DNA of 63,845 nt, the filler included. It is 6 parts of 6 records of this genome, joined end to end, with 100 filler letters (N's around TTAATTAATTAA, not from the genome) between each part and the next. Parts side by side here need not be neighbours in the genome. Positions count along the whole stretch, not along the records: positions 60,769 to 63,845 come from SRR20825010_3524; 5 more parts are not named here. One strand, given 5' to 3'. Under the pieces are notes generated by a model. The model saw nothing but the letters and a program-made list of their open reading frames with translations, had not been told where the DNA came from and did not search any database. Made by a program: the position numbers and the translations under genes. This document shows, one piece after another, positions 1 to 63,845 of this stretch (position 1 is its first letter; every line of letters starts with the position of its first letter).

Positions 1-898
1 CGGCATCATGGAGCATATCGAGGAAGCCGGGATCCATTCCGGCGACAGCGCCTGCTCCCTGCCGCCGCAGAGTCTGCCGGAAGCTGTAATCCAGGAGATC
101 CGCAGGCAATCGACCTTGCTCGCCGAGGGTCTGAAGGTCGTTGGCCTGATGAACACCCAGTTCGCGGTCAAGGACGGCGAGGTTTTCATCCTCGAGGTTA
201 ATCCGCGGGCCAGCCGGACGGTGCCGTTCGTCGCCAAGGCGACCGGCGTGCCGATCGCCAAGATCGCCAGCCGTGTCATGGCCGGTGAGAAACTGGCCGA
301 CTTCCCCCTGCCGACGAAAATGCCGGACCATGTCGCCGTGAAGGAAGCCGTCTTCCCGTTCAACCGGTTCCCGGGCGTTGATGTCATTCTCGGCCCGGAA
401 ATGAAGTCGACCGGCGAAGTCATGGGCATCGACAAGGATTTCGGCCGCGCCTTCGCCAAGAGCCAGATGGCGGCGAGCACGCACCTGCCGGCATCCGGCA
501 CGGTGTTCGTCTCCGTCCGCGACGAAGACAAGGCGGAGATCATCAAGCTGTCCGCCGATCTTGTGGAAATGGGTTATCTGCTGCTGGCCACCGAAGGCAC
601 GGCGAATGCCCTGAAAGAAGCCGGCCTGCATGTCGACCGGACCAAGAAAGTGCTCGAAGGCCGTCCGCATATCGTCGACAACATGCTCTCCGGACACGTC
701 GATCTGGTCTTCAACACGACCGGCGGGGCGCAGGCGATCTCGGACAGTTTCAGCTTGCGTCAGACAGCGCTGACCCACAATATTCCGTATTATACGACGG
801 TCGAAGGTGCCCGGGCCGCTGTTCAGGCAATGAAAGCAATGCGGGCCGGTCGCCTTGAAGTGGCACCGTTGCAATCCTATCTAAGCGGATCGTTTTGA
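1..898 (+). CDS. carB: Carbamoyl-phosphate synthase large subunit, C-terminal part (5' truncated)
   Basis: [19 protein letters not shown] and [18 protein letters not shown] motifs; C-terminal MGS domain; sits upstream of greA. Confidence 0.97.
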
Positions 899-995
899 CG
901 GCCGGCGGTAGGACCGGGCGCCACCGGTGACTCTTGCTTGGGAGAGCAGGTCGCCATTTTATGAGCTTATTGAGTGAGAATCCGAGGTCGGTTTA

Positions 996-1469
996 ATGGA
1001 AAAAGTCCCGATGACGGCGCAGGGTTTTGATCGCCTCAAGACAGAGCTGAAGCAGCTTAAAACTGTGGAACGCTATGAGATTATCAAGGCCATTTCGGAA
1101 GCGCGCGAACACGGCGATCTTTCAGAGAATGCCGAATATCATTCCGCGCGCGAGCGCCAAAGCTTCATCGAAGGTCGCATCCTCGAACTTGAGGACGCGA
1201 CCAGCCGCGCCGACGTCATCGACACAGCCAAACTCGGCGGCGAAACTGTAACTTTCGGGACCATTATCAAGGTCGCGGATGAAGACACGGACGAAGAGCA
1301 AACCTTCACCATTGTCGGCCCCTACGAGACCGACATTTCGAAGGGCTTTATCTCGACTTCCTCCCCGATCGCCCGCGCGCTGATCGGCAAGAAGGTCGGA
1401 GACAGTGCCGAGGTGACGACTCCACGCGGATCGAAAAGCTACGAAATTCTCAGCATCTCCGTGATGTAA
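996..1469 (+). CDS. greA: Transcription elongation factor GreA
   Basis: [16 protein letters not shown] and [11 protein letters not shown] motifs. Confidence 0.98.
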
Positions 1470-1499
1470 TTCCAGCGCGGTGCTGAGTACTGATTGAAG

Positions 1500-1527
1500 A
1501 GAAGAGCCCGGTTCGCCGGGCTCTTCT
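1500..1527. terminator. Hairpin between convergent greA and the cytochrome gene; likely bidirectional terminator
   Basis: AGAAGAGCCCGG-TTCG-CCGGGCTCTTCT, a perfect 12-bp stem. Confidence 0.75.
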
Positions 1528-1542
1528 TCGTTCAGGGCCTCG

Positions 1543-4500
1543 TTAATTCCCCGCCGGCACGGTGACCGAGCCCGTATCGGCGATGGTGAACTTCCAGTCT
1601 TCGGCCTGCGTCCCCGCGAGATTGAGATTCCCGCCAAGGAAATAGAGCCGGTCACGGTCCTTGCCCTTGGCCGTGCAGAACCGGTCCTGCAGATAGAAGG
1701 GCGGTGTCGCCTGGTAGGACAGTCGGGCACGGACCGAAACCGGTGCACCGGCAAGATCCGCCAGCGGAACCGCGTAAGTCAGCTTGTCCCCGCCACCGGT
1801 CTTGTAGTCAGGATCATTCCCGACACCGAGAGATCCGGCATCCTCAGCCATATCCGCACCGGCTCCCAATGCCGCCGCGATCGCCTTGCGCTGGTCGAGC
1901 GGGAGGTAGCCGGTCGGCAGCAGCCTGTTATCCTTCACCTCCGCGCAGATAGACAGGAACGAGGTGGTCAACTGGCCTTCCGGCTTTGCGTCATGACCGC
2001 ATTGCGGATTCTTGGAGCCTGGCTTCGGCGTGCTGACCAGTTCCTGATAGATCTGCACCTGATCCTGCCGCGTGATGAGCTGGTGGTGCGGCTGGTGCAG
2101 ACGTTTCTCCGGCTCGATCCGGGCCGAACAATCGTCCTCCCACCACATCTCGCCCGGCAGAGGATCTCCTGATGGATCAAGAATCCTGCCTGCACCATCG
2201 GTCTTGCCGGAAGACCAGATCACATTGCCCAGCCGGTCCATGACATCGAAGGTCACGAAAGCCCGCCGGAAGCCAACCCCGGACGGGAACTTGTGCCCGA
2301 CATGATTGGTGATGGAAACGTCCGCCTTGAGGATTGCTGTGTCGGGATCTACAGCGACGTTGGTGACAGCAAGATCGGCCGTGGCCTTCGCTGCCTGATC
2401 CAGCATCTTCTGCTCGGTATAGATCAGAGGATCCATGCCCTTCTTGCCCATCATCGGGTCCTGGGTCCTGATGCCGAGCACGTCCGGGAACTGCTGCGCC
2501 ATACCGGTGAGGAAGACGTTAAGCCCGACCAGCGTGTGCTCCGCAAAGCCCTCGCGCACCGGCAGGTCGATTTCATCCGGCCCGCGATTGAACTCGGCCT
2601 GCGGGAAATTGGAGAATTCCTGGATGCTCGCGATCCGCGACTTCACCGGCTCCCCGTCCGCCGTCTTTGACGGCATGTGACAGTCCTGGCAGCTCTTTGA
2701 GATGGAGCCCGCCCCTTCGGGCAATGGCCCGTCCGGCGAAGTGCCGGTGCGATAGGCACTGAAGGCCCATTCCGGATAGGTCAGCTGCTCATAGACATGA
2801 CCGACGGTCTTGCCTTCATGCATCACCGGCAGGTGAACCGTGTGACAGGTGCCGCAGGTCTCCGACATGGCAAGCGTTGTGTTGTGTGCGGGCTTGTTGC
2901 CGAGGGAGTCCAGCATGGGAGCGGTCTTCGGATCCTCGAACGGCCCGAAGATCGTCTCCGGACCACCGACCAGGAACGAGCCGGTGAAGGTTTTGGCAAA
3001 CCCGCTTACATCCGGATTGAGAAAGGCCTGCCGCTCGACCACGCATTTGTTCTCGGGCCGCTCCTTCACCTCGTTGGAGATGTTTTCGCCCAGCACCATG
3101 CGATGACAGGACGTGCAGGAGATACCGTCCCGGGCCAAAGCCCCGTAATCGGCATATTCGACATGCTCGTTCCTGGCCTTTTCCGATGGCCACGGGGTTG
3201 CCTCAACAACCTCCCGGGTGAAGGCACCACAACCGGCGGGGTCCTCATCCTTCGGCATCGTCGCGATCGGCTCGATCTTGCCGGTACTGACATCGATGCC
3301 GTACTGACGCTGCCCCAGAATGCCGTGACAACCGAGGCAGGTATTCTCGACCAGCTTCGCCTTACCTTTGTGGAAGGTCTGGGTCTCGCTCGCAAGCTGG
3401 GCGAAGAAAATCGGATCGCGCCCGGCCAGCCCCATCGGCGAGGTTCGCCAGGAGCCATAGGGAGAATGGTTCCACATCTTCCCGGCCGCGGCATCCGAGC
3501 CGTCGCCGTAATCGGGAGAGACAGGCTCCGTCATATCGAACTGCAGGCCCGTACTGCCCGCATCGTGGCAACCAAGACACTGGCTGGAGGTCAGGTATTC
3601 GTCATGGATCGTCGGGCCACCGGCGGCGACAAAGGTTTCGTCATACGTCTCCGACGGCATCTTCGGAACAGTCTCATAGTCCGGAGCCGCCCCGGGCCCA
3701 TTCCACTGAAAGGCCTCCGTGAATGCGGGGTTATAGGCATAAAGTGGCTGTCCCAATCGCCGGACCTGATCGGTCGGCAATGTGACGACCGGATGGTTCG
3801 AGGCCGTGTCCGGCGTCGGGTCCTCGTCCTGATTGAGGAACACCAGCGGATGCCCCGGCTCCCCCTCGATATTCTTCTGCGAGGAAAAGGTCATGTTGTC
3901 CCGGGCGGAGGCGTGACAGTTCATGCAATATTGCGCGAACCCCATATTGACCATCAGGTTCGATGACTGGTTCGCGGGATAATCGGGAGCCCAGCCGTTC
4001 CAGCCGAACCATCCCCAGAACCAGCCGTCATGGCTCTTCTTCGAGTCCCGCACCATGATCGCGGCGCCGTGGATGTTCGGGATCAGTTTCTCCGGCTCCA
4101 CCGCGGAGCAGACCGATGCCGGAGAGGAATACATCTCCTTCACCATGATCGCGCCATCCGGCACCGGTGCTTTATCCGTGTCCGCATCCTCGTCCGCCGG
4201 AGTCCGGTTGTCCTTGATCCAACCGAACATTTCCGGCGAGTACCAGATCACCACCGGCGCATGCGTGCCATGATAGGTCCCGATCCACTCACCACCGGTC
4301 AGGTGCGCCGTTTCAGGACCGGTATCGCGGACATACTTGTCCCGCACCCAGCCGGACGTCTTGTCGCGATGGCAGAAATTCACGAAATATTCCTGCAGCT
4401 TCAGTTCGTATTCCCGCAACGGCAACGCGGAAGGGTCACGCACGACGGGATCCAGTTTCCGGCAGAGCTCAAGATCATGTGGTAAAACCGGAACATTCTG

Positions 4501-4608
4501 CTCTTCGGGGCAGACGGCTGCAGCAATGCCGCCACCAAGCCCGAAGAACAGCGCCCCGGAGGCAAAAAAAGTCCGCAACCGGCGAAAACCAGACATTATT
4601 CTCTCCAT
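1543..4608 (-). CDS. Exported multiheme cytochrome c with an N-terminal cytochrome P460-like domain
   Basis: Signal peptide; P460-like PDGAIMVKEMY...AIMVRDS..SHDGWFW...CMNCH; five more CxxCH (CLGCH x2, CTSCH, CGTCH, CQDCH); C-terminal GHKFPSG domain. Confidence 0.85.
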   Translation of the reverse strand: MERIMSGFRRLRTFFASGALFFGLGGGIAAAVCPEEQNVPVLPHDLELCRKLDPVVRDPSALPLREYELKLQEYFVNFCHRDKTSGWVRDKYVRDTGPETAHLTGGEWIGTYHGTHAPVVIWYSPEMFGWIKDNRTPADEDADTDKAPVPDGAIMVKEMYSSPASVCSAVEPEKLIPNIHGAAIMVRDSKKSHDGWFWGWFGWNGWAPDYPANQSSNLMVNMGFAQYCMNCHASARDNMTFSSQKNIEGEPGHPLVFLNQDEDPTPDTASNHPVVTLPTDQVRRLGQPLYAYNPAFTEAFQWNGPGAAPDYETVPKMPSETYDETFVAAGGPTIHDEYLTSSQCLGCHDAGSTGLQFDMTEPVSPDYGDGSDAAAGKMWNHSPYGSWRTSPMGLAGRDPIFFAQLASETQTFHKGKAKLVENTCLGCHGILGQRQYGIDVSTGKIEPIATMPKDEDPAGCGAFTREVVEATPWPSEKARNEHVEYADYGALARDGISCTSCHRMVLGENISNEVKERPENKCVVERQAFLNPDVSGFAKTFTGSFLVGGPETIFGPFEDPKTAPMLDSLGNKPAHNTTLAMSETCGTCHTVHLPVMHEGKTVGHVYEQLTYPEWAFSAYRTGTSPDGPLPEGAGSISKSCQDCHMPSKTADGEPVKSRIASIQEFSNFPQAEFNRGPDEIDLPVREGFAEHTLVGLNVFLTGMAQQFPDVLGIRTQDPMMGKKGMDPLIYTEQKMLDQAAKATADLAVTNVAVDPDTAILKADVSITNHVGHKFPSGVGFRRAFVTFDVMDRLGNVIWSSGKTDGAGRILDPSGDPLPGEMWWEDDCSARIEPEKRLHQPHHQLITRQDQVQIYQELVSTPKPGSKNPQCGHDAKPEGQLTTSFLSICAEVKDNRLLPTGYLPLDQRKAIAAALGAGADMAEDAGSLGVGNDPDYKTGGGDKLTYAVPLADLAGAPVSVRARLSYQATPPFYLQDRFCTAKGKDRDRLYFLGGNLNLAGTQAEDWKFTIADTGSVTVPAGN

Positions 4609-4767
4609 GTCCGCGTGCTCTGTGGCACGTTCTGAAACAACCTTTTAAAGTAGAATAACATAATACCGCCTCTACCCAGAGACGGGACCGTTTCAGAACT
4701 GTGAAAACTTGCTCGGCGGATAAACCTGTTTGGAGCCACAGAGGATGGCCGAGATCGAAAAGCGCCG

Positions 4768-4857
4768 ATGGTCACTGTCTATGGCAAAGCCCGGCGCTGG
4801 ATCGACAGCGCTCTCGGTTGCTTCGCCAGCTACAAGTTCATCACCAGCCGGACCTAA
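4768..4857 (+). pseudogene. Remnant C-terminus of a LysE/RhtB-family translocator
   Basis: Reads (KAP)MVTVYGKARRWIDSALGCFASYKFITSRT*, resembling the end of LysE proteins; no upstream gene body. Similarity judged from memory. Confidence 0.5.
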
Positions 4858-4887
4858 TGCTCTGCAGCCAGCAAGACGGCGCCGCGC

Positions 4888-4917
4888 TTGACAGGCCGGG
4901 CCGCCCTCGTCTATTTC
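4888..4917 (+). promoter_or_regulatory. Putative sigma70 promoter of the metZ leader
   Basis: TTGACA-N18-TATTTC ending 7 nt before the first riboswitch aptamer. Confidence 0.6.
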
Positions 4918-4924
4918 ACAAGTC

Positions 4925-4978
4925 AGCGCCGATTTGAGACTCAGATTGCGGGCGCTTTAAAAATGCGGCTAAAGAGGG
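4925..4978 (+). ncRNA. SAM-II (SAM-alpha) riboswitch aptamer 1
   Basis: AGCGC-CGATTTGAGACTCAGATTGCG-GGCGCT-TTAAAAATGCGGCTAAAGAGGG: P1 AGCGC/GCGCT with the conserved GATTT, TTGC and GCTAAA elements, upstream of metZ. Confidence 0.85.
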
Positions 4979-4984
4979 ATTTCG

Positions 4985-5019
4985 ATCCGTCCGGCGCCGC
5001 CGCGACGGATTTTTTGTTT
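4985..5019 (+). terminator. Intrinsic terminator between the two SAM-II aptamers
   Basis: ATCCGTC-CGGC-gcc-GCCG-c-GACGGAT followed by TTTTTGTTT. Confidence 0.75.
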
Positions 5020-5044
5020 CAGGCTTGGTCCAGCTTATCGGACC

Positions 5045-5094
5045 CGCGGGATTTGAGGGCAGCTTGCATCCGCGTCACCAAGTGCTAAAGCGCC
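5045..5094 (+). ncRNA. SAM-II-like riboswitch aptamer 2
   Basis: CGCGG-GATTTGAGGGCAGCTTGCA-TCCGCG-TCACCAAGTGCTAAAGCGCC: P1 CGCGG/CCGCG; pseudoknot pairs CTTG/CAAG and GGC/GCC; GCTAAAG. Confidence 0.75.
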
Positions 5095-5141
5095 ACGGGG
5101 CATGCTCCCGTGGGCCCGATCAGAGACCAAGGAGCAGACCG

Positions 5142-6350
5142 ATGTCCGACAAGATCAACCCCGCCTTCACCGAAGCCGCCGACTGGAACCTGGAAACCCG
5201 CCTGGTACGCGGCGGCACCAACCGGTCCGAATTCGGTGAAACCTCAGAGGCGTTGTTCCTGACCTCCGGCTATGTCTATGACAGCCCGGAATCAGCCGAG
5301 GCCCGCTTCAACGGAGAGGAAGACGGCTTCGTCTATTCCCGCTACGGAAACCCGACGGTCCAGATGTTCGAAGACCGGATGGCGCTGCTGGAAGACGCGG
5401 AAACCTGTTTCGCCACGGCCAGCGGCATGGCGGCGGTCTGGGCTGCTCTGATCTGTCAGCTTCAGAGCGGCGATCACGTGGTCGCGGCCCGGGCCTTGTT
5501 CGGCTCCTGCCATCACATCCTGACCAAGATCCTCCCGAAATTCGGTATCGAGGCAACACTGGTCGACGGGACCGACATCGCGCAATGGCAAAGCGCGGTC
5601 AAGCCGAACACCAAGGTCTTCTTCTTCGAGACCCCGTCCAACCCGACCCTGGAGATCATCGATATCCCGGCTGTCGTCGCCATCGCCAAAAAGGCCGGTG
5701 CACGCGTCGTTGTCGATAACGTTTTCTCCACCCCGATCCTGCAGCAACCGATCCGGCTCGGCGCCGATATCTCGGTCTATTCCGGCACCAAGCATATCGA
5801 CGGCCAGGGCCGCACCCTCGGCGGAGCGGTGCTCTGCTCGAACGCATTCCGCAAGGATTACCTTGAGCCTTTCATGCGCCATACCGGCGGCTGCCTGAGC
5901 CCGTTCAACGCATGGATCCTGCTGAAAGGCCTCGAGACGCTCGACCTCCGGGTCCGCCGCCAGTCCGAGAATGCGCTGGCCATCGCCGAATTCCTGGAAA
6001 GCCATCCCGCCATTTCCCGCGTGATCTATCCGGGCCTCGCCTCCCACCCGCAGCATGCACTGGCCGCAAAACAGATGAGCGGTTTCGGCACGCTGGTTTC
6101 ATTCGACGTAAAGGGCGGCAAAGACGCGGCCTTCAAGCTGCTGAACGGCCTCAAGGTCGTCGATATCTCGAATAATCTCGGCGATACGAAGAGCCTGATC
6201 ACCCATCCCTACACAACCACGCACCGGGCGATGGAAGAGGCTGACCGTCAGGCACTCGGCATCGGCCAGGGACTGGTGCGGATCTCCGCCGGGATCGAAA
6301 ACGGTGCGGATCTGATCGCGGATTTCAAGGCGGCTCTCAACGGCCTTTGA
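5142..6350 (+). CDS. metZ: O-succinylhomoserine sulfhydrylase
   Basis: ETSEALFLTSGY, YSRYGNPT and the PLP motif SGTKHIDGQGR; ATG at 5142 follows AAGGAG. Confidence 0.93.
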   Translation: MSDKINPAFTEAADWNLETRLVRGGTNRSEFGETSEALFLTSGYVYDSPESAEARFNGEEDGFVYSRYGNPTVQMFEDRMALLEDAETCFATASGMAAVWAALICQLQSGDHVVAARALFGSCHHILTKILPKFGIEATLVDGTDIAQWQSAVKPNTKVFFFETPSNPTLEIIDIPAVVAIAKKAGARVVVDNVFSTPILQQPIRLGADISVYSGTKHIDGQGRTLGGAVLCSNAFRKDYLEPFMRHTGGCLSPFNAWILLKGLETLDLRVRRQSENALAIAEFLESHPAISRVIYPGLASHPQHALAAKQMSGFGTLVSFDVKGGKDAAFKLLNGLKVVDISNNLGDTKSLITHPYTTTHRAMEEADRQALGIGQGLVRISAGIENGADLIADFKAALNGL

Positions 6351-6454
6351 GTGCGAAAATGCACCCATCGGCAACCATTGCGTGGACTCTAGCGGCGATT
6401 AGTTTACAATTTAGATAAAATTAAGAATGAAGTGAGCGCAATCAGGGGCACGAA

Positions 6455-6985
6455 ATGGCCCGTCCGAAACAGCCAGCCTTCAGCAAAAGCCCGTTCCTGT
6501 TCGCCGACAGGATCGCGCTTGAAGATTTGCCCGAGCGCTCACTCGTCCGGGTAGCCCATAAATTCTGGCGGGGACTAATCCCGGAGCCGGATCTCCCCGC
6601 CAGAAGCGACTTCGATGCACCGGACGTTCCCCGCAAGATCATGCCCTGGGTCTTCCTGCATGAGGTCGTGCGGCATGAAGACGGCACACTCGACTATCGC
6701 TGCAAGCTGATGGGCACAAGCACCGTCGCGATGATCGGCTTCGATCCGACCGGCCGCCTGAACACAGAGTTTTTCACAACACCGGCCCTCCACTACCTCA
6801 ACGACAGTCTCGACGAGGCCGTGCGCCAGGGCACTCCCTCATTCTGGAAAGCTGGTCTACCGCATGCGCGCCTTGAAGCCGTTGCCGTCTGGCGGGGCAT
6901 ATTCCCGCTGGCAAGTGACCGGAAAACGGTCGACATGATCCTCGGCATCGGGGAGCCACGTTATCTGGCACAGGATGAAGAATGA
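6455..6985 (+). CDS. PAS-like domain protein (PAS_5/DUF1457 type)
   Basis: FW...LPARSDFD...MPWVFL...YRCKLMGT...DPTGR...FPLASD pattern. Confidence 0.75.
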   Translation: MARPKQPAFSKSPFLFADRIALEDLPERSLVRVAHKFWRGLIPEPDLPARSDFDAPDVPRKIMPWVFLHEVVRHEDGTLDYRCKLMGTSTVAMIGFDPTGRLNTEFFTTPALHYLNDSLDEAVRQGTPSFWKAGLPHARLEAVAVWRGIFPLASDRKTVDMILGIGEPRYLAQDEE

Positions 6986-7069
6986 TGTCTCGAAATAGAC
7001 TCGCCCCGGTTTTTGACTATCCTTGACTCGACCGTCGGCAAAAATCGGCGAGCAATCAGGAGGGCAACG

Positions 7070-7597
7070 ATGGCCCATCCCGGTCACCATAGCCTTAAGC
7101 GACCTGAGTTTCTCTTCCTCAAGCGCGTGACGCTGGACGAAGTACCCGAGGACTCGCTGACCAGAACTGCTTACCGGTTCTGGCGCAGCCTGATCATGGA
7201 ACCCGCCCTCCCGGCCCGCACCGATTTCAAGCCGGAGGCTGTGCCCAGGAAAGTCCTTCCCTGGGTGTTCCTGGTGGACGTGGTCCGGGCATCGAACGGC
7301 ACGCTCGACTATCGATACAGATTGAACGGGACCAGCAATGTCTCCCTTGTCGGGCGGGACCCCAAAGGGAAGCTCGCTTCGGAGATATTTGCAAAAACCG
7401 AACGGCGCTTCATGCTCGACAGTTTCAACATGACCGTGCAGGAGAAAGCGCCAACTTTCTGGGTTGGCGCCGTGCCCCATGACAGGATCGATCAGATCAA
7501 TATCTGGCGCGGACTGTTCCCTCTGGCGAGCGACCGGGAAAATATCGATCATATCCTCGGCATCGCCGTGCCCCGCCCAAACGAAACGGCAACATGA
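7070..7597 (+). CDS. PAS-like domain protein, tandem paralog of 6455-6985
   Basis: Shared blocks LPAR.DF, VPRK..PWVFL, GTLDYR, WRG.FPLASDR; ATG 7070 follows AGGAGG. Confidence 0.75.
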   Translation: MAHPGHHSLKRPEFLFLKRVTLDEVPEDSLTRTAYRFWRSLIMEPALPARTDFKPEAVPRKVLPWVFLVDVVRASNGTLDYRYRLNGTSNVSLVGRDPKGKLASEIFAKTERRFMLDSFNMTVQEKAPTFWVGAVPHDRIDQINIWRGLFPLASDRENIDHILGIAVPRPNETAT

Positions 7598-8070
7598 CAA
7601 CAGCCAGAAGCGATTATCAGATCCGTCCGGTGCAGCCTCTGGATGCTGGCGCCATCACGGATCTGATGAATCCAATTATCGCGGACGGCGGGCTCACAGC
7701 CATCACCGGGATCATGACCGTATCGGACCAACAAAGCTTCATCCGGACACTATCCGCCCGTTCCGTCTATCTGGCAGCGACCAACGATGCCTCTGGCGCC
7801 CTGCTTGGCATACAGGACTGCCTGCCCGATCCGGATCACCCGGCACGATGCGACATCAGCACCTTCGTGAGCCTGAACCGGCCTCGACACGGTGTCGGCA
7901 GATCCCTCTTCACTGAAATGCGGCAACGGCTGGAACGGCTGAACTTCCAAACAATCCGCGCTGTTATCCGGGAAGGGAACGCGGGTGCCCGGGCCTTCTA
8001 TCGCGCCATCGGTTTCACGGAAGCTGGAGTCGTAAACGGCAAGGTGACTGCATACTTCACGCTCGATTAA
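7594..8070 (+). CDS. GNAT family N-acetyltransferase
   Basis: RHGVGRSL and N.GARAFYRAIGF motifs; ATGA overlap with the upstream gene. Confidence 0.85.
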   Translation: MTTARSDYQIRPVQPLDAGAITDLMNPIIADGGLTAITGIMTVSDQQSFIRTLSARSVYLAATNDASGALLGIQDCLPDPDHPARCDISTFVSLNRPRHGVGRSLFTEMRQRLERLNFQTIRAVIREGNAGARAFYRAIGFTEAGVVNGKVTAYFTLD

Positions 8071-8088
8071 ACGGTGCTTTTGCGAGCA

Positions 8089-9069
8089 TCAGCGGTCGCG
8101 CTGGTCCAGATGACCTTCCAGCATGGACCGCACACGCGCCGCAGCCGCTTCGGCATCCTGCAACGGCTCATAAAGGAACGGCTCCACATACCCGTCGAAC
8201 GGCCGTGTCAGCCCGCGCTTCCGCAAATTCTCGTGAAACACCGCAATCCGTCCGGCCGGAGCCAGCAGGTCGGCGACATAGACGCCTTTTCCGGAAGAGC
8301 AGGCCTCCGAGACCATATTCACGGAATCGGACGTCACCACAATCGCGTCCGCCGCGCCCATGAATCCGAAATAGGGGTTTTCCCCCTCGCCGTTCCAGAA
8401 ACAGGCCGCCGCTTCTTCCTCTCCCAGCGCGGCAAGCGCCTGGACCAGACGCTCCGGTGTCCGCCGGGAGGCGGTGATCATCAGGCCGCAACCGCTATCG
8501 ATCAACCTCTCCAGGTTACCGATAAACCGGTCCACCAGCGCGTCTTCGATCTTTTGCCGTCGTGTCGCCCCGCCCACCGCGACCAGCACGCGCGGGCCGG
8601 GCAAAGGCTGAACAAGACGGTCGAAGCGCTTCGCCTCGGCACGCAGATCAAGGGATGCGAGGCCGTTCAACGAGGCCATGGTCACAATCACATTATCGCC
8701 CCGCGCCGGATCATGTTCCGGGACAATCAGGGCGCCGAAGTGGGCCGGGTCGATTCGCGGGTCCTGGATCTGCACGGCGAAGCTATGTCCCCCGGATCGC
8801 GCCTTGACTGAAAGCACCGCGCCCGCATTGCGGCGCCCGCACCCGATAACAAGATCCGGCCAGGGCGGCGTGAGTTGATCGCCCCCCGCACTCGGCGGGA
8901 TCATCCGGCACCGCCCCCACGCAGGAAAGGCGCGCAGCAGCGGGGACGGGCGGATACGCTTGATCACGGGTTCGATGCCGAGCGCCCGTGCGAGCGCAAG
9001 CGACTGCACCTCCATACCCCGGGTCCCGTCACTGACGACCCAGGCCGACATATCCGCCGGCAAACCCAT
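8089..9069 (-). CDS. ELM1/GtrOC1-family protein (mitochondrial fission ELM1-like)
   Basis: PPWPDLVIGCGRR, IQDPR, VPEHD, SRRTP and VTSDSVNMVSEA motifs; start follows GTGGAG. Confidence 0.85.
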   Translation of the reverse strand: MGLPADMSAWVVSDGTRGMEVQSLALARALGIEPVIKRIRPSPLLRAFPAWGRCRMIPPSAGGDQLTPPWPDLVIGCGRRNAGAVLSVKARSGGHSFAVQIQDPRIDPAHFGALIVPEHDPARGDNVIVTMASLNGLASLDLRAEAKRFDRLVQPLPGPRVLVAVGGATRRQKIEDALVDRFIGNLERLIDSGCGLMITASRRTPERLVQALAALGEEEAAACFWNGEGENPYFGFMGAADAIVVTSDSVNMVSEACSSGKGVYVADLLAPAGRIAVFHENLRKRGLTRPFDGYVEPFLYEPLQDAEAAAARVRSMLEGHLDQRDR

Positions 9070-9221
9070 AGAATACTCCACCACAATATTTGCGCACGAA
9101 TATGACAAGGAGGTGTAACAATCTTGCGCGAACGATCCGATTTGCTTTATTCTGCACTGCAATATCCGGCAAGGGAAACCTTCCGCTGCCGGTCAATCAA
9201 TCGAACCAGGAGTCATCCGCC

Positions 9222-9731
9222 ATGCGGCGCGTCAAACTCGACCGTATCGACCGGCGCATCCTTCGCGATCTGCAGGATAACGGGCGCATGACCAACGTGG
9301 ATCTTGCGAACCGCGCCGGTATCTCGGCCCCGCCATGCCTGCGGCGCGTGCGTGCGCTCGAAGAGGCCGGCTTCATCCGTGGCTACCATGCGGACGTCAA
9401 TCCGGAGGCGCTCGGCTACAAGGTCACGATCTTCGCTTTCGTCGGCCTCAACAGCCAGGCCGAAGACGACCTCGTCGCCTTCGAGGAAATGGTCGAGGAC
9501 TGGCCGGAGGTGCGCGAGTGCCACATGCTGTCCGGGGAAACCGATTTCCTGCTGAAGGTCGTCGCCAAGGACTGGGACACATTCCAGAAATTCCTGACCA
9601 CCCGCCTCACCCCCGCGCCGAACGTCTCCCACGTGAAAACCGCCCTCTCCTTCCGCACCCGCAAACAACTGCCAGGCGTGCCGGTTGAAGTCGATGTCGA
9701 GGACGATGAGGACGACGACATCGAGGAGTGA
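9222..9731 (+). CDS. Lrp/AsnC family transcriptional regulator
   Basis: LDRIDRRILRDLQ...ISAPPCLRRVRALE helix-turn-helix; ECHMLSGETDFLLK. Confidence 0.95.
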   Translation: MRRVKLDRIDRRILRDLQDNGRMTNVDLANRAGISAPPCLRRVRALEEAGFIRGYHADVNPEALGYKVTIFAFVGLNSQAEDDLVAFEEMVEDWPEVRECHMLSGETDFLLKVVAKDWDTFQKFLTTRLTPAPNVSHVKTALSFRTRKQLPGVPVEVDVEDDEDDDIEE

Positions 9732-9740
9732 GCATCCGGA

Positions 9741-10184
9741 ATGCGCGTGCTGCTGCAAAGAGTAAGTGAAGCCGCCGTCAGGATTGACGGTGCTACTGTT
9801 GGTGAGATCGGCCCCGGTCTCCTGGCGCTGGTTTGCGCTGTCGAAGGCGACGGGCAGGCTGAAGCGGAGAAGCTTGCTGGCAAAACCGCGAAACTCAGGA
9901 TTTTCGAGGATGAGGCGGGGAAGATGAACCGGTCCGTCGCCGATATCGGCGGCAGTGTGCTGGTTGTTTCGCAATTCACCCTCGCCGCAGACACGCGCAA
10001 GGGCAACCGGCCGAGTTTCATCGGCGCCGCTGCGCCGGATCTGGCGAACGCGCTCGTCGACCATTTCGCCACCTGTCTGAAAACGGCGGGTCTGCCGGTT
10101 GAAACCGGGCGGTTCGGAGCAGACATGAAAGTGTCCCTGATCAATGATGGACCGGTCACGATCTGGCTGGACAGCGCCGCATGA
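9741..10184 (+). CDS. dtd: D-aminoacyl-tRNA deacylase
   Basis: SQFTL, KGNRPSF and NDGPVT motifs. Confidence 0.97.
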
Positions 10185-10855
10185 TGAATTTCCGGACCAT
10201 GGCCGGACTAGCCGTTGCGCTCTTTCTCGTGACCGCCTGCAGCAACCAGTCACCGCCAAGTGGCTCTTTCCCGCCAAACCCGAAACTTTCAGGCACCCGG
10301 CCGCTCACCCTGGTGGACACCGTGCCGACCGGACAACGCTGCACCATCACCGGCGGCAAGGCTTCGCCTCTCACCGTGACGACGCCACGACTCATCGCGC
10401 TTTATCAGTATGGGGACAAACCGGTTATCGACTGTTTCGGCGAAGGTTTTTTCCGGCAACGTAAAGCCGTGCAAGCCAACAAGACCGAAAAACTGGCCGA
10501 GCGCCTCACCCGTACGGGAGCTGTCGATCCAACTTTCGCGCCATATCCGAACTCGGGTGAAAACGCTGGTTCAGGCGATTATCCGGCATGGGTACGCATC
10601 CGGCTGCAACGCAACCGGTTTGATACGATCGCTGAACGTGACACATATTATGCTGCGGAAGCCCAATGGATCACCGCCGCCTGGAATGAAATCGAGACAC
10701 GGCTTAAACAGGAATGCCAGAGCAAACAGTCCAAGGCGCAGGGACTGATCCTGCTCGACCCGCAATGCAAGAAGGCATTTCGTATTGTCACGGACCGTCG
10801 GGCGGGGGATCGCGCCACGGTCGAAGTAAACCGGCGACAATCCACCATCCGATAA
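10181..10855 (+). CDS. Hypothetical lipoprotein
   Basis: Lipobox LVTAC after a hydrophobic segment; overlaps the dtd stop. Confidence 0.65.
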
Positions 10856-10948
10856 GACCGGCACTTGCCATGATTACTGCAGCGCGGCACTCTCGGCCTT
10901 CGTCGGCCCTGCGAGAGAACGATCGCGGAACGTACAGGAGAAACGCGA

Positions 10949-12316
10949 ATGAAAATCGGCATCGCTAAAGAAAGGCGACCATACGAGGCGCGCGTCGCCG
11001 CATCGCCCGATACGATCAAGAAATACGTTGCCATGGGCTTCGAGGTCGCCATCGAAAGTGGCGCGGGTCTGAGCGCGGCCTTCACGGACGCAGCTCTCGA
11101 GGCCGCGGGCGCGAAGATCGTCAAGACCGCGAAGGATGCGCTCGGCAGCGCGGATATCGTGCTCAAGGTCCGCAAGCCCATCGGCTCCGGTGCCGAGGTT
11201 GCAAACGAAGCGGACGAGATCGCCCTGATGAAGAGCGGCGCGACGCTGATCTCGCTGATGGAGCCTTACAAGGATCGGGCGCTAATCGATGCGCTCGCGG
11301 CCAAGAAGATCACCACCTTCGCGCTGGAAATGGTCCCCCGGATCACCCGGGCGCAGAGCATGGACGTGCTCTCCAGCCAGGCGAACCTCGCCGGTTACAA
11401 ATCCGTGCTGGATGCCTGTAACGAGTTTGGCCGCGCCTTCCCGATGATGATGACCGCCGCCGGCACCGTGCCCCCGGCCCGTGTTCTCGTCATGGGCGCC
11501 GGTGTTGCCGGTCTGCAGGCCATTGCCACCGCCAAGCGCCTTGGCGCCGTTGTCTCGGCCACTGACGTGCGTCCGGCTTCCAAGGAGCAGGTCGAAAGCC
11601 TCGGCGGCACCTTTGTCGCGGTCGAGGACGAGGAATTCAAGGAAGCGGAAACCGCCGGCGGTTACGCCAAGGAAATGAGCGACGCCTACAAGAAGAAGCA
11701 GGCGGAGCTGATCGCGGAAACGCTGAAGAAGCAGGATATCGTCATCTGCACGGCGCTGATCCCCGGGCGCCCGGCGCCGGTGCTTATCACCGAGGAGATG
11801 GTGAAAACGATGAAGCCGGGCTCGGTGATCGTCGATCTCGCCGTCGAGCAGGGCGGCAACTGCCCGCTCTCCGAATATGGCAAAGTGGTACGCAAGCACG
11901 GCGTCGCCATTGTCGGCCATGCTAACGTGCCGAGCCGGATCGCCGTCGATGCCAGCGCGCTCTATGCCAAGAACGTGCTGAACTTCCTGACGCCGCTTTA
12001 CGACGCCGAAGCCAAGAGCCTGAAGATCAATCTCGAGGACGAGATCGTGAAGGGCTCGCTGATCACCCAGGACGGCAAGGTCGTGCACCCGGCCGTTCAG
12101 GCGGTCGCAGCGGAAAAAACCACGGCGAAACCGGCGGCAAAGCCTGCCGCGAAAGCCGCCGCCAAGCCGCGCAAGGCCGCGGCACCGAAAACAGCCGCCA
12201 AACCAACAGCGAAAACCGCCAAGGCGCCCGCGAAGCCGAAAGCCTCGACAGAGACTTCAGCGGCAGCATCGGCGACAGCACCAGCGGCCGGTTCCGATAA
12301 AGAGGGGGATGCCTGA
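10949..12316 (+). CDS. pntA: NAD(P) transhydrogenase alpha subunit part 1, with Lys/Ala-rich C-terminal tail
   Basis: [29 protein letters not shown] and GGYAKEMS motifs. Confidence 0.96.
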
Positions 12317-12318
12317 TC

Positions 12319-12735
12319 ATGGATGCCACCCAGATTGAACAGAAGGCGAAAGCCCTCGCCGAACAGGCCGCGAGCCTGGCCGGAGAGATGGCACAGTTCG
12401 CGACGGATGCGGGCGGGGTCGCCAACCAGGTAGCAGAGGCCACCCATTCCGGCCCCTACAGCTTCATCTCGCTTTTCACGGTCTTCATCCTGGCCTGCTT
12501 CGTCGGCTACTACGTCGTCTGGCGGGTCACACCGGCGCTGCATTCGCCGCTGATGGGCGTGACCAACGCAATCTCTTCCGTGATCATTGTCGGCGCCCTG
12601 ATCGCCGCCGGTCCGGCGGAAACGAACTTTTCCCAGATCATGGGCTTCTGTGCCGTGGTGCTGGCGTCGGTGAATATCTTCGGCGGCTTCATCGTCACGC
12701 AGCGCATGCTGTCCATGTTCAAGAAAAAGCGCTGA
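12319..12735 (+). CDS. pntA: NAD(P) transhydrogenase alpha subunit part 2
   Basis: [18 protein letters not shown] and NIFGGF motifs. Confidence 0.95.
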
Positions 12736-12751
12736 GGCGGGGGATATAAAC

Positions 12752-13385
12752 ATGACCGAGAATCTCTCAGCCGTCCTTTATCTGATCTCCAGCGTCTGCT
12801 TCATCATGGCGCTGAAGGGCCTCAGCTCGCCGGACAGCGCCCGACAGGGCAACATGTTCGGCATCGCCGGCATGGTGATTGCCATCCTCACCACCATCGC
12901 CATGCCTGAAGTGATGAGCTACGGCACCATCCTCGCCGGTATCGTCATCGGTGGCTCCATCGGTGCCTTCATCGCCCGCAAGATCGAGATGACGGCGCTG
13001 CCACAGCTCGTCGCGGCCTTTCACAGCCTGGTCGGCCTCGCCGCATGTTTCGTGGCCGCGGCCGCTTTCTTCAGGCCCGAGGCTTACGGTATCGGTACAC
13101 CCGGCAACATCGCCGTCGGCTCCCTGGTGGAAATGGCCGTCGGCCTCGCCATCGGCGCGGTGACCTTCACCGGCTCCATCATCGCCTTCGGCAAGCTGCA
13201 GGGCATCCTGTCCGGCGCGCCTGTCACCTTCTCCGGCCAGCACCCGCTTAACGCCGCGCTCGGCCTGTTGATGGTCGTGCTGGTTGTCTGGCTCTGTATC
13301 GACCAGAGCCCGGCCGCCTTCTGGGCCATTTTCGTGCTCGCCCTGGTGCTGGGCATCCTGATCATCATCCCGATCGGCGGCGCCG
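12752..13385 (+). CDS. pntB: NAD(P) transhydrogenase beta subunit (3' truncated)
   Basis: LPQLVAAFHSLVGLAA, TFTGS..AFGKL, PIGGA; cut by the linker. Confidence 0.95.
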
Positions 13386-13485
13386 NNNNNNNNNNNNNNN
13401 NNNNNNNNNNNNNNNNNNNNNNNNNNNNNTTAATTAATTAANNNNNNNNNNNNNNNNNNNNNNNNNNNNNNNNNNNNNNNNNNNN
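13386..13485. other. Artificial contig linker
   Basis: N44-TTAATTAATTAA-N44 (stops in all six frames). Confidence 0.99.
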
Positions 13486-13486
13486 C

Positions 13487-13789
13487 ATCATCATTTCCGG
13501 CGGCGAGAACATCTCGTCGCTAGAGGTCGAGGATATTCTCTACAAGCATCCCGACATTATCGAAGCCGCCGTCGTCGCCCGCTCCGACGAGAAATGGGGC
13601 GAAACGCCTTGCGCCTTTATCACACTCAGAAATGGCGCAAGTCTCACCGAGGCCGAGTTAATCGCCTATTGCCGCGAAAACCTCGCGCACTTCAAGTGCC
13701 CCAAAACAGTGGTCTTCACAGATTTGCCCAAGACATCGACAGGCAAGGTGCAGAAATTCAAGCTGCGCGAGATGGCAGAAAACATCTGA
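13487..13789 (+). CDS. Acyl-CoA synthetase / AMP-binding enzyme C-terminus (5' truncated)
   Basis: Manual translation IIISGGENISSLEVEDILYKHP...DEKWGETPCAF...LPKTSTGKVQKF...ENI*. Confidence 0.92.
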   Translation: MIISGGENISSLEVEDILYKHPDIIEAAVVARSDEKWGETPCAFITLRNGASLTEAELIAYCRENLAHFKCPKTVVFTDLPKTSTGKVQKFKLREMAENI

Positions 13790-13804
13790 TCCGAACACAA
13801 AAAT

Positions 13805-13841
13805 GCGGCCTGCCTTTTCTCAAGGCAGGCCGCTTCTTTTT
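13805..13841. terminator. Intrinsic terminator, probably bidirectional
   Basis: GCGGCCTGCCTT-ttctc-AAGGCAGGCCGC with a T-run after and an A-run before. Confidence 0.8.
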
Positions 13842-13865
13842 GACCAAATACTCAAAAGCCCGATA

Positions 13866-16052
13866 TCACAGGCTGAAGGTCACACCCATATTGAGTGATC
13901 GGCCAAGCCCCGGCACGGGACGCAACACACCGGTTGCAACCTCGTCACCGATCGACAGGCCACCCAGCGGCTCGTCATAGGCCCGGTCGAAAATATTATC
14001 GACACCGAAATCAAGACGAACATTCTTCCACGTATAGGATCCGCCGAGATTGACCAGCAGATAGGCCGGTGTCTCCGGTTCGGCACGCGCCTGATCCACG
14101 TCGCGCTTGCGGGCAACACCGCGCAATTCCACATGCGCCGTCCAGTCGTCAATCGCTTCTTCAAACGTCAGCGAACCGTTCAACGGCATGATGTGATAGA
14201 GATCGCCGCCTGTCGTGAGGTTGCGACCACGCGTGTAGGAAAGCTTACCCTTCACACTAAACTCGCCCGCAGAAACGCTCTGCCAGACACGCCAGCGCGC
14301 GGAAAGGTCAAGCCCGTAAAGCTCCGCGTCGTGATTGACGAAAAAGAACTTTGAAAAGCTGTAGCCCTTCTTGTCGACAAAAGTGCCATAGGACTGAACG
14401 TCAATATAGTCCTGAACATAAGTATAGTAAGGCGTTGCCTTAAAGCTCCAGACATCCTCTGGTCGGCCCAGACTTGCCGTGACACTGACAGTATTGGCCA
14501 CTTCGCTGTCCAGATCGAGATTGCCGGTATAGCCATTCCCGTCGCCAAACCAGCCGATCATGCTTGAGGCCATATTGCCCTGCCCCCAAGTGTAAAGCTC
14601 ATAAACATTCGGCGCGCGCGACTTCCGCGCGATGCCGAATTCCAGTGCGGCTTTTTCATTCGGCTGATAACGCGCGGTAGCAGTCGCATCAAAATTAACA
14701 AAGACACGACCATGATCACGCGCATTGAAAGCAGCAGCAGCTGCGGTGTCGGGCGCACACATCATGCCGCAACCGTATGACGCGACATCGCCTGTGTTCA
14801 TCCACACCGTATCATTACGCACGCCGATCTCGCTTGACCATTCACTCGACCACTGGCGCTCCCACTCCGCATAGGTTCCCAGCCGGTCACGACGACCGCC
14901 ATTGATATTCATAAAATCATTGGGGCTCATCATCATGCTGCCGGGCACTGCAGGCCACCAGTCGTCAATGCGTTCGCCGTGGAACTCGCTGCCGATACGC
15001 ACAATATTTTCGGCATCCACGTCAATCTCGGCTGCGAGCTTGTAGCCGAAATCATTGCCGCGCACGGCCATCGGCATGCCGCCGGTCGCCACACCGCCCT
15101 TGTCGTCGAGAAAGTTCATCATATGCTCGACATGCTGCCAATAGAGCCGGGCATCCAGATTGCCCCAGTCATAATCTCCCGCAAAACGACCATTAATATG
15201 GACCGCACGATTATCGGTCATATCCATGCGCTGATTGGGAAAGCCCTCATAAGGCGAAAATTGCTGGCCCGCCCGAAGCTCATAGAAATGCGATTGATCC
15301 CGCACGGCAAAGGTCAGTTCGTGATTGTAGGATTTGAATTCGCTGGAGCGAACCACACCATCATCACCACCACCGGAATAATTCGACGCTTTGGCAAAGG
15401 CCCCCGCATAGCCGAGGCTGACTTTATCTGTCGCCATGGTCCCGGCAATCGAAGAGCTGATCCCGTCACCATTGCTGCGATAGAAAGTCGAGACTTTGCC
15501 CGCAACGAGTTCGGCTGTGGAGCTGTCGCCGAAGACCGGTTCCGGCGCATCGACCTCCACAGTGCCACCGATGCTGTCACCACCGCTGCTCACCGGCGTG
15601 ATACCGGCCATGACACTGATCGCACCGACATTGGTCGGATCAATATAGGAAAGCGGTGAATTCATATGGTTGGCGCAAAAGGCGCTGACCTTCATCCCGT
15701 TAAGTGAAACATTCACACGGTCGCCCACCATGCCATTCAGTGCAGGCAGGCTCGATATACCACCGGTTTTGTAAAGCGACACGCCGGGCGCGTCGGCAAG
15801 AAGCGCGGCGCTGTCAGCGCCTTTTGCGAGAGAACGCAGCAAATCAACTGACGTGGAATGCGAGCTGTTAAGTGGCGGCTCGGACAGTCGGGGCACTTCA
15901 ATCACAAGTTCAGGCAATGTCACGGCCGCATCGGCCGCAAGAGCCGAAACCGGCGCATATGAAAAGAGAGCAGCAGCGCAAACGCCAAGCCGCAAGGACG
16001 GCATAAGGCCGGAGACGCACAACATCGTGCGTCCGTCTTTATAAATGGACAT
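13866..16052 (-). CDS. TonB-dependent receptor, OprC-like copper receptor candidate
   Basis: Plug CANHM (CxxxM), barrel HMM, Met-rich loops, LDFGVDNIFDRAY; ATG 16052 follows GGAAGGG. Confidence 0.85.
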   Translation of the reverse strand: MSIYKDGRTMLCVSGLMPSLRLGVCAAALFSYAPVSALAADAAVTLPELVIEVPRLSEPPLNSSHSTSVDLLRSLAKGADSAALLADAPGVSLYKTGGISSLPALNGMVGDRVNVSLNGMKVSAFCANHMNSPLSYIDPTNVGAISVMAGITPVSSGGDSIGGTVEVDAPEPVFGDSSTAELVAGKVSTFYRSNGDGISSSIAGTMATDKVSLGYAGAFAKASNYSGGGDDGVVRSSEFKSYNHELTFAVRDQSHFYELRAGQQFSPYEGFPNQRMDMTDNRAVHINGRFAGDYDWGNLDARLYWQHVEHMMNFLDDKGGVATGGMPMAVRGNDFGYKLAAEIDVDAENIVRIGSEFHGERIDDWWPAVPGSMMMSPNDFMNINGGRRDRLGTYAEWERQWSSEWSSEIGVRNDTVWMNTGDVASYGCGMMCAPDTAAAAAFNARDHGRVFVNFDATATARYQPNEKAALEFGIARKSRAPNVYELYTWGQGNMASSMIGWFGDGNGYTGNLDLDSEVANTVSVTASLGRPEDVWSFKATPYYTYVQDYIDVQSYGTFVDKKGYSFSKFFFVNHDAELYGLDLSARWRVWQSVSAGEFSVKGKLSYTRGRNLTTGGDLYHIMPLNGSLTFEEAIDDWTAHVELRGVARKRDVDQARAEPETPAYLLVNLGGSYTWKNVRLDFGVDNIFDRAYDEPLGGLSIGDEVATGVLRPVPGLGRSLNMGVTFSL

Positions 16053-16133
16053 GAGAAAACCCTTCCCGATTTGATAAGAACCAACGCGGACACGCTGCGC
16101 AGGACAGAACCTGCATGCGCTCCGCAAAATGCG

Positions 16134-16550
16134 TCAGATCAAATGGAAGGGAGGCGCGCGCGAACGCCGACGATCAAAAAAGTCGCGCAGACGAGGCGTA
16201 TCAATCTCAGCCGCGAATTCAGCCGGATGATAAACAACCGCCTGCGGATGCGGCACATCCGACATGCCGCCAACTTGGCCCATATGTGCCGCTGCGGCAA
16301 AGGGACATGGTGCGTAATGCTGTTCGTGCTGGTTGTCGCCGCTTTGATCTTGCGTGCCCTGGTCATCGCCATCGACCAGACCGGAAAGATTGACAATGCC
16401 CTGCGAGGTACAGATGACAAAGGGAACCCAATTGGCATCCTTCTGGTCGCTATGAGGCGAAGGCATCCAGCCATCAGGCAGCAGCGCACGCACCAGCATC
16501 GCCAAAAAGGCGACCGCCACCACTCCCCTATATGCCCCATGCATTCTCAT
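16134..16550 (-). CDS. DUF2946-family (CruR/CutF-like) regulatory leader protein ending in RAPP
   Basis: N-terminal hydrophobic segment, VICT, His-rich HEQHYAPCPF, C-terminal SRAPPFHLI; directly upstream of the TonB receptor. Confidence 0.85.
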   Translation of the reverse strand: MRMHGAYRGVVAVAFLAMLVRALLPDGWMPSPHSDQKDANWVPFVICTSQGIVNLSGLVDGDDQGTQDQSGDNQHEQHYAPCPFAAAAHMGQVGGMSDVPHPQAVVYHPAEFAAEIDTPRLRDFFDRRRSRAPPFHLI

Positions 16551-16644
16551 GCTTCACAAATATCGGACTGGCCGCGAAAAACAATCCGGACAATGCAGGC
16601 AAAAGGCCGCAGGCATCAGATTGCGCACGGACGGGCTTTAAACT

Positions 16645-16926
16645 CTAAATCAGAATATTGACCGCCAAGCCTTTGGTGCGATCACCGGCAAACCCGTTCT
16701 GGCTGGCAACATTCTCGCCCTTGGCCTGCTCGGATTTCTCCACCGCTTTGACCTTACGCGGATCATTGGATGGCAATGTGGGATCAAGGTCGGCATCAGC
16801 CCCGTTGGGACCGGCTTTAGGATGCGCGGGGTCGATATTCTTTTTCGCCTGATCCACTTCCGTACAGTTGTGGCAGACGTAGCCGTTTACGTTGACTGGT
16901 GTTGAATAATCGCCGCTGATTGCCAT
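16645..16926 (-). CDS. Small hypothetical protein with a CxxC motif
   Basis: VNGYVCHNCTEVDQAKKNIDPAHP; start uncertain (16926, 16941 or 16962). Confidence 0.65.
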   Translation of the reverse strand: MAISGDYSTPVNVNGYVCHNCTEVDQAKKNIDPAHPKAGPNGADADLDPTLPSNDPRKVKAVEKSEQAKGENVASQNGFAGDRTKGLAVNILI

Positions 16927-17230
16927 TCCTGAGCCCGGCATGATTTCCGCGTAACGGATCACTCCTGCGATCCGGTCTCAAACCTACATCATCTGGCTTA
17001 ACAATCTTTCTTGGGCCGCCCAATCACACAGTTAAGGTAAATGAAGCCTAAACTGCAAAATAAATAGATTTCCCGCATTTTCGGACCATGGGCTCGGCAG
17101 GAAGAAGAAAAAAACATCGATCTCTACATGGATACGCTCGTTCTCATGCAGGAAACGTTCGCAATTTCCGAGCCTTTCACGAGCCCGGACCACGCTTATC
17201 CCCGCCCTTCAACGCAGCTGATTCCCAAAC

Positions 17231-17255
17231 AAAACGCCGGGCTCATGGCCCGGCG
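17231..17255 (-). terminator. Terminator of the DUF465 gene
   Basis: CGCCGGGC-tcatg-GCCCGGCG preceded on the + strand by an A-run. Confidence 0.65.
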
Positions 17256-17289
17256 CAAGCAAATGTCTGGTTAAGATATTCTGGGGGGA

Positions 17290-17469
17290 TCAAGCGGCCG
17301 ATCTTTGACCGGTCAACTTTTCGATATCTTCCTTCAGCTTGAGTTTCATCTTTTTCAACTCGGCAATATGAAGATCATCGCTTGCGGGGTGGAGAAGTTC
17401 GTTTTCGATAGCCTCTTCGAGAGATTTATGCCGATTATTCAATTCGGCAATACGAGACTCCAGCGCCAT
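17290..17469 (-). CDS. YdcH/DUF465 family protein, 59 aa (absent from the ORF track)
   Basis: MALESRIAELNNRHKSLEEAIENELLHPASDDLHIAELKKMKLKLKEDIEKLTGQRSAA*. Confidence 0.9.
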   Translation of the reverse strand: MALESRIAELNNRHKSLEEAIENELLHPASDDLHIAELKKMKLKLKEDIEKLTGQRSAA

Positions 17470-17580
17470 AATCTACCTACCTTTGCTTTTGATGGGTGGG
17501 TAACCTAAAAATCATGACTCTTTTTTGACGCCCTGTCGAATACAGATCGCAAAAATCGACAGAGAAAGTAGATTAGCACC

Positions 17581-18204
17581 GTGCCTCAAAAAAAACGTCT
17601 TATTGTTGGAATATCTGGCGCTTCAGGTGTCATCTATGGTGTGCGACTTCTGGAAATTCTCAAGGCGGAAAAAGTAGAGACGCACTTGATTATGACGAAG
17701 GCCGCCGAACTCACACTGGCGCATGAAACCAACATGCACCCGCGTGATGTCGAAGCTCTCGCGCATACACGCTACCAGTTGAGTGACATAGGCGGAGCCA
17801 TCGCAAGCGGTTCCTTCAAGACACTAGGAATGGTAGTCGCACCCTGCTCGATTCGCTCCATGTCGGAAATTGCAACCGGCGTAACATCCAATCTTCTGAC
17901 GCGCGCTGCAGACGTTGTGCTGAAAGAGCGTCGCCGCCTCGTGCTTATGGTACGCGAAACACCGCTGCATACCGGCCACTTGCGAACCATGACGAACCTG
18001 TCGGAAATGGGGGCCATTATCGCGCCGCCCGTACCTGCATTCTATGCAGCGCCGGAAACCATTGACGATCTGGTTACCCAAAGCGTTTCGCGCATCCTCG
18101 ACCTCTTCGACATAGACAGTAGCCAGACAAAACGTTGGGGCGAAGACATCAAAGGTGGAACACGCAAATCCGTAGCCGCCCGCGCGAAATCAACAAAGCA
18201 CTAA
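17581..18204 (+). CDS. ubiX: Flavin prenyltransferase
   Basis: GISGASG, IASGSF, APCS, RAADVVLKERR and RETP motifs. Confidence 0.95.
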   Translation: MPQKKRLIVGISGASGVIYGVRLLEILKAEKVETHLIMTKAAELTLAHETNMHPRDVEALAHTRYQLSDIGGAIASGSFKTLGMVVAPCSIRSMSEIATGVTSNLLTRAADVVLKERRRLVLMVRETPLHTGHLRTMTNLSEMGAIIAPPVPAFYAAPETIDDLVTQSVSRILDLFDIDSSQTKRWGEDIKGGTRKSVAARAKSTKH

Positions 18205-18731
18205 GCGACAAAAGCTGCATTCAGTAACTGAGCAACCGAGTGTCGCGACGCATCGCCATCTAAGCCTTCTGCATCGAGCCACGCCGCAAAATTCTGCGCA
18301 GCCAGTCCCTTTGCGCCACCTTCAATATCCGCGTTCGATACGCGGCAGGCATCCAGCGTGACCAGCAAATCGGCCAGCGCCATCTGCATGGCCTTCTCAG
18401 CAGCAAGCTCCAGCGCCTTCACCTCATTGCGTAAACCCGCAATCGTTTCGTCAGCTTGTGCATTGGCCTTCATGCTCCGCCGCGCATCCCGCAACGGCGC
18501 GACAACCTGTCTGCCCCATGCGAGCCCCAAGGCGCGCATGGCCTGCACCGCCGCATGATCCAGATGATAACCTTGGCGCCCGGCAAACAGACAGAACAGC
18601 GCCAGATTGACCTCCAGCCCGTCGCGATCCTGCAAGGCCAGCATTTCCGCCTCCACGCCTTCTTGCGCGTAAAGCCCGACTGAGAAAGTCCAGAACGCCT
18701 CGCCCGTATCTATCGCCACTTTGCCGCTCAC
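18201..18731 (-). CDS. TIGR02444/DUF2390 family protein
   Basis: FWTFS..LY...GV...LQD..G..VNL.L, VVAPLR..RR and ELAAEK motifs. Confidence 0.85.
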   Translation of the reverse strand: MSGKVAIDTGEAFWTFSVGLYAQEGVEAEMLALQDRDGLEVNLALFCLFAGRQGYHLDHAAVQAMRALGLAWGRQVVAPLRDARRSMKANAQADETIAGLRNEVKALELAAEKAMQMALADLLVTLDACRVSNADIEGGAKGLAAQNFAAWLDAEGLDGDASRHSVAQLLNAAFVA

Positions 18732-18910
18732 GCTGCCACTCCATATTTGGCACAGTCGATCATCCCATCAGCGTGTCGGCATTTTGATGGCAGTGCAAAT
18801 TTATCTTCACCACACTTGCTCATTCCGTCTGCCTTCGCCACGATAGGCGACAATTTCCGGAACAGCGGTCATTTCTATCGAGCGTATAATTAAACAAAAA
18901 TTGGGCGACC

Positions 18911-19117
18911 ATGACTGAACTGGAAGAACAGGAACTGCGGGAGGCCTTGGCCCAACTCAAGGAAGAGCATCGCGATCTCGACGCTGCCATTTCCGCCTTG
19001 GAATCAACGCCCCTGCCCGATCACCTCCAGATCAAACGCCTGAAAAAGCGCAAGCTCTATCTGCGCGACCGCATCCGCGAGATCGACGACCAGATTTTTC
19101 CCGACATCATTGCTTGA
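18911..19117 (+). CDS. YdcH/DUF465 family protein
   Basis: EHRDLDAAI...RLKKRKL.LRD...PDIIA. Confidence 0.92.
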   Translation: MTELEEQELREALAQLKEEHRDLDAAISALESTPLPDHLQIKRLKKRKLYLRDRIREIDDQIFPDIIA

Positions 19118-19128
19118 TAGACAGAAAT

Positions 19129-19869
19129 TTATTGCGGCTTCCGCTTGGCATTGTACATGGCCCGGTCAGCCAGCGCCAAAGCGTCTTGCGGTTCCTGCTG
19201 ACCATCCAGCACCACGGCGCCGACCGATACAGACATTGGCACCTCCACACCATCCATCATCAAAGGATGCAGAGAAATAAGCAGACGCAAGGCTTCCGCC
19301 TTTGCATACGCACTGGGCTCGTCGCTACGCACGAGTATAACGCCGAACTCGTCGCCACCTAACCGCCCGACCACATCGGTCTCGCGCACATTTCCGCTAA
19401 CAATACCGACCAGATGCTTCAACGCCGCGTCCCCAGCCGCATGGCCGAACGTGTCATTGATCTGTTTGAAATTATCGATATCGAGATAAGCCAGCCCCGC
19501 CGGTTCGTCATAACGCCGCGCATAGGCCGTCACACGCCCTAGTTCTTGCATGAATGCACGGCGGTTAAGCACCGGCAATAACGGATCGTGGTCGGCGAGT
19601 TTCTCTGCCTCACGGATCCGTGTACGCATCTTTTCGACATCACGCCGCAACCGCTCTACTTCGGCCATCAACGACATAATCGCATCACGTACATGCGGCG
19701 TAATTTCCGCCTCTGGGATGCCCATGAAGCTCACGGCATCGGTAATTACCCGGCCCGCACCAGGCGAGGGAACAGTTGTAAAACTAGGGGATGTAACAGC
19801 ACCCTCCGCCCGTTCACGCGCCGGAGCAGGAGGAGCGGCTTCCAATGGCCTGTTGTCACCGATTTTCAT
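19129..19869 (-). CDS. Diguanylate cyclase (GGDEF) with N-terminal coiled coil
   Basis: DIDNFKQINDTFGHAAGD; RETD inhibitory site before RLGGDEF. Confidence 0.93.
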   Translation of the reverse strand: MKIGDNRPLEAAPPAPARERAEGAVTSPSFTTVPSPGAGRVITDAVSFMGIPEAEITPHVRDAIMSLMAEVERLRRDVEKMRTRIREAEKLADHDPLLPVLNRRAFMQELGRVTAYARRYDEPAGLAYLDIDNFKQINDTFGHAAGDAALKHLVGIVSGNVRETDVVGRLGGDEFGVILVRSDEPSAYAKAEALRLLISLHPLMMDGVEVPMSVSVGAVVLDGQQEPQDALALADRAMYNAKRKPQ

Positions 19870-20141
19870 GCCATACCCGATCGGCACCAATGTCCAAGCA
19901 CAACCGCACAACCAAACAGAAAGCTGGTCAACCGCGGTGCGAATCAAAGATGCCATTATTTTGAGAAAAAGGCCAGAACCCGCCATTTTGGGCTGAGTTC
20001 AATTACGTTCCGCATCAATGACCTAAATCGCCGTAACGAAATTTCTGTAATTTTGACCAAGTCCGAGTTAGAAACGCATCAATACAGACAAATTGTCAGT
20101 TTTGAAAAACTGGCCTCACCGCTAGGGAAGGTGACAGAGGA

Positions 20142-21641
20142 ATGACGATAGAACATTTCGACGTGTTGATTGTTGGTGCCGGTATTTCCGGCATAGGCGC
20201 GGCCTATCATCTGGGCGCCAACTGTCCAACCAAAAGCTATGCAATTCTAGAAGGCCGCGAAGCCATGGGTGGAACATGGGACCTGTTCCGCTACCCAGGC
20301 ATCCGTTCGGACAGCGACATGTATACGCTGGGCTACTCCTTCAAACCGTGGACCAAAGCAAAAGCTATTGCCGATGGTCCCGCAATCCTTGATTACCTGC
20401 ACGAGACAGCGCAAGAGAACAATATCGAGCGTCATATTCGCTATCGCCACATGGTCAAAAGCGCCGCATGGTCCACCGAAAACGCAGCCTGGACCGTCGA
20501 TGTCGAAATTGGCACCGAAGGCGAAGTGAAGCAATATTCCTGCAACTTCCTTTTCATGTGCTCCGGCTATTACAGCTACAAGGGCGGTTACACTCCGGAC
20601 TTTCCCGGTGCTGACAAATTTCAGGGCCGCATCGTTCACCCCCAGAAATGGACGAGCGATATCGACTACAAGAACAAGCGCGTGATTGTAATCGGTTCAG
20701 GCGCGACGGCTGTAACGCTGGTACCAGAAATGGCAAAAGACGCAGCGCATGTTACAATGCTCCAACGCTCACCCACATATGTCGTCTCCCGCCCTGCCGA
20801 AGACGAATTGGCTAACAAACTCCGTCGCTGGCTGCCTGCAAAGCTGGCCTATGGCCTGACGCGCTGGAAAAATGTGCTGTTCGGCATGTATTTCTTCCGC
20901 ATCTGCCGCACCAAACCGGAGCAAGCAAAAAACTACATCCTCGACATGGTGCGCGAGCATCTGGGCAAGGATATGGTCGAAAAGCATTTCACACCGAGCT
21001 ACAACCCATGGGATCAGCGCCTCTGCCTTGTGCCCAATGGTGATCTCTTCGACGCCATCAAATCCGATAGCGCCGATGTTGTGACCGACCATATCGACAC
21101 ATTCACGGAAAAAGGCATTTTGCTGAAATCCGGCAAAGAACTGGAAGCCGATCTGATTGTCACAGCAACAGGTCTAAAGCTCGAAGTACTGGCGGGTATA
21201 AGCGTGACAGTGGACGGCAAGCCCGTCGATTTCTCCAAGACCTTCAACTACAAGGGCATGATGTATAGCGAAGTACCGAACTTGGCCTCTTCCTTCGGCT
21301 ATACCAATGCCTCCTGGACACTGAAATGTGACCTCACCTGCGGCTATGTCTGCCGCTTGCTGAACCACATGGACAAGACCGGCAACCGTCAATGTACACC
21401 GCATCTGACCGACAATACGGTCGAGCCGGAACCATGGCTGGATTTCTCGTCAGGTTATGTCCAGCGCGCAATGGAATTTTTTCCCAAACAGGGCTCAAAG
21501 GCACCTTGGAAGCTCCATCAAAACTACGCGCTCGATATTCTGACGCTGAAACTCGGCAAGATCGAGGACGGCGCCATGGTCTTCTCCAACAAGGCCTCCG
21601 CCAAAAAGGCAGAAGCTCCGGCAAAAAAAGAAGCCGCCTGA
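20142..21641 (+). CDS. Flavin-containing Baeyer-Villiger monooxygenase, EthA-like
   Basis: [33 protein letters not shown] and GSGATA motifs. Confidence 0.92.
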
Positions 21642-21681
21642 TTGCACCGTTCATAAGCTAGGGAGCAGCATCACGCCCCCC

Positions 21682-21714
21682 TCACCCCGACCTTCGTGTC
21701 GGGGTGAACTTTTT
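21682..21714 (+). terminator. Intrinsic terminator
   Basis: TCACCCCGAC-cttcgt-GTCGGGGTGA then ACTTTTT. Confidence 0.7.
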
Positions 21715-21828
21715 CAGCAAGCCCTTCAAACCCCTGCCTTTTGCGCAAACCTTGCCAATCGGCGCACCTTGCCTATACTGCGCCGCTTTCCGCGCGCCTT
21801 TCAGGCATTTTGGGATTCGGAAAGCGTC

Positions 21829-22320
21829 ATGGCAGTTGAAGCAAAAGTCGGCATTATCATGGGAAGCCAGTCAGACTGGAAAACCATGAAGCTTGCCTCT
21901 GACGTATTAAGCGAACTGGGCGTCCCGCATGAATCACGCATTGTCTCCGCCCACCGCACCCCTGATCGCCTTTACGAATATGCGAAATCCGCAAAAGGCC
22001 GTGGCATTCAAGTTATCATCGCCGGTGCCGGTGGCGCGGCCCATTTGCCGGGCATGTGCGCAGCCATGACCCCATTGCCAGTTTTCGGTGTGCCTGTGCA
22101 GTCAAAGGCATTAAGCGGGCAGGATAGCTTACTCTCCATCGTTCAGATGCCGGGTGGCATTCCTGTCGGCACACTCGCCATCGGCGATGCAGGGGCGAAA
22201 AACGCTGGTCTGTTGGCCGCCGCCGTATTGGCGCTCTCGGATACCGCTCTGGCCGAAAGACTGGACGCATTCCGCGCTGCCCAGACCGCTTCTATTGAGT
22301 TGAGCCCTGTTGACGAATAA
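21829..22320 (+). CDS. purE: N5-CAIR mutase
   Basis: [23 protein letters not shown] and [11 protein letters not shown] motifs. Confidence 0.98.
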
Positions 22321-23440
22321 GCCGGATACCTCATCGCACGTCATCGCTCCAGGCGGCCGCATCGGCATACTGGGTGGCGGTCAGCTTGGCCGTATGCTCG
22401 CTATGGCGGCAGCCGAGCTAGGCCTTGTCGCGCATATCTATTGCCCCGACACAGAAGCCCCTGCCATGGACGTTGCCGCTCATGGCACCCGCGCCGCATA
22501 TGAAGACGCAGACGCCCTCGCCCGCTTTGCCGATAGCGTCGATGTCGTAACCTATGAATTCGAGAATGTGCCCGCCGAGACGGCCCGCATTCTGGCGGAA
22601 CATGCACCGGTGCGTCCCGGCGTAACGGCACTCGCGACCGCGCAGGATCGGATCGTGGAGAAGGATTTTCTAGCCTCCCACAAAATCGCGACAGCGCCCT
22701 ATGCGGATATTCCTGATGAAGCCGCCCTTCTCGCTGCAATCGAACGCATTGGCACACCATCCATTCTAAAGACCCGCCGTTTTGGATATGACGGAAAGGG
22801 TCAGGCAAAGATAGCAACGCCTCAGGACGCAATCACCGCCTACGACGCTATCGGTCGCGCACCCGCCATCCTTGAAGGCTTCGTACCTTTCGAGCGTGAA
22901 ATCTCGGTGATTGTTGCCCGTGGAGTTAATGGCGAGACAGCTGCCTATGATCCGGTGGAAAATATCCACAAGAACCACATTCTCGACCAAAGCCTTGTGC
23001 CTGCGCGGATTGAAAAGGCGTTAGCAGACGAAGCCCGCGCCATCGCCGCCCATATCGTGGCAGATCTCGAATATGTCGGCGTGATGGGTGTAGAGCTTTT
23101 CGTTCTCCCAGAAGGTAGCTCAAGCCCCCGCCTTCTCGTTAACGAAGTCGCCCCACGTGTCCACAATTCAGGCCACTGGACACAGGATGCCTGCTGTGTG
23201 GGGCAGTTCGAACAGCACATACGGGCAATCTGCGGCTGGCCACTCGGCTCAGCCCACCGTCATAGCGACGCTGTCATGACCAACCTGATCGGCGATGATG
23301 CAAACACTTGGCAGAATCTAGCCGCACAAGCTGACACGGCAATCCATCTTTATGGAAAAAAAGAAGCCCGCCCGGGCCGAAAAATGGGCCATGCCACACG
23401 CTTGCACCCACTGAATTGCGCTCCACACACAAACCGTTAA
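22310..23440 (+). CDS. purK: N5-CAIR synthetase
   Basis: [23 protein letters not shown] and [12 protein letters not shown] motifs. Confidence 0.97.
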
Positions 23441-23507
23441 GCGCAATGTGCACAGACTGATTTTACCGGTAAGATAAATGCCGCTAAGAACAGGCTTGGG
23501 CAAGGGA

Positions 23508-24101
23508 ATGGGCGACTATTTTTCATCCGCAAATAACGGACAGGAGCAGACCCCCAATTCTGCAACTGATGACTGGTGCCAGATTGAAGGCTTCAGAGCT
23601 CTTTTCGACTACTGGCAGTCTTGCCGCAAAGAAAACGCCCTGCCTTTGGCCGAAAAATTCGATCTGCTCGCGCTAACACAATGGTTACCCGATATCTGGC
23701 TGATCGATGTGAAAAGTCCAACAGACATTTCTGCCCGTTTCACGGGCACAGCGATTGTGGAACGCCTTGGCACCGACATTACCCGCAAGGATGTCTTCTC
23801 GTTGCAATCCGATGAAACGCGGACACGCACGCAGGCCATCTATCTTGCGGTCGTCAACCATCCCTGCGGAGCTATATCGCGCTACTCAAATCACTACAGC
23901 ACAGGGCGATCAGGCGTTATTCGAGGATTGTTTCTACCCATGACCAACGCCTCGGGCAAAAACGAGCGCATCGTTTGCATGTCCATAAAAGAAGACGATG
24001 CCGAATACGCAACACCTGTAGAGCAAACAATTTCAGCGACAGATATCAGCCAACTCGAATGGATCGATATCGGCTTCAAGGTCCCTGATTTCAAAGGTTA
24101 G
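23508..24101 (+). CDS. PAS-like domain protein (PAS_5 type)
   Basis: LFDYW...LP...FD...RFTGT...G.DIT...HPCG pattern. Confidence 0.7.
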   Translation: MGDYFSSANNGQEQTPNSATDDWCQIEGFRALFDYWQSCRKENALPLAEKFDLLALTQWLPDIWLIDVKSPTDISARFTGTAIVERLGTDITRKDVFSLQSDETRTRTQAIYLAVVNHPCGAISRYSNHYSTGRSGVIRGLFLPMTNASGKNERIVCMSIKEDDAEYATPVEQTISATDISQLEWIDIGFKVPDFKG

Positions 24102-24108
24102 CCAATGG

Positions 24109-24798
24109 TCACGTGCGGCGATAGCGCAAGCGCCCAAGAAGCGCTAGCGGGTCCGGCAGAAATTGGCCAACCTTCTTAACGCTCGCTTTGGCTTTCTCTA
24201 TCCGCATGACATCGGCAATGCGGGCGTCAAGAAATGTCCAAGTATCTGCATAGCCTTCGCTCTCATCACCGAACCAATTGATTGTGACGGTCGAATACAC
24301 GCCAGCCAGAATGGCTCGCTTGGTATAAAAGTTGAAATCAGTCGATGTGTCCCCGACTGCTCGCCATATTGCATCAACGGTGCGGAACAACGCCCGCGGG
24401 CCGGTTGTGCCGGACAAAGGCAACGAGAGAAGAGTCACCGCACGGCGAACAGCTTCGCGCTGTTTTGCATCCACCTCGATACGCGTGCGCACACCAAGCG
24501 TAATCCGCTCGCGAATTTTGAGGCTGGCCAGATCGTATTTTGCCAAAGCCGCTTCCATTCGCCTGTCGCCATCTTCTAAAAAGCAATCGACGAGATCGGT
24601 AATGCCACCAGGAAAGGCGAGACGCATTTCGCCATGCGCCATTCCCACCGTGTCCGCAGCTTCACGCATCAGCTTTGTCGTCCAGCCGTCAAAGGCCACA
24701 TTGGGAAGCGCTGCCGCCAGCAGATCAGCCCGCAGCTTGCTCACATGATCCATGGAGGCCGATTTCGTATCTCCCGCCTTGCGAATTGTCTCAGGCAT
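24109..24798 (-). CDS. COQ9-family (rpsU-divergently transcribed) protein
   Basis: VAFDGW and DAIWRAVGDTSTDFNFYTKRA motifs; start 24798 or 24753. Confidence 0.9.
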   Translation of the reverse strand: MPETIRKAGDTKSASMDHVSKLRADLLAAALPNVAFDGWTTKLMREAADTVGMAHGEMRLAFPGGITDLVDCFLEDGDRRMEAALAKYDLASLKIRERITLGVRTRIEVDAKQREAVRRAVTLLSLPLSGTTGPRALFRTVDAIWRAVGDTSTDFNFYTKRAILAGVYSTVTINWFGDESEGYADTWTFLDARIADVMRIEKAKASVKKVGQFLPDPLALLGRLRYRRT

Positions 24799-25372
24799 CT
24801 TCCTTATCCTCTGGACCGGCGGCAACCTGTGCCGCAATTCTGTGACGCACTTCGCTCTCAAATATCAACTGACCAAGATCCGTCATGCGCTGGGGGTAAA
24901 GCACTCCATCCAAGTGATCACACTCATGTTGCACCACACGGGCATGAAAGCCTCTCGCGCGACGTTCGATGGCAACGCCATCCAGACCGACACCGCGATA
25001 GATTATCTCTGTATGTCGCGGCACAAGGCCTCTAAGCCCTGGAACAGAAAGGCATCCCTCCCAGCCATCCTCGCGCTCGCTACCAACAATCTCGATCGCG
25101 GGATTGATGAGCACCGTGAGGGCGGCTGTATGGTCGAAGGCTTCTTCTTCGTCGATCCCTTCCGGCGCCCTCTCGGGCGGTGCCTGAAAGACAACCACAC
25201 GCAATGGCACATGCACTTGTGGCGCGGCAAGGCCGGCTCCATTGGCATCGATCATGGTCTCGACCATATCCATCACCAATGTACGAATCTCCGGCGCGGT
25301 CGGATCGGACACGGGCTGGGCTACCTGTGCGAGGACGGGATGCCCCATGCGGGCTATTTTTCGTATGGTCAT
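24791..25372 (-). CDS. def: Peptide deformylase
   Basis: GAGLAAPQ, EGCLS and QHECDHLDG motifs. Confidence 0.97.
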   Translation of the reverse strand: MTIRKIARMGHPVLAQVAQPVSDPTAPEIRTLVMDMVETMIDANGAGLAAPQVHVPLRVVVFQAPPERAPEGIDEEEAFDHTAALTVLINPAIEIVGSEREDGWEGCLSVPGLRGLVPRHTEIIYRGVGLDGVAIERRARGFHARVVQHECDHLDGVLYPQRMTDLGQLIFESEVRHRIAAQVAAGPEDKEDA

Positions 25373-25591
25373 AGGCAGAATATGGCGTCAATGCTGGGTT
25401 TCGGCAACCAGCGGCAGGAGCATTTTCCTACTCCCGCGACAAAGAAACCTTATGAATCCGCCCCTTAAATCGCCGCTGGAGTGGACAAGCGCCGATTCCT
25501 TTGCTAGAAAGCGGCTCTCTCGCAAGGGGCTCCGGCCTTGTTGCGACTAACTTATTGATCCCGATAGGGAAATCCAGACAGGATTTGGCTC

Positions 25592-25687
25592 GTGCAGGTA
25601 CTCGTCCGCGATAATAACGTCGATCAGGCCATGAAGGCTCTGAAGAAGAAGCTTCAGCGCGAAGGCGTGTTCCGTGAAATGAAGCTC
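25592..25687 (+). CDS. rpsU: 30S ribosomal protein S21 (3' truncated)
   Basis: GTG start; [32 protein letters not shown]. Confidence 0.95.
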
Positions 25688-25787
25688 NNNNNNNNNNNNN
25701 NNNNNNNNNNNNNNNNNNNNNNNNNNNNNNNTTAATTAATTAANNNNNNNNNNNNNNNNNNNNNNNNNNNNNNNNNNNNNNNNNNNN
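25688..25787. other. Artificial contig linker
   Basis: N44-TTAATTAATTAA-N44. Confidence 0.99.
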
Positions 25788-25861
25788 CAGGTTCTCCGAA
25801 CCTGTGACGATTATAAAGAAGGTCTCTGTCCGCTCTTTACTTTAGTGGCCTTTGAGAGACG

Positions 25862-25886
25862 GATCCTGAGACAAGCTCAGGATGAC
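25862..25886. repeat. REP-like palindrome
   Basis: GATCCTGAG-ACAAG-CTCAGGATGAC; a second partial palindrome CAGGTT-ctccg-AACCTG-TGAC lies at the contig edge (25788-25808). Confidence 0.5.
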
Positions 25887-25933
25887 GGTTAAATTTGGCT
25901 ATTAAAACCATGAAATTAGTTGAGTATAATAGC

Positions 25934-25963
25934 AAAAAACCCTCAGCAAATTAATGCCGAGGG
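25934..25963 (-). terminator. Terminator of the TonB receptor gene
   Basis: CCCTCAGCA/TGCCGAGGG imperfect stem preceded by A6 on the + strand. Confidence 0.6.
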
Positions 25964-25994
25964 CTCTTCTAACTTACTAACTAAAAAATCTATC

Positions 25995-28451
25995 TTAAAA
26001 CTTCAAGCCTAAGGATAATAAGAAGTTAGTGCCCGCTTGAGGGTAAAGGTAATTCTCCCTTACCTCGTAATTAGCACCACCAAAGTAGCCAAAGGTGTAT
26101 CCGTTCGATTCGTATTCAACATTGAAAATATTGTTCACCAATAAATTCAGCGTAAGCTCTTTTACGAAACTCGGCTTAATGCTGTAATTCACTCTAAAAT
26201 CATTGATGAAGAAAGCATCAATCTGACGTTTTTCATTCGAAGTATTATCTAAATACTGATCACCTACATATTTAGAAAGAAGGCTCAACGACAAGCCAGA
26301 AGTTGGCTTATAAGTCAATTGACCACCTGCAATCACACTTGGAGAGTATGAAATATCGGCATCAGTATAGTTGTTTCTTACCTCGTTGTATTCGTCAAAG
26401 GCTGCACCATAATCGTACAGCACTTCTTCAAAATTCTTGATCTTATTTTCGCTTAAAGTAAGATTGGCGTTTAGCTCCAAACCTCTGATCAACTCTACCC
26501 CAGCCTGAAGTTCAATCCCCATTCTGTAACTATCGGCCACATTCGTTCTAATGCTCGATCCTACATCGTTCACCTCGCCTGTCAATACCAACTGATCTTT
26601 GTAATCCATCAAATAGTAATTCGCTTCAAAAGCAAACTTTGACTTGTTCACTCTATAGCCCACTTCAAGGTTGTTCAATTGTTCCGATTTAGGATCAGCT
26701 CCAGTCGGTGCATCAATAATGTCTGAACGGTTCGGCTCTTTGTTCGCACGCGCAAAAGAAATGTAGGCGTTTGCATTAGCGTTGAGTTGGTAAGTCAAAC
26801 CCAATTTTGGGTTGAAGAAGGAGTATTGGTTATCGAAATCGAAGGCTTTCAGATCATTGTCGTTTCCTCTGCTCGCGTAGTCTACTGTTCTTACCTGCAA
26901 GTCGCCATAGAGATTAATCTTGTCGTTGGCTTGATAGTTGACCTTTATAAAACTGTTGAAATCGTATTTTTCTGAAGTACTTTCATAATACCTGTCTCCA
27001 ATGCGGCTGTTGCTTGCATATTCGGCCCAAATAATTTCACCAAAGTGATCGCCCTTGTACTCGTTGTAAGCTCCACCAAAGTTGGCTTGCAGCTTTTCCG
27101 TTTCGTAATTCAAACCGTAAGTCACTCCGTAAAAATCATTGTCCAACCAGCGTCTTCTAATCAAATCAGTTGATTCGATAGTGGTTGCGCCTACAGTTAC
27201 ATTGTTCAATCCGTAATCTGAAAAATCTTCATCGGCTTTATATTCCTCAAAGAAACCAGCACCCTTGGTGTAGTGTAATGAAGTGTTAAAGCTCAATGGC
27301 TCATTGATCTGATGAGAAAAATGGGCTTGGTAGTGTGCTTGTCCGTAATCGTCTACTTGATTTTCGTACTCATAGAAATTGTAAGTTCTACCTGAGTTTC
27401 TAAGATTAGCGGCTTGTGCTGCGGAAAAACCATTATTGGCAATTACCGCATCGATTCCTGCGGCATCGTTCTTGATTTTTGCTTCTGGCGTTCCGTACCA
27501 ACTTTGATAAGTGCGTTCTTTACCGGCAAAAGTTATCAACTTCAGAATTGATTTTTTGCCATAATAACCTCCAGAAAGGTAATAAGAATTCAAATCAGAG
27601 GAAGCTCTGTCGATATAGCCATCTGATGAAATGTTCGATAGTCTACCTTCGAAAGCAAAGTTGTTTTCCAACAAACCAGTTTTGAACACTCCATTATACT
27701 TTTGGGTGTTGTATGAGCCCATCGAAGTGTTGATACTTGCTTCCGCATCTTGGCTCAAATTGTTGGTGGCTATGTTAATAGAACCACCAAAAGCGCCTGC
27801 GCCATTGGTGGATGTTCCCACGCCACGCTGCACTTGCACATTGTCTGTTGAAGTAGCTAAATCAGGCATGTTCACCCAAAAGGTACCCTGTGATTCAGAG
27901 TCGTTTACCGGAATACCGTTGATGGTCACGTTAATTCTGGCGCCATCGCTACCACGAATTCGAATACCTGTGTAGCCTACACCTGCACCCGCATCAGAGG
28001 TTACCACTACAGAAGGCGTCCAGTTCAGTAAAAAGGGCAGATCTTGCCCTAAATTCTGCTGCTCAATTTCTTCTTTCGATACTTCAGAAAAAGTAGTAGG
28101 AGTCTTTTCACTTGCGCGAGTTCCAGTCACCACTACCGACTCTAACTTGGTTAAATCCGATTTTAGTTTGAGGTCAAGAGTCATACTACCAACCACTTCT
28201 ACTGTTCTGCTTAAGGCAGTATAGCTGACCATACTTACCTTGACATTGTAAGTACCTGGAGGAATATTGTTCAACTCAAATTTACCTTCTGCATTTGTAG
28301 AAGTACCTTTTTGAATCGATTCAATAGTCACATTGGCACCAAAAACTGGTGATCCGGTGGCGTCATCCACAACCGTTCCTTTCAGGGAGTGTTGCGCGAA
28401 CACACCCGTTGCTGTCAGCATTAAAGCCAACGTCAAAATTAATTTTTGCAT
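25995..28451 (-). CDS. TonB-dependent receptor, probable thiamine uptake
   Basis: Signal peptide, CarboxypepD-like N-terminal domain, plug VTSDAGAGVGYTGIRIRG, C-terminal F; TPP riboswitch upstream. Confidence 0.9.
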   Translation of the reverse strand: MQKLILTLALMLTATGVFAQHSLKGTVVDDATGSPVFGANVTIESIQKGTSTNAEGKFELNNIPPGTYNVKVSMVSYTALSRTVEVVGSMTLDLKLKSDLTKLESVVVTGTRASEKTPTTFSEVSKEEIEQQNLGQDLPFLLNWTPSVVVTSDAGAGVGYTGIRIRGSDGARINVTINGIPVNDSESQGTFWVNMPDLATSTDNVQVQRGVGTSTNGAGAFGGSINIATNNLSQDAEASINTSMGSYNTQKYNGVFKTGLLENNFAFEGRLSNISSDGYIDRASSDLNSYYLSGGYYGKKSILKLITFAGKERTYQSWYGTPEAKIKNDAAGIDAVIANNGFSAAQAANLRNSGRTYNFYEYENQVDDYGQAHYQAHFSHQINEPLSFNTSLHYTKGAGFFEEYKADEDFSDYGLNNVTVGATTIESTDLIRRRWLDNDFYGVTYGLNYETEKLQANFGGAYNEYKGDHFGEIIWAEYASNSRIGDRYYESTSEKYDFNSFIKVNYQANDKINLYGDLQVRTVDYASRGNDNDLKAFDFDNQYSFFNPKLGLTYQLNANANAYISFARANKEPNRSDIIDAPTGADPKSEQLNNLEVGYRVNKSKFAFEANYYLMDYKDQLVLTGEVNDVGSSIRTNVADSYRMGIELQAGVELIRGLELNANLTLSENKIKNFEEVLYDYGAAFDEYNEVRNNYTDADISYSPSVIAGGQLTYKPTSGLSLSLLSKYVGDQYLDNTSNEKRQIDAFFINDFRVNYSIKPSFVKELTLNLLVNNIFNVEYESNGYTFGYFGGANYEVRENYLYPQAGTNFLLSLGLKF

Positions 28452-28520
28452 TTTGTAATTTTAAATGGTTCACAAACGAGGCGCCAGGGGAAGCCCCTCC
28501 TTTTTTAGTGTTTACCATAC

Positions 28521-28592
28521 CTCCCTTCGGCAGCATTACCTGCATCAGGTTCAATGGGTATAATCTCAGCCCGTTGTTATAGGGCACCCCTT
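28521..28592 (-). ncRNA. TPP riboswitch
   Basis: Reverse complement GGGGTGCCC...GGGCTGAGATTATACCCATTGAACCTGATGCAGGTAATGCTGCCGAAGGGA. Confidence 0.95.
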
Positions 28593-28601
28593 AATTCGCG
28601 A

Positions 28602-28609
28602 CAAAGGTA
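28602..28609 (-). promoter_or_regulatory. Bacteroidota -7 promoter element
   Basis: TACCTTTG (TAnnTTTG) just upstream of the TPP aptamer. Confidence 0.65.
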
Positions 28610-28622
28610 GAAGAGTTTTTAA

Positions 28623-29132
28623 TTATAGCAAGGCGCCAATTGCTTTCTTGGCTTGTTCAATTCGCGTTTTCAAATCGCCTTGCACCACAATAAAAGCTTT
28701 GTCATTGTCTTTCATTAAGTTGTGGTAGATGTCAAAAAAGTAAGACCTCATTTCAGGATGTTCACGCAATGGATCTTCCTCATAAGGAATGTCAAAATCA
28801 GTAATAATGTAAAGGTCGAAATATTGCATTTCGAGCTGATTGAGAATCCAAGGGTCGCAAACACCGTATTTATGTTCGCTCCATACCTTAATCACATGTA
28901 AGTCGGTATCACAGAAAAGCACTTCTTTGGCTTCCTTTCTTTTTTCCTTCTGGCTGTTTATTTGGCCTTTGGCTATTTCCAAAAGGTCGGATTGAACATA
29001 TGGTCGGTCAAGGTTATTCAAATATTCCCTAGCATATTCGGGCACCAAAACGGTGTTGTATTGATCTGCCAATGCCTGTGTTAAAGTGGATTTCCCTGTG
29101 CTTTCTGGGCCTATAATCGCTACTTTAATCAT
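28623..29132 (-). CDS. NadR-type AAA_28 kinase/ATPase
   Basis: GPESTGKST, PEYAREYL, FCDTD and EDPLRE motifs. Confidence 0.9.
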   Translation of the reverse strand: MIKVAIIGPESTGKSTLTQALADQYNTVLVPEYAREYLNNLDRPYVQSDLLEIAKGQINSQKEKRKEAKEVLFCDTDLHVIKVWSEHKYGVCDPWILNQLEMQYFDLYIITDFDIPYEEDPLREHPEMRSYFFDIYHNLMKDNDKAFIVVQGDLKTRIEQAKKAIGALL

Positions 29133-29775
29133 GCTGTTTTTGTGGTTGATTCATCATGGTTTTTTTCCAAGCCAAGTATCCAGCAATGGCCATACCAATG
29201 TATAAGAAGTATAGAAAAGAGTAAAAATAAAGCTCTTTATAGAAGTAAACGCCAGTAGCAATTAGGTCCACCGCAAGCCAGTAATACCAGTTGTCAATTT
29301 TTTTTCTGGCCGTTAACCACATTCCAGTTACGCTTAAAATAGATGTGGTACTGTCCCAATAAGGCAATGCTGCTGGTTGCACACCTTCAAACATGGAAGG
29401 AATATTAATTAAGAATTGACCGAAGACAAAAACACCAACAATGGTCAGTAAAAGAAATATAATACCCCGTTTAGCACTAGTATGGGTAATCAATACCTGA
29501 GGTTCTTTTTCCCCCTTCCCTTTTACCCAATAGTACCAGCCATAAATATTGAGTACAAGGAAGAATATGTGCAGAATGAAGTCTCCGTATAATCGTGCTT
29601 CCCAAAAAACAAAAAAGGAAACAATGACATAAGCAATTCCTGCGGGCCAGGTCCAGATACTTTCTTTGATTAAAAAGAGGACAGCCAGAACCCCAAAGAC
29701 CAGTCCTGAGAGCTCCCATACGCTAATTTCTTGCGCATAAGAAATGATGTCCTGCCAGATGTCGTTGAGCTGCAT
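29125..29775 (-). CDS. pnuC: PnuC-family vitamin/nucleoside transporter
   Basis: IWTWPAGI, YGWYYW, PYWDSTT and NWYYWLAVD; multiple TM segments. Confidence 0.9.
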   Translation of the reverse strand: MQLNDIWQDIISYAQEISVWELSGLVFGVLAVLFLIKESIWTWPAGIAYVIVSFFVFWEARLYGDFILHIFFLVLNIYGWYYWVKGKGEKEPQVLITHTSAKRGIIFLLLTIVGVFVFGQFLINIPSMFEGVQPAALPYWDSTTSILSVTGMWLTARKKIDNWYYWLAVDLIATGVYFYKELYFYSFLYFLYIGMAIAGYLAWKKTMMNQPQKQHD

Positions 29776-29836
29776 GTCGTCAAAGATATAATTTTGTGGT
29801 ATATTTCGTTTGTTGATTTTAAACAGAATGGAGATC

Positions 29837-30355
29837 ATGAAAGCGATTATTATGTTAATGGTGATTCTCATTGCCTTCCCATTGGTGATGAACGGGCAAG
29901 AGACGGAATACAATGTTGAGACAGAAAGTGTGTCGACTCGTGTAGATAAAATATTGAATGGGCCTATCACCAAAGAAGGACTACAGCAAATGCCCTATAA
30001 GCTCTGGTTCAATACCAATTATAAGACCTACAGGGTTAACACAGAATTGCTTAAAGACGCCAAGAAAAAGAACATCAAAAATCTAAAAATACTTGCCTTT
30101 ATGGGCACATGGTGTCATGACAGTAACCGAGAAATACCTCGTTTAATGCGGATTATGGACAATATGGGAATTGGAGACCAATTGGAACTATATGCGCTAG
30201 ATGTAGATAAAACAAGCTTGAAGGAAAAGGAAAAAGGCTTCGATATTAAGAATACGCCTACTATCATTTTTTATTTGAATGGAGAGGAAGTAAAGCGAGT
30301 GATTGAAGAGCCCGAAGGTTCATTTGAAGAGGAGTTGGTTCGTATTTTAAAATAG
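29837..30355 (+). CDS. Exported thioredoxin-family protein (CxxS)
   Basis: Signal peptide; GTWCHDS; TPTIIF. Confidence 0.85.
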   Translation: MKAIIMLMVILIAFPLVMNGQETEYNVETESVSTRVDKILNGPITKEGLQQMPYKLWFNTNYKTYRVNTELLKDAKKKNIKNLKILAFMGTWCHDSNREIPRLMRIMDNMGIGDQLELYALDVDKTSLKEKEKGFDIKNTPTIIFYLNGEEVKRVIEEPEGSFEEELVRILK

Positions 30356-30357
30356 CC

Positions 30358-31509
30358 ATGCTCCAAAACCAAAGTCACCTTTTTAATTTACCGCAAGACA
30401 TTACTTTTCTCAATTGTGCATACATGTCGCCATTACTCAAATCGGTGGCAGAAGTGGGCGTTAGGGCAGTGTATGGTAAGGAAGATCCAACTACCATTAA
30501 GCCTGAGGACTTTTTTAAAAATGCCCAATTACTCCGGGAAGAGTTTGCTAAACTGATCAATGTAAAGGATGCAAATCTTTGCGCAGTCATACCTTCGGCT
30601 TCTTACGGCATGGCCAATGTGGCCAAAAACCTTCAGGTAGAAAAAAATGATAACATCATCATTCCCGAAGGGCAATTCCCCAGCAATGTCTATGCTTGGA
30701 AGGAGCTAGAGAAGGAAAAGGGAGTGAAATTGCGCACTGTGAATGCTCCGGATACCACTGAAAATCGTGGCAAAATTTGGAGCGAACGGATACTAGAAGC
30801 CATTGATAGCAAAACCAAAATGGTCGCCATTGGCCATATTCATTGGGCGGACGGCACCAAGTTCGACCTGAAAAAAATTAGAGAACGCACAAGAGAAGTA
30901 GGTGCACTTTTAGTGATTGATGGCACACAATCCATTGGTGCTTTGCCTTTTGATGTGCAAGAATTTCAGCCCGATGCAGTGGTGGCTTCTGGCTACAAGT
31001 GGCTGATGGGGCCTTACGCAACAGGCATGTCTTATTTTGGTGAATACTTCCAAAATGGAAAACCAATTGAGAATAATTGGATGAACCGACTGGACAGTCA
31101 GAATTTTGCCAATTTGGTGAACTATCAGGATGAATATCAGCCAGGAGCTATCCGATATGAAGTAGGCGAAAGTGCCAACTTTATTCTTAGCCCAATGCTC
31201 ACCGAATCGCTTCGTCAAGTAAATGACTGGGGGCCAGAAAACATTCAAGCCTATTGTAAGTCGATTGCCCATGAAGCACAGCAAGAGTTAGCCAAAATGG
31301 GTTTTCAAGTTGAATCTGCTGATTATCGCAGCGAGCACCTTTTTGGAATCCGATTGCCAAAAGGGCTAGACTTAGAAATGGTGAAAAACCGCTTGGCAGC
31401 CGATAAAGTGTTTGTCTCGGTACGTGGAGATTCTATCCGAGTATCGCCTCATGTTTATAATACCAAAGACGATTTTGGACGTTTACTGCATTCACTGAAG
31501 CAGGTATAA
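30358..31509 (+). CDS. Class V PLP-dependent aminotransferase
   Basis: FLNCAYMSP, DGTQSIGA, SGYKWLMGP and IRVSPHVYN motifs. Confidence 0.9.
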   Translation: MLQNQSHLFNLPQDITFLNCAYMSPLLKSVAEVGVRAVYGKEDPTTIKPEDFFKNAQLLREEFAKLINVKDANLCAVIPSASYGMANVAKNLQVEKNDNIIIPEGQFPSNVYAWKELEKEKGVKLRTVNAPDTTENRGKIWSERILEAIDSKTKMVAIGHIHWADGTKFDLKKIRERTREVGALLVIDGTQSIGALPFDVQEFQPDAVVASGYKWLMGPYATGMSYFGEYFQNGKPIENNWMNRLDSQNFANLVNYQDEYQPGAIRYEVGESANFILSPMLTESLRQVNDWGPENIQAYCKSIAHEAQQELAKMGFQVESADYRSEHLFGIRLPKGLDLEMVKNRLAADKVFVSVRGDSIRVSPHVYNTKDDFGRLLHSLKQV

Positions 31510-31610
31510 GCAGACCTAGAGGCATGTTAAAATTAAAATTTGCCCATAGTTTTTTTAATCAGTCAATCTCCGTAATTTTGTCCGGCAAATAAACCCTGTT
31601 TTTATTTGCC

Positions 31611-33083
31611 ATGGCTCTCGACACAAACAAATTCCTTTTTGAAGCACTGACCTACGATGATGTCCTGCTTCTCCCTGCTTACTCTGATATTTTACCCAGA
31701 GATACCAACACAAAAACTTTACTTACTAGAAATATTCAATTGAACATTCCATTGGTTTCGGCCGCTATGGATACCGTTACTGAATATGAATTGGCCATTG
31801 CTATGGCCCTGGAAGGTGGCTTGGGCTTCATTCATAAAAACATGAAGGTTGCTGAACAAGCGCAGCAAGTACGAAAAGTAAAACGTTCGCAAAGCGGAAT
31901 GATTTTAGACCCAATTACCCTCAATGTAGAAAGTACGGCAAGGGATGCGGACAAAATCATGCGTGAGAATAAAATTGGCGGTATTCCTGTGGTGGATAAA
32001 GATCAAAATCTGGTCGGAATTATCACCAACCGCGACATGCGCTTTATCAAAGACATGACCAAGCCGGTGCGCGACATCATGACCGTTGAAAACCTGATTA
32101 CCGCAAAAATGGGGATCAGTTTGGGTGAAGCCGAGAGCATTCTTCAAGAGTTCAAAATCGAGAAACTTCCGATTATTGATGAGCATGGTAAGCTGAGTGG
32201 CTTGATTACCTACAAGGATATTCTGAAAAACAGAGACAGACCTAACGCTTGTAAAGATGAATACGGTCGCTTGAGAGTAGGTGCTGCCGTTGGGGTGACT
32301 CCAGATATTATTGAAAGAATTGATGCATTAAAAAATGCAGGCGTAGATGTCATCTCTATCGACACAGCCCATGGTCATTCTAAGGGCGTGATTGATATGG
32401 CAAAACGCGTGAAGGCTGCTTATCCCGACATGGAGTTGATTATGGGGAATATTGCTACGGCTGCAGCAGCGAAAGCTTTGGTAGATGCTGGTGCCGATGG
32501 TATTAAAGTAGGTGTTGGCCCAGGCAGTATCTGTACCACGCGAGTAATTGCGGGTGTGGGCATGCCGCAGCTCTCGGCTGTATATGAGTCGGCTAAAGCC
32601 ATTAAAGGCTCAGGCGTTCCGATCATAGCCGATGGCGGTATCCGTTACTCTGGCGACTTGGTAAAGGCCATTGCTGGTGGTGCGAGTACCATTATGATTG
32701 GCTCTTTGCTTGCTGGAACTGAAGAAGCTCCGGGCGAAGTGATTCTTTACGAAGGAAGAAAATTCAAATCGTATAGAGGCATGGGTTCTATAGAGGCCAT
32801 GGAAGATGGATCGAAAGACCGTTATTTCCAAGATGCTGAAGATGACATCAAGAAATTAGTACCAGAAGGAATTGTAGGCCGTGTACCTTACAAGGGAACG
32901 GTTCAGGAAATGCTTTACCAATTAACAGGTGGTTTGAAAGCAGGAATGGGCTACTGTGGTGCTGGTACTATTGAAGATTTGCAAAAAGCGCAATTCGTGA
33001 AAATCACCAATGCTGGGATGAGCGAAAGCCATCCGCATGATATTATGATTACCCGCGAAGCGCCTAACTACAGCAGAAGATAA
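31611..33083 (+). CDS. guaB: IMP dehydrogenase
   Basis: [11 protein letters not shown] pair, [17 protein letters not shown]. Confidence 0.98.
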
Positions 33084-33108
33084 ATCTAATTTACTCAGAC
33101 TTTTAAAC

Positions 33109-33147
33109 AAAAGAGGCTGTCTGAAAAGTCAAGACAGCCTCTTTTTT
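33109..33147 (+). terminator. guaB terminator
   Basis: AAAAGAGGCTGTCT...AGACAGCCTCTTTTTT. Confidence 0.8.
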
Positions 33148-33222
33148 ATTCGGATACCTATCTGAGAAAGCTTTCAAATACGCGATTCTCAGAGGGTTTA
33201 TTTTACTTTTTAGACACCCTCT
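33112..33222. mobile_element. Putative MITE or IS remnant, about 110 bp
   Basis: 18-bp terminal inverted repeats AGAGGCTGTCTGAAAAGT / ACTTTTTAGACACCCTCT (16/18 match); internal TCTGAGAA/TTCTCAGA. Confidence 0.45.
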
Positions 33223-33256
33223 TTTTTTCTCCTAGTTTGATGGTCTCTTTTAATTG

Positions 33257-33307
33257 ATGCGCTTCAAGCGCATAAGAAGACAGGTACTCGCCACAGGCAA
33301 GCACCAG
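33257..33307. repeat. Direct repeat copy 1 (51 nt, palindromic head)
   Basis: ATGCGCTTCAAGCGCATAAGAAGACAGGTACTCGCCACAGGCAAGCACCAG, repeated at 35748-35818. Confidence 0.85.
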
Positions 33308-33348
33308 AAACCGCAGTGGATAAGTGACACTATCTAGCAGAGAGCAAT

Positions 33349-33705
33349 TTATTCAGCCATGCTTTTCAGCTCTTCATATAGATCCAAAAACCCTTTTGAT
33401 GACTCAATATAGAGTATAGAATTTTTTAAATAGAAGGCATTTTTAGCTACAGAAGAGTTTGTCTTAGATAACTTGTCTATAGCCTGTTCAAAGTATCTTT
33501 TGAACCTTTCAACATAGTTTCTATAATCTGATGGTTTGCACATTGGGGCACTCCCTCTGTCTTCATAAAAGACTAGGAATTGATATAAGCCTTTAAGCTC
33601 CTTCCTAGTATTCAAACTGGGGGTTGAGCTGGAGTAAGAACCTAAGGCGTTTAATAAAAACCTTTCAATTCTGTAACTGACATTGTAAACTTCATTTTGT
33701 ATCAT
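33349..33705 (-). CDS. Hypothetical protein, 118 aa, AT-rich
   Basis: ORF with an A-rich initiation region; no recognised motif. Confidence 0.6.
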   Translation of the reverse strand: MIQNEVYNVSYRIERFLLNALGSYSSSTPSLNTRKELKGLYQFLVFYEDRGSAPMCKPSDYRNYVERFKRYFEQAIDKLSKTNSSVAKNAFYLKNSILYIESSKGFLDLYEELKSMAE

Positions 33706-33980
33706 ATTCTTGATTTTTAAATTTGATTAAAGGAACATGATGAATGTGCTTGCGGAAAGGACAAATAAAAAAAGCACATTTAAACACGTGATTTGCACTT
33801 TTTATGACAGTACTTCATTATAACTTGTGGTGGTTTGTAATAAACTGTGTGGAAAAAAAAGGCTGTTCCCCATGAAGTAATAACTTCCAATAGGTTTAAG
33901 AAGCTGCCGATAAACCATTTTATTTTTTTATAAGTGTTTTGTACTATTTAAGCCCTGGTTTAGCTAAATTACGAGCAGTA

Positions 33981-34121
33981 ATGGAGTTCATAAAGGACAT
34001 ATCCGTCAACCTCATTTCCGATTTGATTTTATTCGGTGCAGGGACTCTATGGGCAAGCTTTGCCCTTTTAAAAAAATCTAAATTTTGTACCGTAGAGGAC
34101 AAAGTACCTTCTAAATACTAG
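33981..34121 (+). CDS. Possible small membrane protein, 46 aa
   Basis: MEFIKDISVNLISDLILFGAGTLWASFALLKKSKF...: one TM-like segment followed by basic residues. Confidence 0.4.
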   Translation: MEFIKDISVNLISDLILFGAGTLWASFALLKKSKFCTVEDKVPSKY

Positions 34122-34388
34122 GTTGTTAAACGGCCGTTTAACGCTGTCTGTACTGACTTCTTTTCACTAAACCAGACATCTTAACTCATTTGTTCTTTAA
34201 AGACTTCAGACGGCTTTATTCAAAACTTCGATTATGCTAGTTTCCACAGATCTAGTCAGATCGTGGGGTTCCTTTTAACTCATGCAATCTTTCGATTTTT
34301 TACTCCAGTAAATAGCCATCATTCTATACTGATAAGTAAAGTCGCTCAAATTGGTAATTCACCTTTGATGAATATTAGAATTTTATTT

Positions 34389-35408
34389 TTAATTAATTCC
34401 CAGGAAACGTAGAATAGCCTTTACCTTTTCATAAGTATTATGGTCCATTTCGGCTAGTTTTTCGATGTTATGGTTTTTGTAGAAGTGCTCTCTGATTTCC
34501 AGCATTTCATCATAAGGCCCACGGCCAGAAATGAGTTTCGCTACAATTGGAGTACACTCCAATAAAATGAAAAGCAGCATAATAAAAATATTGGCGAAAT
34601 GAATGGCAGTGTTTTCTTCTCCCAAAATTCTTAAGGCCTGTAATTGAGCCGCCATACCATTCCAAGGATTACGTTTTAGATTGGTGATTTCGGTTTGCTT
34701 GGTTGCGAAAAGGGCATCCCATTCTTGCTGTTTATCTGCAATCAGGGGTTGGTTGATGGCCTGAAGCGCAATTAGCTCTTTTTGCGCTTGGTCGGCATCT
34801 GCTTTTTTGAGTTGATAAATTGGCCCAGCGTTTCTTTTTCCAGAACCACCAGTGCCATCAGCTTCTTGTTGAGCCGCTTTTGCTAGCTCATCACGCTTTT
34901 CAGTTTTAGTGACTATTTCAGTTTTTAGGCTGCTGATTTGTCCATCGATTGTCGCCAATTGTGTGGTGTACCTTCGTTCTAAATCAATAATCTCTTTCTG
35001 ATAAATTTCCTCTTCCAGCGTAATCAGTTTTCGATCAATTTCTTTCGAGAAAATGCGTAATTCTAAAGGTTTAGAAATTACAATGGCCAGCATAATGGCC
35101 AATAATATTCGGGGAGAAGCGGTGAAGAATTCGCGTGCAAAACCTTTTTTATTTTTCCGCATGGTGGAAACAATAAAGCGGTCGAGGTTGAAAATAATGG
35201 TGCCCCAGAGTAAGCCAAAGGCCAGCGCCCACCAAACATTTTCAAAAACGGTATGAAAGGCATATCCGCCTGAAAGCGCGGCTAAAACGCCAGTAAAGAA
35301 AACGGCAGCACCAATTCCGGTGTATTTTGAGGCATCGGTGGGGCATCGGTTCAATAATGAGCGGTTGACCCCCGCGCAGAACCAGAAAAATTCTTTAAGT
35401 TGTTGCAT
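34389..35408 (-). CDS. DUF4407 domain membrane protein
   Basis: IFNLDRFIVST, ISKPLELRIF and EADGTGGSG motifs. Confidence 0.85.
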   Translation of the reverse strand: MQQLKEFFWFCAGVNRSLLNRCPTDASKYTGIGAAVFFTGVLAALSGGYAFHTVFENVWWALAFGLLWGTIIFNLDRFIVSTMRKNKKGFAREFFTASPRILLAIMLAIVISKPLELRIFSKEIDRKLITLEEEIYQKEIIDLERRYTTQLATIDGQISSLKTEIVTKTEKRDELAKAAQQEADGTGGSGKRNAGPIYQLKKADADQAQKELIALQAINQPLIADKQQEWDALFATKQTEITNLKRNPWNGMAAQLQALRILGEENTAIHFANIFIMLLFILLECTPIVAKLISGRGPYDEMLEIREHFYKNHNIEKLAEMDHNTYEKVKAILRFLGIN

Positions 35409-35747
35409 GTTGTTTGTGTTGGTGACCTTTGGACTATTTGACCGTCCATTTTTAGGTAGTTGAAAGAACAACGTAATGCCTATTACATATGTTGTGTTAA
35501 CCAGTACCTTTTTATACAAGGTAGTGATCTCAAATGTAAATCACTAAAAAATAGGCCGTATCAAAAGAGTCTGTCAGATGAATTCTCAAAACCATCGGTA
35601 ACCGTTGTTGTCCCCCTCAACCTGTAAAAGATAGATTGGAGTACCAAAGTTTTTTGGAGAGGGAGGATTTCAGCCATGGTAGAAGAAACCGCTACTTTCA
35701 ACGCTTTACACTAGTTCACAATGGGCTTCCCCTAATAGATAGAAACA

Positions 35748-35818
35748 ATGCGCTACAAGCGCATAAGAAGATAGGTACTCGCCACAGGCCTACTTGCCGC
35801 TAGGCAGGCAAGCACCAG
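35748..35818. repeat. Direct repeat copy 2 with a 20-nt palindromic insertion
   Basis: Same as copy 1 apart from 2 mismatches, plus CCTACTTGCCGCTAGGCAGG at 35789-35808. Confidence 0.85.
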
Positions 35819-35856
35819 TTACAGCAGAGGGAAATAAGCGTTGGTTACAGATGTAG

Positions 35857-37110
35857 CTACTCTTGCTTCTCCCCATTGTATTCTTCCAAAAGCAATCTCA
35901 TCATTTCTTGAGCGCTTACTTTGCCTTTTTCTTTGATCAAATCTCTGGGAGTGTCATCACCGATTTCATAGGTAATGCCTTCGGCTTTGAACTGGCTATA
36001 AAACCAGTTTTTGGAAACGGCTGAGCCAATTGCTGCGGGGCTGATTCTACCTTGGTCTTGAGGGACACGCTCAAAAATGCTTTCGATCCATTCTTTAGCA
36101 AAGCCTTGAATTACGGACTCCACAGTGTCGTCATATGTGTAATACACATCGGAAAAAGTAGAATGGAAATCGAGGCCAAGTTTTACGTCACCACCCGAAG
36201 CATTTACTTTGTCAACTATGTCGGAACAGACTTGCTCTATCTCCGGCTGACGGTAAAATGCCCAATCGCGGTTTAAATCTACCCCGCCAGTGTTATGTCG
36301 CCAATGACCTAAATCTACACCATCAGGGTTCAGCATTGGATAAACGATCAGTCGGTATTCATCTAAGAATTTATTACTGAGTTCGCTATCGTTTACAATC
36401 TCTTCAAGAAAAGCCATCATGGCTAAGTTACCAGTTACTTCTGGCGGGTGTTGCCTGCTGAGTACCACTACAATATCTTTTCCTTCTGTACTCCCATTGG
36501 TAATGTCCATGTTGAGTAGGTCACGACCCAGTTTTGATTTTCCAATCACCTCATGCTGTGTTTTGGCAGAGGTAAAAGTCTGTGTCCATTCCAGCATGTC
36601 CGTTGAATTAATAATTTCTTGAGCAGCAATATAGAGGGTGTCTGAGCTGACGTTTAGGGTCATTGTTGCAGTTTTTCGGTCTTCGGCCACGGTAAACTTT
36701 GTGCTGTCTATGGCCGTCCAATTTTCTCTGTCCGTACTTGTTTTTGGCCAGTAACGATGTCTACCAAATCCATACTTCAAAGTGATGTCAATGGTTTTTT
36801 CGCTTTCAGAATAAATCCTAAATGCATACCAAGCGCTTGCGTTAATGGGAGTGTTTTCAGGACTAATATCTACCTGATAATGATCGTTGCCAATTGAACT
36901 GAAGTTGTTCATTCGGGCACCATCAAACAAATTATCGGCTGTTAGCCCTTCACCCATAATGGAATAACTTCGTTTCTCTTGGGGTGCTATTTCTTTATTG
37001 TTGGTGTCGTTTTTTTGTGCGTAGTCAAATTCAGTAAGTACATACTGAGGTTTTTTTTCGCAAGAAATGAGGAATAAGGCCAAAACAGCCATCGAAAAAA
37101 ATGCTTTCAT
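35857..37110 (-). CDS. M14 zinc carboxypeptidase-like lipoprotein
   Basis: Lipobox LISC; RQHPPE, NPDG, GHWRHN..GVDLNRDW and DFHST motifs. Confidence 0.88.
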   Translation of the reverse strand: MKAFFSMAVLALFLISCEKKPQYVLTEFDYAQKNDTNNKEIAPQEKRSYSIMGEGLTADNLFDGARMNNFSSIGNDHYQVDISPENTPINASAWYAFRIYSESEKTIDITLKYGFGRHRYWPKTSTDRENWTAIDSTKFTVAEDRKTATMTLNVSSDTLYIAAQEIINSTDMLEWTQTFTSAKTQHEVIGKSKLGRDLLNMDITNGSTEGKDIVVVLSRQHPPEVTGNLAMMAFLEEIVNDSELSNKFLDEYRLIVYPMLNPDGVDLGHWRHNTGGVDLNRDWAFYRQPEIEQVCSDIVDKVNASGGDVKLGLDFHSTFSDVYYTYDDTVESVIQGFAKEWIESIFERVPQDQGRISPAAIGSAVSKNWFYSQFKAEGITYEIGDDTPRDLIKEKGKVSAQEMMRLLLEEYNGEKQE

Positions 37111-37171
37111 TCTTCAATATGACTATTGAAATGAAAGCATACAATGATCTTGTTATAAGTGGTGGCCTGAG

Positions 37172-37615
37172 CTATTTAGATTCAGTTACTTCCGCCTCAT
37201 TTAAAATGTACATGAGTTTCAACGGGTCGTCTGAGTTTACGGTGAGAATGCCGGTTACTTTTACGCGATCTTCAGTAAACTTCATGTCTTTTTTAGTGAA
37301 AATTTCTGCTACCGTTTCAGGGCCAGCCCCACCGCAAAAAAAGCAATTGGCGAAAGGCAAAGAAGAGAGTACAAAGTAGTTTTCTCCTCTCAATTCGTCC
37401 AATGGAATCATCCAGCCTTCTAAAGTGATTCTCTTTCCATCGAGGTCTTTCACCTCTTTGCTGAAAGTGTACTCTTCTATATCGTAATTCAGTATTTCGT
37501 CAAACTTAGTTTCTACAGTCACTTTTGACAGTGTACTCCAGGTGTTCTTTTCTTGAGAAAAAACAGAGATCGAAATACTCAATATTAGCAAAAGAGATAG
37601 GGAGATTTTACGCAT
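37172..37615 (-). CDS. DUF3299-like exported protein
   Basis: LDGKRITLEGWMIPL...CFFCGGAGPET; signal peptide. Confidence 0.8.
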   Translation of the reverse strand: MRKISLSLLLILSISISVFSQEKNTWSTLSKVTVETKFDEILNYDIEEYTFSKEVKDLDGKRITLEGWMIPLDELRGENYFVLSSLPFANCFFCGGAGPETVAEIFTKKDMKFTEDRVKVTGILTVNSDDPLKLMYILNEAEVTESK

Positions 37616-38808
37616 TATTTTATCAAATCAAATACCCTATTCCAACGAATGTTTGAGAAAAACCCAGCATCTGGGTTGGTCCTGTCTACAGACCAGAAAA
37701 TGAACAAAGGTTTTCCTACGATATGATCCGCAGGTACAAAACCCCAAGAACGAGAATCTTCAGAGTTATGACGGTTATCGCCCATCATAAAATAGTATCC
37801 TTGCTTGAAAGTGTACTCAGTAATTTTTTGTCCCTCAATAAATACTTCACTCCCTCTAATTTCAACATCATCATTACCTTCATAATGCTGAATTGGAGTT
37901 CGGTACATGTCCACATTCTCAGGCGTTAACTGAATGGTTTGTCCTTTCTCAGGCATAGTCAATGGCCCAAAAAAGTCAATTGTCCAATCAAAATCCGTTA
38001 CCGGATTGTAGGCTGTGTATTCTGCCCCTAAGTATTGTTGTGCTTCAGGGAAAGCATTATACCCCTCGCCTTTTCTGTACACTACTTTCTCAACACTGGT
38101 AACAAAACTCAGCTTAGCCAATTCGTCCGCCTGTTCTTGGCTGGTGTTCATATAGAAACCCAGTTTTCCGTTGTATTGATAATTGGGAGAAGCAGTAGTC
38201 GCATAGTCTTGCATTGGACTATCGTCCGTATAGTCCGTTATTCCCAATTCTCGCATGTACCTCGGATGTATACCATTTTGAGTTTCTACAAAATAGCTTG
38301 TTTGCATGTGTGGAGGATTCTCCATTGGCTCACCATTGATGTATACCTGTTGGTCGCGTACTTCTAAAACATCACCAGGAATGGCCACGCAACGTTTTAC
38401 ATAAAACGTTTTAATGTCGGTTGGGAATTTTAAGTCTGGTGGGTAGTTAAATACTACTGGCTCGCCCCTTCTTACTTTTCTAAAGCCTGGTAGTCTGTAC
38501 TGTGGAAGCTGAATACCGTCCCAGTAGGATGGAATACCTGTTCCCCAAAAATCTTGATGGGCTAAAGGAAATTTTATAGGTGTTTTAGGCGTCCGGGCGC
38601 CATAGTGTAATTTGCTGACAAAAAGATGGTCGCCAATGAGCATGGAGTTTTCCATGGAACCCGTAGGGATTGCATAGGCTTCGATGAATAAACCTCGGAT
38701 AATAGTGACCGCTATTAGCGCGAAAAGCACATCGTTAAAGAGTTCTCTAAAGAAACCTTTCTTCTGTTTTGGTGCCTTGTCTTTTTTCTTTTTAAAGAAA
38801 TCCAACAT
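37615..38808 (-). CDS. lepB: Signal peptidase I
   Basis: IPTGSME, YVKRCVAIPGD and MGDNRHNSEDSRSWG motifs. Confidence 0.95.
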   Translation of the reverse strand: MLDFFKKKKDKAPKQKKGFFRELFNDVLFALIAVTIIRGLFIEAYAIPTGSMENSMLIGDHLFVSKLHYGARTPKTPIKFPLAHQDFWGTGIPSYWDGIQLPQYRLPGFRKVRRGEPVVFNYPPDLKFPTDIKTFYVKRCVAIPGDVLEVRDQQVYINGEPMENPPHMQTSYFVETQNGIHPRYMRELGITDYTDDSPMQDYATTASPNYQYNGKLGFYMNTSQEQADELAKLSFVTSVEKVVYRKGEGYNAFPEAQQYLGAEYTAYNPVTDFDWTIDFFGPLTMPEKGQTIQLTPENVDMYRTPIQHYEGNDDVEIRGSEVFIEGQKITEYTFKQGYYFMMGDNRHNSEDSRSWGFVPADHIVGKPLFIFWSVDRTNPDAGFFSNIRWNRVFDLIK

Positions 38809-38996
38809 ATAAATCTTCAATTTTGAGTAAACCGTAAAGGTATTATTAATTCTTAAAAATTCGAGTCATTCTAATGATGGAATAACTTTGAATGAAACGA
38901 GAGTTATGTATAATGGTTATTCAGGCCATAAATACACCATCGGTTGCTATTTTCAGCCGTAAGTTGGTTACTTGCAAATGAATTTTTGAAAGGGAT

Positions 38997-39632
38997 ATGA
39001 TAACCATTGAAAACCTAAATTTCGGATATTCAGAAAAGCGAATTCTGTCCATTTCCCACATGGAAATTAAGGAGAAGCAACATCTGATGATCCTCGGGAA
39101 GTCTGGGAGCGGCAAAACCACTCTACTGCATATTCTCGGTGGGCTCTTGAAACCAATTGAGGGTCAAGTGATTATTGATAAAACTAATCTATACCAACTT
39201 TCTGGAAGTGAAATGGATAAGTACAGAGGCCAGAATATTGGCCTAGTTTTTCAGAAGGCACATTTGATTTCGGCACTTACCGTAAAAGACAATCTTTTGC
39301 TGGCGCAGTATTTCTCTGGAATTCCTCAAGATACAGCCCGTATCAAAGAAGTTTTGGGCACATTGAATTTGAGCGAGAAGTTAAACTCTAAAGTAAGGCG
39401 GCTGAGCCAAGGAGAGCAACAACGCGTAACCATTGCCAGGGCTTTGCTGAATAAACCGCGTGTGCTTTTGGCCGATGAACCTACCGCAAGTTTAGATGAT
39501 GATAATGCGAACAGTGTAATTCAGCTGCTGAAAGAGCAGGCTGAAAACAATAATGCTTCGTTGATTATTGCTACGCATGATCAGCGGGTAAAAGATGCTT
39601 TTGATTTACAACTAAACCTGAACGAGCAATGA
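38997..39632 (+). CDS. ABC transporter ATP-binding protein (LolD/MacB-like)
   Basis: GKSGSGKTT, LSQGEQQR and LADEPT motifs. Confidence 0.93.
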   Translation: MITIENLNFGYSEKRILSISHMEIKEKQHLMILGKSGSGKTTLLHILGGLLKPIEGQVIIDKTNLYQLSGSEMDKYRGQNIGLVFQKAHLISALTVKDNLLLAQYFSGIPQDTARIKEVLGTLNLSEKLNSKVRRLSQGEQQRVTIARALLNKPRVLLADEPTASLDDDNANSVIQLLKEQAENNNASLIIATHDQRVKDAFDLQLNLNEQ

Positions 39633-40879
39633 ACCTGTTTTTACTTAGTTGGAAATATATAAAAGATAAACCCCTCAATACCTTCCTGAATGTATTGTTG
39701 ATGGGCTTAGGAGTTGCCATCATTTTGGTATTGTTGATTCTGAACTCTCAGTTGGAAGAAAATCTTTCCAAAAATAAGCGAGGAGTTGACTTAGTAGTAG
39801 GGGCAAAAGGAAGTCCGTTGCAATTGATTTTAGCGAATGTGTATCATATCGATTTCCCAACGGGGAATATAAAATTAGACGAAGCCAAGGCTTTGACCCG
39901 AAACCGCCAAGTAAAATCGGCCATTCCATTGGCTTTGGGCGATAACTACCGGGGTTTTAGAATTGTGGGCACTAACCATGATTACGTCAAGCTTTATGAA
40001 GGAGCCCTGTCAGCTGGCGAATTATGGAAATACAATTTAGAATGCACCATTGGGCCCAATGTGGCAATGCAATTGGGCTTGAAGGTTGGCGATGAGTTTT
40101 TTGGAGCACATGGCCTTAGCGAGACTGATCTTGATCATGAAGAAGCTAGCTATAAAGTAGTGGGGATTCTTGAACCAAGTAATTCCGCATTAGATAACCT
40201 TATTTTGACCAATATTGAAAGTATTTGGCAGGTGCACGACCATAGTACTAAAGAAGGAGAGGAAGAAGCTGATCATAATCACGAACCGGTGTTAGGTTCA
40301 GCCTATGAAACAGGCTTACCAGAAGGTGGGCCGGAAGATGAAATCACCTCGATGTTGATTCAGTTTAGGTCGGCCATGGGCGCGGTTACCATGCCTAGAA
40401 TGATTAACAGCAACACCAATATGCAAGCGGCTTCACCAGCTTTCGAAACCCAAAGGTTGTTCTCGCTTATGGGCATTGGTGTCAACATGATCAAAAGCTT
40501 TGCGTATATTATCATCATAATTGCGGGGTTGAGCATTTTCATTTCTCTTTATAATGCCTTGAAAGATAGAAAGTACGATTTGGCCATTATGCGATCGTTA
40601 GGCGCTTCAAAAACTAAATTGTTTGTTCACGTAATTTTTGAGGGCATCATCATCACCACCATTGGAGGCCTTTTAGGTTTTGTTCTAGGCCATGGTTTGG
40701 TAGAAATTCTAACAGGGCTTTACGAGAAATCGGAAGCCATTGGTATTTCAGGAATGGTTTTGGTGAAAGGAGAACTTTACGTATTGCTGATTAGTGTAGG
40801 AGTGGGAGTTTTAGCTTCGGGATTACCGGCCTTTAATGCGTATAAAACAGATATTTCGAAAGTATTAGCACAAGAATGA
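39629..40879 (+). CDS. FtsX/MacB-like ABC permease with His/Glu-rich periplasmic loops
   Basis: DLVVGAKGSPLQLIL, IWQVHDH...DHNHE and LAIMRSLGA motifs. Confidence 0.88.
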   Translation: MNLFLLSWKYIKDKPLNTFLNVLLMGLGVAIILVLLILNSQLEENLSKNKRGVDLVVGAKGSPLQLILANVYHIDFPTGNIKLDEAKALTRNRQVKSAIPLALGDNYRGFRIVGTNHDYVKLYEGALSAGELWKYNLECTIGPNVAMQLGLKVGDEFFGAHGLSETDLDHEEASYKVVGILEPSNSALDNLILTNIESIWQVHDHSTKEGEEEADHNHEPVLGSAYETGLPEGGPEDEITSMLIQFRSAMGAVTMPRMINSNTNMQAASPAFETQRLFSLMGIGVNMIKSFAYIIIIIAGLSIFISLYNALKDRKYDLAIMRSLGASKTKLFVHVIFEGIIITTIGGLLGFVLGHGLVEILTGLYEKSEAIGISGMVLVKGELYVLLISVGVGVLASGLPAFNAYKTDISKVLAQE

Positions 40880-40880
40880 T

Positions 40881-41342
40881 ATGAAAAAATTACTAACAAT
40901 ATTATTGACAGCAGTCGTATCGGTGGGGCTTAACGCACAGGAGCCTAAGATTTCAGGAGCGAAATTATGGAAGACCTTGACCGAGGTCACTTATGAAATT
41001 TCTAAAGATGAATATGGAGATGTTTACCTCCCTGTATTCAGCAAGGAAATTCAGGCAGTTGAAGGTCAGGAAGTGGAAGTTGATGGCTACATTATTCCTT
41101 TCGAAGGCATGTTTAAACCTACCCAGTTGATTATTTCATCACTACCCATAAGTGAATGCTTTTTTTGTGGGTCCGGGGGGCCAGAAACAGTAATGGAAGT
41201 TACAATGAAAGAACAAATCAAATACACCACCAAACGAATCAGAATTAGGGGTAAGCTCGCCTTGAATAAGAAAGACCCAGACAAGCTGATGTATATTTTA
41301 AAGGATGGTGTTTTTGCTGGTTTAGCCTACGATAGTTACTAG
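40881..41342 (+). CDS. DUF3299-like exported protein, paralog of 37172-37615
   Basis: VDGYIIP...CFFCGSGGPET. Confidence 0.8.
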   Translation: MKKLLTILLTAVVSVGLNAQEPKISGAKLWKTLTEVTYEISKDEYGDVYLPVFSKEIQAVEGQEVEVDGYIIPFEGMFKPTQLIISSLPISECFFCGSGGPETVMEVTMKEQIKYTTKRIRIRGKLALNKKDPDKLMYILKDGVFAGLAYDSY

Positions 41343-41412
41343 CTTATTCTTTATGAAATTCCTTGGGGCTTCGCCTGTCAGAAGTTAGCTTTGCACCATA
41401 TCATTGATTGCT

Positions 41413-41817
41413 ATGAAAAGAGCTCTTTCGTTACTCGTAATTATATTATTTGTTTTTGCTTGCGCGAAAAAAGAAGACAAGTTTGAAACCCTGAAAACCG
41501 AAGTATTCGCCATCCATGATGAAGTGATGCCGAAAATGGGTGAACTGATGTCGCTTAAAAAGAAGGTGCTTGATAAGGTTGAAGGCAGCGAGAACCCAGA
41601 TGAACTTAGAGACATTGCTTTAGCTTTAGAGAAAGCGCAAGAAGGCATGATGAAATGGATGAATGATTGGAGTACCAATTCTACACCTCACGTCAACAAC
41701 GAATCCACCGAAGAGGAAAAAATGACTTTTATCAATGCTGAGATAGTGACAGTAAAAAAAGTGAAGGAAGAAATAAATAGCAGTATTGCAGCTGCCAAAG
41801 AAGTTTTGAAAAACTAG
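41413..41817 (+). CDS. Hypothetical lipoprotein with IHDEVMPKM motif
   Basis: Lipobox VFAC; His/Met-containing helical protein. Confidence 0.75.
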   Translation: MKRALSLLVIILFVFACAKKEDKFETLKTEVFAIHDEVMPKMGELMSLKKKVLDKVEGSENPDELRDIALALEKAQEGMMKWMNDWSTNSTPHVNNESTEEEKMTFINAEIVTVKKVKEEINSSIAAAKEVLKN

Positions 41818-41819
41818 TT

Positions 41820-42278
41820 TTATTGTTTTTCCGAAATGCTCTTGATTACCTCTTCTGTGGTAAAACTCCCGAGTTCATTTCCCCAAGTATTTCCAATATA
41901 AGTAAGAATTTCAGCCACTTCAATGTCAGTTAATTTAGGGTTAGCCGGCATTGGCTGATTAAACTCAACCCCATTTACCTTAATCGGGCCATGCAATCCA
42001 TACTTTATTATTCGAGGTAAATCTGCTCTTTGATTTTTTAAGTAATCAGATTTAGCCAAAGGCGGAATTAGTCGACCAAGCCCTTCTCCATTTTCCATGT
42101 GACAGTTTTGGCATATGGTTTTGTAGAGTCTTCGTCCATTGGAGTAGTATTGTGTCTCTTTCTGATCAAAGCCGTTCAGCGTACTGCTTGGCGTTTCGTT
42201 ATCTGCTGCTTTTTTACTGTCTGAGCAGCTCATAGCCAAACCGATAATGAGGGCGAATAAGAATAGCTGCTTTTTCAT
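41820..42278 (-). CDS. Monoheme cytochrome c lipoprotein
   Basis: Lipobox AMSC; CQNCH; PPLAKSD; axial Met in PMP. Confidence 0.9.
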   Translation of the reverse strand: MKKQLFLFALIIGLAMSCSDSKKAADNETPSSTLNGFDQKETQYYSNGRRLYKTICQNCHMENGEGLGRLIPPLAKSDYLKNQRADLPRIIKYGLHGPIKVNGVEFNQPMPANPKLTDIEVAEILTYIGNTWGNELGSFTTEEVIKSISEKQ

Positions 42279-42919
42279 TCGTCTTCGTATTCCTTTAGTA
42301 ATCGGTCAATGTCATTCATCAGAATATCTACAGATGCGGCCACTGTACCATCATAAAACCCTCTGACTCGTCTTTCTTTGTCAATTAAAATAAACGCGCC
42401 ACTGTGGATGAAGCCACCATCTGCTGATGCGTCTTCTCCTACTTGAACCATGTACCCAGCCGCAGTGCCCAGTTCATAGATTTCAGATTTATTACCGGTT
42501 ACAAAGTGCCATACTTTGTTGTCCATAATGCCAAGTCGCTCAGAATAGTCTTTTAAATAAGCAACAGTGTCATGATCTGGATCAATCGTGTGAGATACAA
42601 TCCCAAACTCAGGGTTCGATTCAAATCGATCATAAACACGTAGCATTTGCTGCTTCATTACAGGGCAAATGGTGGGGCAAGTGCCGAAGAAAAAGTCGGC
42701 TACGTATATTTTATTGTCAAATGTTTTAGGGGTTACCTCAACACTGTCTTGGTCCACGAAACTGTAATCTGGAATGGTGTGGTAAACGGTGTCTATTGTT
42801 CCATTGGTTTCAACATAGTCCGTTCTTCCCAAAATAGGAAGCTTAGTTGTTTGATGCGAATTACATGCGGAAAAACCGAATGCAAATACTAAAACGATAA
42901 CTGCCAATTGTTTTTTCAT
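42275..42919 (-). CDS. SCO family copper chaperone
   Basis: DFFFGTCPTICP (CxxxC), IDPDHD and HSG motifs. Confidence 0.93.
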   Translation of the reverse strand: MKKQLAVIVLVFAFGFSACNSHQTTKLPILGRTDYVETNGTIDTVYHTIPDYSFVDQDSVEVTPKTFDNKIYVADFFFGTCPTICPVMKQQMLRVYDRFESNPEFGIVSHTIDPDHDTVAYLKDYSERLGIMDNKVWHFVTGNKSEIYELGTAAGYMVQVGEDASADGGFIHSGAFILIDKERRVRGFYDGTVAASVDILMNDIDRLLKEYEDE

Positions 42920-42924
42920 ACCTA

Positions 42925-43470
42925 CTACTTTCCTTCTTTTTGATTTCTTATCCTTTTGTAAATTCTTATGCCCAACATTAAAAGAACCGCCACCAGTACA
43001 AAACCAATAGTTCCCTTAATCCAGTTGAGTTCATTCTTCAGTACGATTAAAAAGACAACGGAGATTAAGATTATCGTGGCGATTTCATTAAAGATTCGCA
43101 GTTGGGTAGAAGTGTATTTTATAATGTCGTTTTGAAGCTGTTTGTAGAGCTTATGACAGGCGAAATGATAGATGTATAAAATTAGCACAAAGCCAAGTTT
43201 GATCTGCATAAATGGCAGTGAGAGCATAGCAGGATTGCTAATAATCATCCAGCTTCCAAAAAATAGGGTGAGGGTTGCTGAAGGCCAAGTAATAATGTAC
43301 CATAATCGGTTGGACATTAACTTCAATTGAGTGCCAAGAATGGACCTGTCTGGCTCTGGTTTCCCTGAGGCTTCAACCTGATAGATGAAGAGCCTCACAA
43401 TATAGAAAAGGCCTGCAAACCAGGTGACTATAAAAATTATGTGTAATGCTTTAATGTAAGGATCAGCCAT
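42925..43470 (-). CDS. hemJ: Protoporphyrinogen oxidase HemJ
   Basis: KALHIIFIVTWFAGLFYIVRLFIY and RIFNE motifs. Confidence 0.88.
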   Translation of the reverse strand: MADPYIKALHIIFIVTWFAGLFYIVRLFIYQVEASGKPEPDRSILGTQLKLMSNRLWYIITWPSATLTLFFGSWMIISNPAMLSLPFMQIKLGFVLILYIYHFACHKLYKQLQNDIIKYTSTQLRIFNEIATIILISVVFLIVLKNELNWIKGTIGFVLVAVLLMLGIRIYKRIRNQKEGK

Positions 43471-43601
43471 TTCACTTGTTTCTGCAAAGGTAAACCTAAA
43501 ACGTTTTCGACCTAAATATTATACTAAGAAAGCGTTTGAAATGGTTGATGTACGTCAACTATTTTAGAACGAATGTTTAACTTGTTTGAAATGTAGAAAT
43601 T

Positions 43602-44069
43602 ATGAAAGCGATTTTAACACTGGCAATGACCTTTATGGTATTGGCTTTTGCCCATACCTCACCGCTTAAAGCGCAATCGGATGAGGCTATGATTAAGGAA
43701 ACAATTATGACAATGTTTAATGGAATGAGAAAAGGAGATAGCACCATGGTGCACTCAGCGTTTGTTGACAGCGCCATTATGCAGAGTATTGATAAGGACA
43801 GAACGGGAAAGTTTGTAGTGCGGGATAGTGGGTTGAATAGTTTTTTGAATGCCGTTGGGACCCCACACGATCAGGTTTGGGATGAGAAAATTGAATTTGG
43901 AAATATACTGATTGATGGGCCAATGGCATCCGTTTGGACACCATATGAGTTCCATCTTGGCGGAACATTCTCACATTGTGGAGTGAACTCTTTTCAACTT
44001 TTTAAAGGAGAAAAGGGTTGGAAGATTTTCCATTTGGTAGACACCAGGAGAAAGGAAGCCTGTAAATAG
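43602..44069 (+). CDS. NTF2-like exported protein
   Basis: MASVWTPYEF...FSHCGVNSFQL...WKI...DTRR. Confidence 0.8.
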   Translation: MKAILTLAMTFMVLAFAHTSPLKAQSDEAMIKETIMTMFNGMRKGDSTMVHSAFVDSAIMQSIDKDRTGKFVVRDSGLNSFLNAVGTPHDQVWDEKIEFGNILIDGPMASVWTPYEFHLGGTFSHCGVNSFQLFKGEKGWKIFHLVDTRRKEACK

Positions 44070-44231
44070 CTACCTCCTTCGGTTATAGTGGGCGTCAATA
44101 ATATCTCGAACAGATACCCGTTGACGATTGATTACCTCTGCAGATAGAGTACTGCTATACTTTTGAGAACTGGTCTTTGCTTTCTCTGTGTCAGACTCAT
44201 TTTGCTTGCGGTTCGGGCTAAATTGATCCAT
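44070..44231 (-). CDS. Candidate small protein, 53 aa (absent from the ORF track)
   Basis: MDQFSPNRKQ...VRDIIDAHYNRRR*; A-rich initiation region; promoter upstream. Confidence 0.5.
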   Translation of the reverse strand: MDQFSPNRKQNESDTEKAKTSSQKYSSTLSAEVINRQRVSVRDIIDAHYNRRR

Positions 44232-44284
44232 TAGTTTTTCGTTTAACTACTGTTTAAAATTTAACAAACGGGTTGAGTCTCAAC

Positions 44285-44315
44285 CAAAAGTACGCAATTG
44301 GGAATGGTAAACAAA
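44285..44315 (-). promoter_or_regulatory. Bacteroidota sigmaA-type promoter
   Basis: TTTG-N19-TACTTTTG on the minus strand. Confidence 0.65.
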
Positions 44316-44446
44316 TTTTACTGACAAGAGTCCTTTACGATCTTCGATCCGTTTAAAAGAATATGCCTATTTTATCTGCATTAAGGGATTCAAACGATTA
44401 TCTTCGTCAATACCCTACCAAAACCGATTGACCGTTGATTAATGTT

Positions 44447-44845
44447 TTATTGGGCATAAACACCTTTGAGGCCTAACTCCTCAATGTCTTGCAGCTCAAA
44501 CTCGCTAAAAGGAGTAAATATGAATTTCTTATCGAACAGCTCACCAACAATGTAATAGCTGATCCAAAATTCATTTTGAAATGAAAACACCTCTGGGCTT
44601 ACCATTTCAATAGGAGCTGTGCTTTGGGCTTCGATTGTTCCTAAAGTATGCCTTAGTGTTGATGTCTTCCTTCCTTCACCATTTGGTTTTTCTAGTCCTT
44701 TCGAAACTATAAAAACATCGGTCAGTTCAATCAAGTTTTTATTAATAACAAAAGCATGCCATTCGCTTTCTCCTAAACTATTTGTGCTTTTGGCAATTGC
44801 TATTTTAACACCGGTTACTTCAGGGAATAGGATGTCTTTTTTCAT
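44447..44845 (-). CDS. Hypothetical protein
   Basis: 132-aa ORF (KTSTLRH...NEFWISYY...DKKFIF) co-oriented with lipB. Confidence 0.75.
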   Translation of the reverse strand: MKKDILFPEVTGVKIAIAKSTNSLGESEWHAFVINKNLIELTDVFIVSKGLEKPNGEGRKTSTLRHTLGTIEAQSTAPIEMVSPEVFSFQNEFWISYYIVGELFDKKFIFTPFSEFELQDIEELGLKGVYAQ

Positions 44846-44912
44846 AACAAGATCTTGAAGGGCTTTCTTTTTGTGAGTGCAAAACTAATAATCAGAAGCT
44901 AAAACCCTTGGC

Positions 44913-46022
44913 TTATTTGAATTTCGAGAAAGAGTCGATAATCACTTGTTCGGCTTGCTTTTCCTGAGGTGTGAAATCGATATTGAATTCGCTAGAATTT
45001 CGGGATTTAGTATAGTTTGGATACCATTTCCAGATGTGCACACCCGCAAACCAAGGCTCATCCATGACTTCGTCAAAAAGGGCTTGATAAGCATTGGCCT
45101 GAGTTTCTTCTGAAAATATTTTGTTTCGCGCTTCAGCATTAATTCTCTGCGGCCATTCCCAAGGATCAATGCCCGCATCTTTAGTGCTCTTATAACCTAC
45201 CTCTGTAAAGAGGATGGGTTTATTGAATTGAATGGAAAATTCTTCCAAATCCTTGAGTGGTTTTGCCCAGCCTTTTCTAAGGTCTTCCACTGTGGGGTTT
45301 TCCTTGTCTGTTAGCGAAAAATAGCCTTGAACTCCTATGTAGTCCAGTGCATCCCAAAATTTAACATCTTGATATTCGTCTGAAAAGTTGGCCGCATAGG
45401 TAAGTGGGCCTGAGTAGATAGTTCTTATTTTAGCAATTAGGTTTCTCCAGTCTTCTTCTCTCTCAATACAGGTTTGATGTAATTCAGTGCCAATGCAAAG
45501 CATTTCCATTTGAGCGTCTTGCGCTACTTGAGCGTAGTGGAGCATAAACCCTTCATAAGCTGAAAACCACTTTTGCCAGTCTTCTTCGGTTTTCATTTTG
45601 ATTTCACCACGCCACTTCCCTTCTTGGTCGCGAAGCCAAATGTGCGGTTTCAAAATGGTTTTAATGCCGTTTTCTTTGGCGTATTGGGTGGTTTTTTTAA
45701 GTCCTTCGTCTCTTTCTCCCCACCATCCGTTTTGTTCTCCACGGCCGTGGTTTCCACCAATTTCTGGGTTGTCATACCCGCTTTGCCAGCCAAAAGGGGT
45801 TTGAGAAATCCAGTTGATGTTTTTCCCAACCAATGCTTTTATTTCGGATTCGGCAACTTCTTTAGAACTACCTACCCAGCAAACGCCCCGATGTTTTTCA
45901 TGGTTAGCAATGATAATTAATGATTTGGGGGTGGAGTAAGAGCCTGAGAAAACAAAATAGAATGCCGCAATCAAAAGGATTGGGATGATGGTAATGCCAA
46001 GTTTTTTATAATGCTTTCTCAA
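44913..46022 (-). CDS. Glycoside hydrolase family 113
   Basis: LKPHIW, CIGTEL, TYAANF, FWDALDYIGVQGYF and FTEVGYKS; start overlaps the lipB stop. Confidence 0.85.
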   Translation of the reverse strand: MRKHYKKLGITIIPILLIAAFYFVFSGSYSTPKSLIIIANHEKHRGVCWVGSSKEVAESEIKALVGKNINWISQTPFGWQSGYDNPEIGGNHGRGEQNGWWGERDEGLKKTTQYAKENGIKTILKPHIWLRDQEGKWRGEIKMKTEEDWQKWFSAYEGFMLHYAQVAQDAQMEMLCIGTELHQTCIEREEDWRNLIAKIRTIYSGPLTYAANFSDEYQDVKFWDALDYIGVQGYFSLTDKENPTVEDLRKGWAKPLKDLEEFSIQFNKPILFTEVGYKSTKDAGIDPWEWPQRINAEARNKIFSEETQANAYQALFDEVMDEPWFAGVHIWKWYPNYTKSRNSSEFNIDFTPQEKQAEQVIIDSFSKFK

Positions 46023-46741
46023 AGAATTTCCATTTGGAATACTTCAGCAATATGGTGAATTAATTTTTGCTGAATCTCTGCCATGTCTACGTTATGGCCT
46101 AGTTCTTTGTTTAGAGAAGTGACTTCTTTGTCATCTATTCCACACGGAACGATATGTCCAAAGTAACTTAAATCAGTGTTAACATTGAGGGCCAAGCCGT
46201 GCATGGTTACCCATCGGCTTGTCTTTACCCCCATTGCACATATCTTACGTGGATGTTGGGCACCTTCTTCAAAGTCAACCCAAACACCTGTAAGCCCATC
46301 AATACGGCCAGTATTCAGACCATATTCCCGTAGAGTGAGGATTACTGCTTCTTCCAGATATCTCAAATATTTATGAATATCTGTGAAGAAATTTTCGAGA
46401 TCAATTATCGGGTAAGCAACTAATTGCCCAGGACCGTGATATGTAATATCACCACCTCTGTTAATCCGATAAAATTTCGCAAAATGCTTTTCTAATCCAT
46501 GCTCATCTAAGAGCAGGTTTTCCATAGACCCACTTTTGCCAAGAGTATAGACATGAGGATGTTCACACAGAATAAGATAGTTGTCTGTAAGAGTTTGCAA
46601 TTCGGCTTTCTCAAGCTTTCTATTTTCAATTTTCCGATCCACCGTTTTCTTAAAAACAGTTTCTTGGTAATCCCATACACGTTGATAATCCTCTGCACCC
46701 AGATGGATTACCTCAACAGCCTTATTAGTTAGAATATTCAT
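46019..46741 (-). CDS. lipB: Lipoyl(octanoyl) transferase
   Basis: EHPHVYTLG, RGGDITYHGPGQ, HGLALNV and IVPCG motifs. Confidence 0.97.
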   Translation of the reverse strand: MNILTNKAVEVIHLGAEDYQRVWDYQETVFKKTVDRKIENRKLEKAELQTLTDNYLILCEHPHVYTLGKSGSMENLLLDEHGLEKHFAKFYRINRGGDITYHGPGQLVAYPIIDLENFFTDIHKYLRYLEEAVILTLREYGLNTGRIDGLTGVWVDFEEGAQHPRKICAMGVKTSRWVTMHGLALNVNTDLSYFGHIVPCGIDDKEVTSLNKELGHNVDMAEIQQKLIHHIAEVFQMEIL

Positions 46742-46775
46742 GTCTTACGCGAAACAGCTTTTATACACACACACT

Positions 46776-46967
46776 TTATTGAGCTGACACTTCAGTAGCC
46801 TCTACTTGGTCAACAGATAATACACGAACGTTTTTCGTGATCAAACGGTTGGCCTTGCGAAGGGCTGAAGTATGATTTCGCGCTGGAAACTCTTTCTTTA
46901 CCACAGTCTCATCCTTTAGGTTTAAGAAGGTGGCTTCGAAGTTTTTCATATTCTTTTTTCCAGCCAT
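46776..46967 (-). CDS. Small hypothetical protein
   Basis: ORF fills the manA-lipB gap on the same strand. Confidence 0.55.
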   Translation of the reverse strand: MAGKKNMKNFEATFLNLKDETVVKKEFPARNHTSALRKANRLITKNVRVLSVDQVEATEVSAQ

Positions 46968-46980
46968 GCCCAAAAGTAGG

Positions 46981-47855
46981 TTAAGGGAAGAAGGTTTCCA
47001 ACATTTTAAAGCCCGAATTTGTCTTAATATGTACTTCTGGAAACTTTTGTGGCACTAAAACTGCATTTCCCACTCTAATTTTTGCTGTTTGACCCAAAGT
47101 TGTGATTTCTGCTTCACCTTCAACACATACATATATTACGAACGAGTCTTTGTTGTAATGCTCGCGGATAATACCAGTCGAGAAATCTAAAAGGTTTGTT
47201 TGAAAATATTCAGACTCTACCAAAGGAACCACCTCATTGAGACTTTTTTGAACTTGAATTTTGTAGCTGGAATATGCATTATAATCTAAAGCGTCAATGG
47301 CTTCCTCCCTGTGGAGTTCTCGTTTAATTCCTTGCTCATCTGTTCGGTCAAAATCATATATTCGATAGGTGAGATCCGAAGACTGCTGAATTTCTGCAAG
47401 TAACAGTCCCTTGCCAATCGTATGCACCCTGCCTGCGGGCAAGTAGAATGCGTCTCCAGCCTTAACGGACTCTTCGTTTAGAATATCTAATAGCTTACCG
47501 CTATTCAGGCATGCTAAGTATTCTTCTTTTGAAGTATTCTTGCTGAAGCCACTAATCAGTTTAGCGCCTTTATCGGCTTGCATTACATACCACATTTCAG
47601 TTTTACCCAATGAGTTATGCCTTGCTTTGGCGAGTTTGTCATTCGGGTGAACTTGAATACTTAAATCTTTAGCCGCATCGATAAACTTGATGAGTAAAGG
47701 GAAATTGTTGCCATACTTTTCGTAGACCTTCTTACCAACGAATTCTTCCTTAAACAAGGAAGTTATTTCTGGAATAGTCATGCCTTGAAGTGGCCCCTCG
47801 CTTACTTTCGATAAATCTCCTTCGACCCCTGATATTTCCCAAGTTTCACCACAGT
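46981..47855 (-). CDS. manA: Type I phosphomannose isomerase (5' truncated)
   Basis: FPLLIKFIDA, LSIQVHP, KTEMWY and EIQQSSDLTYRIYD; frame open to the contig edge. Confidence 0.93.
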
Positions 47856-47955
47856 NNNNNNNNNNNNNNNNNNNNNNNNNNNNNNNNNNNNNNNNNNNNT
47901 TAATTAATTAANNNNNNNNNNNNNNNNNNNNNNNNNNNNNNNNNNNNNNNNNNNN
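47856..47955. other. Artificial contig linker
   Basis: N44-TTAATTAATTAA-N44. Confidence 0.99.
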
Positions 47956-47960
47956 AACCT

Positions 47961-48022
47961 CACGTAGGCGAGTTTCTCTGAGACTTGCAAATGACAGCGT
48001 CTCGGAGAGACGCTGCTACGTG
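47961..48022. repeat. GTAG-type REP-like doublet
   Basis: CACGTAG...CTACGTG ends, with an internal CAGCGTCTC-gga-GAGACGCTG hairpin. Confidence 0.6.
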
Positions 48023-48076
48023 ATCAACCCCAATGACTCCCGCTCATGTGCTTAATAGAGAATCTCTATCAAGGAA

Positions 48077-49309
48077 TCACAGCGATCGAGTTTCAGGCGT
48101 GGGTTGGGAATAAACGGTGTGCGGTCCACGTTGAATCTTGTCGCCACGAATGTGATAGACGATGCCACGCCACTTCACGCTCGTCGTCAAGAAACACTTG
48201 CAAAACCAAAACGGCGAGACGATCTGGCTGACAACGATCCAAAACGGCAGTTTCACGAGTGACGCCACGGGCAACCCATTCGTTGCGGTTTCGCGAAGGC
48301 CCCCGCTTCGATGAAAACTGGTTTCACACATCAACACCAGCACGACATTCGAAATTTCGAAGGCCAGAAATGCGAAAAACGCGACCCGCACCGATTCCAT
48401 ATCAGATTGCATCCAACCCACAATCGCGACGACCGCCGCGAGGAACGGAATGGCCGACGAAATGATGCCGTAGCCGACTGTCGCTGGCCAACTCGAATGA
48501 TAAAGCTTCGCGGTCAGCAATTGCCGAGGCACCCAGTTCATCAAATCAGAGAAGGTGCACGTTTCCCGGTTCACGACCATCACGTTGGGCACGAAGACCT
48601 GTCGGTACCCCTGACGACGCACAACTCGATCGAGCATCGTGTCTTCGCAAAAAGCATGCGACCATTTCTTCAACAAACCGGCTTCATCAACCAACTGCCG
48701 TCGAATCAGCAGACTGCCGCCCCAAGCGATCCGGAAGACGATCATGTTGATGGCGGCGGGAATGTTCCAAAGGTACCGAACCAAGGAAGCACCGGTTGGA
48801 TCCTCAGGCTGGTACCAACGATTGCCGGTCGTCACCGCCACCGTTGGGTCGTGAAGCGGTGCAGCCAGTTCAGCCAACCACGTCGGGTGTGGAACCGTGT
48901 CTGCATCGCAAAACGCGACGACCTCAAACGATGGGTCGAGCTCTCGGATCACCTGAACAATCGCGGCGCACTTCAGGCTGCATGTTTCCGGTGGATCCTG
49001 CAAGCCACTGACCCGCACTCGTTCGTCGGATTCGAATTCGCGAAGAACGGCTCGTGAAGGATCTTCTTGACTGTCCACGACCACCTGCAACTGAAACTCA
49101 GGATAATCCTGGTCGAGCAAGCTCCGCAGGCACTGCTTCAAAAACGGGTCCGCCCCGCGAAGACACAGGATGACCGCTGCCTTGGGTGTGAAGCTCTGCT
49201 CAGGCAAACGGGCTCGTCGTGACATCCACACGACGAAAATCAGTGAAAACGCAGCCTGAATCGCCACGATGACGAACACACCCCAACAAAAAGCGATGGC
49301 GATCGTCAC
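48077..49309 (-). CDS. Family 2/21 glycosyltransferase (ceramide glucosyltransferase/HpnI-like)
   Basis: CLRGADP, QDYP, FCDAD, WGGS, EDT and PRQ motifs; TM helices; GTG start inferred. Confidence 0.85.
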   Translation of the reverse strand: MTIAIAFCWGVFVIVAIQAAFSLIFVVWMSRRARLPEQSFTPKAAVILCLRGADPFLKQCLRSLLDQDYPEFQLQVVVDSQEDPSRAVLREFESDERVRVSGLQDPPETCSLKCAAIVQVIRELDPSFEVVAFCDADTVPHPTWLAELAAPLHDPTVAVTTGNRWYQPEDPTGASLVRYLWNIPAAINMIVFRIAWGGSLLIRRQLVDEAGLLKKWSHAFCEDTMLDRVVRRQGYRQVFVPNVMVVNRETCTFSDLMNWVPRQLLTAKLYHSSWPATVGYGIISSAIPFLAAVVAIVGWMQSDMESVRVAFFAFLAFEISNVVLVLMCETSFHRSGGLRETATNGLPVASLVKLPFWIVVSQIVSPFWFCKCFLTTSVKWRGIVYHIRGDKIQRGPHTVYSQPTPETRSL

Positions 49310-49469
49310 GCGGGAGTATTCCTGAAAAATCGTTGCAGTTGAAAAACAGAGGGAGACACACCCAACATCGTCGCCCACCGTCTTTCATGGAAGGTCAGGC
49401 GATCCATCGCATGTCGTGAGTTCCCAACACAACTGCCTTCAGCTTGCCGCGAAACGAGAGACAGCTTGT

Positions 49470-50852
49470 CTATCGCTTTGCTGGGATCCCGGCGCCGGTT
49501 TCCTCCAGCCATTCCGTCAAGCGACCCTTCAACTCCTGAGCCATCTCAGGTTTGTCAGCGGCCAAATCGTTCCGTTCGCTCAGATCATTCTTTACGTCAT
49601 ACAGTTCAACGGAATCATCGTCGTGACGGAGAATGAGCTTGTATTGACCACTGCGAATCACGGAACCAGGACGATTGTCTTTGTGAAACGCGAAGTGTGG
49701 GTAGTGAAAGTACAACGCATCACGCTGCAGATTGCCACCGCTGAACAACGGTTGCAATGTTTCGCCATCAAGTGATTCATCGCCGGCAAGCCCGACCCCT
49801 GCAGCATCCAAAACGGTTGCTGTCAGATCCATGCTGATCACAGGAGTTTCATTCACCGTCGCCGCTTCGGTCACGCCAGGCCAGCGAACGATCAAAGGCA
49901 CTCGCAAACCGCCCTCGAACAGATACCCCTTTCCTTTTCGCAGTGGTCGGTTGTCAGTCGCACCCGACCAACCACCGTTGTCACTGGTGAACACCACCAA
50001 GGTCTCATCCGAGATACCGAGCGAATCCAACTCACGCAGCACGCGTCCGACAGCGCGGTCGGTGGCTTCGATCTGGCCGCCGTAAATGGGGTTCTTCAGG
50101 CCGGGACCTTCTTTGCCTTTGTAGTGTTCGATCAAATCCTCCGGTGCCTCAAATGGATAGTGTGGGTTGTAAGTCCACAGGCACACGAACATCGGCTGAT
50201 CCTTCTCACGCCGCATGAAATCGATCGTTTCATCGGCCAAACGATCGCTCAGGTACTCGCCTTCTTTGCGAGGCGGCAACGCGGGAATGCGATAAGGATC
50301 AAAGTACGTCGGAGGTCCCCCTAGCCCGCAACCGCCCACGTTGACATCAAAACCATGTTCGGTTGGCCAGTACTTTTTGTCGCTGCCGAGATGCCACTTG
50401 CCAAAGAATCCAGTGGTGTACCCCGCTGCCTTCAATCGCTCCGCCATCGTCGTGGTTTCGTGAGGCAATTCATGTTTGGTCGCTGGTGGTTGAATCAAAC
50501 GATCTTCCGGCCAGAAAGATTTGCTATCTGCCCCGTGCTGAGTGATGTGCAATCTCGCGGGAGCAAGCCCTGTCATCAGAGCCGCACGGGTTGGAGAACA
50601 GACCGTGGAAGCCGCGTAGGCGTTGTCGAAACGCACCCCTGATTCTGCCAATGCATCGATGTTGGGCGTCCGCAACACGTCGTTGCCCTGGCAGTGCAAA
50701 TCCTTCCATCCCATGTCATCCGCCATGATGAACAGGATGTGCGGTTGCGCCGCTGTCATGGTTGGAATCAAGCAAGCATTCAAGCAAGACGCCAACAGCA
50801 ACCCCATCCACAAACGCATCGTTCGAGTCTCATTGATGTTCGTAGTTCTCAT
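49470..50852 (-). CDS. Sulfatase (Cys-type, S1)
   Basis: ADDMG, CSPTRAALMTG, GKWHL, SDNGG and EGGLRVP motifs. Confidence 0.95.
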   Translation of the reverse strand: MRTTNINETRTMRLWMGLLLASCLNACLIPTMTAAQPHILFIMADDMGWKDLHCQGNDVLRTPNIDALAESGVRFDNAYAASTVCSPTRAALMTGLAPARLHITQHGADSKSFWPEDRLIQPPATKHELPHETTTMAERLKAAGYTTGFFGKWHLGSDKKYWPTEHGFDVNVGGCGLGGPPTYFDPYRIPALPPRKEGEYLSDRLADETIDFMRREKDQPMFVCLWTYNPHYPFEAPEDLIEHYKGKEGPGLKNPIYGGQIEATDRAVGRVLRELDSLGISDETLVVFTSDNGGWSGATDNRPLRKGKGYLFEGGLRVPLIVRWPGVTEAATVNETPVISMDLTATVLDAAGVGLAGDESLDGETLQPLFSGGNLQRDALYFHYPHFAFHKDNRPGSVIRSGQYKLILRHDDDSVELYDVKNDLSERNDLAADKPEMAQELKGRLTEWLEETGAGIPAKR

Positions 50853-50854
50853 GA

Positions 50855-52354
50855 TCACGGTTTTGCTGGAACGATTGGCCAATCATCGGTTCGAAACGAG
50901 GATGCAGGCAGGCCATCTTGGTTGGACAAATTGGGCGTGTCGCCACTGCCAAAAGCGTACCGCACGGCAACTGGTTCTGTGACCGCGTCGCTGTGCACAA
51001 CGATCGTGTCCCCATCGATCTCCGCGTCGGCGGCGACGAACGCTTGATCGGCTCCAGCAATGATGAAATGACTCGGTGACTTGCCGTCCATGGTGGTCAG
51101 CCCACTGCCAACATGTTGGAAGTGCAGACGAATGGATGCCCCTTCAACCTCATGACTTTGAAAGAGCGGTCCTGAATCCACGATGTCTTGACGACCGTAG
51201 TCGCGGGAAAGAGCCAGTCCAGCCAATCGTTCGCCAACTGGTTTCTTGTTCTTCGGGTGGATATTGGTTGGATCGCCGATGTCCATCGTGACCACCATTC
51301 CCGTGTTGGGTTCCGACAACGCCATCGTTTGAGCCTCTCGTAGAAAGGCCGCACTGATCGGTTCCCGCTTGTACGCAAAAGGAGCAATTTGCACGAAATA
51401 GAACGGAAAATCGCCCGCACCCCAACGACTTCGCCAGTCGCGAATCATGGCCGGGAACAGAGTTTGGTATTGCTCGGGTTGCTTGACGTTGGATTCGCCC
51501 TGGTACCAAATCACACCGCGAAAAGAGAATGGAATCAGTGGCCGAATCATGCTGTTGTACAACACGCTTGGGTTCCGATTGTTCAACCCGGCGGGCATCT
51601 TCTGACCACGGCGAAAGGTGATCCCGACTTCATCGGCGATCTTCTCGTTGACCGCAAACATTTCATTGAATTCAGGGAAGTCGCTCTTTAAAACTTCAGG
51701 ACTCACCCAAGCTTCCGCCGGGGTTCCGCCCCAATTGGTCGAGATCAACCCAATCGGCACAGCCAGCTCTTGATGCAATCGCGAGCCAAAGAAGTATCCC
51801 ACGGCACTGAAGTTGAGAACGGTTTGTGGGCTGCAGGTGGTCCACTTCGCTTGGACATCGTCTTGTCCTTCGAGCGACAAAATTTGAGGCACATCGCAGA
51901 AGCGAATTTGCGGGTACTTGGCTTGGACCACGTCCTCTTTGAAATGATCCACGCCGAAGCCACGCATCTTCCACTGCATGTTTGACTGGCCGGAACAGAT
52001 CCAAACTTCTCCCACGAGCACATCGGTCAACTGCACCGTTTCATCGCCGCTGGCAATGCGAACTTGAAAGGGTCCGCCTGCCTGGGGCGTTTTGATTTTG
52101 GCTCGCCACTTCCCATCGGAATCGGCCATGACCTGAACGGTTTCGTTGGACCACGATGGGGTCACCGAAACGGACGCACTGGGTTCGGTCATTCCCCAAA
52201 TCGGTGCGTTGGTTTCTCGCTGAAACACCATGCGGTCACCGAACATGCCAGACAATTGCAATGCCGTCCGCTGAGCGGTTTCCACTTCGGCCGCCACCGT
52301 TGTCGAAACCAGGATCAGCCAGAACGGCAGGACAGCGGACAGGAAACGAAGCAT
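50855..52354 (-). CDS. Sialate O-acetylesterase family (SASA)
   Basis: GEVWICSGQSNM, WYQGESN and IHPKNK motifs. Confidence 0.92.
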   Translation of the reverse strand: MLRFLSAVLPFWLILVSTTVAAEVETAQRTALQLSGMFGDRMVFQRETNAPIWGMTEPSASVSVTPSWSNETVQVMADSDGKWRAKIKTPQAGGPFQVRIASGDETVQLTDVLVGEVWICSGQSNMQWKMRGFGVDHFKEDVVQAKYPQIRFCDVPQILSLEGQDDVQAKWTTCSPQTVLNFSAVGYFFGSRLHQELAVPIGLISTNWGGTPAEAWVSPEVLKSDFPEFNEMFAVNEKIADEVGITFRRGQKMPAGLNNRNPSVLYNSMIRPLIPFSFRGVIWYQGESNVKQPEQYQTLFPAMIRDWRSRWGAGDFPFYFVQIAPFAYKREPISAAFLREAQTMALSEPNTGMVVTMDIGDPTNIHPKNKKPVGERLAGLALSRDYGRQDIVDSGPLFQSHEVEGASIRLHFQHVGSGLTTMDGKSPSHFIIAGADQAFVAADAEIDGDTIVVHSDAVTEPVAVRYAFGSGDTPNLSNQDGLPASSFRTDDWPIVPAKP

Positions 52355-52618
52355 GGCGACTCAGCAATCAACATTCGATGGTCAACGAAACGCAAGACCT
52401 GAGGATTATCCTTCAACCGACATTGAAAGCAAAGCACGGCGGCGACCAGCGTGACGAGTTCCTGGATACGTTCACTGAAGTTCCGACCCGATGGCGAGTG
52501 ATTCCCCACCGCTATTCGGACGCAACGTCCTTCGCCACCCCTGCGTGGGCACGGGCGGGGGACTAACATACGGCCTACCTTTTTTTCATTTCCTCCTCTG
52601 CATCCCCCGAAGTCGGCA

Positions 52619-54040
52619 ATGAAATCCCCATCGCTCATCCGCGCCCTCATTGCGTTTCTTCTCGCAGTTCCGCCGTCGACCTCGCTTGCGTTTTCCGATG
52701 ACAGCACGTCGCCCAACATCATTTTGTTGATGAGCGACGATCAAGGCTGGGGCGATGTCGGCTTCAACGGCAACGAGGTTGTGCAGACGCCCCACCTCGA
52801 TGCGATGGCCGCGGCGGGAGTTCGATTCGACCGTTTTTACGCTGCCGCACCGCTTTGTTCACCGACACGCGGCAGCTGCCTCACCGGTCGCTACCCATTT
52901 CGCTTTGGCATCCTGGCGGCTCACACCGGCGGCATGCGAGTGGGCGAAATCACCATCGCTGAGATGCTGAAGAAACAAGGGTACGCAACCGGCATGTTCG
53001 GCAAGTGGCACATCGGCTGGGTCAAACCCGATGAAGTCGGCACGCGAGGTTTTTACTCACCGCCGTCCCATCATGGTTTCGATGAATACTTCGCCACCAC
53101 GAGCGCGGTGCCGACGTGGAACCCAACCATCACACCCGACGACTGGGACAGTTGGGGCAACAAGCCGGGTGAACCGTGGAAAGGTGGCTTTCCCTACGTT
53201 CACAACGGCGTCGAAGCCAAGGAGAATTTGTCGGGTGACGACAGTCGCGTCATCATGGATCGTGTGATCCCGTTCATTGAAGCCAACCAATCCCACCCCT
53301 TTCTAGCAACGGTCTGGTTCCACGCACCTCATGAACCGGTGGTTGCTGGCGAGGAGTTTCAAAAGCTGTACCCCAAAGCGGGCAGCAAGCGAAAGAACTA
53401 CTACGGCTGCATCACAGCGATGGACCAGCAAATCGGACGCTTGCGAACCAAACTTCGCGAGCTTGGCATCGAGAAGAACACGGTGGTCTTCTTCTGCAGC
53501 GACAATGGACCCTCCGACGGTTTAACCAAAAAGAAAGTTGCCTCGGCCGGTCCTTTCAAAGGCCACAAGCACACCATGTACGAAGGCGGCCTGCTGGTTC
53601 CCGCCTGTGCAGAATGGCCCGGGACGATTCCGGCGGGCACTTCCACCGACGTCCGATGCAGCACGGTGGATTTCCTACCGACGGTGGCGTCGATCGTCGG
53701 TGATTCGATGGCAACCAAAGCCAACCGCCCCATCGATGGCATCGACCTGCTGCCGGTGATTCGCGGCGAGACCAAGGATCGAGACCGGAGCCTGTTCTTT
53801 GGCTATCGTCGATTGCATCAAGGCATCGATGGCCAAGCGATCATCTCAGGCGACTGGAAACTGCTTCGAGAAGCGAAGAAAAACGGTCGCGTGCGTTTGT
53901 ACGATCTCGCCAAAGACCCGTATGAGAAACATGATCTGTCCAGCGAATTGCCCGATCAAGCCGAACAACTTCGCAAAGAGCTTGAGATCCTGGATGCGAG
54001 CTGCCAGCGAAGTCGCGATGGAGCGGACTATCGATACTGA
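52619..54040 (+). CDS. Sulfatase (Cys-type, S1)
   Basis: SDDQGWGD, CSPTRGSCLTG, GKWHIG and SDNG motifs. Confidence 0.95.
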   Translation: MKSPSLIRALIAFLLAVPPSTSLAFSDDSTSPNIILLMSDDQGWGDVGFNGNEVVQTPHLDAMAAAGVRFDRFYAAAPLCSPTRGSCLTGRYPFRFGILAAHTGGMRVGEITIAEMLKKQGYATGMFGKWHIGWVKPDEVGTRGFYSPPSHHGFDEYFATTSAVPTWNPTITPDDWDSWGNKPGEPWKGGFPYVHNGVEAKENLSGDDSRVIMDRVIPFIEANQSHPFLATVWFHAPHEPVVAGEEFQKLYPKAGSKRKNYYGCITAMDQQIGRLRTKLRELGIEKNTVVFFCSDNGPSDGLTKKKVASAGPFKGHKHTMYEGGLLVPACAEWPGTIPAGTSTDVRCSTVDFLPTVASIVGDSMATKANRPIDGIDLLPVIRGETKDRDRSLFFGYRRLHQGIDGQAIISGDWKLLREAKKNGRVRLYDLAKDPYEKHDLSSELPDQAEQLRKELEILDASCQRSRDGADYRY

Positions 54041-54174
54041 ATCGCGTCCATCCGGCACCTGGCCTGTGGATTGACTCCTGCTCCCAACCACCACCCGACT
54101 TTGCTCTTTCGCCCAAACCTCCGTCCGTGGAGGTCGTGCAGTTTTTAAGTGCTATGTTGCCAAGCGTTGATCAT

Positions 54175-54199
54175 CACCCTCCCCCTGGGAGGGTCGAGC
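54175..54199. repeat. REP-like palindrome cut by the contig end
   Basis: CCCTCCC-CCT-GGGAGGG-TCGAGC. Confidence 0.5.
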
Positions 54200-54299
54200 N
54201 NNNNNNNNNNNNNNNNNNNNNNNNNNNNNNNNNNNNNNNNNNNTTAATTAATTAANNNNNNNNNNNNNNNNNNNNNNNNNNNNNNNNNNNNNNNNNNNN
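54200..54299. other. Artificial contig linker
   Basis: N44-TTAATTAATTAA-N44. Confidence 0.99.
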
Positions 54300-54329
54300 A
54301 AAAGCCCCGGTGTTTCCACCGGGGCTTTT
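54300..54329. terminator. Bidirectional terminator after ptsN
   Basis: AAAAGCCCCGGTG-tttc-CACCGGGGCTTTT. Confidence 0.85.
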
Positions 54330-54346
54330 GATTTTTGTCGTCACGA

Positions 54347-54811
54347 TCAGACGGCGCTGGTTTCCACCGGCTCTGTCAGGATCGCAAACAGCGCGTCGGG
54401 ATCATCGCTCGCGCGCAGCTTGTCCACCACCGCCTGATTGCGCAGCAGACGCGAAATACGCGCCAGCGCTTTCAGGTGGTCCGCACCAGCCCCTTCAGGG
54501 GCCAGCAGCAGAAACACGAGATCGACAGGCTGGTCATCGACACTTTCAAAATCCACAGCCGTATCCAGACGGGCAAACAGCCCGTGCAGACGCGTCAGCT
54601 GGGCCAGTTTGCCATGCGGAATGGCGATGCCATGCCCCACGCCGGTTGAGCCCAGACGCTCGCGCTCCAGCAGCGTTTCATAAATGGTGCGTTCAGACAG
54701 GCCGGTAATCTCCGCCGCACGGGCGGACATGTCCTGCAGTGTCTGTTTTTTGCTGGTGACCTTAAGGTGGGCGACCACCCCTTCCGGTGACACCAGATCT
54801 TCAAGCTCCAT
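54347..54811 (-). CDS. ptsN: PTS IIA nitrogen regulatory protein
   Basis: RERLGSTG.G.GIAIPH and GADHLKALARISR motifs. Confidence 0.97.
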   Translation of the reverse strand: MELEDLVSPEGVVAHLKVTSKKQTLQDMSARAAEITGLSERTIYETLLERERLGSTGVGHGIAIPHGKLAQLTRLHGLFARLDTAVDFESVDDQPVDLVFLLLAPEGAGADHLKALARISRLLRNQAVVDKLRASDDPDALFAILTEPVETSAV

Positions 54812-54855
54812 AATTCTACGCTCCGAGATACTGTGAGTTTTGCCGGTTGGCCGAT

Positions 54856-55437
54856 TTAAGATTTTTGTGGATCGCGACTGGCGTCGATCCAGCCGATATT
54901 GCCGTCATCACGGTGATAGACAAGATTGAGCCCGCCCGTTGCGCCATTGCGGAAAACCATAAAGTTCGCATGGGTCAGGTCCATATGCATCACCGCGTCC
55001 ATCACGCTCAGGCGCGGCACAGATGTTGTGCCCTCTGCGATGATGATGGGCTGTGCGTCCTCGGCCACTTCGTCATGCTCGCCGCTGCTTTCCAGCACGA
55101 AAGAAGGAAAGCTTTCAGCAGGCAGTTCGGGCTTGTTGCCGTTTGCATGGTTTTTCAGACGGCGCTTATAGCGGCGCAACTGCTTGTCGAGCCGCTCGGC
55201 AGCCGCTTCGAATGCGGCATAGGGATCGGTTGCCCGCCCTTGCGCATTCAGGCGCATGCCTGAGCTGAGATGTACGGCGCAATCCGCCTTCACTTCATAA
55301 CCGTCTTTGGTAAGAGTGACATGACCGTCCACCGGCCTGTCAAAATATTTGCCCACACTGGCGTCTAGCCTTTCGGCGACATGGGAACGGAGTGAATCTC
55401 CGACATCCAGATGATGTCCGCTGACCTGAACTTGCAT
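54856..55437 (-). CDS. hpf: Ribosome hibernation promoting factor, long form
   Basis: KQLRRYKRRLK; C-terminal YHRDDGNIGWID; lies between rpoN and ptsN. Confidence 0.95.
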   Translation of the reverse strand: MQVQVSGHHLDVGDSLRSHVAERLDASVGKYFDRPVDGHVTLTKDGYEVKADCAVHLSSGMRLNAQGRATDPYAAFEAAAERLDKQLRRYKRRLKNHANGNKPELPAESFPSFVLESSGEHDEVAEDAQPIIIAEGTTSVPRLSVMDAVMHMDLTHANFMVFRNGATGGLNLVYHRDDGNIGWIDASRDPQKS

Positions 55438-55730
55438 GAGAACCTTTCCGGGTCATACCGCATCTTCGCCGCTGGTGATCATGAAAACTGTGTGAATTGC
55501 AGCTTTCCGATCCCTTTCTGCCGCCCCTGAGCCTGTCCGGTTCCGAAGTCTCGATGCCTGTCTGGCTGAACGTCATGAAATAACGGTATGACCAAAGAGA
55601 CGCCTGAGCGCGACGCAACCTAGTTCCACGGGTTAGGGGTGTCAACCTGCGACCTCCAATGCGATAAAAGACCTTTGAATTCAATCACATAGGGCAAAAA
55701 CCATAAGGCAGGACGCCAGATGGTCACTCA

Positions 55731-57269
55731 TTAGGCATAGGCTTTCTTTTCGCGCCTCCGTTGCACTGAGGAAGGTATGTTCAAGGCTTCACGATACTTG
55801 GCCACCGTGCGCCTTGCGATATCGATTCCCGAGGTTTTCAGGATATCGACAATATTATCATCTGAAAGAATGGCATCATTGCGTTCTGCATCGATCAAAT
55901 CTTTGATGCGATGTCGTACCGCCTCGGCCGAATGCGCTTCGCCGCCCGCCGTCGCGTTGATCGACGAGGTGAAGAAATACTTCATCTCGAAAATACCACG
56001 CGGCGTGGCGATATATTTGCTGTTGGTCACGCGGCTGACAGTGGATTCATGCATCGAGATCGCGTCGGCCACAGTCTTCAGGTTCAGCGGACGCAGATGC
56101 TGGATGCCATACATCAGGAAGGCGTCCTGCTGGCGAACGATTTCAGCGGCCACTTTCAGGATCGTGCGGGCGCGCTGGTCTAGGCTCTTCACCAGCCAGT
56201 TCGCATTATTCAGGCATTCCGACAGATAGGCTTTCGCCTTCGGGTCGCCCGACAGCTTGCTCACCTCGGTGTAATATTGCTGGTTCACCAGCACACGCGG
56301 CAGCGTTTCGGAATTGAGTTCTATCGCCCATGTACCGTCGGCACGCTGGCGGATGAACACATCGGGGATCACCGGCACAGAGGGTTCGCCGCCAAAGGCC
56401 AGACCGGGTTTCGGATTGCATGTGCGGATATCGTCGATCATCGAAGCGATGTCCTCACGGTCTGCACCGCAAAGTTTCATCAGCAGATCGAAATCGCGCC
56501 GTGCGAAAAGTTCCAGATGGTCGAGAAAAACCTGCATCGTCGGATCAAGCCGGTCGCGTTCGGCCAGCTGCAACGACAGACATTCTTTCAGATCGCGCGC
56601 GCAAATGCCGGTCGGCTCGAAAGTCTGCAAGACGGCCAGAACCTTCTCCACCGCTTCTACGTCGATGCCCAGCCGGTCGGCCACTTCGGGCATCTCGGCG
56701 GCCATATAGCCCGCCTCGTTCACCTGGTCGATCAGATAGGCACCGATCATCCGCTCAAGCGGATCTTTGATTGCCATGTTCATCTGGTCGGTCAGATGTT
56801 CGCCCAGCGTCGCTTCGCGTGTCAGCGTCTGTTCAAGGCCGAATTCGCCATCGCCCGATCCGCCGCCACTGCCGCCGGTCTTCAGGTTCTGCCAGTCAGA
56901 GCTTGTCTGGTCGGGGGCCGAGGCCGCCGCTTCGTTCATTGTGTCCGAACGGCTCTCGTCGGCATAAACATTGTCATAATCGGTGTCGAGGTCGCCCTCG
57001 CGTGACGGCATGGGGCTGTCATCGCTCAGCGTCAGCGCGTTTTCAGCCACCGGTCCGGCTTCCATCTCGCGGTCATTATCCGCGGTCAGCCGGTCTGCAT
57101 CAGGTTCAACAACGGAGACTTCGAGCAGCGGGTTCTTTTCCAGCTCCTGCTCGACATATTCCCCCAGCTCAAGATTGCTGAGCTGCAGCAGCTTGATGGC
57201 TTGCTGCAGTTGGGGCGTCATGACCAGTGCCTGGCCCTGACGTATTTCCAGTCGTGGTGCTAGCGCCAT
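55731..57269 (-). CDS. rpoN: RNA polymerase sigma-54
   Basis: MTPQLQQAIKLLQL, HESTVSRVT and ARRTVAKYR (RpoN box). Confidence 0.98.
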   Translation of the reverse strand: MALAPRLEIRQGQALVMTPQLQQAIKLLQLSNLELGEYVEQELEKNPLLEVSVVEPDADRLTADNDREMEAGPVAENALTLSDDSPMPSREGDLDTDYDNVYADESRSDTMNEAAASAPDQTSSDWQNLKTGGSGGGSGDGEFGLEQTLTREATLGEHLTDQMNMAIKDPLERMIGAYLIDQVNEAGYMAAEMPEVADRLGIDVEAVEKVLAVLQTFEPTGICARDLKECLSLQLAERDRLDPTMQVFLDHLELFARRDFDLLMKLCGADREDIASMIDDIRTCNPKPGLAFGGEPSVPVIPDVFIRQRADGTWAIELNSETLPRVLVNQQYYTEVSKLSGDPKAKAYLSECLNNANWLVKSLDQRARTILKVAAEIVRQQDAFLMYGIQHLRPLNLKTVADAISMHESTVSRVTNSKYIATPRGIFEMKYFFTSSINATAGGEAHSAEAVRHRIKDLIDAERNDAILSDDNIVDILKTSGIDIARRTVAKYREALNIPSSVQRRREKKAYA

Positions 57270-57291
57270 ATGTGGTGCCGCCCTTTAAGCA

Positions 57292-58104
57292 TTACAGCGA
57301 AAACCTGTCGCCGAGATAGAGTCGGCGCACGTCTTCGTTTCCTACGATTTCGGAAGGTTCCCCTTCCATCAAAACGTGTCCGTCATGAATGATGACGGCA
57401 CGGTCGATCAGATCCAGTGTCTCGCGCACATTATGGTCGGTGATCAGCACACCGATGCCACGGTCTTTGAGATGCGAAACAAGGTCGCGAATATCGCCGA
57501 TAGCAATCGGGTCGATACCCGCAAAAGGCTCGTCCAGCAGCATGAAGGACGGCTGGGTGGCCAGCGCACGGGCAATTTCCACACGGCGGCGTTCACCACC
57601 CGACAGCGCGATGGATGGCGTGCGGCGCAAATGCGTGATCGAGAATTCGGCCAGCAGATCGTCCAGTGCGGCTTCGCGGCGGTCACGGTCGCTCTCCACC
57701 ACTTCCAGCACGGCGCGGATATTCTGTTCCACCGTCAGCCCGCGAAAGATCGAGGCTTCCTGTGGCAGATAGCCGATGCCCATGCGCGAGCGGCGATACA
57801 TGGGCAGGTCGGTCACATCATGCCCGTCCAGCGCGATTGCACCATAATCGGGAGAGATCAGGCCGGTAATCATGTAGAAGACGGTGGTCTTGCCAGCGCC
57901 GTTGGGGCCGAGCAGGCCCACGGCCTCGCCACGATTCACATTAAAGCTCACACCGCGCACAACAGGGCGGCGACGGAAGCTCTTGCCGATTTTGGAAACG
58001 GAGAGGCCTGCGTTACTCGTGACAAGGCGCGGGCCTTCACGACGCGACCCGTCCGGGTTCGTCGTTTTGATCGCGGTCGTCGCTGTCTCAGCGCGGCTTG
58101 TCAT
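57292..58104 (-). CDS. lptB: LPS export ABC transporter ATPase
   Basis: GPNGAGKTT, YLPQEASIFR, LDEPFAGIDP and ITDHNVRETL motifs. Confidence 0.97.
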   Translation of the reverse strand: MTSRAETATTAIKTTNPDGSRREGPRLVTSNAGLSVSKIGKSFRRRPVVRGVSFNVNRGEAVGLLGPNGAGKTTVFYMITGLISPDYGAIALDGHDVTDLPMYRRSRMGIGYLPQEASIFRGLTVEQNIRAVLEVVESDRDRREAALDDLLAEFSITHLRRTPSIALSGGERRRVEIARALATQPSFMLLDEPFAGIDPIAIGDIRDLVSHLKDRGIGVLITDHNVRETLDLIDRAVIIHDGHVLMEGEPSEIVGNEDVRRLYLGDRFSL

Positions 58105-58187
58105 AGGTGCCCCTCAATTCAGTGCCATCATAAAACGGCAGTTGGCATTAAAATTGTATGAAGTGGGCGCGTTAACCAAGCCCTTAA

Positions 58188-58865
58188 TCACTCTTTGGGG
58201 GGTGAAGAGGGTTGAAAAAGTGCCTTGACACGGCCATTTCCGCTCGGTTTTCCGCCTTCGGCAGGTGTGCTGCTGGTCACACCACCCGATACCCGGCTGC
58301 GACCGGAATTAAGGTCAATATAGAGTTTGGTGCCGCGGATCACATTCTGGCCCTGACGCAGCACCACCTTGTCACCCATAACGATCTCGCGGGTTGCCAC
58401 ATTGTAGCGTGCCCAGTCGCCATTGGCTGACTGGTCGTCTTTGGACAGCACATGCACGCGGCCTGTGGCGATAATCTGGGTAATTTGCGTCTTGCCACCA
58501 TCGGGACCGGTAGCATAGGTCGCCTTCAGCCGGTCAGACCGCAATCGGGTATCGCCCTGAACCGCCACCACATTGCCGATAAAGGTTGCTTGCTGGGACT
58601 GGTCTTCAACTTCCAGTTTGTCAGCCTCAATCTCGACCGGCTGGTCGGGATTGGTCGCAAAGCCTTCCAGCGCGTTGCCGGCGGCAAGGGCAGGGCCTGC
58701 ATTGACGCTCGCCAGACCCAGAATCGCGCAAAGAAGTGCGGCGGCAAAGCCTCTTTGGCCTGTCACAGCCCATTTGTTTGTCGGCATGACGTCCCCCGCA
58801 ATACCCGTTTTGTTCAGCCCGATCATATGCCCCACCATTTTGACTTCTGTCCCCTGCGGTCTCAT
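58188..58865 (-). CDS. lptA: LPS transport periplasmic protein
   Basis: PVEIEADKLEV...ATFIGNVVAVQG...GRVKALF; start may lie further downstream (about 58787). Confidence 0.9.
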   Translation of the reverse strand: MRPQGTEVKMVGHMIGLNKTGIAGDVMPTNKWAVTGQRGFAAALLCAILGLASVNAGPALAAGNALEGFATNPDQPVEIEADKLEVEDQSQQATFIGNVVAVQGDTRLRSDRLKATYATGPDGGKTQITQIIATGRVHVLSKDDQSANGDWARYNVATREIVMGDKVVLRQGQNVIRGTKLYIDLNSGRSRVSGGVTSSTPAEGGKPSGNGRVKALFQPSSPPKE

Positions 58866-59596
58866 TTGTTCCCCTGACCGTAAAGGATCATTTTAACGCG
58901 GCCTGTAAAAACGATTTTCTTCTCGCCATTATTCGCCGTCATGCTGTCGGCACGCAATGTACCTGCCGGTCCCTGTCCCTCGACCGGTTTGTCACTCGAA
59001 AATGTTCCCTCGCGGAAATCGATCTGACCGGAAACCCCGTGAAACTCATAACCACTGGAAAGATAGACGTCGATCTTCTGTTCCAGTTGCAGTTTCTCGG
59101 TTTCGCTGTCCAGCTGACCGGTGGTCGAACTCAGCGAAATCCATTCCTCGTCGCCGGAGAGTTTGAGGTCGGCCTGCAGATTATCCAGCAGGATATGGTT
59201 TGGATGGTCCTTGGCCTGCGTCGCCGTGTCGGCGGTCAGCACATAGGGCTGGCCGGAGCGGTCCAGCCCCGTCACTTTCGGGCTGATCATGCGCAAGTCA
59301 TTATTCAGCGAGGCGATCTCGCGAAAGGTGATGTCGAGCCGGTCGCGCTTGTCAAAAACGCCAGAATAAAACAGCACAGTCAGCAGCAGAGCGGCAGCGC
59401 CCAGCGGCAATGCCACTTTCATGGCCGAGACAAAGCGGCTATGGCGGCCTACGCGACGTTCGGAATAGACCGATTGCCCGCGTATATCGTTTACATAGGG
59501 CGATTCATATGTCGGCAGGGTATCGGACGGAATTGTCGCGTCAGGTTCTGACGAATTGGAAATAATTTCCGGATCTCTGTTCCTTGGTCCGTTCAT
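58862..59596 (-). CDS. lptC: LPS export protein LptC
   Basis: Single N-terminal TM; PYVLTADTATQ...GTLRADS...FTGRVKM; position in the cluster. Confidence 0.88.
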   Translation of the reverse strand: MNGPRNRDPEIISNSSEPDATIPSDTLPTYESPYVNDIRGQSVYSERRVGRHSRFVSAMKVALPLGAAALLLTVLFYSGVFDKRDRLDITFREIASLNNDLRMISPKVTGLDRSGQPYVLTADTATQAKDHPNHILLDNLQADLKLSGDEEWISLSSTTGQLDSETEKLQLEQKIDVYLSSGYEFHGVSGQIDFREGTFSSDKPVEGQGPAGTLRADSMTANNGEKKIVFTGRVKMILYGQGNK

Positions 59597-59703
59597 ATTC
59601 TTTTATTCTGCCTACGGAACATGGACTCTGACGCGAACCCGCTGCAATTGCAGTGCTAAACTGTTTTTATCGCGCTACCGGCTTTGCGGCAGCTTATGTT
59701 CCA

Positions 59704-59733
59704 ATTATGCGCTCAAGCCTTTCAGAGCGTCAA
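59704..59733 (-). promoter_or_regulatory. Putative sigma70 promoter for lptC
   Basis: TTGACG-N18-CATAAT on the minus strand. Confidence 0.55.
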
Positions 59734-59859
59734 CGAAACGAGGCCCGTTTGGGCAGCTTTTGCCACCCTTTGACGCATATATACGAAACTGGGCCCGCCC
59801 CGTGTCGCTTATAAGGCGGTTCTCGGGCAGTTCAGAGGCATTTGCGCCGGTTTGCCGGA

Positions 59860-60471
59860 TTAGTGGGCGAAAATATCGTCTTCGTCCCAACCGGCAAGGT
59901 CGAGGGCAGCGCGCACCGGCAGAAAGGCAAAGCAGGCTTTGGCAAATTCTGTGCGGCCTTCGCGCGCCAGCATTTCGTCCAGCACCTTGCGGATCGCATG
60001 CAGATGCAGCACATCGGAGGCCGCATAGGCCAATTGGGCCTCTGTCAGCGTGTCGGCGCCCCAATCCGAGCTTTGCTGCGCCTTGGACATGTCCACACCC
60101 ACCGTCTCGCGCGACAGGTCTTTCAGCCCGTGGCGGTCGGTATAGGTGCGTACCAGCTTCGAGGCGATTTTGGTGCAATAGACAGGCGTTGTCACAACGC
60201 CCAGATATTTCTGCATCATCGCCACATCGAAACGGGCGAAGTGGAAGATTTTCTCCACCTGCTGATTGCCCATCAGGGCGCGCAGATTGGGCGCGTTATA
60301 GGTGCCACGGTCCAGCTGCACCAGATGCGCGTCGCCGTCACCGGCCGAAAGCTGCACAAGGCACAGCGGATCGCGATGCGGGTTGAGGCCGAGTGTTTCA
60401 GTATCCACAGCCACGCTTGACCCGAAAGTCAGCCCGTCGGGAAGGTCGCCTTTGTGCAATGTGATTGCCAT
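59860..60471 (-). CDS. rnd: Ribonuclease D (short alphaproteobacterial form)
   Basis: VDTET, FHFARFD, TKIASKL, QSSDWG and YAASDVLHLH motifs. Confidence 0.92.
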   Translation of the reverse strand: MAITLHKGDLPDGLTFGSSVAVDTETLGLNPHRDPLCLVQLSAGDGDAHLVQLDRGTYNAPNLRALMGNQQVEKIFHFARFDVAMMQKYLGVVTTPVYCTKIASKLVRTYTDRHGLKDLSRETVGVDMSKAQQSSDWGADTLTEAQLAYAASDVLHLHAIRKVLDEMLAREGRTEFAKACFAFLPVRAALDLAGWDEDDIFAH

Positions 60472-60638
60472 ATGTCCTCTGGCCTTTAAGGGGGCGCATC
60501 CTGTTTGTCTTCCCGAAGGAAAAACGCGGCCCGGCGGGTCACCCCGTTTGGTAGATCACCCTGCCTGTCTGTCCGCGATCGGTCCAGCCAGTTTGGTAGT
60601 CAGGATGATCATCGCATCTTGTCGATGCGGAGAAAAAG

Positions 60639-60668
60639 TGGTGCCCAGGAGAAGACTCGAACTTCCAC
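60639..60668 (-). tRNA. 3' end of a tRNA, most likely tRNA-Leu (truncated; anticodon not visible)
   Basis: Reverse complement GTGGAAGTTCGAGTCTTCTCCTGGGCACCA: T-arm, acceptor strand and CCA. Confidence 0.8.
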
Positions 60669-60768
60669 NNNNNNNNNNNNNNNNNNNNNNNNNNNNNNNN
60701 NNNNNNNNNNNNTTAATTAATTAANNNNNNNNNNNNNNNNNNNNNNNNNNNNNNNNNNNNNNNNNNNN
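60669..60768. other. Artificial contig linker
   Basis: N44-TTAATTAATTAA-N44. Confidence 0.99.
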
Positions 60769-60769
60769 A

Positions 60770-61654
60770 TTATATCCTGTAATAGATAAGCTCTCTGTTA
60801 CCATCCCTGTCGTCGAAGAAGGCCATAAAGCCATCGATGAAGCGTTGAAGGATATCCACAAAAACGAAAAAAATTTTTCGTCGGTTTCCGCAAAAGGCAA
60901 ACGGTATAAGAAAAACATTGAGTGGGCAGATAAGGAGACCGGGCAAAAGGTCCTTATCCAATGCGACCCCGTTTATGCAAAAAACTATCTGCGCTTTGAA
61001 CTGAACCCCGGGCGATTGGGCCCTGAGGGGATGAGCCGGTTCAAGAAAATCCTTGAAAACAGTATCACTGTCGGGAACTACCCTTATTCCCGAATTCTGG
61101 AGGAAGGTCGTATATCCCGGATGGATATTGCGGTTGATATGATTAATGTCGCGCCGCATGAGCTTATCGTTGCGGGAAAGGATACCGGAAAATCGATCAG
61201 GTTTTTGGGGAAAGGTTCCAACGAGCTCGAAACAGTCTATCTCGACAAACCGAAAACCAAGTCGAGCAACAAAATGGTTTACAACAAACTTCAGGAACAG
61301 ATCGATAAGGGAAATAAACCGAGCTACAATGAGGTTCTGCATACACGGGTGGAATATACTCATTCAGGGGCGCCGTTCGGCAATAGCCCCAATATACAGA
61401 ACCCCTTCAGGAAAATGACAATCATCAATCCTGTTGTCGTGCCTGAGAACGGAGAAGATTTTGTCTGGCATCTATTCCTCAACAGTTGCCGTCTAAAGGG
61501 CATAGAGGCCTCTCTGAGCCTTCTTCCGGACCATTTACGCCCCTCATACAGAGAGGCTCTTGAAAAAGCCACTGAGAAGACGTGGCGGCCGGAAAAGTTG
61601 TGGGAGAAATGGAAAAATTATCTTGTCACGTCGAAGGTCCTGACAAGCGACTGA
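60770..61654 (+). CDS. Rep_trans/phage gpII-like replication initiator or relaxase (5' truncated)
   Basis: Frame open to the contig edge (LYPVIDKLSVT...); ordered motifs IDKLSVT, FELNP, ISRMDIAVD, ETVY, VYNK..EQ, TRVE. Confidence 0.7.
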   Translation, partial: LYPVIDKLSVTIPVVEEGHKAIDEALKDIHKNEKNFSSVSAKGKRYKKNIEWADKETGQKVLIQCDPVYAKNYLRFELNPGRLGPEGMSRFKKILENSITVGNYPYSRILEEGRISRMDIAVDMINVAPHELIVAGKDTGKSIRFLGKGSNELETVYLDKPKTKSSNKMVYNKLQEQIDKGNKPSYNEVLHTRVEYTHSGAPFGNSPNIQNPFRKMTIINPVVVPENGEDFVWHLFLNSCRLKGIEASLSLLPDHLRPSYREALEKATEKTWRPEKLWEKWKNYLVTSKVLTSD

Positions 61655-62156
61655 AAGACGTTCCCCATATTCCCGAAGGCTGGTTATTCCCGGCACCGGA
61701 AAACGGAAAGTCGTTATTTTCACAACGTTGGGATTTGAAAATCCATGGAGCTTATCCCGGAGTACGCCGTTGATGAATCTGATTAAAAGATTTTTGGGGG
61801 CGAGAAGAATGTCCCTCAGTAAAGGAAAATAAACCAACCTATATATCGGCAAGGAGTATACACGAAAGACCAGAGCATAGATTAGAACCACAGAAAAAAG
61901 CCTGTAACTACATCCCCATGCTCTGGAGTGCCAGAGGCTATCTATCGGTTGGGAAGAACAAACAATAGATGTGTAGCTGAGTACAAGCATAGTACATGAA
62001 GTATCCCTCTACCCTCTGGTAAAACCGTATTAACACTAGAACCATTTATTATAGAAGGACTGGACGAGCGGTATGCGATGGTATTCGATGAGAGTGTAGG
62101 AGTATCGAAATTGCCTGAGTATCGGGATAAACCGTGGTAGTCCAGAACGTCTTCAA

Positions 62157-62306
62157 GTGTCCCATCAGGTGTCCCATACAAGGCCATGTCGAAGTTGTTC
62201 AAAATCGGTGTTTTTCACTTTATGAAAACAGTATGTAAGTCTTTGTGATAATTTGTATTTCTCCATGTATAAACATACCCGCCAAATAGTGCGCACTGTG
62301 GGACAC
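62157..62306. repeat. GTGTCCCA(T) motif: two direct copies and one inverted copy
   Basis: GTGTCCCAT at 62157-62165 and 62169-62177; TGGGACAC at 62299-62306. Confidence 0.6.
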
Positions 62307-62531
62307 ATAAATCGAAATATTCCACCAAGGAGAAAAGCATGATGATGAAGGCGTAAGGGGGCATAGCCTCAGAGAGCCTCATGATTTTTCCGCCGGAATT
62401 CTGTGATTTATCTTCGTATAAAATCAGAATACTGCGACGCTTTCTCCTTTACCAATGATGTCAATTCTTTAACGTTAATAGTGGGTTTGAAGCTCATCGA
62501 CCTCCCCCGGAAACTCACGGAGGAGAACGAT

Positions 62532-63629
62532 ATGAACAAAGACCCCATTCTCGATATATACTGCCGTCAACTTGCTGATCTGGTCAGTGAGCAAAGCTAC
62601 GAACCACCCTGCATAAATCCCCTCAATATCTCGCCTTGGCTCGCCATGAGCCTGATGCAGAAAGCGATCCGCAGGGGCGAGATCGAGTACGCCCTGAGAG
62701 GCGCCGCAACGCTTCTTGAAAACTCACCGGACAGGTTATGGCGTCGGCTCTGTGTCACCGCCTTTGAGGACATCGGTGTCGCCGATACGGAAACCGTCTC
62801 ACTGGTGATGGCGGGACTGTCGGGAAAATACTGGCGAAGCCGCAACGGAGGGGACTGGCGTATCGCAAGTTATCTGGTCCGGCGCATGACAAAATCCGTC
62901 AAATGCCGCTCCGCCGATGATCTCGCCTATATTGCGGAACGGCATCCAGCCTTTGAAACAGACCGCCTGCGCCTGACCTTTGAGCCGATCCCGAAACTGT
63001 TGGATATTGTTATCTCGAATGCGGCTCTTCCCAAGAGAGCCCTTGCGCTCTGGTATGCCATTGGCACCCATCGTTGCCGGTCGGATATCCTCCGGCTTCG
63101 CAAGGGCGATCCCCATGGTGTTTTGGATGTGCTCTGTGAATTAGGCTTTCCCGATACGTTGATAGAAATCAGCCGATCCGGCCTTGCCAAATGCGGCGAG
63201 ATACTGGTGCCCTTTGTTCCGCTGCTTTGGCGGGAGTTGCAGACGTCTGCAAGTTCCATCGAGGAGATATCCCTCCCCCGCCCGGAGATGGTTGGCGGTA
63301 TTCCGGCATATGCCTATGACATGCATACCCGTGAGGGCAAGCAGGCGATCGGGCTATTCCTGAAAGGCAGAAGCGACACGGTTCACTGGCTGAAGGATCT
63401 AAGCCCGCCTGCCAAGCAGGCCTATCTGCTCGGGCATATGATCTTCCGGATTGAGAGCGGTTGTCTTGACCGTCGGCTGCAATGGGAGACGGGAGACAAG
63501 CTCTGGCGTATGAGTGATCTTGAGATGCATGGATACAGGCCGCAGGAGATGGTGGAAGGATTATGCCTTCTCCGTCACGACCTGCCGCTTCTGAATAAGG
63601 CGCGCCGTCAAATTGCGGGAGACGCCTGA
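62532..63629 (+). CDS. Protein with a RarA/MgsA C-terminal-like domain and no AAA+ ATPase
   Basis: SLMQKAIRRG...A...LWRRLCVTAFEDIGVAD; later AYDMHTREG; no Walker A; ATG 62532 follows GGAGGAG. Confidence 0.7.
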   Translation: MNKDPILDIYCRQLADLVSEQSYEPPCINPLNISPWLAMSLMQKAIRRGEIEYALRGAATLLENSPDRLWRRLCVTAFEDIGVADTETVSLVMAGLSGKYWRSRNGGDWRIASYLVRRMTKSVKCRSADDLAYIAERHPAFETDRLRLTFEPIPKLLDIVISNAALPKRALALWYAIGTHRCRSDILRLRKGDPHGVLDVLCELGFPDTLIEISRSGLAKCGEILVPFVPLLWRELQTSASSIEEISLPRPEMVGGIPAYAYDMHTREGKQAIGLFLKGRSDTVHWLKDLSPPAKQAYLLGHMIFRIESGCLDRRLQWETGDKLWRMSDLEMHGYRPQEMVEGLCLLRHDLPLLNKARRQIAGDA

Positions 63630-63845
63630 TGCATGTGGAGAACGACAGTCTTACCCGATCATGTGCGATTAATTGCAAATCCGGCAGTGAAAAATCGTCA
63701 GCGAACTCGATTGCAGTTAATTGCAATCCCAGAAATGACATAAGTTCGGTAGGGGAAGTTGCAATTAATTGCAAATCGTCCCTTGGACGCTCTCAATCAA
63801 GTGAGCGTACCTCCGTTCTAACCTCCGATAATCTCCACTTATCGG
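63629..63845 (+). CDS. Candidate translationally coupled ORF, open at the window end
   Basis: TGATG overlap; GGGAG 7 nt upstream; 72 codons without a stop (MHVENDSLTRSCAINCKSGSEKSSANSIAVNCNPRNDISSVGEVAINCKSSLGRSQ...). Confidence 0.55.
   Translation, partial: MHVENDSLTRSCAINCKSGSEKSSANSIAVNCNPRNDISSVGEVAINCKSSLGRSQSSERTSVLTSDNLHLS
63663..63774. repeat. Three 16-bp palindromes at an exact 48-nt period
   Basis: GTGCGATTAATTGCAA (63663), TTGCAGTTAATTGCAA (63711), TTGCAATTAATTGCAA (63759); unrelated 32-nt spacers. Confidence 0.9.

Follow-up and report, generated by a model that had tools for sequence, protein, structure and literature searches.

The window analysed here, a stretch of DNA of 63,845 nt, ends in two translationally coupled genes, three short palindromes (P1 to P3) and a dyad (D). 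An artificial linker (an N run, TTAATTAATTAA and a second N run) occupies positions 60669-60768, so the palindromes and the coupled reading frame lie on a separate contig of 3,077 nt (60769-63845). On the plus strand, this contig carries a 5'-truncated ORF of no known family (60770..61654), gene R (62532..63629; 365 aa, resembling a stand-alone RarA/MgsA C-terminal domain) and, coupled to R, the N-terminal 72 codons of an Xer-like tyrosine recombinase gene (YR; 63629..63845), assigned through its homologues and cut by the contig end. The first ORF has a homologue of 338 aa at locus L082 (3099-4115), which follows a DUF6538 integrase and holds a P site within its first codons. The TGATG overlap described in the initial annotation is present: the upstream gene ends in TGA at 63627-63629, and the ATG lies at 63629-63631. 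Read directly, a GGGAG ribosome-binding site stands 7 nt upstream of this ATG (63617..63631, plus strand). The same GGGAG and ATG at the R stop are found in L081, L082 and L083, and the recombinase start overlaps or abuts the R stop in most of the 55 loci examined. An Rfam scan of the contig returned no family beyond one subthreshold miRNA match, and blastn of the contig against plasmids gave 0 matches.

The three 16-bp palindromes are P1 (GTGCGATTAATTGCAA, 63663-63678, 2 mismatches to the perfect 16-mer), P2 (TTGCAGTTAATTGCAA, 63711-63726, 1 mismatch) and P3 (TTGCAATTAATTGCAA, 63759-63774, a perfect palindrome), none being assigned a strand. Their starts are 48 and 48 nt apart, as initially reported, and the frame that contains them stays open for 72 codons to the contig end, reading CAINCK, IAVNCN and VAINCK at the palindromes. 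No copy lies at 63615 or 63807, the window holding no other match at up to 3 mismatches. Shuffling the 63,845-nt window yields 0.44 expected matches; three were reached in 1 of 100 shuffles, unclustered. The spacers had been called unrelated, which is not wholly so: units 1/2 and 1/3 agree at 12-13 of 32 positions (null mean, 8.2; 99th percentile, 14), and in L082 units 1/2 match at 17 of 32. Given this resemblance, the 48-nt unit is likely to have arisen by an old tandem duplication. The exact 48-nt period is confined to the window's own clade (the window, L082, L083 and L111), and paired P sites outside that clade are 33-63 nt apart.

The proposal that the ORF holding the palindromes might encode a recombinase is borne out by its full-length homologues in L081 (7310-8404), L083 (3644-4765) and L111, which are Xer-like tyrosine recombinases. 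PF00589 (cutoff, 27.1 bits) scores 70.1 bits in L081, 69.6 in L083 and 63.2 in L017, and PF02899 scores 23-25 bits in the full-length homologues. The window ORF ends before the PF00589 domain; its 72 codons align to the homologues' N termini, and L081 matches the final 31 nt of the window at 100% identity. Used as a query, the 72-aa fragment found no longer relatives, its single match being P0121, a repetitive protein of 1710 aa. In alignment A3 (24 sequences), the catalytic columns R204, K231, H313, R316, H339 and Y348 show no variation, and the recombinase is catalytically complete. The NCBIfam XerC/XerD equivalogs were not reached (XerD, 56 bits against a cutoff of 329.6; XerC, 52.7 against 335). 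Nor does the L081 recombinase match the integron-type integrase model TIGR02249; it scores 49.9 bits on the XerA/integron model (cutoff, 220).

The product of R is predicted to have the fold of the RarA/MgsA tail. Its AlphaFold model has a pLDDT of 92.6, and residues 32-140(-240) align with C-terminal fragments of MgsA/RarA at Z scores of 10.5-12.8 (VIA-align), the next unrelated rows of the fold search reaching Z ≤6.6. Pfam MgsA_C gives 20 bits for the window protein, below the cutoff of 27, and 31.9 bits, above it, for the L056 homologue. No AAA Pfam match that would indicate an AAA+ ATPase module was found in R, whose alignment to MgsA structures is confined to their C-terminal fragment; the C-terminal half of R has weak fold matches (Z of about 4). 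None of 380 homologues carries a functional name, and an Atlas search with R returned unnamed clusters only.

In all, 99 genomic loci were found. Across 85 related loci (784 kb), the 14-bp palindrome core TGCAATTAATTGCA, hereafter P, occurs in 19 perfect and 53 one-mismatch copies, against 0 and 0.2 in shuffled sequences, and 47 of the 85 hold a copy. Information content is limited to this core ±1, and orthologous spacers are identical at 15-17 of 32 positions, whereas the palindromes are near perfect. At the corresponding position, 5 loci carry a symmetric double variant, TGAAATTAATTTCA. At the gene junction, P is read as A[IVL]NC in 17 of 19 copies and as LQ[LS]IA in the other 2; both reading frames are used inside one ORF in L108, and P is also found between genes. 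What related loci keep is thus the palindrome itself, in two frames and outside genes. P is conserved as DNA, independently of frame, which upholds the original suggestion of sites of the type bound by a symmetric protein.

A genome-wide count of the motif in 10 genomes found perfect P nearly confined to islands that carry R and a recombinase, with 22 of 26 copies in or beside such an island. Eight of the genomes account for these copies and 2 hold none; reversed-pattern controls gave 0. A literature search found no paper containing the 14-mer, and the 12-mer appeared in a single one, which deals with an unrelated subject in Salmonella Typhi. The two-copy P pattern had 0 matches in viral contigs. 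A protein shared by the islands was sought beside the first P of each; the seven candidates were 14-17% identical, which is noise. P resembles the ARG box of ArgR, an identity that we rejected: none of 5 host genomes has ArgR, the control being positive in 9 of 14.

The last 23 nt of the window (63823..63845, plus strand) form D, CTCCGATAA-TCTCCAC-TTATCGG, a dyad whose right arm is cut by the contig end. It was absent from the initial annotation and is a better candidate than P for the crossover site, a putative recombinase core. Its 9-bp inverted arms flank a 7-nt, pyrimidine-rich, asymmetric spacer, the layout of a tyrosine recombinase core site, and it encodes LTSDNLHLS. The pattern GATAA-N7-TTATC occurs once in the window (0.03 expected). 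In 1.02 Mb of loci, a spacer of 7 gives 37 matches, while spacers of 5, 6, 8 and 9 give 0, 2, 2 and 1. At the outer arm positions, which differ by lineage, 51-68% of copies are complementary, the pyrimidine bias of the spacer is kept strand specifically, and the Leu codon within D is TTA in 24 of 24 copies, compared with 6.2% usage in gene bodies. D is single copy in 5 of 5 genomes.

P and D are linked. In the window, the first base of GATAA follows the start of the 14-bp core of P3 by 67 nt, and the offset is exactly -67 in the window, L017, L081, L082, L083 and L111. D lies 43-89 nt from a P, on either side, in 15 of the 20 loci with both. Some pairs lie outside the reading frame, contain stop codons and are far from the gene start (L057, 9312/9366; L092, 784/838). 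P arrays comprise one to three copies each.

Among 79 loci bearing R, 43 have a tyrosine recombinase (P in 31, D in 26, and a separate 30-bp motif in 0) and 9 have a serine recombinase (P in 7, D in 0, and the 30-bp motif in 9). D thus goes with the tyrosine recombinase, the 30-bp motif with the serine recombinase, and P with both. The YR family was found in 0 of 5 genomes with the serine version of the locus, where P is kept. P arrays are also present in genomes that lack the RarA-tail protein (R in 0 of 5), and in G011, G012 and G015, which have neither R nor the YR family.

The three palindromes, copies of a site preserved nearly unchanged in mobile genomic islands across many bacteria, are in all likelihood docking sites through which DNA rearrangement is steered. 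Our preferred explanation, to which we give about an even chance, is that D as the core and the P array as accessory sites form a composite site for site-specific recombination. The conservation of P and D at the DNA level, their restriction to the islands and their linkage at 43-89 nt are observed directly, as are the associations of D, the 30-bp motif and P with the recombinase classes; we infer that recombination takes place at D, that P is accessory, and that R or the recombinase binds P. The composite site would be written into dispensable, Ser-rich N-terminal codons of the recombinase gene, directly behind the coupled R. D, with its 9-bp inverted arms, 7-nt asymmetric spacer and single copy per genome, would be the likely crossover core for the recombinase, and its substrate might be a multimer, an excised circle or incoming DNA. 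The P array would have an accessory or architectural role, comparable to that of DR1/DR2 of TnpI or the second rst inverted-repeat pair, and, because it lies inside the operon, may also throttle expression of the recombinase. Several observations stand against this model. No second D was found as a partner in any genome searched, P is absent within one mismatch from 12 of the 43 tyrosine recombinase loci, and 17 of the 43 lack D in the module under the strict pattern. P is kept in serine recombinase genomes that lack the YR family, and P arrays in genomes that lack R as well, so that none of the encoded proteins follows the distribution of P. The P pair spacing of 33-63 nt has no common helical phase, and homology breakpoints fall 24-45 nt to one side of P. 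An accessory role leaves unexplained the many solitary P copies at module borders without D.

In a related and decidedly less probable version, R recognizes P and recruits the coupled recombinase, whether of the tyrosine or the serine class, both of which have a core site of their own. P would then be a recombinase-agnostic joint for module exchange, through which islands capture, stack and swap P-bracketed defence or metal-resistance modules, an integron-like platform assembled from unrelated components.

It is also possible, though improbable to a like degree, that P is itself the crossover or capture site and that islands gain, lose and swap multigene modules by P-P recombination. The system would then be integron- or pdif-like, with the array at the recombinase gene as the primary entry site. 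The cargo is suggestive: P brackets restriction-modification (R-M) genes (L057), Type I R-M (G006 and G010), a Dsr2 defence system (L081), AAA_15/DUF4276 genes (L017), a TPR/TCAD9 module (L088) and a lone reverse transcriptase gene (L090, 6573..8012). Rfam found only tRNAs in L081, L083, L017 and L090, and there is therefore no group II intron or retron RNA beside the reverse transcriptase. An 11.25-kb mercury/copper module in G002 is bounded by two P copies with a flank in the same direction, and L081, which has the same left-flank genes, shows one P followed by the flank that follows the second G002 copy; but this common flank is itself a repeated element of 55-190 nt, so the comparison with an empty site is not clean. 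A half-and-half site, TGCAATTAATTTCA, occurs in a genome whose other two sites are of the TGAA type. Of 2390 BLAST HSP ends, 55 are located no more than 50 nt from P (29.4 expected; maximum of 47 in 200 randomizations), a modest enrichment. The homology breakpoints between related loci nevertheless lie 24-45 nt to one side of P rather than inside it. P, a perfect palindrome whose halves each have only 4-5 conserved bases beyond a centre of 4-6 bp, is directionless and short for a tyrosine recombinase core, and a single P is all that many loci contain.

That P is only an operator, through which R, the recombinase or another island protein represses the R-recombinase operon and neighbouring cargo promoters, with no recombination at or because of P, seems rather unlikely to us. 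Such a role would suit the loci that lack a junction copy and have P 78-226 nt ahead of R (L025, L029, L030, L032, L040 and L041) or inside R or the recombinase gene, as well as the many stand-alone copies 9-112 nt upstream of a gene start. By sequence reading, each half of P looks like a -35 hexamer, and among close relatives the position of P moves within the module while one copy is retained. Yet some copies are flanked by convergent gene ends or follow a 3' end (L052, 8328; L087, 741; L088, 10371), the linkage of P to D is tight, and no regulator gene common to all islands was found among the scanned neighbourhoods.

It is very improbable that P and D act as single-stranded hairpins, in DNA or mRNA, recognized by shape as integron attC sites are. 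A single-stranded DNA fold of 63655-63845 pairs P1 with P3 and forms hairpins at P2 and D (-32 kcal/mol; z, -4.6), and the D arms covary, staying complementary; but a palindrome will always fold, which leaves the z-score little weight, the conservation of P extends to its sequence and not to pairing alone, and the pyrimidine bias of the D spacer is strand specific, as expected of a duplex core site. The remaining proposals of the initial annotation, selection for a Cys peptide repeat (A-I/V-N-C every 16 residues) or parS sites for ParB, can be dismissed: although the frame is open across all three copies and probably translated, the peptide repeat fails because P is read in different frames and is present between genes, the codon usage of the genes themselves predicting GCA ATT AAT TGC for 1.65% of AINC peptides, and neither the ParA nor the ParB family was found by Pfam in any neighbourhood scanned (72, 87 and 55 proteins, the first scan covering 72 of 97 ORFs without L049 and L013 and a later one including the L049 proteins).

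If the composite-site model holds, these loci represent a family of modules for site-specific recombination that has not been described before and is widespread in Alphaproteobacteria. Unusually, both DNA sites are written into the recombinase's own coding sequence, and the helper, which pairs with either great recombinase class, would be the tail domain of a replication-repair ATPase standing on its own. The sites punctuate islands with anti-phage and metal-resistance genes, and thus two short motifs and two proteins provide testable handles on island assembly. Together, the P and D motifs offer annotation pipelines a simple island marker, and they explain the tendency of assemblies to break at the locus.

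The islands resemble integrons (attI, attC and cassettes) and pdif modules in having short sites that adjoin a tyrosine recombinase gene and further copies that bracket accessory and defence genes. P is a sequence-conserved perfect palindrome, whereas attC is an imperfect hairpin defined by structure, and P modules are multigene, in both orientations and with their own promoters, unlike single promoterless cassettes. The composite resolution sites IRS, rst and cer have a core of inverted arms around an asymmetric spacer of 6-8 bp beside the recombinase gene, a layout seen in D, and repeated accessory binding motifs within ~100 bp of the core, as seen in P. Precedents exist for a tyrosine resolvase gene that adjoins a core with accessory sites, and for a recombinase that works with an unrelated helper (PMC2847244 and PMC7157771). 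TnpI/IRS (PMC2847244) is a tyrosine recombinase with a site at its own gene, in which exchange occurs at an inverted-repeat core and adjacent repeats of accessory motifs shape the synapse. In TnpI/IRS, these accessory motifs are directly repeated copies of the motif that the recombinase itself binds, and the context is a Tn3-family transposon; at the present loci, P and D have unrelated sequences and stand within a coding region, R is coupled to the recombinase as a separate partner, and the setting is a chromosomal island. TnpS+TnpT/rst of the Tn4651 group (PMC7157771) combines a tyrosine recombinase with a helper of no known family and has two different inverted-repeat pairs, with exchange at one. 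The tnpS and tnpT genes are divergent with rst between them, whereas the genes here are codirectional and translationally coupled, and the helper R is predicted to have a RarA-tail fold. Among 72,556 plasmids, tblastn with R as the query found a single match, weak and unrelated, so that, within that search, R has no plasmid-borne TnpT relative. XerCD acts with accessory proteins at the plasmid sites cer and psi (bioRxiv 10.64898/2026.02.23.706985). Features in common are an Xer-type core with a flanking binding sequence for accessory proteins, one site per replicon and a putative function in resolution. The recombinase here differs in being element encoded, scoring 56 bits against a model cutoff of ~330, and ArgR, the accessory protein at cer, is missing from all five host genomes tested.

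The palindromic DNA site P is present in the window as three copies (P1, P2, and P3), which start at 63663, 63711, and 63759 and carry 2, 1, and 0 mismatches to TTGCAATTAATTGCAA, respectively. A scan at ≤3 mismatches recovered the same coordinates as the initial annotation and no further match in the window (0.44 expected). As that annotation had also described, the frame holding the copies is coupled to the upstream gene R (62532-63629) by a TGATG overlap and reads uninterrupted to the contig end. It has a GGGAG ribosome-binding site. Two contigs are joined at 60669-60768 by an artificial linker (N run-TTAATTAATTAA-N run); the P sites therefore belong to a separate 3,077-nt contig (60769-63845) of lower G+C, and because the window is a concatenation of contigs, the neighborhood across the linker is meaningless. 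The 60-kb contig ends (from 60640) in minus-strand sequence that by eye resembles the 3′ portion of a tRNA gene; ARAGORN calls no tRNA there. Between a 5′-cut ORF and R, about 870 nt (61655-62530; 41 to 46% G+C) contain no convincing ORF and match no Rfam family; the equivalent interval in the related locus L082 is only about 300 nt.

The 14-bp core TGCAATTAATTGCA has 19 perfect and 53 one-mismatch copies in 85 related loci (784,019 nt), against 0 and 0.2 in local shuffles. It is present in 47 of the 85 loci, and conservation ends one base beyond it. Among perfect TTAA-centered 14-mer palindromes in the loci, TGCAATTAATTGCA occurs 25 times, TGAAATTAATTTCA twice, and three others once each. At the junction of L010, L012, L014, L038, and L070, P is replaced by TGAAATTAATTTCA, a variant altered symmetrically in both halves. 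Between the window and L082, the orthologous spacers are identical at 15 to 17 of 32 positions, while the palindromes are near-perfect. Inside recombinase ORFs, 17 of 19 junction copies read A[IVL]NC and 2 read LQ[LS]IA; L108 carries two identical copies 46 nt apart, read in two different frames of one ORF, and further copies are intergenic. The alternative of a Cys-based peptide repeat is thus contradicted by homologous loci that keep the DNA site in two frames and between genes. By these comparisons, selection clearly acts on P as DNA, not as peptide. The 14-mer was not found in the literature searched.

The 48-nt period noted initially is confined to the window's own clade. Three copies at 48 + 48 nt occur in the window, L082, L083, and L111, and other arrays of two to four copies have spacings of 33 nt (L025), 36 nt (L052), and 63 nt (L081, a decaying array with one copy interrupted by a 6-nt insertion). 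A paired-site scan of the genomes of 185,579 species returned 49 loci with spacings of 34 to 62 nt, most commonly 39 nt (8 loci); the tyrosine recombinase family lies within 1.5 kb in 19. Three of the 49 (L103, L120, and L133) were rejected as P sites, being 10-nt microsatellites. Since the spacing varies outside the window's clade, the sequences indicate that the period is a clade feature and no general rule; it probably stems from an old tandem duplication.

Loci were fetched around homologues of R (80 genomic and 6 metagenomic); 380 homologues were found, none of them named. The predicted structure of R (pLDDT, 92.6) resembles the C-terminal domain of MgsA/RarA over residues 32-140(-240), with Z scores of 10.5 to 12.8 versus ≤6.6 for unrelated rows; the likeness is weaker by Foldseek. 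Pfam MgsA_C scores 20 bits (subthreshold) on the window's R and 31.9 bits (above threshold) on one homologue. R contains no ATPase module and, apart from the MgsA_C likeness, obtained no family name from Pfam, NCBIfam, PADLOC, or PHROGs. The gene before R in the wider clade of the window encodes a reverse transcriptase of 411 to 430 aa (L081 4191-5996, L017 3133-4950, L001 1280-3085, and L083 665-1957), matching generic models and, only weakly, the defense groups UG4 and UG17. An HNH-like endonuclease follows it in L081, L017, and L001 but not in L083; upstream of R, the window and L082 carry an unrelated ORF instead of these genes.

R was located in 79 loci, and in 43 of these it is immediately followed by an overlapping ORF for a tyrosine recombinase of 320 to 370 aa. 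This recombinase matches PF00589 at 47 to 70 bits, has a SAM-like N-domain and, by alignment, all catalytic residues, and scores far below the XerC/XerD cutoffs. Because the 72 codons in the window can be aligned to the N-termini of its closest full-length copies (L081, L082, L083, and L111), we read the window ORF as the start of an Xer-like recombinase gene. R is 84% identical in L081 and 78% identical in L082 and L083; L111 is a second contig of the metagenome-assembled genome (MAG) record that contains L001 (88%).

The conserved recombinase N-terminal motif LT[SR]DNxxLS[DR]P corresponds to a DNA dyad, D, consisting of a 4-nt arm, GATAA, N7, TTATC, and a 4-nt arm. This arm-spacer-arm layout is that of a tyrosine recombinase core site. 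D occurs once in the window (0.03 expected), at 63823-63845, where its right arm coincides with the contig end. In 1.02 Mb of loci, the pattern has 37 matches at the 7-nt spacer and 0, 2, 2, and 1 at spacers of 5, 6, 8, and 9 nt. Between 51 and 68% of copies have complementary bases at the outer arm positions (25% by chance), and these bases vary by lineage (CTCC/GGAG, TCGC/GCGA, CCGT/ACGG, and TTGC/GCAA). On the coding strand, all 32 forward copies have a pyrimidine-rich spacer and the 5 reversed copies a purine-rich one. An unbiased codon test on the 24 of 49 recombinases that carry the [DH]Nxx[LI]S peptide gave TTA for Leu in 24/24, versus 6.2% usage in gene bodies, and GAT for Asp in 16/16, versus 46.8%. 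Distal copies of D (L057 9312 and L092 784) are remote from recombinase starts, out of frame, and stop-interrupted, and a distal P follows each after 54 nt. Five of five genomes (2.9 to 8.7 Mb) hold exactly one match to a degenerate D pattern, every time in the island.

A serine recombinase takes the place of the tyrosine recombinase after R in 9 loci. Among the 79 R-bearing loci, P, D, and the 30-mer GTAACACAYAAACCAACCTTTACCTGTTAC are found in 31, 26, and 0 of the 43 tyrosine recombinase loci and in 7, 0, and 9 of the 9 serine recombinase loci; the 27 others (no adjacent recombinase or cut by a contig end) contain P in 12 and D in 7. Each locus with the 30-mer has a single copy, placed where R meets the recombinase gene. 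This motif, with inverted ends GTAACA...TGTTAC, lies directly 3′ of R with 0 to 3 mismatches (L026, L027, L028, L033, L042, L043, L044, L067, and L073) and is likely the site of the coupled serine recombinase. Among close relatives of this type, P shifts between the inside of R (L026 and L028) and of the recombinase gene (L027, L043, and L044), and one copy is always retained. Within the limits of the search tool, the tyrosine recombinase family was found in 0/5 serine recombinase genomes searched, where all 7 exact P copies lie inside the locus or within about 600 nt. R is absent from 5/5 other genomes with P arrays, only 2 of which contain the tyrosine recombinase family. From the associations and genome searches, the tyrosine recombinase is accompanied by D and the serine recombinase by the 30-mer. 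The association of P is perfect with neither protein; the strongest candidate for binding P is R, albeit an imperfect one. Two gammaproteobacterial loci without R carry a P pair inside a truncated DUF6538 integrase ORF adjoining rho (L119 1205-2428) and a P triple at an HTH_23 gene start, 820 nt after an integrase gene (L130 1501-1586).

Genome-wide, perfect P is rare: 26 copies were found in 8 of 10 genomes searched (none in G007 and G008), 22 of them in or beside the R-recombinase island, with 0 for reversed-pattern controls. The first genes of the islands are an integrase (DUF6538-type, P4-like, or Int_N-type) and one other gene, after which P splits the remainder into blocks, which include restriction-modification systems, AIPR+DUF4420, a Dsr2 defense system, AAA_15/DUF4276 genes, a lanthionine synthetase, an arsenic pump, and a mercury/copper block of 11.25 kb. 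This plan also fits the clade of the window: L082 carries, in this order, a DUF6538 integrase, a 338-aa ORF (with P in its first codons and homologous to window 60770-61654), R, three P copies plus D, and the recombinase. The cargo after the L081 recombinase (8510-12468) is a Dsr2-type SIR2 defense gene that seems to be divided between two ORFs of 358 and 961 aa. Genome G002 and L081 have left-flank genes in common; G002 has a metal block between two P copies with same-direction flanks, and L081 has a single P followed by the flank found after the second G002 copy. The arrangement resembles insertion at P; the case is not clean and only suggestive, because its flank is itself a repeated 55- to 190-nt element. 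This conserved stretch begins exactly at P, extends to the same side of P in every case, includes ACTGGTACA repeated twice (L087 741-930 and 11995-12182; L088 6340-6492 and 10200-10384; L081 14815-15000), and reaches four copies within one genome. In Rhodobacterales, the leader-R-recombinase unit is 90% identical between genera, with one border 24 to 45 nt rightward of P and the other coinciding exactly with the stop codon of the recombinase. A half-and-half site, TGCAATTAATTTCA, lies at G006:C46:135168 (L094 4569); the two remaining sites of that genome are of the TGAA type, and this one could be a recombinant of the two site types or a simple mutation. In one MAG, a contig stops about 65 nt before P1 (L001 end) and resumes inside P1 (L111 start); the window contig starts (60769) 64 nt past the P position of L082 and ends (63845) at the D right arm. 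Either heterogeneity of the population at these sites or simply low coverage could account for such breaks.

The best-supported reading is that a composite recombination site is written into the N-terminal codons of the recombinase, in which D, present in one copy, would be the core where crossover takes place and the P array, 43 to 89 nt from D, would be the accessory part. The presence of only one D per genome is consistent with a function served by one site per replicon, which may be multimer resolution of an excised island or capture of incoming DNA. An accessory role leaves stand-alone P copies at module borders unexplained, so the rival reading, with P itself as the exchange joint, stays alive. 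P may possibly also be an operator, alone or additionally. The composite site of D and the P array would operate as two known systems do: TnpI/IRS, with core IR1-IR2 and accessory DR1 and DR2 (PMC2847244), and TnpS+TnpT/rst, with a recombinase, an unrelated helper, and two inverted-repeat pairs (PMC7157771).
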